DNA of 33,262 nt from the IMG/VR virus record IMGVR_UViG_3300037483_000150, positions 1 to 33,262 of that record; one strand, written 5' to 3'. Shown in pieces: positions 1 through 33,262 of the stretch. Position 1 is the stretch's first letter. Each line of letters begins with the position of its first letter. The stretch comes from a virus. Lineage: Duplodnaviria; Caudoviricetes. Below the pieces are notes generated by a model that saw only the letters and a program-made list of their open reading frames with translations, did no database searches and was not told the DNA's origin. The position numbers and the translations under genes are program-made.

Positions 1-312
1 ATGGGGTTTAATCCGATAAACAGATGGCCTAGTAAAAGTCATCATTTAAGAAATGTAGAAATATCTTTGGAAGTTTCAACTGGTAAAACTTACCGAGAAG
101 TAGCAAAACTATACGGCTTATCATGCGCAAGGGTGGAACAAGTTTATAGGATTTTGGCAGCAAAATTATGCGAAAGAGAATTTAAAATAGAATACATGAT
201 AGCTGTATATGATAAAAATTGGACTCGCCATAAAGATATGCCAAAAATGATTAGGCAATATCATGCTGATTATATTTCATGGATTACAAAAAATAATAAT
301 GGGGAAAAATAA
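1..312 (+). CDS. HTH DNA-binding protein (sigma-70 region 4-like)
   Basis: RNVEISLEVSTGKTYREVAKLYGLSCARVEQV fits the sigma-r4-like HTH pattern. The ORF begins at window base 1 and may be truncated. Confidence 0.5.
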   Translation: MGFNPINRWPSKSHHLRNVEISLEVSTGKTYREVAKLYGLSCARVEQVYRILAAKLCEREFKIEYMIAVYDKNWTRHKDMPKMIRQYHADYISWITKNNNGEK

Positions 313-581
313 TGAGAACATGGACTGTACAAGACGTGATAAACCTGTGTAAGTGGGTAGATGATAGAGGCTTCAAGATTGTGTACTTGCCTCAAGTCGA
401 GCAATGGGGGTTCTATCATGTGGCTAAACCACAGGAAATCAACGGAGGCTTTGAAAAGCTCGTTGACTTAAAACAGCACTTTGTAAAATTAAAAGGAGAT
501 AACGCAAATGTACAAATTGTATCGCAAACAGAGCTTCACGAAGCGTTGGAAAGAGCTGGGATGCTTCCAGTCGTTCACTGA
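312..581 (+). CDS. hypothetical phage protein
   Basis: 89-aa ORF, TAATG-coupled to the upstream gene, GGGG SD. Confidence 0.6.
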   Translation: MRTWTVQDVINLCKWVDDRGFKIVYLPQVEQWGFYHVAKPQEINGGFEKLVDLKQHFVKLKGDNANVQIVSQTELHEALERAGMLPVVH

Positions 582-666
582 GGCGTATGAAACGCTCAAT
601 GCGGTAATGTCTGGCCTACCAACCAAGTATAAACAGACATTCCGCATTGTAGGAGCATACCAATAA
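508..666 (+). CDS. small hypothetical protein (52 aa, MYKLYRKQSFTKRWKELG...), not in ORF track
   Basis: AAGGAG SD about 9 nt before ATG 508. Open to TAA at 664-666. Fills the gap to the next gene. Confidence 0.5.
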   Translation: MYKLYRKQSFTKRWKELGCFQSFTEAYETLNAVMSGLPTKYKQTFRIVGAYQ

Positions 667-677
667 CCACTGGCGCG

Positions 678-1016
678 GTGATTATAACCCTTAAGGAGAG
701 CAAAATGATATGGATAGAGCCTTGTACAGTTTTTTACGCAAGTTTACTAGGTGGAATGATAGGCGCGCTTTCAATGGCCTACGTTTCGCGCATAAACGGT
801 AAAGAATACATTGCGCGCGTTGAGGCATTGTGGAGTGAAGACTTGCAATTGTTACAGCGCAGAATTGAGGATTATGACAAAAGGTGTGAGTGCCGAAGCA
901 AGGAAATAGTGAAAACTTTATCCACAATTTCGGTGAATAAACCTGTAGATAATAATCAAAAGTACAGGAACAATAAGGGTTATAAGCACAGTCGCCATTA
1001 TACCCAAGGGGTTTAA
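678..1016 (+). CDS. hypothetical protein with N-terminal hydrophobic segment and coiled coil; real start probably ATG ~705
   Basis: FYASLLGGMIGALSMAYV hydrophobic stretch. AAGGAG SD lies just upstream of the internal ATG. Confidence 0.5.
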   Translation: MIITLKESKMIWIEPCTVFYASLLGGMIGALSMAYVSRINGKEYIARVEALWSEDLQLLQRRIEDYDKRCECRSKEIVKTLSTISVNKPVDNNQKYRNNKGYKHSRHYTQGV

Positions 1017-1019
1017 ATA

Positions 1020-1136
1020 ATGGGCGAATTTGAAGATATTAAGGGGTATGAAGGGAAATATGGGGTGAATGAAAAAGGCGAAGTCATATCGTATAAACTT
1101 AAAAAGAGAGGTAAAGACGGTGCGTTCTGTAAATAA
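1020..1136 (+). pseudogene. 38-aa NUMOD4-motif peptide, probable remnant of an HNH homing endonuclease
   Basis: Manual translation MGEFEDIKGYEGKYGVNEKGEVISYKLKKRGKDGAFCK* matches the NUMOD4 pattern (DIxGYEGxYxVxxxGxVxS). No HNH domain follows. Confidence 0.6.
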
Positions 1137-1551
1137 AGTTACATTGATTGGAGCAGTAGGACAAGACCCAGAAACGCGATTTACGGCTGCTGGGATGGCC
1201 GTGGCGAGCTTTTCGTTTGCTACCAGTGAAAAGCGTAAGGATAAGGAAGAAGTCACGCAGTGGCATTCCTGTGTGTGTTTTGGGAAGCTCGCGGAGATAG
1301 TCCAGCAATACGTCACCAAAGGCTCGAAATTGTACCTAGACGGGGCGATTCAGTATCAGACATACCAGAAGGACGACCAGACCCGTTACGCGACTAAAAT
1401 CGTGGTTAATGACCTTATTCTGCTATCTGCGCCAAGCGACAATGGCAATCATTCCTCCACTCAGGGCAGACAAACGGCTTCCGGTAGTGGCAAGAAGGCT
1501 GCTGCTCCTCAACCTGCGCAGGACTTTGACGACTCCGAGATCCCATTTTAA
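1120..1551 (+). CDS. ssb: single-stranded DNA-binding protein (start re-assigned to GTG 1120)
   Basis: RSVNKVTLIG..GQDPE.R, T.WH, KGS..Y..G OB-fold motifs and an acidic C-terminal tail DFDDSEIPF. GAGAGG SD precedes GTG 1120. Confidence 0.95.
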   Translation: MRSVNKVTLIGAVGQDPETRFTAAGMAVASFSFATSEKRKDKEEVTQWHSCVCFGKLAEIVQQYVTKGSKLYLDGAIQYQTYQKDDQTRYATKIVVNDLILLSAPSDNGNHSSTQGRQTASGSGKKAAAPQPAQDFDDSEIPF

Positions 1552-1561
1552 TTCCTTCACT

Positions 1562-1592
1562 CAAAGGGGTGTCGATTATGAACATCCCTTTG
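1562..1592. terminator. stem-loop after ssb, candidate (bidirectional) terminator
   Basis: CAAAGGG-GTGT...ACAT-CCCTTTG inverted repeat between convergent transcription units. Confidence 0.45.
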
Positions 1593-1612
1593 GCTATGCT
1601 CTGCTTGACGTG

Positions 1613-1790
1613 AATCTCTAAGGCTTCAACCGGTGAAATACCCTCCACCAAATGACTACGTCATTCTGGTTGGGGCTTCATCCGACCCACTCTAGCATGC
1701 TAGAGCCTTTTGGATGCAACACTGGTACCGACAGTATAGTCACACGGGTTCACATTACAGATATAGCATTTCCTGCCACCACAGTACGGC
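1613..1790 (-). ncRNA. putative TnpB omegaRNA/reRNA-like RNA of element B; predicted guide CGGUUGAAGCCUUAGAGAUU from 1632 leftwards
   Basis: Successive hairpins (TCTGCC..GGCAGG; ACTG..CAGT; CATCC..CTCTAGCATGCTAGAG..GGATG; right-end hairpin) downstream of a promoter. Guide position inferred from TnpB biology. Confidence 0.4.
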
Positions 1791-1888
1791 AGAAATAATA
1801 ACACAAGGAGCTGGGTAAGTGCAAATAAACGCTATCCATCGCCACCCAAACGCTACGCGTTTTGGATGGAGAATTCCGCTTACGTTAA
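1633..1888 (-). mobile_element. non-autonomous IS200/IS605-family mini-element (PATE/MITE-like), element B; left boundary uncertain by a few nt
   Basis: Minus strand: left-end hairpin CCATCCAAAACGC-GTA-GCGTTTGGGTGG (within 1835-1870) and a related right-end hairpin GAAGCCCCAACCAGAATGAC-GTA-GTCATTTGGTGGAGGG followed by TATTTCAC (TCAC = 1636-1633). Both hairpins have a GTA triloop. No credible ORF inside. Confidence 0.6.
1795..1824 (-). promoter_or_regulatory. sigma70-like promoter inside element B
   Basis: TTGCAC-N18-TATTAT with extended -10 TGn on the minus strand. Confidence 0.5.
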
Positions 1889-1895
1889 TGAAAGG

Positions 1896-2600
1896 TTAAA
1901 CAGGATTCTCTTGCATTGCTCCGTTGTCAGTCCTTTTGACATTAATTCCCATGCTCCTTATGGATTCCATTGCTTTCTTTCTTGCTTCGTCCGACTTTGG
2001 CTTGTCTGCTGGATGCGCCTCTGCCTTCTCTGGCAATGCTCTAGGTATTATCTTCAACTCACCATCGATGAACTGCCTTAAAGCAATATCGTAATAGGTT
2101 TTGAATGTCTTTTTAGCGTTATCAATTTTCATTTCCCTATAGGTTGATGGGCATATTTGACCTATTGCGTGCCGGATAACAGCGTCAACACGGTCATCAT
2201 TGTGCCTATAATCTGAAAACTGAATATTCATTTTGATTGAGATTAAATAGGCTTCCTCTGTTGATGGAAAACCCAAATCTTGAGGGGATGGTTTACACCA
2301 TGCTATAAACTCACCGGGCGTAGGAACAAAGGGCTTTTCCATCAAATAACATTTGTTTAAAGCATGCTGTAGCTGCTCGATTCGGTTTATGCCAGATAAC
2401 ACAAACGCTTTTAACCATGTCTTTTTAGCTTGGTTATAGGTTTCCGTGTCAGGCCATGCTTGTTTAAATGCGGTAAAGTTGCTGCGTAGCTCTTTGAATA
2501 GCCAGTTAATGACCTCTGCGCTTTCTTTTGTTGGTAGCTCCATGCGCTCTTTCTCACTCTTAATTTGCGTTAGGTCAATTAAATTTGAGATATGCTTCAT
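1896..2600 (-). CDS. lambda P-like replication protein (helicase loader)
   Basis: IN.LF..L...F.A..QAWP, K..W..AF...GI....Q and PF.P.PGEFI.WC motifs. Lies directly downstream of the O-like gene with ATGA overlap. Confidence 0.85.
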   Translation of the reverse strand: MKHISNLIDLTQIKSEKERMELPTKESAEVINWLFKELRSNFTAFKQAWPDTETYNQAKKTWLKAFVLSGINRIEQLQHALNKCYLMEKPFVPTPGEFIAWCKPSPQDLGFPSTEEAYLISIKMNIQFSDYRHNDDRVDAVIRHAIGQICPSTYREMKIDNAKKTFKTYYDIALRQFIDGELKIIPRALPEKAEAHPADKPKSDEARKKAMESIRSMGINVKRTDNGAMQENPV

Positions 2601-3349
2601 AAGCTCACCCCTTCAATCCATGAGGTGTCTGTATCGTCGTATTCCTGTGATTTAGGTTTGACTACGGCTAACTGAAATACTTTTGGCTTGCTAATTTCAT
2701 CGTTCCATAATTCTTTGCGAAGGTATTTTGGACCATGTGGGTTAAACCCTCTTATCCATTGGTCGTCTTCTGATTTCTGAATCTTAAGTTTTTCAATTAT
2801 CTCTCGTCCTATTTTCTCAAGTCCGTTTTTCTTCCATATTTCTAGCGATTCTTTGCGTTCTTTTTTAGTTGGAAATAACTTCCAAAACTCCTCAAATAAC
2901 ACATAAGGGGTTTTCTTAGATTCTGGGATCTTATCTTCTGGGATCTTTGGGTGTCTCTGGGAGACACTGGGTGGTGTCTCTGGGAGACACTGGGGTGGTG
3001 TCTCTGGGAGACACCCCTCATCTTCGTCTTGAATAATTATTGGTTTCTTTTTGGTGTTCCAAATGTACTTTCCTTTCTTTACTTCGGTATGTTCAATGTA
3101 TCCTTTATCGATAAGAATCTTTGCCATCTTCATGGCGTTACGCCTGTTTATCCCTAATTGCTCACCAAGCCACGCATAGGAAAAGGTTGCGTTTACCTTT
3201 GGATCAGGATTTGATTCCATTTGTTCTATTTGCCCATATAGGCGTAAATGATTAGCATTAAGGTCTAAGTCGTAGAGGATATAAAAGGGTATTACTGCGC
3301 GATAAGGTGTGAATCTTTGCGAGTCGTTGTTGTTATCAGACGGATTCAT
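2597..3349 (-). CDS. replication initiator, lambda O-like (start re-assigned to ATG 3349)
   Basis: N-terminal winged HTH (SYAWLGEQLGINRRNAMKMAKILIDKGYI), internal iterons and C-terminal FEEFWKLFP..K / P....YL....W.DE domain. AGGA SD before ATG 3349. Confidence 0.8.
   Translation of the reverse strand: MNPSDNNNDSQRFTPYRAVIPFYILYDLDLNANHLRLYGQIEQMESNPDPKVNATFSYAWLGEQLGINRRNAMKMAKILIDKGYIEHTEVKKGKYIWNTKKKPIIIQDEDEGCLPETPPQCLPETPPSVSQRHPKIPEDKIPESKKTPYVLFEEFWKLFPTKKERKESLEIWKKNGLEKIGREIIEKLKIQKSEDDQWIRGFNPHGPKYLRKELWNDEISKPKVFQLAVVKPKSQEYDDTDTSWIEGVSL
2921..3014. repeat. putative replication origin: three palindromic iterons plus two short repeats
   Basis: GTGTCTC-TGG-GAGACAC exact at 2951-2967, 2974-2990 and 2998-3014. 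TTCTGGGATCTT at 2921-2932 and 2936-2947. All lie inside the O-like gene, as for the lambda ori. Confidence 0.8.
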
Positions 3350-3538
3350 GGTTATAATTGTCCTAAGAGTTTGGATGCTCGTGCCGTTACTTGCCAAACA
3401 TGGCATCCGGTTGTACCTAGAATAATTAGCTAACTTGGCGGTGAGTAATTATTCAACTTATTTAGTTCCCATGCTGGGGACAATGATTGTAACCAGCAGT
3501 TAACTTTCAGTAATTATGCCTCACAATAGAAATCGAAT

Positions 3539-3829
3539 CTACTTATTCACCTTCCTAAAATACCCAACAGCTTCGATATCAACACTATTTGCACCACGCA
3601 GCACACTGATAAGCCGACTATAAACCAAGTCACAGACTGATTTGTCATGGTGGAAGTAAGAAAACGAGAAATGACTAAATATCTTATACCCATCAATGCG
3701 CCAAACAGGCTCACCAACATCATTGAGAACATGCTCTCCTTCCTCTTCGTATTTAACCCAAAATCCAGTGGTGTCAAATATCCCTTTGTGTAACGCCCTG
3801 CTTCCTTGTAATTCAAATTCAATTATCAT
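3539..3829 (-). CDS. hypothetical phage protein
   Basis: 96-aa ORF in the cro-O-P operon, overlapping the upstream stop. Confidence 0.6.
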   Translation of the reverse strand: MIIEFELQGSRALHKGIFDTTGFWVKYEEEGEHVLNDVGEPVWRIDGYKIFSHFSFSYFHHDKSVCDLVYSRLISVLRGANSVDIEAVGYFRKVNK

Positions 3830-4004
3830 TTAAATCCCCGTAATGTTTTTTCATAAACTCCGTTATCATCACATATAGTTCATTATCAGCAATCATCAGT
3901 TTTTTCTCATTGCAACATAAATAAAAATCAAACCCATCGCTTTCAATGGATGCCTTATGACCATCGCAACTTCTAGTTACTAAAGCTATTCTGCTTGTAT
4001 TCAT
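3819..4004 (-). CDS. hypothetical phage protein
   Basis: 61-aa ORF, ATGA-coupled within the operon. Confidence 0.55.
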   Translation of the reverse strand: MNTSRIALVTRSCDGHKASIESDGFDFYLCCNEKKLMIADNELYVMITEFMKKHYGDLNDN

Positions 4005-4210
4005 TGCGGCACGTCCTCACCCATTTCTCGCACTTGCTCGCAAAGATTTTCTTCGCGCCATTTGTCTTCGCCCTGAATAACAGCCTCGGTTATCGCGTCC
4101 GCAAGCTCACCCATATTGCTGTAATTCAAGCCCTTATCCCTGTACGTTACAAGAACACCCATAACGTGGTTTCGTAAATAAATATCCCTATCTAAAATCG
4201 CCATTATCAT
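4001..4210 (-). CDS. hypothetical phage protein
   Basis: 69-aa ORF, ATGA-coupled to the cro-like gene. Confidence 0.6.
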   Translation of the reverse strand: MIMAILDRDIYLRNHVMGVLVTYRDKGLNYSNMGELADAITEAVIQGEDKWREENLCEQVREMGEDVPQ

Positions 4211-4404
4211 TCCTTCGTTGGTTGAACGTCATCTTCTTTTCGAGCCTTGAAAGCACCTTTGGTCTTGTCCTGAATCAATAATTGCGTAGAGTAAGGAATT
4301 GATCCGCGCTTTCTCCAGTACGTTACGCCACTTTGAGATATTTTAAGCTCGTTGGCAACTGCCATCCACGTACCCAATTTGTCCTTTAATTCTTGTAATG
4401 TCAT
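4207..4404 (-). CDS. Cro-like HTH transcriptional regulator
   Basis: 65 aa, basic, GTWMAVANELKISQSGVTYWRKRGSIP...Q..I...T.G...A pattern. First gene of the operon leading to O/P. Confidence 0.8.
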   Translation of the reverse strand: MTLQELKDKLGTWMAVANELKISQSGVTYWRKRGSIPYSTQLLIQDKTKGAFKARKEDDVQPTKE

Positions 4405-4434
4405 TTGCCCACCTTATTTTGTTGTCAGTATTAG

Positions 4435-4469
4435 TTGACAAATATAATATATAATAGGACAATATGCAA
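4435..4469. promoter_or_regulatory. overlapping divergent sigma70 promoters
   Basis: Plus strand TTGACA(4435)-N17-GACAAT toward the recE-like gene. Minus strand TTGCAT(4469)-N17-TATATT toward cro. Confidence 0.55.
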
Positions 4470-4493
4470 GAACTAAATTAGGAGACAACCGCC

Positions 4494-5318
4494 ATGACAC
4501 AATCGTTGGGAATTTTTGACCTAACTAATGCGCAGTATCACGCGAGCGAAGGATTGTCGCGTTCAGGCTTATGGACGTTTAAGCAATTACCGTACAAATT
4601 TTGGTATGAAAAGATAAGTGGACAATATGAGCCACCAGGCGATAAAGAAGCATTCATTTTAGGTGATGTGGTGCATGCTATGACCTTAGAGCCTGATACC
4701 TTTAACGACCGATACATGGTAATGCCAAACATTGATAAGCGAACTAAATCAGGCAAAGAGCTGTACGCGCAGGTAATGCTTGAAGCTGGCAACAAAACGC
4801 TGGTTAAGCCTGAGACTATGGATTTAGCCCATGATATGAATCGAGCCTTGATGGGTAATTCGACCGTTTGCGACTTGCTGCGCGATGCCAAAATGGAAAA
4901 ATCAATCTACTGGAAGCATGAGGCGACTGGATTAATCTGCAAGGCTAGGCCGGATATATGGCAAGGTCGAATTGTTTCAGACCTTAAAACGACCATAGAC
5001 GCAGGTTTTAGAAGCTTTCAGGCGTCAGCCTATAAGTATGGGTACTTCTTACAGGCTGCTATGCTCTATGAGGCTCTCAAGAGCCTTGGAGAGCCATTCC
5101 ATAATTTCGTTTTTATCTGTATCGAGAAAACAAAGCCACATGCCATCGGATTGTACATGCTCGACGATGATGCGCTACAGTTTGGTATTGATATGTTTCA
5201 CGCATTAATGGAGCGTATCGCAATTTGCTACGATAAAAATGTTTGGCCTGATTATGGGATCAGCAAATTAACCATACCTAAATACGCAACAATTGACGAG
5301 GGATTTGAGAATGAATAA
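4494..5318 (+). CDS. RecE/exonuclease VIII-like PD-(D/E)XK nuclease (DUF3799-type)
   Basis: N..YHA..GLS.S.L, G...H...LEP, IDKRTK.GK, E.SIYW....TG..CKARPD, DLKTT and YGY..QAA.Y-like motifs. Confidence 0.88.
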   Translation: MTQSLGIFDLTNAQYHASEGLSRSGLWTFKQLPYKFWYEKISGQYEPPGDKEAFILGDVVHAMTLEPDTFNDRYMVMPNIDKRTKSGKELYAQVMLEAGNKTLVKPETMDLAHDMNRALMGNSTVCDLLRDAKMEKSIYWKHEATGLICKARPDIWQGRIVSDLKTTIDAGFRSFQASAYKYGYFLQAAMLYEALKSLGEPFHNFVFICIEKTKPHAIGLYMLDDDALQFGIDMFHALMERIAICYDKNVWPDYGISKLTIPKYATIDEGFENE

Positions 5319-5664
5319 AGAAAATACATTTAGTAATTTGGCTGTATGGTGTAAATCATACTATGAAAAAACAAAACTAAAAGTTCATCCTAGTAGTGTT
5401 CCTGTTGAGTTAGTGCTTGAAGACGTTCTTGGATATGTAGCCATTTTATTGGCACATGACAAAGGAATGGCCACGGCCTTTGACGCGCTAAACGTCAGAG
5501 TTAAAGACCTTGAACTTTTGGTTCATCAATTAACGGAGCAATTGGTGACTGAAAATGCGGACAAAGAAATTAGCTCTATTTCTGAAGAGCGTTATGTTCC
5601 TATTGAAATTGATGAAAAATCCGGCATTGTGAAAAGCATAACTACTAAAAAGGTGAAGAAATGA
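5311..5664 (+). CDS. hypothetical protein (start probably ATG 5311)
   Basis: ORF between the exonuclease and the annealing-protein candidate, overlapping both. Confidence 0.6.
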   Translation: MNKENTFSNLAVWCKSYYEKTKLKVHPSSVPVELVLEDVLGYVAILLAHDKGMATAFDALNVRVKDLELLVHQLTEQLVTENADKEISSISEERYVPIEIDEKSGIVKSITTKKVKK

Positions 5665-6530
5665 GCAACGAATTACAAAATATGGGATTTGAAAACAAGC
5701 AACAATCAAACAATTCGATGATGAATGTTTCAGAATCAAGAGCGGTAGCAGAAGTTCAGGCGGCTTATGTGATTGCAAAAAAGTTTCCAAGAGACGAGAA
5801 TGCCTCCTACATGCGCATTATGAAGTCGTGTGAAAGGCCGTTTTTAGCTGAACAGGCTATGTATGCCTACCCTAGAGGCGGTCAATTAGTTACTGGCCCA
5901 TCTATCCGTTTAGCAGAAGAGTTGGCGAGAAGCTGGGGAAATATAGATTGTGGCGTTAGAGAAATAAGTCAGGAAAATGGCATGTCAGTTGCAGAAGCAT
6001 ATGCGATTGATCTTGAAACCAATACGCGAGTGGTTAAAACATTTCATGTTCCTCATAGTAGAGATACTAAGCAGGGAAAGAAGCGATTAACTGATTCAAG
6101 AGATATTTATGAGTTAGTTGCTAACCAAGGCGCGAGGCGTTTGAGGGCGTGTATTTTAGGCGTTGTTCCTGGTGATGTAGTGGACGCAGCAGTTACTAGA
6201 TGTGGCAAGACAATGGAATCAAGTGATATTCCAATGGCCGATCAGATCAGAAAATTGGTCATGGCCTTTGATGAAATCGGAGTTAAAACGGAACACATAG
6301 AGAAGCGGTTAGGCCATAAACTCGATGCTACAATCCCTCAGGAAATCGTTACTTTGAGAGGGATTTATAAGTCTATCAAGGATGGTATGGCAGATAGAAG
6401 CCAGTTTTTTGATATTTCTAGTGTGAAAGGTGAATCAGCGCGAGCTGAGCTACTGGACGCAGTAGGCAAAAATAAAAAGGAACTGGAAATTGAACAACAT
6501 AAAAAAATTGAAGATACAGAAAGCGTTTAG
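5661..6530 (+). CDS. probable single-strand annealing/recombination protein (partner of the RecE-like nuclease)
   Basis: AVAEVQAA..IAKKFPRD, Y.YPRGG..V.GPSIRLAE and DLETN motifs typical of phage proteins next to RecE-like exonucleases. Function inferred from context. Confidence 0.6.
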   Translation: MSNELQNMGFENKQQSNNSMMNVSESRAVAEVQAAYVIAKKFPRDENASYMRIMKSCERPFLAEQAMYAYPRGGQLVTGPSIRLAEELARSWGNIDCGVREISQENGMSVAEAYAIDLETNTRVVKTFHVPHSRDTKQGKKRLTDSRDIYELVANQGARRLRACILGVVPGDVVDAAVTRCGKTMESSDIPMADQIRKLVMAFDEIGVKTEHIEKRLGHKLDATIPQEIVTLRGIYKSIKDGMADRSQFFDISSVKGESARAELLDAVGKNKKELEIEQHKKIEDTESV

Positions 6531-6542
6531 AAAAGACTTTGA

Positions 6543-6600
6543 AAGGGCATTGAAATTGATTGACGATGCCCTTACGTCCGCGCTCTCAAAGTGAGCGCGG
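6543..6600. terminator. tandem stem-loops between convergent genes
   Basis: AAGGGCAT...ATGCCCTT (6543-6573) and CCGCGCTC-N7-GAGCGCGG (6578-6600) followed by TTTGTT. Confidence 0.55.
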
Positions 6601-7155
6601 TTTGTTACGCCATTTCTTGGCAATTCGGTACACAGTAGCTTCACCGATCCCCATTTTTTTAGCTATCCAGACTTTGGAAACTCCGGTTTCCAAATAAGTT
6701 TCAACCGTGTAGACAATTTCAGTAGGCAAAGGCTTTCTGCCTCCGTACTTCCCATTCTCCTTCGCTTTCGCAATTCCTTCTTTCTGCCTCTCAAGCATAA
6801 TTTCACGCTCAAATTCAGCAAACGCGCCCATCATGGTAAGCATAACCTTTCCTGCTGCTGTTCCTGTGTCTATGCCCATCGTAATGATTTGTAAATTGAC
6901 TTTTTTCTCGTTGAGTATATCGACTATGCGGTATAAATCAGGCACTGATCGTGCTAATCTATCCAGCTTGGTGACTATCAGCGTATCGTCCTCTCGAACG
7001 AACGCCAAAGCTTTATCTAGACCATCTCTCTGCTTTACCGCTGATGCGTGTTCTTGAAATATTTCATCACATCCAGCGGCCTTTAAATCCCTTAATTGTG
7101 CCTCAAGTCCTGCTAATTGATCGATGGTCGAAGTACGTGCGTACCCGACCTTCAT
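6586..7155 (-). CDS. small serine recombinase (resolvase/invertase family)
   Basis: N-terminal GYARTST catalytic motif, KLDRLARS, AEFERE...ERQKEGI..AK..G.YGGRKP and C-terminal HTH (IAKKMGIGEATVYR). Confidence 0.95.
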   Translation of the reverse strand: MKVGYARTSTIDQLAGLEAQLRDLKAAGCDEIFQEHASAVKQRDGLDKALAFVREDDTLIVTKLDRLARSVPDLYRIVDILNEKKVNLQIITMGIDTGTAAGKVMLTMMGAFAEFEREIMLERQKEGIAKAKENGKYGGRKPLPTEIVYTVETYLETGVSKVWIAKKMGIGEATVYRIAKKWRNKPRSL

Positions 7156-7176
7156 AATTTACCCCTTAGTGTTTAT

Positions 7177-7498
7177 CAGGCATGGCGTAAAACCTCGGCC
7201 TTCAGGCCGGGGATGTAAGCCAGCGCTCTTGATTTTTTGTTTTTTTCTGTTAACATATTCTTTCCTTAATTGGACTATGGTCAGATAGACCAAAAGTAAA
7301 GCGTGTGGAGAGAATGTGAGACCTGGGGGATATGAGTTGACTCATAGTCGTAAAAATCCCCATTGTGGGATATTTACGGCGAAAACCAAGCTTAAATCCC
7401 CTGGGCAGTCTTGTTGAATCACGAACCCTCCGAAGTGTATTAGATGAAAGTCTATTCACCGTAGGAATCCCCGCCCTAAAGGGCGGGGAGGATGTCAA
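7177..7498 (+). mobile_element. non-autonomous IS200/IS605-family mini-element (PATE/MITE-like), element A
   Basis: Left-end hairpin CCTCGGCC-TTCA-GGCCGGGG (7193-7212) in CATGGCGTAAAA...GATGTAAGCCA context. Right end GGAATCCCCGCCC-TAAA-GGGCGGGGAGGATGTCAA (TCAA 7495-7498). Preceded by TTTAT (7172-7176). No transposase or TnpB ORF. Confidence 0.8.
7229..7256 (+). promoter_or_regulatory. sigma70-like promoter inside element A
   Basis: TTGATT-N16-TAACAT with extended -10 TGn, directly upstream of the structured RNA. Confidence 0.5.
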
Positions 7499-7518
7499 GT
7501 TTAGCTCCGCAATTACTT
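7263..7518 (+). ncRNA. putative TnpB omegaRNA/reRNA of element A; predicted guide GUUUAGCUCCGCAAUUACUU from 7499
   Basis: 5' hairpin TGGTC-AGATA-GACCA, then GCGTGTGGAG...GTGAGAC...GTCTTGTTGAATCACGAA, resembling the tnpB 3' pattern GCCTGTGGAG...GAAGCAGGAA (from memory) with a compensatory CGTG/CACG pair. Nested hairpins and the right-end hairpin follow. Confidence 0.65.
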
Positions 7519-7591
7519 TTGTTTTTGCAGTCTTTCTCATGCTCGTCAAGTGCGTTTTGAATAGATTCTGCTTCGTTTCAATTGCTCTCAT
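7499..7591 (-). pseudogene. 5' part of a small ORF interrupted by element A
   Basis: 31 codons (MRAIETK...IAELN) run exactly to the element end. Joining 7499 to 7176 gives ...AELNINTKG* ending 3 nt before the recombinase ATG. The 113-aa ORF in the track reads through the element. Confidence 0.5.
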
Positions 7592-7594
7592 TGC

Positions 7595-7783
7595 TTATTT
7601 CTCCTTTTGTTGTTGTTCTCTTTCATGGGTAATTCCACCTGTAAATCCTTTAAAAAACCATTCACGGCAAAGGTCAATTAACTTGTCTTCTAGTTCATGG
7701 TCTTCGTAAAATCTAAAGCAGTGCTTCACTTGGCTTTCTATTTTATCGATTATCCTTATTTCTAATTCGCTACTCATGCTCAT
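7595..7783 (-). CDS. small early hypothetical protein
   Basis: ORF 7595-7801 in the track. Likely start at internal ATG (MSMSSELEIR). Confidence 0.55.
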   Translation of the reverse strand: MSMSSELEIRIIDKIESQVKHCFRFYEDHELEDKLIDLCREWFFKGFTGGITHEREQQQKEK

Positions 7784-7946
7784 GGCCTGTATAGGTATCA
7801 ATGCCTTTTTCAGCTTTTTCTATTGCTTCATACATTTGATTAAATCCGATATCTTTTAAGCAAATACTTACTCTATCGCCAAATTTAATTACTCCACCAC
7901 GAGCCAAGCAATTAAAATCATCCTGGTCTAAGCTTATGTACTCCAT
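7770..7946 (-). CDS. small early hypothetical protein (58 aa, MEYISLDQDDFNCLARGG...), not in ORF track
   Basis: GAGGGGG SD, TAATG coupling, open to TAG at 7770. Confidence 0.6.
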   Translation of the reverse strand: MEYISLDQDDFNCLARGGVIKFGDRVSICLKDIGFNQMYEAIEKAEKGIDTYTGHEHE

Positions 7947-8023
7947 TATTTCCCCCTCTTTTTAATCCAATTACCTACTGCCATGCCGATAAAAATCATC
8001 ATTAATCCAAATATTGCCGTCAT
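7946..8023 (-). CDS. 25-aa single-pass membrane peptide MTAIFGLMMIFIGMAVGNWIKKRGK, not in ORF track
   Basis: GAGGAGGG SD, TAATG-coupled at both ends, hydrophobic core with basic tail. Confidence 0.55.
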   Translation of the reverse strand: MTAIFGLMMIFIGMAVGNWIKKRGK

Positions 8024-8226
8024 TAAAATACCCTCCTCAATCCTTCAACCATATCTTTAATCAGATAGGCCATATCTTCGTTTGGAATGCCTTCGTATTG
8101 CACTACAGGCCAGCAATCTTGAATATTATCATCTGTTGCTAAAGCATTCATGAAGTCGTCAAAGCTCATGTTTTCAGGCCATTCACTAAAATAATGACCG
8201 ACTGCGTATAATTCGTATTTATCCAT
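8023..8226 (-). CDS. small acidic early protein
   Basis: 67-aa ORF, TAATG-coupled in the leftward early operon. Confidence 0.65.
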   Translation of the reverse strand: MDKYELYAVGHYFSEWPENMSFDDFMNALATDDNIQDCWPVVQYEGIPNEDMAYLIKDMVEGLRRVF

Positions 8227-8408
8227 TACAAGTACCCCTGTGTTTTTTGTACATATTCTTCAAGTAATGAAACTCTGGTTTGTAGAACATTAATTAAGTC
8301 GTAAGCTTCATTTACTAATCGTGTTACCATGCTCAAAGCTTCGTGATAACTAACGCCTAACTCATACTCAACCTTGTTTAAGTCTATTTTTACTAATCTC
8401 AACCCCAC
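8226..8408 (-). CDS. small early hypothetical protein (coiled-coil-like)
   Basis: 60-aa ORF coupled to the downstream gene. Confidence 0.55.
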   Translation of the reverse strand: MGLRLVKIDLNKVEYELGVSYHEALSMVTRLVNEAYDLINVLQTRVSLLEEYVQKTQGYL

Positions 8409-8507
8409 CCCAAAGATAAAACCTCAATTATTCCTATCAAAACCCCAAAAACCACCCCAAAGATACACCAGCACCCTAAACTTCAAGGGGCTGACCTATT
8501 GAGAGGG

Positions 8508-8693
8508 CTATTCGTCAACGTAAGCAACTCCGTTTCCACCCTCTTTGTCAAACGCAATGAAACTACCATCCCTAAACCTTCGCATGTAACCAACATCAAA
8601 TATTGGCGTACTTTGATATTCAATATCAGGATGGTTGAGCGACTGGTTATAATCGCTCTTGCCTTCACTGATTAATTTTTCTGCTATTCTCAT
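8508..8693 (-). CDS. small early hypothetical protein
   Basis: 61-aa ORF, ATGA-coupled to the upstream gene. Confidence 0.6.
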   Translation of the reverse strand: MRIAEKLISEGKSDYNQSLNHPDIEYQSTPIFDVGYMRRFRDGSFIAFDKEGGNGVAYVDE

Positions 8694-8893
8694 GCTGCCA
8701 TCACCTTACGGACGAACGCACAAGCGTCATGTTCCGCGCAATTCTTCATGTACTCCATAAACTTGTCATATCCGCTTTGTTCAGTCTTTAAGGCTAAAAC
8801 CATGCTTAAATAGCCGATTACAGCATCATCGCTTTTATTGCCAGTGATATCACAATCGCTGATTGCCTCTTTTAAAGTTTCATATAAATTCAT
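8690..8893 (-). CDS. small early hypothetical protein
   Basis: 67-aa ORF in the operon. Confidence 0.6.
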   Translation of the reverse strand: MNLYETLKEAISDCDITGNKSDDAVIGYLSMVLALKTEQSGYDKFMEYMKNCAEHDACAFVRKVMAA

Positions 8894-8895
8894 GG

Positions 8896-9186
8896 CTATT
8901 CTTCCTCGTCATCAATATTATTTTCATCTTTACGGCAATACATGGTCGCGCCTTCATCCGCATAATAGTTTGCTCGTTCCGCTTCCGTCATATCGCTGAA
9001 ATGTATCTCGTCAAACTCTTCGCCTTCCCACTCACTAACACCGCAACGAAACGCGATAGGGTCAAGATTGCGAAGCGCATGGCCTTGGTCATAATTAAAT
9101 CCGCATATGCTTACAGGCTCATAGCATTCGTTTAACTGCTCTTCGTACATGTCTTCAAGCTCATGGTAAAAGTATAATGTTCTCAT
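8896..9186 (-). CDS. highly acidic first early protein (possible DNA mimic/anti-defence)
   Basis: About 27 D/E versus 6 K/R in 96 aa. GAGG SD. First gene after the long non-coding region. Confidence 0.65.
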   Translation of the reverse strand: MRTLYFYHELEDMYEEQLNECYEPVSICGFNYDQGHALRNLDPIAFRCGVSEWEGEEFDEIHFSDMTEAERANYYADEGATMYCRKDENNIDDEEE

Positions 9187-9218
9187 TGTGTGACATCCTC
9201 ATATCGTTGAAAGATTGC

Positions 9219-9247
9219 ATTACAACATACCTTGCAATACTTGTCAA
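9219..9247 (-). promoter_or_regulatory. candidate early promoter for the leftward operon
   Basis: TTGACA-N17-TGTAAT on the minus strand with an A/T-rich UP-like tract upstream (9250-9280). Confidence 0.45.
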
Positions 9248-9569
9248 CTAATTTTATAAACAAATTTTGTTTTTTATTGTTATTGGGGGTAGCTCGCACG
9301 CTTACTATTAACAAGCCGTTGAGGCATTGAGATTCAATTTCAATTTGATGTCGGTAGTGGGAGGGGGGTACAGGGTTTTTGGGTCGGTATGGGTCATCCG
9401 GTGGGCTACAACTTTCTCAGTAAGGCCACCAGTCGTTTTCGGAACTGCGTGAAATTTAGGCAATTGGGAACTCTTTTTGTTAATAGGAAGGTGAGGTCTT
9501 GACATTCCCCCCATTCCATCGTGTATATTCAGGCGGTCGGGGTGGTTAGGTAGTGATGACATCCTTGCA

Positions 9570-9668
9570 TAATATTTAAACAGCTCGACACTAATTTTAT
9601 GTGATAGGACTAGGGTATACTATGTCTGATTATATTAATAATCGGATTTATCAATAGGGTGGGGTATG
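9570..9668 (+). repeat. 99-bp perfect inverted repeat, left copy
   Basis: TAATATTTAAACAGCTCG...TAGGGTGGGGTATG is the exact reverse complement of 33164-33262. Confidence 0.95.
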
Positions 9669-9673
9669 GCACA

Positions 9674-10009
9674 ATGAGTGATTTTGAAACACGCAATCAA
9701 GAAGCATGGGATAAAATTAAAGCTGAGAAAGAGATTCAAAGAAAACTCAAAATAGAAGCTGGTATATATGTTCCTCCAAGGGATGTAGAAATATTTTGTC
9801 AATATCTTGAAGATTGTGCTCTTGAAATAAGTCACACAGAATTAAATATAAGATACCTGGCTGAAATGTGCGGTACTCTTATTCAAAAAGTAGAAGAGTT
9901 TTGGAATGAGCAAAATGAAAAAGCAAAATTAAAGCCCATTAAGGAACCCAATTTTGAACAGCAGCGTGGCGTGTCCGTTCTAGTCGATACAAATCCAACT
10001 AGAGAGTAG
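9674..10009 (+). CDS. hypothetical protein (start probably ATG 9674)
   Basis: ORF 9659-10009 in the track. MSDFETRNQ start follows the GGGTGGGG tract at the end of the inverted repeat. Convergent with terL. Confidence 0.6.
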   Translation: MSDFETRNQEAWDKIKAEKEIQRKLKIEAGIYVPPRDVEIFCQYLEDCALEISHTELNIRYLAEMCGTLIQKVEEFWNEQNEKAKLKPIKEPNFEQQRGVSVLVDTNPTRE

Positions 10010-11303
10010 TGGCGTATGTTACCGGAGCTTGAGGCTGGTCATACAGTCTGCGATAGTTTACCGCCAAATACCGAAGAGCATCCACAATGTGTGTCGCCCA
10101 GTTGTCCAGTGGTTTGCTTTTATAACACGCCCGAAGGTCGTCATATTCGCGCTGATATTCTCGAATGGCTCGCACCCCAATCTGGCAGTTTAACTTGTCA
10201 ATTCGCAGCTTTGGAAAGATGTATCGCATCGCTTCCACACCGTCTTCGAAATTTACTTTTGGAGTCACCTGAAAGAACCAACCATGTTGTCGAGCAATCA
10301 TAAGTCTTGATTCGGCTTGTTCCCATCCTTGGTGTGCTTGTTTCACGTCATGGGGCATAAAGTGATTTCCCCATCGGCAACCAAATGATTGTCTAATCTT
10401 TTCGACTTTATCAAGATACCATTTTAATCCTTGGCCTGAGTCATGGACAATGTGTAGCAGATTAATAAATTTACCTTCAAGCTGGAACATCCAGCAAGCG
10501 GTTGCGTCTGTACCGCCTAAATCCCATACGGTATGTATCGGCAGACTTGGATTTGGCTTTAGGGTTGTGATGCGCCCTTCTTGATCCATATCCGACATTT
10601 CGCGCGTGAAGTATGCTCCGATGTTTCCTACGTCAAAATCGCAATAGAACTCTTGCCTGATATGCTCCTCGGACATTCCCATTGCTTTGGCTTCGATAAT
10701 GAATGATTCAGGTATGACGCGCTGTGTGCGCTCTTCATCGAGAAATGTTTGCTCGCAGGTTAAGTGTTGGACGAAGTAACGAGGGTTGTCTCGAACGGTG
10801 TCTAGGACTTCCCATCCGTGGTTTTTTCCTCGTGGCGTGAACTGAAATATTTCGATGCCGCGATTCTGAACCAAGATGGGATTAAGATACTGGCGTGCCA
10901 AAGGGTTGTGTAAGCTAAACTCAGAGTAAATAATGGTAACGGGGTTTGTGCCCATAAGACCATTGTAATTATTACTTCCACCTAGCACCATCCTTGAACC
11001 GTTTATGAGTTCGATTTCCATTCGTGCTTCATTTTTTTTGGCAATGAGTGCGTCAGGAATTGCCGCCAAAAATGGCCGCCCATCAAAATCCATACCCTTC
11101 CAGATTACGGCTCGTGCTTGCTGGATAAGGGGAAACAGATATACATGAGTACCGACACGAGTTAAAGCACGCAATAACCATGCCTGAACTGAGATGACAT
11201 CCTTCCCGGCTCTTCGATGAATTACTGAGCAGACGTTCTTACCTTGGCGAACTGCTTGAAGAAAATCGATTTGGTAATGTCGGGGCAACATACCGTAAGG
11301 CAC
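9999..11303 (-). CDS. terL: terminase large subunit (start may be ATT 11315)
   Basis: PR.YQ, HRRAGKD Walker A, IIYSE Walker B, FTPRGKNH, QEFYC and RNase H-like WDLG..D / PHD / H..DA.RY nuclease motifs. Confidence 0.95.
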   Translation of the reverse strand: MPYGMLPRHYQIDFLQAVRQGKNVCSVIHRRAGKDVISVQAWLLRALTRVGTHVYLFPLIQQARAVIWKGMDFDGRPFLAAIPDALIAKKNEARMEIELINGSRMVLGGSNNYNGLMGTNPVTIIYSEFSLHNPLARQYLNPILVQNRGIEIFQFTPRGKNHGWEVLDTVRDNPRYFVQHLTCEQTFLDEERTQRVIPESFIIEAKAMGMSEEHIRQEFYCDFDVGNIGAYFTREMSDMDQEGRITTLKPNPSLPIHTVWDLGGTDATACWMFQLEGKFINLLHIVHDSGQGLKWYLDKVEKIRQSFGCRWGNHFMPHDVKQAHQGWEQAESRLMIARQHGWFFQVTPKVNFEDGVEAMRYIFPKLRIDKLNCQIGVRAIREYQREYDDLRACYKSKPLDNWATHIVDALRYLAVNYRRLYDQPQAPVTYATTL

Positions 11304-11316
11304 CTTAATATAAATA

Positions 11317-11700
11317 CTAAACTCCTTTAGTAATATCTATCCATATTTGTTTCTTTTTAATTAAATCCAAGCAGATAATAATCTTTCCTTCATGCTCTGG
11401 CATTCTTTCAATTGATAATTTATCTATCTGACTATCATCAGGAAATAATTCTGCATGTTGCAAAGAATCTAGCAACCCCTTAAAAAGATTGTCTAAATCC
11501 CTACGCCTTTTATCCGGTGGGTACGCTTTAATGCGCACGCGAAGTCTATCCTCAGCGACAAATAAGCCCTGATACGGATAGCACGTTTTAGCTACAAACT
11601 CCCTGTAGTCTTGACCGCGCTTGGATATAAAGTAACGACAGCCATTTCTACGCCAGTAAGTATTTGAGGTAGGTGGCCATGGAAGAGTAAGCTCAATCAT
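11317..11700 (-). CDS. rusA: RusA-family Holliday junction resolvase
   Basis: LPWPP..N.YWR, PPDKRRRDLDNL.K.LLDSL and DDSQI motifs. Confidence 0.95.
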   Translation of the reverse strand: MIELTLPWPPTSNTYWRRNGCRYFISKRGQDYREFVAKTCYPYQGLFVAEDRLRVRIKAYPPDKRRRDLDNLFKGLLDSLQHAELFPDDSQIDKLSIERMPEHEGKIIICLDLIKKKQIWIDITKGV

Positions 11701-11863
11701 TTGGAGAAAGGTCTATATCAATTCCTTGCGTTCTCAAAACGGCTTCTGCTGCTTGCTCTACTGGAGAATCATTTTTTTGAGAAATTAGATAAGCACCCAA
11801 ACCAGCAGCCGCAGCCACAATAATTATTGCAGGTTTTAAAAATTTCAAAGAGAATATGTTCAT
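11693..11863 (-). CDS. 56-aa membrane-anchored protein (holin/lysis-accessory candidate), not in ORF track
   Basis: MNIFSLKFLKPAIIIVAAAAGLGAYLISQKNDSPVEQAAEAVLRTQGIDIDLSPND. GGAG SD. Overlaps the rusA start. Confidence 0.6.
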   Translation of the reverse strand: MNIFSLKFLKPAIIIVAAAAGLGAYLISQKNDSPVEQAAEAVLRTQGIDIDLSPND

Positions 11864-11944
11864 ATAAATATCTCCATATATTTATAGGGTGGCAGCCAAA
11901 GGAAAAAAGGAAGTGGTCAAAAACCTGAGGCCGCCAGTATTTGT

Positions 11945-12112
11945 TTAGCGCAAATTACTTTGTGGCTTAACTTTTTTACCCACTTTGTTCTGTGCAGTTT
12001 CCATGCCAGTTTGATATTTTGCATCAAAATTAGGCTCATATTGCACTCTATCAGGAACAAGTGTTGGTGAGCGTCTTACTGGTGATGTGTCGCTTCTGTC
12101 GCGTCCTTTCAT
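11945..12112 (-). CDS. 55-aa basic hypothetical protein, not in ORF track
   Basis: MKGRDRSDTSPVRRSP...SNLR*. AAGGA SD, ATGA coupling. Confidence 0.55.
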   Translation of the reverse strand: MKGRDRSDTSPVRRSPTLVPDRVQYEPNFDAKYQTGMETAQNKVGKKVKPQSNLR

Positions 12113-12243
12113 TTTTTCGTCCTTGGTTTAGTTTTTCTTTCAGGAAGTTTTTTCCCTTTAGGAGTTTCTGACTCAAATTCTTTTGCAAGCTTTGGGTCTT
12201 TCGCATACAACGCTCTGCGTTGAGATTGTGAGACGAAAGACAT
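12109..12243 (-). CDS. 44-aa basic phage protein, not in ORF track
   Basis: MSFVSQSQRRALYAKDPKLAKEFESETPKGKKLPERK...; resembles a recurrent small phage family (MPF.S..QRR..YA..P..AKE....TPKGKKLP). TAATG-coupled. Confidence 0.6.
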   Translation of the reverse strand: MSFVSQSQRRALYAKDPKLAKEFESETPKGKKLPERKTKPRTKK

Positions 12244-12434
12244 TACCAGTTCGCCTGACTTGAACGTCCACGCATTGCCATGCTTTCATCACGAGAAGCT
12301 TTTTTAGCCATGCCAACTTCTCCAAAACTTGCGCCAACTGCCCTAGAATCAGAATACCCTGCATCTTTCATTACTTCAATATTGTGACGCATTCCTTTTC
12401 CTGATTCAGCTTTTTTTCCTTTCAGCAGTTTCAT
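12243..12434 (-). CDS. small basic late protein
   Basis: 63 aa, AGGAG SD; L.KG......NI..M..AG....AV pattern common in phage late regions. Confidence 0.6.
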   Translation of the reverse strand: MKLLKGKKAESGKGMRHNIEVMKDAGYSDSRAVGASFGEVGMAKKASRDESMAMRGRSSQANW

Positions 12435-12463
12435 TTCCTATCTCCTAATTATTATTTTATAAT

Positions 12464-12727
12464 TTACCCTACTTGGTCTTTAATTGCATCTATCGAAGTC
12501 TTGTCTCCAGTAGAACAAAATCTCCACATAGCCTTTATCATTTCTTCTCTTAGCGGCAAAGAATCAACTGGATCAGGAATAATAACGGGTTCGATAAATT
12601 GTTCATTGCTATAGGCCCATTCAGTAGTGCAATTATCGGGACAATCCATCCATTTATAATCGGGATGAACTTCAAATTCATTTGCGGAAACTTGTACAAT
12701 CTGATTGTTTTTAATCAAAGCTTTCAT
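12464..12727 (-). CDS. tail-fibre-associated small protein (assembly chaperone-like)
   Basis: MKALI.N..IVQV...EFEVHP...W.DCPD.....W.Y....F..P pattern, directly after a fibre gene. Confidence 0.6.
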   Translation of the reverse strand: MKALIKNNQIVQVSANEFEVHPDYKWMDCPDNCTTEWAYSNEQFIEPVIIPDPVDSLPLREEMIKAMWRFCSTGDKTSIDAIKDQVG

Positions 12728-12736
12728 ATTATGTCC

Positions 12737-13570
12737 TTAAATAAATTCTATAATTTCTATATAGCCACCACCTCCAACACCGCCAGTTTGAGCAGCAGCG
12801 GTCGTTAATGAACCTGCGCCACTCCCTCCTGCACCATTGGCGGCTGTAGATGAGCCGGAAGCAGTTGCGTTGATTACTGGTGAACCACCGCCTCCATAGA
12901 AAGATGAAGCGCCAAAACCAGATGCTAAAGAACTTCCAGAATTGCCTGCTAGAGCTACCCCCCCAGGAGCACCACGAAAATTGTTATAACCACCAGAACC
13001 TACTGCACCACCAGCTCCAATAGTTGAGGTTGGAAGGAGCGCGCCTCTTGCTGGCCCTTGACCACCACCAGTTCCACCATTAGTGGTTATTAATGCACCA
13101 AGCGACGTAACACCACCTGTGCCACCAGTACCGCCAGAACCAGCAGTACCACCAGCACCAATAGTAACCGCTTGTGATGCGCCAATCGTAGCGGCTGAAA
13201 ATAATCCTTCGGAGAATGAACCTGAACCGCCGCCATTTCCTGCTGAGGCTGTTGCACCAGCATTTGCATCAGCTCCACCTCCGCCACCACCACCAGCAAC
13301 CGCACGCACGATACAAAACTTCATTCCAGAGGTCGGGGTATATGTTCCGCTGGTACTAAATGTTTGTGTTGCAATGGTTGTAAAAGCAACATCAGGAATT
13401 TGTGCATCAATATAAGCCTTAATACTTTCGCTACTTGCAGCCACGCTTGCGCTCGCAGTAGCAAAACTATCATCATCAATCATACCAGTAATGGTTGTGC
13501 TTGAACCCAAGTTTAGACTTGTTCCTATAGCAACCTTGAGGTCGTTATTTATAGCATTATTTGTAGCCAC
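12737..13570 (-). CDS. glycine-rich tail fibre protein
   Basis: QTFSTSGTYTPTSG...V.AVAGGGGGGG glycine-rich domain ending G.GG.G.IEIIEF. N-terminal IDDD.FATAS segment shared with the upstream fibre. Confidence 0.8.
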   Translation of the reverse strand: MATNNAINNDLKVAIGTSLNLGSSTTITGMIDDDSFATASASVAASSESIKAYIDAQIPDVAFTTIATQTFSTSGTYTPTSGMKFCIVRAVAGGGGGGGADANAGATASAGNGGGSGSFSEGLFSAATIGASQAVTIGAGGTAGSGGTGGTGGVTSLGALITTNGGTGGGQGPARGALLPTSTIGAGGAVGSGGYNNFRGAPGGVALAGNSGSSLASGFGASSFYGGGGSPVINATASGSSTAANGAGGSGAGSLTTAAAQTGGVGGGGYIEIIEFI

Positions 13571-13584
13571 TTTATGCTCCTTTA

Positions 13585-15585
13585 TTACACAATTGTTATA
13601 TTACCTATTGATGATATAACAGTAAAAACAGTATCGGCAGTCGTACAAACCATTTCAAGCACATCAAAAGCGTTAGTTGAAGCAACACTACCTCCTACAC
13701 CAACGGTACTAGAATCGCTTCCCATCTGAATATTCTGCCCTGCATTTTGGTCTATTTGCCAACCGCCAACACCTTTTCCAACTACGTTAATTACTGTTCC
13801 AAAAGCAGCAGTTGTGGGCAATGTAAACGTCACCGTTCCTGCATTATTTGCCACATAGCCACTATCGGCAGTCATGGCTTGTGTTGTTCCTGTAACCTCA
13901 GTCCACCCAATGCCTGAACCAGTACCTGCAATTGTAATTCCACCTGCACTTTCAGCTATAGATATTCCTGCTCCAGCCGTCAAGGTTGCTGCAACTGGTG
14001 TTCCACCAGTAACACCTATTATTATCTGGCCATCGGTCATTGAAGCGGTCATTGCAGGAACACCAGATGCGTTAGTCACAAGTAACGCACTATTGGCTGT
14101 TGTTAAACCCTCAACAGTGTTTGCACCGTTAGAATATAATAATTCGCTCGCATCATAAGTGTCCGCATAAGTAGCTGTAGTAAACCCAATCTGTGCAGCA
14201 CCGTCAGTTTTTAAATGCTGGTTAGTTGTGCCATCGGCTTGAGGCCATTTAAGCCCGTCAAGAATTAAGTCTCCCGTTGTATCAGGCGTTAGATTTATAT
14301 CGCCAGCCGTATCAGTACTTGTGATGGAATTACCATCTAGTCTTAGATTATCTACATTAAATTGTCCAACTAGTGTTAAAGTTCCAGCTCCATCTGTAGT
14401 AAATCCAGGATCACCATCAAGAGAGCCAGAATTATTATATTGGATCTCGGTGTCACTTCCCCCCGCTCCGCCGGCAGTAGCGGCAATATATGCAACAACT
14501 GATTCACTTGTAGGTATATTTGAATCAGTGGCCGTTGCCATAGTGTCATCATCAATAATAGAATCAATAACCGTAGAGGATTGAATAGTCATTGTTCCAG
14601 GAAAATCAAGCGTGCTGGATAAAGATACTACAGGATTTGACGCATCCGAAGAATCAACATCAATCTGATTTGCTGTACCAACAACTGTATCGACAACACC
14701 GCCAGATAATTGATCCCATTCTGTAGCTTCGTATACCTCTAAAGCTTGAATGGTTGTATTGTATCTAACCATCCCATCAATAGGCGATCCAGGGCGTTCT
14801 GCCGTTGTTCCTTTAGGTGGGATCATTGACTCTGTTCCTGGCAATACAGGATTATCAGCAATACCAATTGTTGGATTTCCACCTGCACCTGTGCCATTAG
14901 CAATGTCTATTTCATCAGATGTACCTGTAATCGTTCGTACTGCTTGAATGCCCGTAGTTGTTGTGTTGTATACAAACCCTGTAGCAAGCGCACCCATAGC
15001 TTGAGCATTTGGTAGTTCTGAATTAGCTACTTGTAGAATATACGTCGCATCATCTGGTGCTAACCCACCACCAGCAGGTACATTGTATGCAATAATTTCA
15101 TCATTAGCATTGTTCATTGCCCACACTTGATTGGCTGTGAGAATTGGTAGAACCTCATCTTTAGTATCGATGGTTGCTGATACGTTATAGCCTGGATTAA
15201 CAATGGTGTCATACATCTGAGCTTGCTGATCAACTAAGGTTAAAATACCAAAGTCCTGGTTAAGCATACTGGGTGTAAAGTTTACATTTTGATAAAGATT
15301 CATTCTTGTTGGCGGTGTATTTCTGACTATTGTAATAACGTCATCTGCATCTACTCCTGATAGGAAAGTCACTCGAACCGTATGACTTCCTCCAACAAAA
15401 GTTACATTGTAAAGGCTAGGACTTACCAACTGGGTCACGTCATCAGCCTCTACGCCATCAGCGCGTCTGTACACGTCAATATCTGATGCGGCATCGGCAG
15501 TATATAATGTATTAAATACAGTCTGACCAGCACTGGCTATTATTTGTTCTCTAGGGGTAATATCATCAATCACAACCTGAACCAT
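13585..15585 (-). CDS. tail fibre protein
   Basis: T7 gp17-like N-terminal anchor (PR.Q..A.AGQTVF...Y, ITI.R, LN.DF..LT...QQ) followed by T/G/D-rich fibre modules. Confidence 0.85.
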   Translation of the reverse strand: MVQVVIDDITPREQIIASAGQTVFNTLYTADAASDIDVYRRADGVEADDVTQLVSPSLYNVTFVGGSHTVRVTFLSGVDADDVITIVRNTPPTRMNLYQNVNFTPSMLNQDFGILTLVDQQAQMYDTIVNPGYNVSATIDTKDEVLPILTANQVWAMNNANDEIIAYNVPAGGGLAPDDATYILQVANSELPNAQAMGALATGFVYNTTTTGIQAVRTITGTSDEIDIANGTGAGGNPTIGIADNPVLPGTESMIPPKGTTAERPGSPIDGMVRYNTTIQALEVYEATEWDQLSGGVVDTVVGTANQIDVDSSDASNPVVSLSSTLDFPGTMTIQSSTVIDSIIDDDTMATATDSNIPTSESVVAYIAATAGGAGGSDTEIQYNNSGSLDGDPGFTTDGAGTLTLVGQFNVDNLRLDGNSITSTDTAGDINLTPDTTGDLILDGLKWPQADGTTNQHLKTDGAAQIGFTTATYADTYDASELLYSNGANTVEGLTTANSALLVTNASGVPAMTASMTDGQIIIGVTGGTPVAATLTAGAGISIAESAGGITIAGTGSGIGWTEVTGTTQAMTADSGYVANNAGTVTFTLPTTAAFGTVINVVGKGVGGWQIDQNAGQNIQMGSDSSTVGVGGSVASTNAFDVLEMVCTTADTVFTVISSIGNITIV

Positions 15586-15586
15586 T

Positions 15587-16288
15587 TTAGACCTCCTGTC
15601 TCCATCGCCGCTTAGCTGCTTCGGACATTTTTAATTTAGTTTCTTCTGACCAAGGCTTTCCTTTATTATGTGCTGTTCTCCCTTTTGCAGCCAGCGACAT
15701 TTTTAACTTGGTTTCCTTGGAATTCTTTCTTCCAGTATTGTGTTCTTGTAATTTTTTCATTAATCCTAAAGGACGTTTTTTCCCAGTGTTAACAAGTTTT
15801 GCAGCTTCACATAACTTTTTTATTTTATCTTGGTCTTCCATACAAAGAGCCTTAGCAGCCTCAGATAATTTCATCCGTGTTTCTTCTGAAACTTTCTTTC
15901 CTTTTTCAGAGGCAGAAATCCTGGCCTTAGTTACATCGGAAAGTGGCCTTCGTTTAACTTTTTTTGCCGACTCAGACATCTTCTTTTTGGTTTCTTCTGA
16001 TGGCAATTTTTTATCGCCTCCAGTATTTAAATTATAACCATTTGGAGCCAAGGACTGTTTTTGTAAAATTAAAGACGTTTCCGCTTTGTTTGCCTCTTCC
16101 AATGTAAGACCTTTAATTAAAATTTCTTTTTTAAAAGCATCCCATCCATATTTAATTATTGCTAAATAGATTGCTGTATTTCTTGGGCTTGAATTATGAG
16201 CCTTCATTCTTCGTTCAAAATTACACGTCTGTCCAATATACCTTTTGCCACTTGGTGAAGTAAGCATATATATACAATATTCTTTCAT
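15587..16288 (-). CDS. free-standing GIY-YIG homing endonuclease with NUMOD3 repeats
   Basis: CIYMLTSPSGKRYIGQT..F.RR...H, AI.KYG..AF, GYNL..GG, then five SEET(K/R)xK(M/L)S.A-like repeats. Confidence 0.92.
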   Translation of the reverse strand: MKEYCIYMLTSPSGKRYIGQTCNFERRMKAHNSSPRNTAIYLAIIKYGWDAFKKEILIKGLTLEEANKAETSLILQKQSLAPNGYNLNTGGDKKLPSEETKKKMSESAKKVKRRPLSDVTKARISASEKGKKVSEETRMKLSEAAKALCMEDQDKIKKLCEAAKLVNTGKKRPLGLMKKLQEHNTGRKNSKETKLKMSLAAKGRTAHNKGKPWSEETKLKMSEAAKRRWRQEV

Positions 16289-16319
16289 GTTATAATTTCC
16301 TCGTTAGTAGATAACACTT

Positions 16320-16351
16320 GCCGCACAAGGCGCGAACCTATATGTGCGGCA
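16320..16351 (-). promoter_or_regulatory. stem-loop in the leader of the homing endonuclease gene
   Basis: GCCGCACA...TGTGCGGC inverted repeat between the stop of the large virion gene and the endonuclease SD. Confidence 0.4.
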
Positions 16352-16356
16352 TAAAT

Positions 16357-19300
16357 TTATTTGGGTCTTTTCTCGGGCAATCCTGAGTGTGCTATAAAAT
16401 AATCAAATCCTTGTCTTACAGCTAATTGTGAACGACCAGGTATAATACGAAATAGTTTTTTCAAATCACTTTGATTCATGTCGCGTTTAATTCCATGGCC
16501 AAGAGCATCACCAACACTAAAAATATTTCCCACTACAGGTCCGAAGAAAGAACCATGAGGGTCATACCCTGAACGTTTTTGCGTTGATTCAAAAAATGGA
16601 TCCCCGAACCCTTTATTTATTTGCGCCAACATATCCCAGTTTGGGCCAAGCAGGCCAGAATATTCAAGCCCTTCAAATGCTGCGTGATACCAGGTTTCAT
16701 CATCTTTGAAAAAATCTTTGCCATTTGCAAGCCTTAATATTGCAGGACTTATCATAGAAAGTCCTACCATCATGGTAGCCCCAAGCACTTGTTCTGCTTG
16801 GGGCCTTTGCATAATAGGAACTGCATAACGGTTAAACGCATTATACGCCCATCCATGAAACATAAATACCAAAGAGAGTAGAGGATTTCTTGTCCAATAG
16901 GGAGATGAAAAAACATCGGTATCAACTACAGTATCACGAACCGCGCGACGCATAGCGTCACCCATTTTAATCTTAGCTTCATTATCTGACCACCGCCAAT
17001 ACATGGATTGGTGTTGCGCCCCTTTAACCCAGCCACCAGCATCTTTCATTTGGTTAATAAATAATTCTGCGTCTTGTCCAACATCTAATCCATAGTGTGC
17101 CATAGCAATTCGTTCTTCATTGCTTAATGTGCCTTTTAAATGGTCTGACATAGCCTTCATGGCTCTTGATTGAAATGTATTAGCTGCTAATCGTTGATTG
17201 ATATTTTGCAACAAATTAACACCAAAGAAATTCATGGAGTAATGGGCTAATTTTTCACTGGAAGTTATTGCAATACTAAGCATCGCATTTCCAGGGGGTT
17301 CATTCATTACGCCTGGATTAAACCATTTTCCGGTTCGCGCATTTAATTCCGTATTGAGAGCAAGCCCCACATGAGCCGCATTGTTACGCCATTGCTCTAA
17401 ATGTTCTCCTTTAGACATTCGAACACGCTCAAACAAAGATTGAATCATAGGCTTTAAACCCGCACTCAATGTATTCATTATTCCATGCTTCATCATGGTT
17501 GCACCAAGTTCTTGAAGCTGATAAGCAACTACACCACCCATTAAAGCAGAAACAGTTAGGTTTTTAGCAACCGTTGTTAGACCTCGCACGGTAGTGTCCA
17601 TATCCGAACCATGAATTCCAAAATAGGCGTTATAGGTTTGCTCCATAAATTTTCGGGCATTTTTGTAATCTGAATCTAGTTGTTTTAATTGCTTTGAACG
17701 CTCTGTTGATTCTGGTTTAGATAAAAATTCATTTTTAGTTTTATCGTACTCTTGTTTGATTCCACGCAATGCGCCATCAAATCCACGAGTGGTTGCAAAC
17801 TCAGGCATAGCTTCTATAAACCCAAGAGAGCGTCCAACGGTTTGCATATAACTGGTCATAAGCGATGCTACATCAGTATCTTGAAATCCATGCTCTACAT
17901 ATACAGATGTTGGAACCATATGTGTTCGTTGTTTAAAATAATTAGGCATTGAGACATGTGGGCTAAAATGATGAAACACACTAGAGACTATATCATTAGG
18001 AGACAGGTTCATTCGAGTTTCCCACATAGCCTTTACTGCAATAATTCGTTCTCTTTCCGTTTTAAATGGTCTGCGTAACTTTGGATGTTCATCAGGATTA
18101 TGAAATTTAACTTCATAACCATCTTCCATAAAAAGATTAGGGCTTATTTCTCTATTAAAGGCACGTTCCTGTAAATCCATTTCCATCTGTTCATGTGCTT
18201 CTTGTGCAAGTTTTAATCTATTTTCTTCAAGAGTTATATCTTTATCCAATTGTTTTCTTTTTTCTAAAAAATCTTTTTTATTTGAAATAGATTTTCTTTC
18301 TAATTTTAGCTCATCAACTTTTTGCTGGTGTTTATCAATAACTGCCTTTTGCTTTTTAACAGGCTCAAGAAGCGATCTAAGCTGTTTTCTTTCTTCACCA
18401 CTCATTGGGTTGCGTTCTTCGAGAAGTATTCCATAATCCATGTTATTGGCGATTTTAGAGTTATAATCTTCTAGTTGTCTTTCAAGCAATCCTTTAGCTC
18501 CAGATAATTGATTTTTATAATCTCTAATTTTTGGATCGTTTTTATCTGTTGTTTTAATTAGTTCTCGTAACTGTTTTATTCTTGAACGAGAATTTTCAAT
18601 TGGGCGTTCTATTTCTGTTATTAACTTATCTTGATTAGCCAAAGCATCCGAAGTAATCTTTTCCCAAACATCTTGTCTGTTAACCATAGCAGAAACATTA
18701 TCTTTAACTGGAAAGTAACGCCACGCATTACGTGGGTTTTTAAACATTGGTCGACCAGTAAGGTTGCTGTATATCTCATTCATTTGAACAAACGTATTAT
18801 GCATTTGGTCGGCTACAGCATGGGCCTCTGAATACTCGGAGCGGTATGTTTCGTCTGATAATATCTTTAAAGCCTCTGCTCCAAAGTCAGTTTCAGATAT
18901 TTGCCTGTCTCTTGAGATTGCCTGTTTAAAACTTTTCAATTTGGCAAAGGCAGTATCTCCATCAATTCCATTGGCTTTCATCCATTGCTTGCGAAAAAAT
19001 AGGGTAAAATCCATAGCTTGAGCAGAATAGCGCATAGCTATAAGTTGCGCTGGGGTTTCAGATGCAATTCCTAGAGCCTCTCCTGCCGTTATAAAAGGGG
19101 AGCCAGCTATTTTATTAAACCATTGTTTAGCCGCAGTAAACCGATTAGACGCAGCTACCATAGCCGGAGAACGTAGCCCTGGAATGTTCATGGTTTTTTC
19201 TAAAGTTTTTCCAACTACAGGCAATGAAAATAATCCACTTCTATCCATATGCTCTGTATACCAAGCCTTAGCTAAATCAACTTCTGCGGCTGATAAACTT

Positions 19301-20229
19301 TCCCCAGGAGCCGGAGTAAAGGTTACTTCACCTGTTAATTTTCCATCTTTAAACACGGGATCAATTTTAATGCCTTTATTGCTGTATAGGCTAAATGCTT
19401 TGCGAGCATCCCATAGCTTTAAATCATGAGAAACTTTACTAAGACCGGAGCCTACGCCCATTAATGCCGAACCAAAAATCGTATCTGTAACAGCATCAAA
19501 AGCGGCATCTTCAAGTGTTCCTCCAATCCTGTTGGCTTGCACCATTGAGTTTCTTGCAAAGGACTCAATACCAATTGCCGGAGCTGATGATAAAGCATTC
19601 ATCATCATAGTCTTTGGAACGGTTGCGTATTTGATATTGGTTAAAAACTTCATTGAATAAAGACTTCCTGGGCTAGTTATTGCCCCTGCCAATCCTCCTG
19701 CCAAAGAAGAAAACCATCCGCCATTAGCAAAATATTCATCTTCTTTTGTTTGGTCACGTATTGCTTGTTTACGTGCTTCAAGTTCTTTAGGGCCTGTAGC
19801 AGTCCTTAGTTCATACCAAAATCTACTATCAAATTCGGTTAAATCTTCTGGTTCTACGCGCCAGCCATCTGGAACATCTTCAAGCAAATGGTTAGGAGAA
19901 AAAGCATTAACAAGAAATTTTCCTGCTTGAAATCCCGCATTATAGTTCTTCCATACGTGTCTAAAGTTTTCAAATCCGCCAGGCGAACCAACATCAGACT
20001 TAAGAAACTGACCAGGGCTTCTTGTAGTTGGAGTACTGTATTGCGGCTGAGCATGGTCTTGATAAATAAATGGTGGGACGCCTTTAGGGTATGGGTTTGA
20101 ATAAGAGGACTGCGGCCCTCCAGGCATTTGCGTTGGTACAAAAGCAACCGCTTCTTGCGAGTCACTAACAAATCCTGCTTCTTCAAGAACATCTTCTTGA
20201 GTGGGCTTAGTTTCAGTTTTTTCTTGCAT
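16357..20229 (-). CDS. large internal virion (ejection) protein, T7 gp16-like by position
   Basis: 1290 aa, helical. Third of three genes after tail tubular B. C-terminal P.....P...L.F.F..W pattern. Confidence 0.7.
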   Translation of the reverse strand: MQEKTETKPTQEDVLEEAGFVSDSQEAVAFVPTQMPGGPQSSYSNPYPKGVPPFIYQDHAQPQYSTPTTRSPGQFLKSDVGSPGGFENFRHVWKNYNAGFQAGKFLVNAFSPNHLLEDVPDGWRVEPEDLTEFDSRFWYELRTATGPKELEARKQAIRDQTKEDEYFANGGWFSSLAGGLAGAITSPGSLYSMKFLTNIKYATVPKTMMMNALSSAPAIGIESFARNSMVQANRIGGTLEDAAFDAVTDTIFGSALMGVGSGLSKVSHDLKLWDARKAFSLYSNKGIKIDPVFKDGKLTGEVTFTPAPGESLSAAEVDLAKAWYTEHMDRSGLFSLPVVGKTLEKTMNIPGLRSPAMVAASNRFTAAKQWFNKIAGSPFITAGEALGIASETPAQLIAMRYSAQAMDFTLFFRKQWMKANGIDGDTAFAKLKSFKQAISRDRQISETDFGAEALKILSDETYRSEYSEAHAVADQMHNTFVQMNEIYSNLTGRPMFKNPRNAWRYFPVKDNVSAMVNRQDVWEKITSDALANQDKLITEIERPIENSRSRIKQLRELIKTTDKNDPKIRDYKNQLSGAKGLLERQLEDYNSKIANNMDYGILLEERNPMSGEERKQLRSLLEPVKKQKAVIDKHQQKVDELKLERKSISNKKDFLEKRKQLDKDITLEENRLKLAQEAHEQMEMDLQERAFNREISPNLFMEDGYEVKFHNPDEHPKLRRPFKTERERIIAVKAMWETRMNLSPNDIVSSVFHHFSPHVSMPNYFKQRTHMVPTSVYVEHGFQDTDVASLMTSYMQTVGRSLGFIEAMPEFATTRGFDGALRGIKQEYDKTKNEFLSKPESTERSKQLKQLDSDYKNARKFMEQTYNAYFGIHGSDMDTTVRGLTTVAKNLTVSALMGGVVAYQLQELGATMMKHGIMNTLSAGLKPMIQSLFERVRMSKGEHLEQWRNNAAHVGLALNTELNARTGKWFNPGVMNEPPGNAMLSIAITSSEKLAHYSMNFFGVNLLQNINQRLAANTFQSRAMKAMSDHLKGTLSNEERIAMAHYGLDVGQDAELFINQMKDAGGWVKGAQHQSMYWRWSDNEAKIKMGDAMRRAVRDTVVDTDVFSSPYWTRNPLLSLVFMFHGWAYNAFNRYAVPIMQRPQAEQVLGATMMVGLSMISPAILRLANGKDFFKDDETWYHAAFEGLEYSGLLGPNWDMLAQINKGFGDPFFESTQKRSGYDPHGSFFGPVVGNIFSVGDALGHGIKRDMNQSDLKKLFRIIPGRSQLAVRQGFDYFIAHSGLPEKRPK

Positions 20230-22616
20230 TAGCTAAAGCCCCTTCCCATTTGATTTAATTGATAAGAGAAACTTTTTTTGTACTCAATTTCATCATAATT
20301 TTTTATATATTCTGCTGCTTGTGCCTTGGTTATATTTGGGTCTTTAGGAACAATACCTGCTACAGATAAATAGTTTTCACGTATCCATTGCGTATTTGGC
20401 TTCCAGCTCAAGTGAGTGCGCCCATTAGGAAAAACGCCAAATAACGAATCTTGTGCGCCAGACTTTTTGTCAAACAATCCAATATCATAACCGCCAATTA
20501 ATTCACCAGTTTTTATATCAAGACTTTGGTTGGGATTGCTTTTAAGATAGGTTGTCCATTCTTCTTTTTTTCCAGTCTGATAAATTTTGTGTATGACGAT
20601 GGGTGCGCCGGAATAAAATTTATTGATTGCTTGTTTATCAATAGCATATGTGGGGTCAGATAAGCCCTTATCCAGTCTGGCTTTAGCCTCACGATAAGCT
20701 TTGTAATCAGGTCTTTCAGCAATTTCATAATAAAAAGGCTGCGCCCCGCTTTCATAAGCTTTCTTGCTAAATTCAATTGCTGGCTTTATTTGCTGATACA
20801 AATCTTCTTGCATTAAAGGAACTGCTGCCTTTCCTAGCCCTATCATTTTCTCAGGAGGATATTGCATATACCCTTTTATGCCATTAATAGACGTCTCGCC
20901 AAAGGTTTGCTGCATTCCTTCTTTAGCTGCTTTTTTAGATACTTCAACATTTCCATTGGTTACTTTCATATTGGTCGAAAATAAAGAGCGAAACTGGGCT
21001 GCCATTCCACCAGGACTTTCAATTGTCGCATCACTAGGTATGTCTAGTGTATTTCTTGCCCACTGATAACTATCCGGAGTTGTATTAGCAAATGTTTTAA
21101 GTGCGCTATCTGTCTGAGCCTGTATAAAATTAACTACATCAGGCTTGTCTTTTTGATTCCAAATTTCTTGAGCAATAGCTGCTGCTTCTTCTTCGGTATT
21201 TCCTTCATCCAAAGCGTTTTGAAAATTCTCTTTCATTGCAACTGATTTTTGGTCATTTAAAAATCCGGCCGCTTTATTTCCTGGCAACTCTTTAAGTCGG
21301 TTATAATAATGAATCCCCTCGGTCATTTGTCCATGAATGCCAGAGCTAACCTGTCTTTGAAGACTTTGGATATACAAGGGAACTGGTACAGCAGCACTTG
21401 AAGCGGTTACAAATTGCGCTTCTGATTGAGAAATAGGATTGCCATTTGCTTGCTGCCTCTCTTGATATAAATTAGAAAGCTGCATAAAAGATTTATTAAT
21501 TGCATCATTTGAGGCCGTTTTCATGTAATCATTATTTTGCCAATTAGCGGATAACTCTGCCTGCGCTGCGGCTTTACTAGAACCGGAGTGATTCATATGG
21601 GCAAATGCTATTGCCAAATTATTAAATAACCGTGGTTCTTCTTTGAGATCTTCTTGATACTGAGCGAGTTTTTCAGATGTCATTACCTGGTTTGCTATAT
21701 CTAAATAGCCTTGACTTGCAATTGTTTGAGAAGCTTGTTTTGTAAACAGTTTTCTATTAGCTAAATATTTTCTGGCATTATTGCCAACCGTTTCCCAATC
21801 TGACCAACTAATATTTTTAGGTTTCTTAGATGGCTCAACTAAAGATTCAAGCCATTGCGCACCTTTGCCCTCATTATGAGCTTTAATACCATTTTGAATT
21901 TGTTCAGAGCTAAGATAATTTAATCCAGCCGATTTCTTTAAAGCATCGCCTTTAGATTTGCTGTATATGCCAGCACTTACAGCTTTTGAAATCTGGTTGG
22001 TTTGTTCGGTTAAAAACCGAGCTGCTTTTTCTACATTTCCATCAAGCCAAGCATTATGAACATTTTGATTGGCAGTGCTTATCGCCAAATCAGAATTGGC
22101 TCGTTGCTCAGCCTTTTGCTGGCCTATAAGTCTCGTTTGATAATTATGAATAGAAGATGTTAGCTCTTGGTTAAACGAATTAAACAAAGATACTTTTGTA
22201 TCATTAGGGGCAAGCTGCAAAATATCATCCAAACTTTTTTGAACTGTTTGTTGGTATTGCGCTATATCCCCTTGTCCTATTTTATTTAATTTAGACAAAG
22301 CTTCATCGGCTTCATTAATAACTTTTTGCCCTTGATTTGATAGCGTAGCATGGGCTTGATTTTGGTAAGCATCAATATATGCTTTATCAGCACCAGTAAG
22401 CGGAGGAAGTACTTCACCAGAAGGGTTAAGGCCAGCCTGTATGCCACGCCTCTTGGCTAACTCCATAGAGGCATTAGTGGCAAGGGTTGAGCCTATTTGC
22501 CCAAGCGTATCTGGAGTTAATGCCATGTTGTCAAAGGATTGTGCGTAAGGCGCATTGCCTACGGTTGCATTTAATTTAACTTGTGAGTCAAATTCAGGAA
22601 TTGGTTGCGTAGCCAT
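20229..22616 (-). CDS. internal virion protein, gp15-like by position (start probably ATG 22616)
   Basis: About 795 aa, Q/A/N-rich helical. TAATG coupling at both ends. Confidence 0.65.
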   Translation of the reverse strand: MATQPIPEFDSQVKLNATVGNAPYAQSFDNMALTPDTLGQIGSTLATNASMELAKRRGIQAGLNPSGEVLPPLTGADKAYIDAYQNQAHATLSNQGQKVINEADEALSKLNKIGQGDIAQYQQTVQKSLDDILQLAPNDTKVSLFNSFNQELTSSIHNYQTRLIGQQKAEQRANSDLAISTANQNVHNAWLDGNVEKAARFLTEQTNQISKAVSAGIYSKSKGDALKKSAGLNYLSSEQIQNGIKAHNEGKGAQWLESLVEPSKKPKNISWSDWETVGNNARKYLANRKLFTKQASQTIASQGYLDIANQVMTSEKLAQYQEDLKEEPRLFNNLAIAFAHMNHSGSSKAAAQAELSANWQNNDYMKTASNDAINKSFMQLSNLYQERQQANGNPISQSEAQFVTASSAAVPVPLYIQSLQRQVSSGIHGQMTEGIHYYNRLKELPGNKAAGFLNDQKSVAMKENFQNALDEGNTEEEAAAIAQEIWNQKDKPDVVNFIQAQTDSALKTFANTTPDSYQWARNTLDIPSDATIESPGGMAAQFRSLFSTNMKVTNGNVEVSKKAAKEGMQQTFGETSINGIKGYMQYPPEKMIGLGKAAVPLMQEDLYQQIKPAIEFSKKAYESGAQPFYYEIAERPDYKAYREAKARLDKGLSDPTYAIDKQAINKFYSGAPIVIHKIYQTGKKEEWTTYLKSNPNQSLDIKTGELIGGYDIGLFDKKSGAQDSLFGVFPNGRTHLSWKPNTQWIRENYLSVAGIVPKDPNITKAQAAEYIKNYDEIEYKKSFSYQLNQMGRGFS

Positions 22617-23140
22617 TAATACCCCCAAGAGAAGTTGTCAGGATTAACCCATTTATTTTCTTTCGGAGTTTTGTTGCCTACCATGCCGGGCTTTAAAAGG
22701 GATGTGGTTTGCAATGTGTTTAGAAAGTCTTTTGTTAAGCTTTGACCTAATTGGGTTTCTGATTGAAGGCTATGTAGACCTGAAAGCACATGGTTGGCAC
22801 GCAGTTCTGATTCAGCCGCTAAAAGATTCATACGGCGTTTGCGTTCATCGTTATCAAAGGTGTTCACTGATTTGCTGATGCCAGAATAACTAGAGCCACC
22901 ACGATTGCCACGGGCTGCTTGTATGGCAATTTGTGAGCCAATATTTTGACGCAGTTGTTTCATTTCATCGAGTGAGGCATCGGCACTTTGAAGGCGAATG
23001 GCTTCAAGATTGGTAGTGTATTGTTCTTGCTCAAGCTTACGTCCAAGTTTAATATACTTCTCTTGTGACTTAGCTCCGAAGACACTTGATACCAGACCTG
23101 CTGCTTGCATTGCTAGTAAAAAGGCTGTCATTGGATCCAT
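22616..23140 (-). CDS. internal virion protein, gp14-like
   Basis: MDPMTAFLLAMQAAGLVSSVFGA N-terminus and Q.A..AA.G..G.S motif typical of small podovirus ejection proteins. Confidence 0.7.
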   Translation of the reverse strand: MDPMTAFLLAMQAAGLVSSVFGAKSQEKYIKLGRKLEQEQYTTNLEAIRLQSADASLDEMKQLRQNIGSQIAIQAARGNRGGSSYSGISKSVNTFDNDERKRRMNLLAAESELRANHVLSGLHSLQSETQLGQSLTKDFLNTLQTTSLLKPGMVGNKTPKENKWVNPDNFSWGY

Positions 23141-23154
23141 TCGCTAATCTCCTT

Positions 23155-25686
23155 TTATGCGTCTACCTTGTAGAATATTCCTGTCAGCTTCATGCCAAAC
23201 GGTTCAGTGTGGTTGATGGTAAAACTGCTTTTATTAAAATCATCCCAGCCGCCAAATACTGATATTTCAAATGCGCCTGTTTGTGCTACAGGTGGAGATC
23301 CAGGAGGATTTTGAATCAGCGTTTTCATGGCGATAGGAAATGTTAAATTATCTTGTGTTATAGTACCACCAATCGTATCAGCAAAAAGAAATGTTACGAA
23401 GCGTAAATGCTTGGTATCAATTAAATTTGAGCTTTTGGGATTCCCTGTCATTGATAATGAAATGGGTAATGGTGTGATTTCCACATTAATTGGGAATCCG
23501 TATTGTGCTTCTGAAACTTCCGTTGCCACACCATGTGCTATAAATTCAATATCGCCTGATGCGGCATTGTCACCGACTAAATCTTCAAATCCATAGCCAT
23601 CACCTTGCATTAGAATGTCTTGCGAGTTGAATCTATTTTGACTACTAATAGTGTCCGTTGGTGTTCCTGAATAATATCCTGTGCAATCCATATAGGCATC
23701 AAAGCTTAATTGCTCAATAAAAAATTGAGTTTCCAAAGGCCACGGCTCAATAGTTTCACCCACACCGAAATCAGTTATTTGAATACGGTTAGTGTCTGCT
23801 GCGGCATCTTCTTGAGTTAAATAGGCATAGAAGGTATTGGCATCTACACCAATTGCCCAATAATAAACACTGGCCGCTATTTGAGGTGATGTGGTAGGAG
23901 GTGTACCTGCACCAGATAACTTCCATGAGGTAGGCAACGTTGTTGAAAAATTAGAAGCCACTGCTGTAAAAGTGTCTGCTGTATTGCCAGTCAAGGCCAC
24001 GAGTGCCGCATTAACCGCTATTTGACGCTCTGTCAAAAACCATGCTCTGCCATCAAAGTTAGAAGTCACGGCTCTAAAGTACGCATTACCATAGCTTTGT
24101 TCTAATTCCGCATCGGTAAAGCCTGATACGTTTTCACCAATTAAGGATTGGTAAATTGCCATCGTACCATCGGCATTTACAATGAACATGTACCGCGAAC
24201 CTGCCCGAACCCTGTCTGTATAAGGGGCTTCGTCAATTGGCGTTCTGATTAATTGCTCATTGGCAACTGATATGATGTTGGACGTATAAGCATTATTAAA
24301 GCCATCCCAAAGCAAACTGTGCGCATCATTACCCGACAAAACAATAATCTGATTATCAATGCCTTGAGGCTGAACCACATCGGAAGCGGTTGAGTCCTGC
24401 AAGCTTAATGAGAAATTATTAGGTGTAATTACTGTCTCAATCGACAAAGGCGTTGAGTACACGCCAGAGTTTGTGTGAACCGTTAAACTTCGGTATGGCA
24501 CAATAAACTGAATGTAGTTTACTGTGTCTGAAGTAGGAAACCAACTTATAGCACTGTCATCATCCGAATCTGCTAAATCATCAAAGTCATCAAAGTCATT
24601 CGATACCGAACCCCATAAGCCGTTGCTCAATGTGTCGGTATTGGCAAAGAACGCACGGTTTTGGAATGACGAGCATTTGCGCGGCCATCCTTGGGTATCA
24701 GACCACGCAGGTTCAGTAATTAAAGACTGAGTACCAGGAATAGCACTGGTTGAATTAAAGGCTTGAATAATATCTACCGTTGCCTGATTCGTGCCATTGG
24801 TGGCTGTGATTCTGGCTATACCGCCATTGCCTCGGAACGCTCCACCTACATATTTTGCAGTGAAATTAAAAGCACCTGCGCTTCGTGTAATAATAATCCC
24901 ATAACCTGTAGTGGCAGCAGGGGTAAAAGCCGAAGTGTCATAGCCGCCACTAAAGTCAAATTGCGGTAGATTTCTGAACGTAACATCGGCAAAAGCCCAT
25001 GTGTTTTGAATAATGACATTGGTGGTTGTTCCTGCGCTTCCTATGACATAGGCATTTTCATTTAATGCGGCATCTTGAGCCGTGGTGTAAACACTAAATG
25101 AAGTGGTGGTTATGAATCGAATAAAATAAGTTCTATTTGCATGTATTTGTGGTGTAGTTGTGGGCATAGCCACTGCGGTAAAACGCACAGGGAAAAAAGT
25201 ATCAGCAGTAAATGGCCCAACTACATCAAGCGTTGTTGCGGTGAATCCAGTAATAGCCACAGACGCATTGGGTGAGCGCGTTAAATCTTTAGGTCGATAG
25301 ATTCCTGTGGTAGCTCGAAAGCGATTCTCAAGGATAGTGTGGTCTATTAACTGAACTTCATCGGCAAGGATTGGGCTTACAACGGTTGCCATTAACTGAC
25401 CTTCAAGGAATATATCAATAAAGCCACCGCGAAACAGCACTAGATAGCAGCACTCGTTTAAGTACTGAAATGCTTTGAAATAGGTTTGACTGTAATTGGT
25501 AACACCACTGATGCTTGCCCAGTAAACTGTGCCAAATCGTTTACCAGCCGAACCTTGTGGGTAGCAGATCACATTCTTAGCGCGCTTTAATCCTTGGTAA
25601 TAGGCTTGCAGAGTAACTCGTGAATACATTAAAGGCGATAATTCGCCCTTCGCAAAAAAGTCCTGCGACCATAGTATGTGTGCCAT
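23155..25686 (-). CDS. tail tubular protein B (nozzle)
   Basis: F..GELSP....R, NV...PQG...KR.GT, AWS...GWP....FQNR..FA motifs; 843 aa after tubular A. Confidence 0.88.
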   Translation of the reverse strand: MAHILWSQDFFAKGELSPLMYSRVTLQAYYQGLKRAKNVICYPQGSAGKRFGTVYWASISGVTNYSQTYFKAFQYLNECCYLVLFRGGFIDIFLEGQLMATVVSPILADEVQLIDHTILENRFRATTGIYRPKDLTRSPNASVAITGFTATTLDVVGPFTADTFFPVRFTAVAMPTTTPQIHANRTYFIRFITTTSFSVYTTAQDAALNENAYVIGSAGTTTNVIIQNTWAFADVTFRNLPQFDFSGGYDTSAFTPAATTGYGIIITRSAGAFNFTAKYVGGAFRGNGGIARITATNGTNQATVDIIQAFNSTSAIPGTQSLITEPAWSDTQGWPRKCSSFQNRAFFANTDTLSNGLWGSVSNDFDDFDDLADSDDDSAISWFPTSDTVNYIQFIVPYRSLTVHTNSGVYSTPLSIETVITPNNFSLSLQDSTASDVVQPQGIDNQIIVLSGNDAHSLLWDGFNNAYTSNIISVANEQLIRTPIDEAPYTDRVRAGSRYMFIVNADGTMAIYQSLIGENVSGFTDAELEQSYGNAYFRAVTSNFDGRAWFLTERQIAVNAALVALTGNTADTFTAVASNFSTTLPTSWKLSGAGTPPTTSPQIAASVYYWAIGVDANTFYAYLTQEDAAADTNRIQITDFGVGETIEPWPLETQFFIEQLSFDAYMDCTGYYSGTPTDTISSQNRFNSQDILMQGDGYGFEDLVGDNAASGDIEFIAHGVATEVSEAQYGFPINVEITPLPISLSMTGNPKSSNLIDTKHLRFVTFLFADTIGGTITQDNLTFPIAMKTLIQNPPGSPPVAQTGAFEISVFGGWDDFNKSSFTINHTEPFGMKLTGIFYKVDA

Positions 25687-25695
25687 TTGTCATCC

Positions 25696-26289
25696 TTAAC
25701 CAACTTGATTGCCAATAATAGTGCCAAGGTTTCGGTTAGCAAGAACAGGGAATGTGGCCTGTGTGAATTGAGGACGGTTCTGAGCCTCAACCGCTGCGCA
25801 CAGGGCATATGCTGATACTCGCTTGGCCTCAAGTGGATTGTAGTAATCGGGGCGTTCTGCGCTCGCCAATGCTAAATAAGCAGCTATCTCGTAAACGAAA
25901 TATTGGACAAAATGAGCCGGAAGTTTCGAGACATCGGGCATGAAGATGTACTCCATGAACCATTCACCCTGAAACTGCGCATAAATTTTAGAATTTTCAT
26001 AAATATCCCAAACATAAACATTGGGATAAACGCGAATCGTTTTAAGCCATCCTGCTGGAAGCAAATAAATTGTTTTCCAAGGAGTAGGTGGCACTTCAAC
26101 GGATTCAGAAAGCTGTTGTATCTGGGTTGCAAATCGCCAGTTATTTTGGGCAAGAACCGCAGGTAATAGCATGTCAAAGGCTTGCTCTGCGGCAACAACC
26201 ATTTGGTCGCCACCCTCAAAGCTTACAATAGGTGCATGGCCCAGCAAACTGATTGCATTGCTAACAATACTCTCTTTTGACTGAGCCAT
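25696..26289 (-). CDS. tail tubular protein A (adaptor)
   Basis: I.SNA..LLG..PI.SF, L....WRFA, Y.LP...L, P.HF.......A..LA motifs. Confidence 0.88.
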   Translation of the reverse strand: MAQSKESIVSNAISLLGHAPIVSFEGGDQMVVAAEQAFDMLLPAVLAQNNWRFATQIQQLSESVEVPPTPWKTIYLLPAGWLKTIRVYPNVYVWDIYENSKIYAQFQGEWFMEYIFMPDVSKLPAHFVQYFVYEIAAYLALASAERPDYYNPLEAKRVSAYALCAAVEAQNRPQFTQATFPVLANRNLGTIIGNQVG

Positions 26290-26299
26290 ATCTTGCTCC

Positions 26300-27520
26300 T
26301 TAAGAAGTGGCTCTTATGATTTGATAGTTAAATATCGCGTCATTTTGTGGGTCAGCACTGAATGTTACAGTAAGTGTATCATTGGTAACCACAGCGATTA
26401 ATGCAGTTACTACGCCAGTTCCTTGATCTACCATTTGTACAAATGCTGTATCAGTAGCACCAACCGCACCAGTTACTGTGAATGCTTCTGCTGCCGCTCC
26501 GCCTACAGTTGTTTCCTGACCTGCAAAAACAATCATATGACTTGGACGTACAGTTGCTGCCAACATTGCTTTGTCTACAGCTCCGGCCTGAATGGTTGTG
26601 GCACCAGTATTTGCAATTGCCACATCGCCACTCATAGCCACGGCAGTAGCTACGTTTCCAGCAGAACCAACCAGTATTTCAGCACTTGGTAGTGCAGCTA
26701 ATTTACTGTATGCAATTGCAGCCGCACTATTAACATCAGCATTAACAATTGAATCAGCGGCAATTGCTGTTACACCAGCATTGGAAATGGTCACATCACC
26801 AGTAATTGCAACAGAGGTGGCAACGTTAGCACCAGATCCAACAAGCATATTTGCGCTCGCTAACGGGGCTAATTTACTGTAATCAATTGCCGCAGAACCA
26901 CTTACATCAGCATTTACAATTGCGCCTGCTGTAATGGAAGTCACACCACCATTGGTTATGGCTATATCTCCTGTAACTGCCACTGCCGTTGCTACATTTC
27001 CAGCAGAGCCAATCAGTAGTTCAGCACTTGGAAGAGCTGCTAGTTTACTAAATGCAATGGCTGCTGATGCACTTACATCCGTATTGGTAATTTCTAAATC
27101 ACCTATCTTTGCAGCAGTCACAGCACCATCAGCAATCTTAGCTGTAGTTACCGCATCATCAGCGATTTTTGCAGTAGTAACTGCATCATCTTGAATATCA
27201 GCAGTTCCTACTACAGCCGCTGCTGAGTATGAAACAAGCGTAATGGTTCCTAAATCCCTGTCAACAGTAGCTACAATATAAATCCCTGATGCATCTGAGC
27301 CAGTAATATCTATACGATCATTGACTGATAACATATAAACCACATCAGCAAAGTAGTTAGCCGCTACTATGGTAGCCAGGGCATCTGTTGCTGAGGCGTA
27401 AGTAAACCATGCTGGACCATTCTCAATCACCGCGCCAGATTCAGGGTTAAAAGTGGTTGTAATTTGTCCAGCATTATATGCTGAGGTTTGTCGCACAAAT
27501 CTATTTTCTGCAAAAGCCAT
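26300..27520 (-). CDS. capsid decoration/head-fibre protein with internal repeats
   Basis: Directly after the major capsid gene. N-terminal Y....DA.ATI.AANYF domain, three AVT.AKI.D decamers and three 57-aa repeats. Confidence 0.65.
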   Translation of the reverse strand: MAFAENRFVRQTSAYNAGQITTTFNPESGAVIENGPAWFTYASATDALATIVAANYFADVVYMLSVNDRIDITGSDASGIYIVATVDRDLGTITLVSYSAAAVVGTADIQDDAVTTAKIADDAVTTAKIADGAVTAAKIGDLEITNTDVSASAAIAFSKLAALPSAELLIGSAGNVATAVAVTGDIAITNGGVTSITAGAIVNADVSGSAAIDYSKLAPLASANMLVGSGANVATSVAITGDVTISNAGVTAIAADSIVNADVNSAAAIAYSKLAALPSAEILVGSAGNVATAVAMSGDVAIANTGATTIQAGAVDKAMLAATVRPSHMIVFAGQETTVGGAAAEAFTVTGAVGATDTAFVQMVDQGTGVVTALIAVVTNDTLTVTFSADPQNDAIFNYQIIRATS

Positions 27521-27537
27521 TTTAATTTCTCCCTAAA

Positions 27538-28368
27538 TTAGACGGATTCGTCACAATCAATTGCGATAACACCACGAGGGTCAATGACCACCGCGCCAGC
27601 AGAAAAAATACCGTTTACCAACCAAGAAGTTCTGTCTGGCAAGTAGTTAATCTCTGTTCTAAAGTCATGACCTATCGCCATACCAGTAGACATTTTGTGC
27701 CAAGCAAGCGCAGTCAGAATGTCGCCAGTCTTAGGAAGACCACCCTCAGTCATCTGTGGGATTGTCACCATGTTAATACCCAAATAATCCAATACCCATC
27801 CACGGTCAAGTATTCGATTTTCAGTGTAGAAAGTAGAAACGAATTGATCGTCTTGCATTAAGGAACGCACGTTACTCGCACTCAACGCAATCCAACGCTC
27901 GCCTTTAGGAACAGCATTGTTTTCAAAGTACTCATACACTTGAGTAAACTTCTCATAATCAAAGTTAGTTCCACCATCAACTATCGTATCGCCTGGATCA
28001 GCAGCCAAAGCATCAATGATGATTTGGTCAGAACGTCTACCCATACCTTGACCTACCAACATGGCGTTTTCCATCTTAGCATCAAAGTTAACGGTTAACT
28101 CTTGTACAGTATCTACCGCAGTAGGAGTTGTGTACTTTTGAATTAAGCAAGTAACCTTGGTGTAGTCAGGGTCTTGGATGGTAACAGCAGCTAAGTAAGC
28201 AGTAGGAACAGAAATTACTTGGTCTACTTTACGAAACTGTTCGTAAGCACCGATAACATTATTTTTTAAACGAACGGAGTCTCGAAGCAAAAAACCTTTA
28301 GAGCGGTATTCAGCTTTTACTAACTCATCGAAGTCTGTTTGTTGTACAGCAGTAAGTGACATTGACAT
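27538..28368 (-). CDS. major capsid protein
   Basis: F...VK..Y...G..LR..VR, GRR.DQIIIDAL, VP...R, G.AIG.D...EINY.P..TSWLV....SAGAV.ID..G motifs of BPP-1/T7-like capsids. Confidence 0.92.
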   Translation of the reverse strand: MSMSLTAVQQTDFDELVKAEYRSKGFLLRDSVRLKNNVIGAYEQFRKVDQVISVPTAYLAAVTIQDPDYTKVTCLIQKYTTPTAVDTVQELTVNFDAKMENAMLVGQGMGRRSDQIIIDALAADPGDTIVDGGTNFDYEKFTQVYEYFENNAVPKGERWIALSASNVRSLMQDDQFVSTFYTENRILDRGWVLDYLGINMVTIPQMTEGGLPKTGDILTALAWHKMSTGMAIGHDFRTEINYLPDRTSWLVNGIFSAGAVVIDPRGVIAIDCDESV

Positions 28369-28503
28369 GATAATCCCTCATCAAATAATTAAGAAAGTCT
28401 TGCCGAAGTCGGCAAATCGTAGCTAATTACTAATTAGGGCTATCACGTATTGAAGGTGTCCGTTAGGGCTTCTGTGAGAGGTGTCCTGTTCGTATTTGCT
28501 ATT

Positions 28504-28532
28504 AGTGTAGTAAACAATTATTGCAATGTAAA
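28504..28532 (-). promoter_or_regulatory. sigma70-like promoter upstream of the major capsid gene
   Basis: TTTACA-N17-TACACT on the minus strand, about 135 nt before the start codon. Confidence 0.55.
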
Positions 28533-28550
28533 GCCCACCCTATTGGCATG

Positions 28551-29261
28551 CTATCTTCCAACAATCGATTCCAGTTTTTTCTCCATTTCTTTTCGGTACG
28601 CTGGGTCTGTTTTGTATTTTGTGTAATTGGTATTTAACTCAGACCGATATTCTTCAAGCGTCATGCCACCTGTTGAAACAGACGCATTGCCACCTGGTAC
28701 TAAAGAGGTTTGGCCAAGCATCTTGTTCCTGATTTCTTCAAGAGCTTCAATCTGTTCAGCCGTTCTCATACCAGACGTTAACGCATTAAAAGCTCGCTCG
28801 GTTAAATTAGAGCGTGCCCAGTTATTTAATTTCTGCAAACGTTCAGTAGCATTTTCACCTAGCTTGGCTTTTTCTTCCATCATGTCTGGCTTAAATTCGT
28901 CCAGATACAATCCAACCGTATCAAGGAACTTGTCCATCACCTCTTGTGGCACATGCTTGGATTTGGCAAACTCAGCCATTTCATGAAATGGCTCATAGTC
29001 TGGTTCTATCCAGCTTTCACCCTTGGAGAAATCATACTCTTTAGGGGCAGTTCCTAGACGCGACTCTAGTTCTTTATAGGCTTTGGCAACGTCTGCGACT
29101 GATTTATATTTCTCAGGCAAGAACTGGGGCCGCTCTCCATGTCCTGGTGTGTTTTCATCCCAGAACCAGTTAGGGGTGTCTGCTGCCTCTGGCGCAGTTG
29201 TTCCGCTATCTTCTGGAGTTGTATCTGGTGTGGTAATAGTGCCTTCATCTAGTAAACTCAT
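28551..29261 (-). CDS. capsid assembly scaffolding protein
   Basis: Acidic N-terminus, RP.FLPEKY....D.AKAY.ELE.RLG..P.EY and C-terminal Y..DPAYR. Lies between portal and capsid. Confidence 0.85.
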   Translation of the reverse strand: MSLLDEGTITTPDTTPEDSGTTAPEAADTPNWFWDENTPGHGERPQFLPEKYKSVADVAKAYKELESRLGTAPKEYDFSKGESWIEPDYEPFHEMAEFAKSKHVPQEVMDKFLDTVGLYLDEFKPDMMEEKAKLGENATERLQKLNNWARSNLTERAFNALTSGMRTAEQIEALEEIRNKMLGQTSLVPGGNASVSTGGMTLEEYRSELNTNYTKYKTDPAYRKEMEKKLESIVGR

Positions 29262-29575
29262 GTTGATTGTTTCTCCGCTTCGATTCTTTGTTCGTGGGCT
29301 TTAATGCTTCCACGGATTAATCTAAACGCCTCTTTGAACCCTTCGTAATAGAGTGCCGCATGACCTGCGTTTGGCATTGCTGGATTAACAAAGCCTGGCA
29401 ACAAGTAGCGTTCGACAAATTCATTAAGCAGCTTTTTCCCATCCTCACTCTGGAACACAAAATAACAAAGTTTGTCCAACTCCACCACATCAGGGCGCAG
29501 TTTAAGTTCATCAATTTTTTTCTGATAACCTTCAAAGTAATTCTCTTGTTGTAAATAAGGATTTTCTTCCGTCAT
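29258..29575 (-). CDS. conserved small protein between portal and scaffold (Bbp19-like)
   Basis: VF.SEDGK.LL......L and A.Y.EG......I motifs; synteny. Confidence 0.7.
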   Translation of the reverse strand: MTEENPYLQQENYFEGYQKKIDELKLRPDVVELDKLCYFVFQSEDGKKLLNEFVERYLLPGFVNPAMPNAGHAALYYEGFKEAFRLIRGSIKAHEQRIEAEKQST

Positions 29576-31191
29576 TGCGCTGGTGCTCCTTGGGGTTGTT
29601 GTTCTTGTCCATCAGGGTTTGACATCATGTCATCTTGCATATTCTGCGCATCCTGCGCGGCTCTTTGAACATCTTCGGGTGAGTTTAAATATCGTGAGTC
29701 AACCTGCATTTGCTCGGCAATTAAGTATGGAGCTAGTCCTGGATTGATATACATTAGCGCCGGACCAGGGCCAAATACGCCTTGCATCAATTGGTAGTAC
29801 TGAGTAAAGCGTGCAATATCCTGCTGTCCTTTAGCCAATGCCAATGGTGAACGGTATCGGAAATTTATCTTTACCCCTTTGATTTTAGGTGCAGGTAGCA
29901 AGCCCATCTTGTCGAGAATAAAAGAACACCGTTTAATCACAGGCCATAGAAACTCTTGCTGTAAACGTGAGAATAAAGGTCCAATTCGTTGGGCCAAATT
30001 TTGTTGCTGAATCATCACGGCTGCCGCTGTTTCAGGTTGAATACTTTCATTGGGGTTTACGTCATTAAAGAGCAACGTCTTAATCTGATTACGCAAATCC
30101 ATAATCGTCAATTGTGAGAATTGAGGATTACTGGAATCAGGTAGAGGTATGAGAGGAGGGGAGCCACCACTGCCGATAGGCGCAATAGGTATGACCGTAA
30201 ACGGTTCAAGCTTAAATGTATGTGGATTGAATACCGCATCAGAGAACCCCATGTAAGGTTTGAACGTGTTTAGATTGGCCGCTGCTAACTCAATTCGAGC
30301 GAGTTCGTTCAAAGAGATAATTGAAGGTAGTGCATCCATGACTGGGCCGCGACCAAAAACTTCGGAGTTTACTTTCTGGAATCGCCATACGATGCCAGGG
30401 TTCGTCTCAAATTCTTCGCACAAGATAGGGCATTCTGCATTTCCTACCATGTAGATATAAGGCTTCTTACGGTGAGGCATGTACATCACACCTTCGTATA
30501 AAGTTTGAATGGTGGCATCGGGGTTGTCTTCCACCATCATAATCATTTCAGGGGTAAGTTTGGCATTTTTCCATCGTATTTGGATTTCGTTTATTTTTAC
30601 GTCTTCCCAATACCGATACCATGATTCAACACGCCCAGTCATTGCTTCTTCAATGGCGAGCTTGTCCATAGGCACTGAGCTAAATAAAAGGGGCTGCTCA
30701 TCGGTAAATCCATTTATCACTAAGCAGCTTGTTCCAATTGCCAAATCGAAGTAACACTCGTTAATGACCACATCAAAGTTTGATTCATGAATGTAGACAA
30801 ATAGCTTTCGCATGTAATTGTCTAACATTTCCTGAATGCTATTGCGGTCAATGTCTTCTTCGGCATCAAATGTTTCATCGATATCCAGATAACCCCACTG
30901 TACTTGTGGTGGTGTCATGGCGTCGTGAAGTTTGGATACGAAAGTTTTAGTGGCTTCCACAGCAGTCGTGTCGTAAATTCGTGTTCCCTTGAATTCACCT
31001 TGCTGCTCTTTTGGTCTATAAAATCGGTTACGATAAGGAACAGCATAGTAATAGCACGCTTCAAGTAAAGATGCCCAAAGGTCGGCTACTTGCTGCGCAT
31101 TGCCACGTCTTTTCATAAATAACTGCCAAGTCTTTTGAGGGATTAATTCCTCTTCAAGACTGGCTACTGGTTCCATGTAGCGTATATACAT
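29572..31191 (-). CDS. portal (head-tail connector) protein
   Basis: W.....CY.YA.P.R, IYDTTA, SNF......Y.DL..GT, EVFGRGP...ALP.I..LN, RLQ.EFL.P...R and SPLA motifs. Confidence 0.95.
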   Translation of the reverse strand: MYIRYMEPVASLEEELIPQKTWQLFMKRRGNAQQVADLWASLLEACYYYAVPYRNRFYRPKEQQGEFKGTRIYDTTAVEATKTFVSKLHDAMTPPQVQWGYLDIDETFDAEEDIDRNSIQEMLDNYMRKLFVYIHESNFDVVINECYFDLAIGTSCLVINGFTDEQPLLFSSVPMDKLAIEEAMTGRVESWYRYWEDVKINEIQIRWKNAKLTPEMIMMVEDNPDATIQTLYEGVMYMPHRKKPYIYMVGNAECPILCEEFETNPGIVWRFQKVNSEVFGRGPVMDALPSIISLNELARIELAAANLNTFKPYMGFSDAVFNPHTFKLEPFTVIPIAPIGSGGSPPLIPLPDSSNPQFSQLTIMDLRNQIKTLLFNDVNPNESIQPETAAAVMIQQQNLAQRIGPLFSRLQQEFLWPVIKRCSFILDKMGLLPAPKIKGVKINFRYRSPLALAKGQQDIARFTQYYQLMQGVFGPGPALMYINPGLAPYLIAEQMQVDSRYLNSPEDVQRAAQDAQNMQDDMMSNPDGQEQQPQGAPAQ

Positions 31192-31204
31192 GTGCGTCCT
31201 TGTA

Positions 31205-31447
31205 TTAACCTAATGTATCAGAATACCCCGATACGTTCCCGCGCATGTCCGTGCGCCCTTGAGTAGCCATTTCTTTTGATGCTGCGTAATTTTGAACCTG
31301 ACTCATGGTCTTCATCTGGTTCATTTCACGCACCATTGGATTATATGACATCTGAACGTCCAAGTTCTGCTCACCCAATCGCACAGGTTGCGCAATGTCC
31401 GTTAATCCTTTCATGCTGTACATCGAGTTCTTCGTCAAGCTTTTCAT
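31205..31447 (-). CDS. small late protein
   Basis: 80 aa, AAGGAG SD. Ends GYSDTLG, echoing the neighbouring gene (GYSNTLG). Confidence 0.65.
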   Translation of the reverse strand: MKSLTKNSMYSMKGLTDIAQPVRLGEQNLDVQMSYNPMVREMNQMKTMSQVQNYAASKEMATQGRTDMRGNVSGYSDTLG

Positions 31448-31456
31448 ACATACTCC

Positions 31457-31747
31457 TTATCCAAGGGTATTGCTATAACCTTCGCTTACTTCGTCCAAAA
31501 AGCCTGGAGCGCGATAAGCACGTCTTGCGCTTTTTATTTGCTTTTTGTCTATTTTTTCTTTTTCAGTTTTGCGCTCACCTTCTACACGCTCTTTCTCTTC
31601 GGCCATGTCGGCTTTTTGTTTTTGATAAAAATCGATTTGTTCGGCTACGGCTTGATTGGCCGCGCGTCTGTCTGCTGAATGCTGATGAGGAATGGCGTTA
31701 GAGATTGCTTTTTCTGCGCCTTTTAGCCATTTTGATAATTTGCTCAT
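31457..31747 (-). CDS. small pre-portal virion protein (start probably ATG 31747)
   Basis: GGGAG SD before MSKLSKW. Charged coiled coil with C-terminal TLG typical of pre-portal proteins. Confidence 0.65.
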   Translation of the reverse strand: MSKLSKWLKGAEKAISNAIPHQHSADRRAANQAVAEQIDFYQKQKADMAEEKERVEGERKTEKEKIDKKQIKSARRAYRAPGFLDEVSEGYSNTLG

Positions 31748-31761
31748 TGGTTTAATCTCCC

Positions 31762-31896
31762 TTAAATCCAAATGTGAACATAGATAACTTTCGCTTGAAA
31801 CTCCGTTTCTAAGATTTCGCGATCAACAAATTGAATCGCATATGGAATATTAATCTGTTTTTGCAGCTTTCTCAATTGAGACAGAATTGTTGGCAC
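31762..31896 (-). CDS. 44-aa hypothetical protein (start probably GTG 31896)
   Basis: GGGGG SD before GTG. Fills the gap between the terS-like and downstream genes. Confidence 0.4.
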   Translation of the reverse strand: MPTILSQLRKLQKQINIPYAIQFVDREILETEFQAKVIYVHIWI

Positions 31897-32431
31897 TGTG
31901 GACCCCCATCCGTAATACGTCTTCCTTAACCTTTTCAAGCTCTTCTTGTAACTTGAATGATTCAAATGCTCTAATGCCTACGTTGATTGACTCCATGAGT
32001 TGCTTGACCTCGGAGGCCGAAAACTCTTCTTGGTTTGCCAATTCAACTAACTGCTGGTATTGCTTATAGGGATCGGATTTAGGATTGATGCCAAACCGAA
32101 CTCGGTTCTTGCCAATGCCGTAACGCTGTGCGCCAGTAAGACGCCAGAAATCAAAGTTAAAAAACTCTTCATCCTTGCCGCGCTCACCTTCCTCTTCCCA
32201 ATTACTCTTTGATAAAATTTTACTGTAAGCGTAACATCGTGCGAACAGTTTATACTTCTTAATCCAATTGTAAAATAGGGCGTCGCTGATTTGTGCTTTC
32301 TTACAAAAAGCAGTCATCGTGCCTTCATTGTTCATTACTTCGAGTATCATAGGGCAGTGGATTTCTTCTTTGTAATCCCTGTCGCCTCGTTTGAATTGCA
32401 AATACAGTTCTTTTGCGTCAATCTTCGACAT
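31850..32431 (-). CDS. terminase small subunit-like HTH protein
   Basis: Y..E.HC...LE.M...G....FC....IS...FY.W...Y..F...WE..G...FN...W......RYG pattern of TerS-like DNA-packaging proteins. Confidence 0.65.
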   Translation of the reverse strand: MSKIDAKELYLQFKRGDRDYKEEIHCPMILEVMNNEGTMTAFCKKAQISDALFYNWIKKYKLFARCYAYSKILSKSNWEEEGERGKDEEFFNFDFWRLTGAQRYGIGKNRVRFGINPKSDPYKQYQQLVELANQEEFSASEVKQLMESINVGIRAFESFKLQEELEKVKEDVLRMGVHSANNSVSIEKAAKTD

Positions 32432-32493
32432 AAATGAAATTCCCTTTCATATGGTTTAATATAACACAACACTTACGTTTAAGGATAAATGTC

Positions 32494-32964
32494 ATGCTAG
32501 ATTGCTCACAATTCCGTAGTTTAATTGTAGAACCAGTTTTGTCAAAACTTCGACTCTATTCAAAGAATGCCGAAGAGTTACTAGTATTTACTTGCGCTGC
32601 CGAATCCTTGGGCGGTACATACTTGCAGCAAGTAAAAGGGCCAGCAGTTGGTATTTATCAAATGGAGCCAAATACTTACACGGACATATGGGTTAACTAT
32701 ATACGCGCACGCAACCAATTGGCTACCCTTATGGCCATTCACTATGGCTGCAATAAGATTCCCGAAGTGGAGCGCATGATTTATGATTTACATTTTGCCA
32801 CGGCTATGGCGCGAATACATTACCTTCGGATGCCGGGCAATCTTCCTGATGCGAAAGACGTTGATGGGATGTGGGATTATTACAAAAAGTATTACAACAC
32901 CGAGAAGGGCAAAGCAAAAAAAGAAGACAGTATTAAAAAGTATCAAGACTTTATTCGCTCTTAG
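32494..32964 (+). CDS. lysozyme-like/transglycosylase-fold protein, probable endolysin (start probably ATG 32494)
   Basis: ELL..T.A.ES.GG.YL.Q..GPA.GIYQMEP.T..D, A.AMAR.HY.R and YYKKYYNT..G motifs (catalytic ES and GxxQ). Confidence 0.75.
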   Translation: MLDCSQFRSLIVEPVLSKLRLYSKNAEELLVFTCAAESLGGTYLQQVKGPAVGIYQMEPNTYTDIWVNYIRARNQLATLMAIHYGCNKIPEVERMIYDLHFATAMARIHYLRMPGNLPDAKDVDGMWDYYKKYYNTEKGKAKKEDSIKKYQDFIRS

Positions 32965-33166
32965 GTTCTTTAAAGCAATCCCTATGCTGAAATGCTTCTG
33001 AGAGGTTTACTTCATGGAAGCATATTCCGCATACAACCATTGTTAGGGTTTTGCTGGAAGGTGTTACTACATATCCGGCAGGAATCCATTTGTGATACGG
33101 CTCAAATCCTTCTGCCGCTTTTGGGCATCGTGACGCTTTCAGATTCCAATCATCGCAATTTGACAT
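32951..33166 (-). CDS. small Cys/His-rich protein (possible zinc ribbon)
   Basis: 71 aa, CPK...H.W...CGIC. Its ATG is the last codon of the inverted repeat. Confidence 0.55.
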   Translation of the reverse strand: MSNCDDWNLKASRCPKAAEGFEPYHKWIPAGYVVTPSSKTLTMVVCGICFHEVNLSEAFQHRDCFKEPKSE

Positions 33167-33262
33167 ACCCCACCCTATTGATAAATCCGATTATTAATAT
33201 AATCAGACATAGTATACCCTAGTCCTATCACATAAAATTAGTGTCGAGCTGTTTAAATATTA
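33164..33262 (-). repeat. 99-bp perfect inverted repeat, right copy (runs to window end, may be longer)
   Basis: Exact reverse complement of 9570-9668. Confidence 0.95.

Follow-up and report, generated by a model that had tools for sequence, protein, structure and literature searches.

A phage genome analysed over its full length of 33,262 nt (IMG/VR record IMGVR_UViG_3300037483_000150; hereinafter designated the window) carries two short non-coding insertions (hereinafter designated E1 and E2), which raise the question of whether they form an RNA-guided system of the phage, mobile elements with interests of their own, or inert DNA. The initial annotation read them as a possible RNA-only homing or decoy system that borrows TnpB from the host. 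We conclude that E1 and E2 are probably unrelated, host-derived, protein-free mini-elements of the IS200/IS605 type (PATEs), whose RNAs are predicted to load TnpB in trans and to cut the empty site. The ends, target motifs, autonomous relatives and RNA homology of both elements carry this reading, and covariation and mobility add to it for E1.

Table 1 Features of the two elements and their surroundings in the window.
Feature	Position	Strand	Basis or remark
E1, whole element (263 bp)	1895-1633	minus	target TTTAA
E1 target/TAM TTTAA, outside element	1896..1900	minus	family loci
E1 left end with subterminal hairpin (1879-1830)	1830..1895	minus	homology to tnpA+tnpB elements
E1 candidate σ70 promoter, TTGCAC-18-TATTAT, TG upstream of -10	1795..1824	minus	conservation
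E1 omegaRNA scaffold	1633..1787	minus	alignments, covariation
E1 predicted guide (3' flank)	1613..1632	minus	role predicted from TnpB biology
Hairpin between convergent ssb and P genes	1562..1592		sequence
Lambda-P-like replication gene	1896..2600	minus	directly upstream of E1, same strand
E2, whole element (322 bp)	7177-7498	plus	target TTTAT
E2 target/TAM TTTAT, outside element	7172..7176	plus	TTTAT at 11/13 bacterial left-end loci
E2 left end with subterminal hairpin (7184-7221)	7177..7232	plus	homology to IS609-like elements
E2 candidate promoter, TTGATT-16-TAACAT, TG upstream of -10	7229..7256	plus	single copy
E2 omegaRNA scaffold	7276..7498	plus	model R3; BLASTN to tnpB 3' ends
E2 extended stem 3, 95-nt hairpin	7318..7412	plus	folding versus shuffles
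E2 predicted guide (3' flank)	7499..7518	plus	predicted from position
Serine resolvase/invertase	6586..7155	minus	start 21 bp from E2 left end

The interval in which the elements were first described, 1613-7518, takes in the two 20-nt guide flanks. The length first given for E2 is exact, but E1 is longer than the reported ~256 bp: among the 16 distinct E1-family loci listed, 12 have TTTAA immediately before the left end, with differing flanks beyond it, and the left end therefore reaches position 1895. The last three bases of this target serve at the same time as stop codon of the lambda-P-like replication gene. Neither 3' flank repeats the target, i.e. there is no target duplication. BLASTN finds no similarity between E1 and E2 beyond 7-mers, in agreement with their description as unrelated, and both have the described hairpins at both ends and terminal tetranucleotides, TCAC in E1 and TCAA in E2, which together with the right-end hairpins (1679-1633 and 7464-7498, respectively) are part of the scaffolds. 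The reported absence of tnpA and tnpB holds throughout the genome, where PF07282 has no match and tblastn with parent TnpA and TnpB reaches a best E of 1.3.

Judged from its sequence, the hairpin downstream of E1 is likely a terminator that would stop the E1 transcript. The predicted E1 guide itself resembles a right end devoid of its hairpin, with a second TCAC at its end (1613-1610). E2 interrupts a short ORF and stands between the resolvase and the genes upstream of it. An IS607 element composed of this resolvase and E2 was considered and rejected, as the resolvase lies outside the E2 left end and has its catalytic domain first and a C-terminal HTH; its top phage relatives are DNA invertases.

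The IS200/IS605 origin is borne out at both ends of both elements by subterminal palindromes homologous to IS200/IS605 ends, and parent elements with tnpA and tnpB were found for each. The E1 left end is 89-93% identical to those of four tnpA+tnpB elements (L004, L006, L017 and L018), among which L004, from a phage, and L006, from a Gammaproteobacteria MAG, are autonomous relatives with divergent tnpA and tnpB. The E2 left end is 93% identical over 61 nt to IS609-like tnpA+tnpB elements, which we take to be IS605-type elements (insQ/tnpB; BLASTN matches carry insQ labels), and E2 end matches occur in at least 19 of 204 genomes, IS609-like elements among them. By inspection, the parent TnpBs carry intact D-E-D catalytic motifs. 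A plasmid match to the E1 left end (L001) proved to belong to another family.

Homology of both scaffolds to RNAs at tnpB 3' ends, as the omegaRNA assignment predicts, is evident from alignments, models and BLASTN. An E1 model built from PATEs with the parents left out finds the tnpB 3' ends of those parents (E 2-3e-4). The single-sequence model of E2 (R3) finds nine omegaRNAs at E≤5.2e-6 in 66 loci, eight of them behind tnpB, with E from 2.7e-8 to 5.2e-6 for canonical omegaRNAs downstream of tnpB. E2 also has BLASTN matches to tnpB 3' ends, and by sequence comparison its scaffold is derived from such an end. R3 barely matches the IS609-like parents of E2 (best E 0.079); E2 shares its ends with IS609-like elements, yet has a stem 3 of another omegaRNA type, extended by ~75 nt relative to the matched omegaRNAs, and no homologue of the extension was found. 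A MAFFT alignment of E2 to the IS609-like parents was set aside because the extension threw it out of register. Searches of Rfam gave no match for E1 and for E2 a best hit to HgcC (30.7 bits, E 0.0017) below the gathering threshold of 50, a weak test, since an omegaRNA taken from a tnpB-bearing parent (L086) likewise lacks any match at E≤1.

The dense folding ascribed to both elements holds for E2 (z -5.6, 0/100 shuffles), including its stem 3 hairpin (z -5.5, 0/200 shuffles), but not for E1 (z -1.25, 21/200 shuffles). The E1 structure, consisting of a 5' hairpin, three interior helices and a predicted pseudoknot to the 3' end, rests on covariation instead, with the structures predicted from the same sequences and three full PATE copies contributing. 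Over seven sequences, 14 of 37 pairs show double changes, and 95% of cells are paired compared with 35-53% for slid partners. Among 36 interior pairs, all 10 that differ between E1 and the protein-free copy in G050 are still paired (six double changes), as are all nine that differ from the copy in G057 (seven double changes). The loop and 3' end forming the pseudoknot read GAAA/TTTC in all three full PATEs, and three parents have GACA/TGTC at these places, a compensatory change; in E2, a single sequence, TGTC can form pairs with the AGATA of the loop, one of them G-U.

A strict scan for the σ70 promoters with extended -10 attributed to both elements returns none in either region, but sites matching 8 of 12 positions with an upstream TG are present. 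The E2 promoter rests on one copy, whereas that of E1 is backed by conservation: the hexamers lie 17-19 nt apart in all five protein-free relatives and relics and are conserved, while the spacer between them diverges (4-5/15 positions identical). E1-type hexamers lie 13-14 nt apart in all four tnpA-bearing parents. The E1 lineage seems to owe its promoter to a change in the distance between two hexamers that pre-existed in the antisense tail of tnpA. With changed interior pairs remaining paired and the promoter hexamers kept as the spacer drifts, the E1 RNA looks selected. The earlier proposal that selection acted on the RNA after loss of the protein genes accordingly stands for the RNA and promoter of the E1 lineage, but is not shown for E2, because E2 is a singleton.

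These data bear on the reading that both elements are inert passengers, DNA moved by TnpA whose RNA fold was inherited from a tnpB-bearing ancestor and meets no cognate TnpB in the host of the phage. Family members do decay (G208 has a shorter copy with an internal deletion, G205 a relic without ends), E2 stands alone, and the searches run did not turn up a close parent of either RNA type that encodes TnpB; a search of G050 with the L006 query found no TnpB. Of a cognate E1 parent, the contigs of three runs cover the left end of E1 as present in the phage and one 38-nt tnpA piece, which does not prove that such a parent is absent. A point against trans use of TnpB is that the E1 scaffold has clearly diverged from the omegaRNA of the sampled parents (mean column identity in A2, 71%), whose TnpBs may therefore fail to load the E1 RNA. 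We nevertheless consider passengers unlikely, since the double compensatory changes separate protein-free copies of one deletion architecture and fall in helices that TnpA does not need, and since the promoter hexamers are conserved across a diverged spacer.

Full-length protein-free E1 relatives occupy unrelated intergenic chromosomal sites in two bacteria (83% identity in G050, 81% in G057), both of which also carry left ends followed by tnpA sequence. The E1 family, mainly chromosomal, is found at four different sites, which documents mobility for E1 only; the whole of E2 was seen once. In viruses, one real and one chance match to E1 were found, the E1 interior pattern has no match, and a search of GenBank phages gave no further copy. 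For E2, viral sequence patterns and plasmids have no match, four matches to a metagenome pattern are all due to chance by inspection, BLASTN with the interior gives matches of 19-36 nt only (in at least 11 of 204 genomes), and R3 finds no second copy in 151 genomes. Three DNA candidates were scored per genome in the order-wide searches and 2-3 genomes were unscored, making these counts lower bounds.

Because the E1 family occurs at unrelated bacterial chromosomal sites, selection on it predates the phage and does not need it, which argues against the proposed phage-evolved system, as does the commonness of protein-free copies in viral contigs (5 of the 27 viral loci whose left end is of the E2 type). 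An empty phage allele of E1 or E2 was not found among viral relatives, bacterial genomes or contigs, and no relative was close enough to show one: the P-like protein has one viral relative (44%) and a match in 1 of 203 bacterial genomes (29%), and no viral relative of the RecT-like protein was found. L005, the related phage that was inspected, carries neither E1 nor E2. No joint skipping E1 or E2 appears in the contigs of three runs, one of which (X1) may stem from the source sample; contigs drop rare variants. Two joints in X3 link E2-like ends of other organisms and were rejected as an empty E2 allele, and X2 holds a few identical 151-nt pieces, at low share and too short to bridge the junction. 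At up to two mismatches, the E1 guide has matches in at least 3 of 206 genomes (control 0) and the E2 guide in at least 2 of 206 (control 5), none preceded by the TAM; within the phage genome no self-target is better than 8 of 12 seed bases.

The same observations weigh on the idea that the phage domesticated the cassettes, either to cut its rivals by means of a TnpB that it borrows or to sequester the TnpB/TldR of the host. Two independent intact cassettes within 33 kb, at sites sparing essential genes, would suit such a role, and the available part of one report describes TnpB favouring insertion-bearing over empty plasmids (PMC11870625), which a phage pool could imitate. We regard it as very unlikely, given the chromosomal bias of the E1 family, the protein-free viral loci and the related phage that has neither element. 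Both elements, moreover, keep full mobile ends that domestication would be expected to erode, and E2 disrupts its surroundings. For the decoy variant nothing was found in favour, and no anti-phage role has been shown for the family TnpBs that a decoy would counter.

Regulation in cis appears more improbable still. E2 could damp the resolvase by antisense transcription or termination, lying immediately before its start in opposite orientation with a terminator-like site on the E2 minus strand, and E1 could serve as the 3' end of the O-P operon; an E1-like promoter and RNA relic without IS ends does lie in the csp leader of G205. The csp orthologues of G204 and G208, however, have no relic, so a captured host csp leader was also rejected as the source of the E1 interior, and conservation of the same RNA fold at unrelated sites points to a position-independent function.

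We therefore return to mobile elements using TnpB in trans. E1 and E2 probably came into the phage from a bacterium serving as host, by means of host TnpA, which would peel the element out and paste it after TTTAA (E1) or TTTAT (E2). Transcription from the element's own promoter, or for E1 read-through from the P operon, would yield RNA consisting of scaffold and flank, with which a cognate TnpB made elsewhere would cut the TAM-flank junctions left after excision; recombination with an intact copy would then restore the element. Selection would act on the element and favour its being kept. Where the phage genome is present in many copies, this reaction would also convert empty alleles that co-infect the cell, or exclude them, which would be a side effect and not a phage adaptation. 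A bolder version, in which both cassettes act as RNA-only gene drives in the phage population, capturing host TnpB, cutting and converting or excluding empty-site phages, with the E1 promoter made from tnpA debris and the ~75-nt addition to E2 tuning TnpB capture or out-competing the host guide, strikes us as rather unlikely.

As far as the available parts of the reports go, the omegaRNAs that PATEs often encode depend on TnpB supplied in trans (PMC10055086), service of PATE omegaRNAs by TnpB in trans is already published (PMC10055086, PMC10691335), and RNA-only homing with a borrowed TnpB, plausible here, is the published model for PATEs and stand-alone omegaRNAs (the same reports); the biological role of the latter is called unknown (PMC10691335). 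Since the general kind is already published and is frequent, E1 and E2 are a useful test case and not a new system. Our literature search, with most subscription papers and supplements outside its scope, found no test of a protein-free omegaRNA element in a phage. E1 provides comparative evidence for selection on a stand-alone omegaRNA and its promoter after gene loss, accompanied by full-length tnpA+tnpB relatives of the same family, and together they make a direct test of borrowed-TnpB homing easy, including between co-resident replicons; E2 shows what size of insertion the stem of a TnpB guide RNA may accommodate.

Like the PATEs of Haloquadratum (PMC3119063) and G. stearothermophilus (PMC10055086), to the extent that the available text describes them, E1 and E2 carry palindromes close to their ends and lack terminal inverted repeats, encode no transposase, follow a conserved target oligonucleotide situated beyond the left end, and share their ends with autonomous elements. 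They differ from those accounts in being gammaproteobacterial families in a phage, in the covariation and promoter re-spacing documented inside the protein-free E1 lineage, and in the long stem-3 extension of E2. Compared with the stand-alone omegaRNAs of OMEGA systems, as presented in the accessible portion of PMC10691335, their putative effector lies on another replicon, of the host or another phage. E2 has its left and right ends, last interior hairpin and TTAT-type target in common with IS609-like elements but lacks ORFs and has the GTAAGAC...GCAG type of stem 3 that other TnpB RNAs show. The ISDra2 omegaRNA, in the sections of PMC10097598 available to us, likewise has a 5' stem, a loop region pairing with positions -5 to -3 (matched in position by the E1 pseudoknot), stem 2, stem 3 and a stem at the right end, after which the flank serves as guide; unlike in ISDra2, no tnpB overlaps the E1 or E2 RNA, and the extra ~75 nt of E2 would, in a mapping anchored on motifs, fall at the place of the flexible, dispensable stem 3b. 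Finally, the plasmid gene drive by TnpB (PMC11870625) and the free-standing homing endonucleases of phages (review, PMC13565253), from what the available text of both states, favour the insertion-bearing replicon by cutting empty alleles, as proposed here, but encode their nuclease in cis, whereas E1 and E2 would borrow theirs.

The two protein-free elements E1 and E2 share no similarity beyond 7-mers. Both nevertheless carry the arrangement described in the initial annotation, with end hairpins, a candidate promoter, a folded non-coding segment and a terminal tetranucleotide, and the feature is real. Also as annotated, the window lacks genes for TnpA and TnpB: a profile search for TnpB (PF07282) is negative and tblastn gives no convincing match to either protein (best E 1.3). 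In the IS608 scheme a guide sequence pairs with the cleavage site, and the hairpin-foot tetranucleotides and cut sites of E1 (AATT/TTAA and GAAG/TCAC) and E2 (AAAA/TTAT and GAAT/TCAA) fit this scheme. Two further parts of the description hold incompletely. The candidate σ70 promoters are 8/12 sites with TG ahead of the –10 element, but a strict scan returns no promoter in either region; the dense folding is borne out for E2 (z –5.6) but not for E1, which does not exceed shuffles (z –1.25; scaffold alone –1.1). Rfam gives sub-threshold matches only, the best being HgcC at the E2 right end (E 0.0017).

Coordinates of the elements and of other features discussed
Feature	Sequence	Position	Strand	Length
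E1	window	1895 to 1633	minus	263 bp
Right-end-like repeat in E1 3′ flank	window	1610-1632	minus	
E2	window	7177 to 7498	plus	322 bp
Inverted repeat, first arm	window	9570-9676		107 nt
Inverted repeat, second arm	window	33156-33262		107 nt
Tail-fibre-like protein	window	13585-15585	minus	
GIY-YIG/NUMOD3 endonuclease	window	15587-16288	minus	
tnpA+tnpB parent of E1	L004	2487-4319		
Locus listed with L004	L005	7776-7988		
E1-like core in csp leader	G205, L122	234-375	minus	

The window is an entire virus record of 33,262 bp. The phage encodes SSB, lambda-P-like, Cro, exonuclease, resolvase, RusA, GIY-YIG, capsid and portal proteins. Reading the resolvase as an IS607 TnpA was rejected, as it is an ordinary invertase type located outside E2. 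The free-standing GIY-YIG/NUMOD3 gene, amid virion genes, is a conventional protein homing element within the same phage, and the tail-fibre-like protein shows a weak match to the Pgp3 N-terminal domain (E 8e-6, just below cut-off). The arms of the inverted repeat (97%) lie 23.5 kb apart, one internal and one at the extreme end of the contig; given the Hin-like invertase, they could point to a block that inverts, or else to the assembly having stopped at a repeat.

We regard E1 and E2 as probably selfish PATEs (protein-free, non-autonomous IS200/IS605 derivatives), which TnpA supplied in trans would mobilise and TnpB supplied in trans would keep in place. Their nearest relatives, reached via the metagenome-assembled genome G001, lie in one gammaproteobacterial order, which may be Legionellales-like. 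Of the two matches from a viral pattern scan for E1, one is due to chance; the other is L004, which lies in another phage and is a complete IS605 element bearing divergent tnpA and tnpB genes. A genome scan yielded a second complete element, L006. NCBIfam identifies TnpB in both and an IS200 transposase in the L006 TnpA. E1 matches occur in 8 of 203 genomes of the order. Two of these, G050 (83%) and G057 (81%), contain the protein-free element at full length, and G208 contains a shorter copy; because these three copies sit between unrelated chromosomal genes, the protein-free form is mobile, and it is not confined to phages. Of 16 distinct E1-family loci, 12 have TTTAA ahead of the left end; in the window this motif overlaps the P stop codon. 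In the related phage carrying L004, whose element lies beside csp and a P-like gene, and in L005, csp occupies the place of E1 downstream of the P-like gene. The E1 3′ flank looks like a copy of the E1 right end minus the hairpin (TGAAGCC then TTCAC within 15 nt, the sole such spacing in the genome), without counterpart in other family copies. An older relic or a partial duplication could account for it, and the true guide would then shift.

The promoter hexamers are 17–19 nt apart in all five protein-free sequences examined and 13–14 nt apart in all four tnpA-bearing parents, whose hexamers fall within the antisense tail of tnpA or at it. The spacer is identical at only 4–5 of 15 positions between phage and bacterial copies. 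From these sequences we infer that the E1 promoter arose through re-spacing of the hexamers.

In an alignment of three parents with four PATEs, pairing is kept in 95% of cells, and double changes are seen at 14 of the 37 pairs (a level reached by 1 of 500 shuffles; slid partners pair at 35–53%). These figures are inflated by relatedness and by predicting the structure from the same sequences. The comparison among protein-free copies is more telling. Over 36 interior pairs (52 minus 14 right-end and 2 invariant pairs), E1 differs from G050 at 10, all still paired and 6 changed on both sides, and from G057 at 9, all still paired and 7 double. The three full PATEs could form a GAAA/TTTC pairing between the 5′ loop and the final bases of the scaffold, and three parents an equivalent GACA/TGTC pairing; the deleted G208 copy has lost it. 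A model built without the parents recovers their tnpB ends in G001 and G057 (E 2–3e-4). That the elements are inert passengers is the strongest alternative, though an unlikely one: divergence of the E1 scaffold from the sampled parents counts against full function, as does G050, where the single TnpB query used found no match, whereas in G057 a TnpB C-terminus is present and a number of left ends lie at contig edges. Set against inertness are the pairings kept among protein-free copies.

Over 61 nt the E2 left end shares 93% identity with IS609-like tnpA+tnpB elements, and end matches occur in 19 of 204 genomes. At its right end E2 matches the 3′ ends of tnpB genes on plasmids and phages; one frame still reads as an 'ACGE-VRP'-like TnpB C-terminal tail. 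An E2-only model gave nine matches (E 2.7e-8 to 5.2e-6) among 66 loci mostly picked for E2-type ends, eight behind tnpB (several near-identical copies) and one protein-free. Changes on both sides leave the 5′ hairpin and stem 2 intact. In these matches the model skips 64–78 positions of stem 3, which in E2 is a 95-nt hairpin (z –5.5). Viral, metagenome, genome and plasmid searches found no second E2 copy, so the case for selection after gene loss extends to the E1 lineage alone. Removing E2 in silico restores a 36-codon ORF ending just ahead of the resolvase start, indicating that the insertion splits a gene junction. A cis-regulatory role, which such a position might bring to mind, is the least probable reading of the elements, the bacterial E1 copies having quite other neighbours.

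A left-end motif of the E2 type marks 27 viral loci. Downstream of it lies tnpB in 15 and tnpA alone in 3; another 3 are cut off too early, 1 carries an ORF that the queries missed, and 5 are protein-free, with the right end 162–354 nt away. L028, L034, L035, L036 and L045 are protein-free viral IS605 mini-elements, the first two with long, unfamiliar interiors. An E1-like promoter and RNA core without IS ends lies in a cold-shock-domain gene leader in G205, and different omegaRNA-like relics (L128, L129) lie upstream of the csp orthologue in two other genomes, while two further genomes have the orthologue without one, a pattern suggestive of a hotspot or of repeated exaptation. IS609-like ends also occur as solo head-to-head palindromes (L066, L074, L078), with two right or two left ends fused; these are probably core-deletion relics.

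The initial annotation had proposed an RNA-only homing or decoy role and suggested a search for relatives with empty sites; no empty phage allele was found among viral relatives, bacterial genomes or assembled contigs. Neither guide has a TAM-flanked match in 206 bacterial genomes or within the phage itself, and the sole predicted target of each is the vacated site of its own element. Homing against co-infecting phages or plasmids is listed for OMEGA systems in PMC13565253. A phage weapon or decoy seems very improbable here; drive against empty co-infecting phages would be a by-product of selfish retention, by analogy with plasmids (PMC11870625).

E1 and E2 belong to an already known kind of element. 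PATEs are defined in PMC3119063; according to PMC10055086 they frequently carry omegaRNAs that are served in trans, and in PMC10691335 stand-alone omegaRNAs function in trans with a role given as unknown. The literature searched (supplements excluded) lists no experiment in which a phage-borne, protein-free omegaRNA element is tested. What E1 and E2 add is modest: lineage-level covariation and promoter re-spacing in E1, and an enlarged stem in E2. That stem 3 would, on an inferred mapping, sit at the position of the dispensable stem 3b of ISDra2, and the 5′ loop/scaffold-end pairing of the E1 family falls at the place of the ISDra2 pseudoknot described in PMC10097598.
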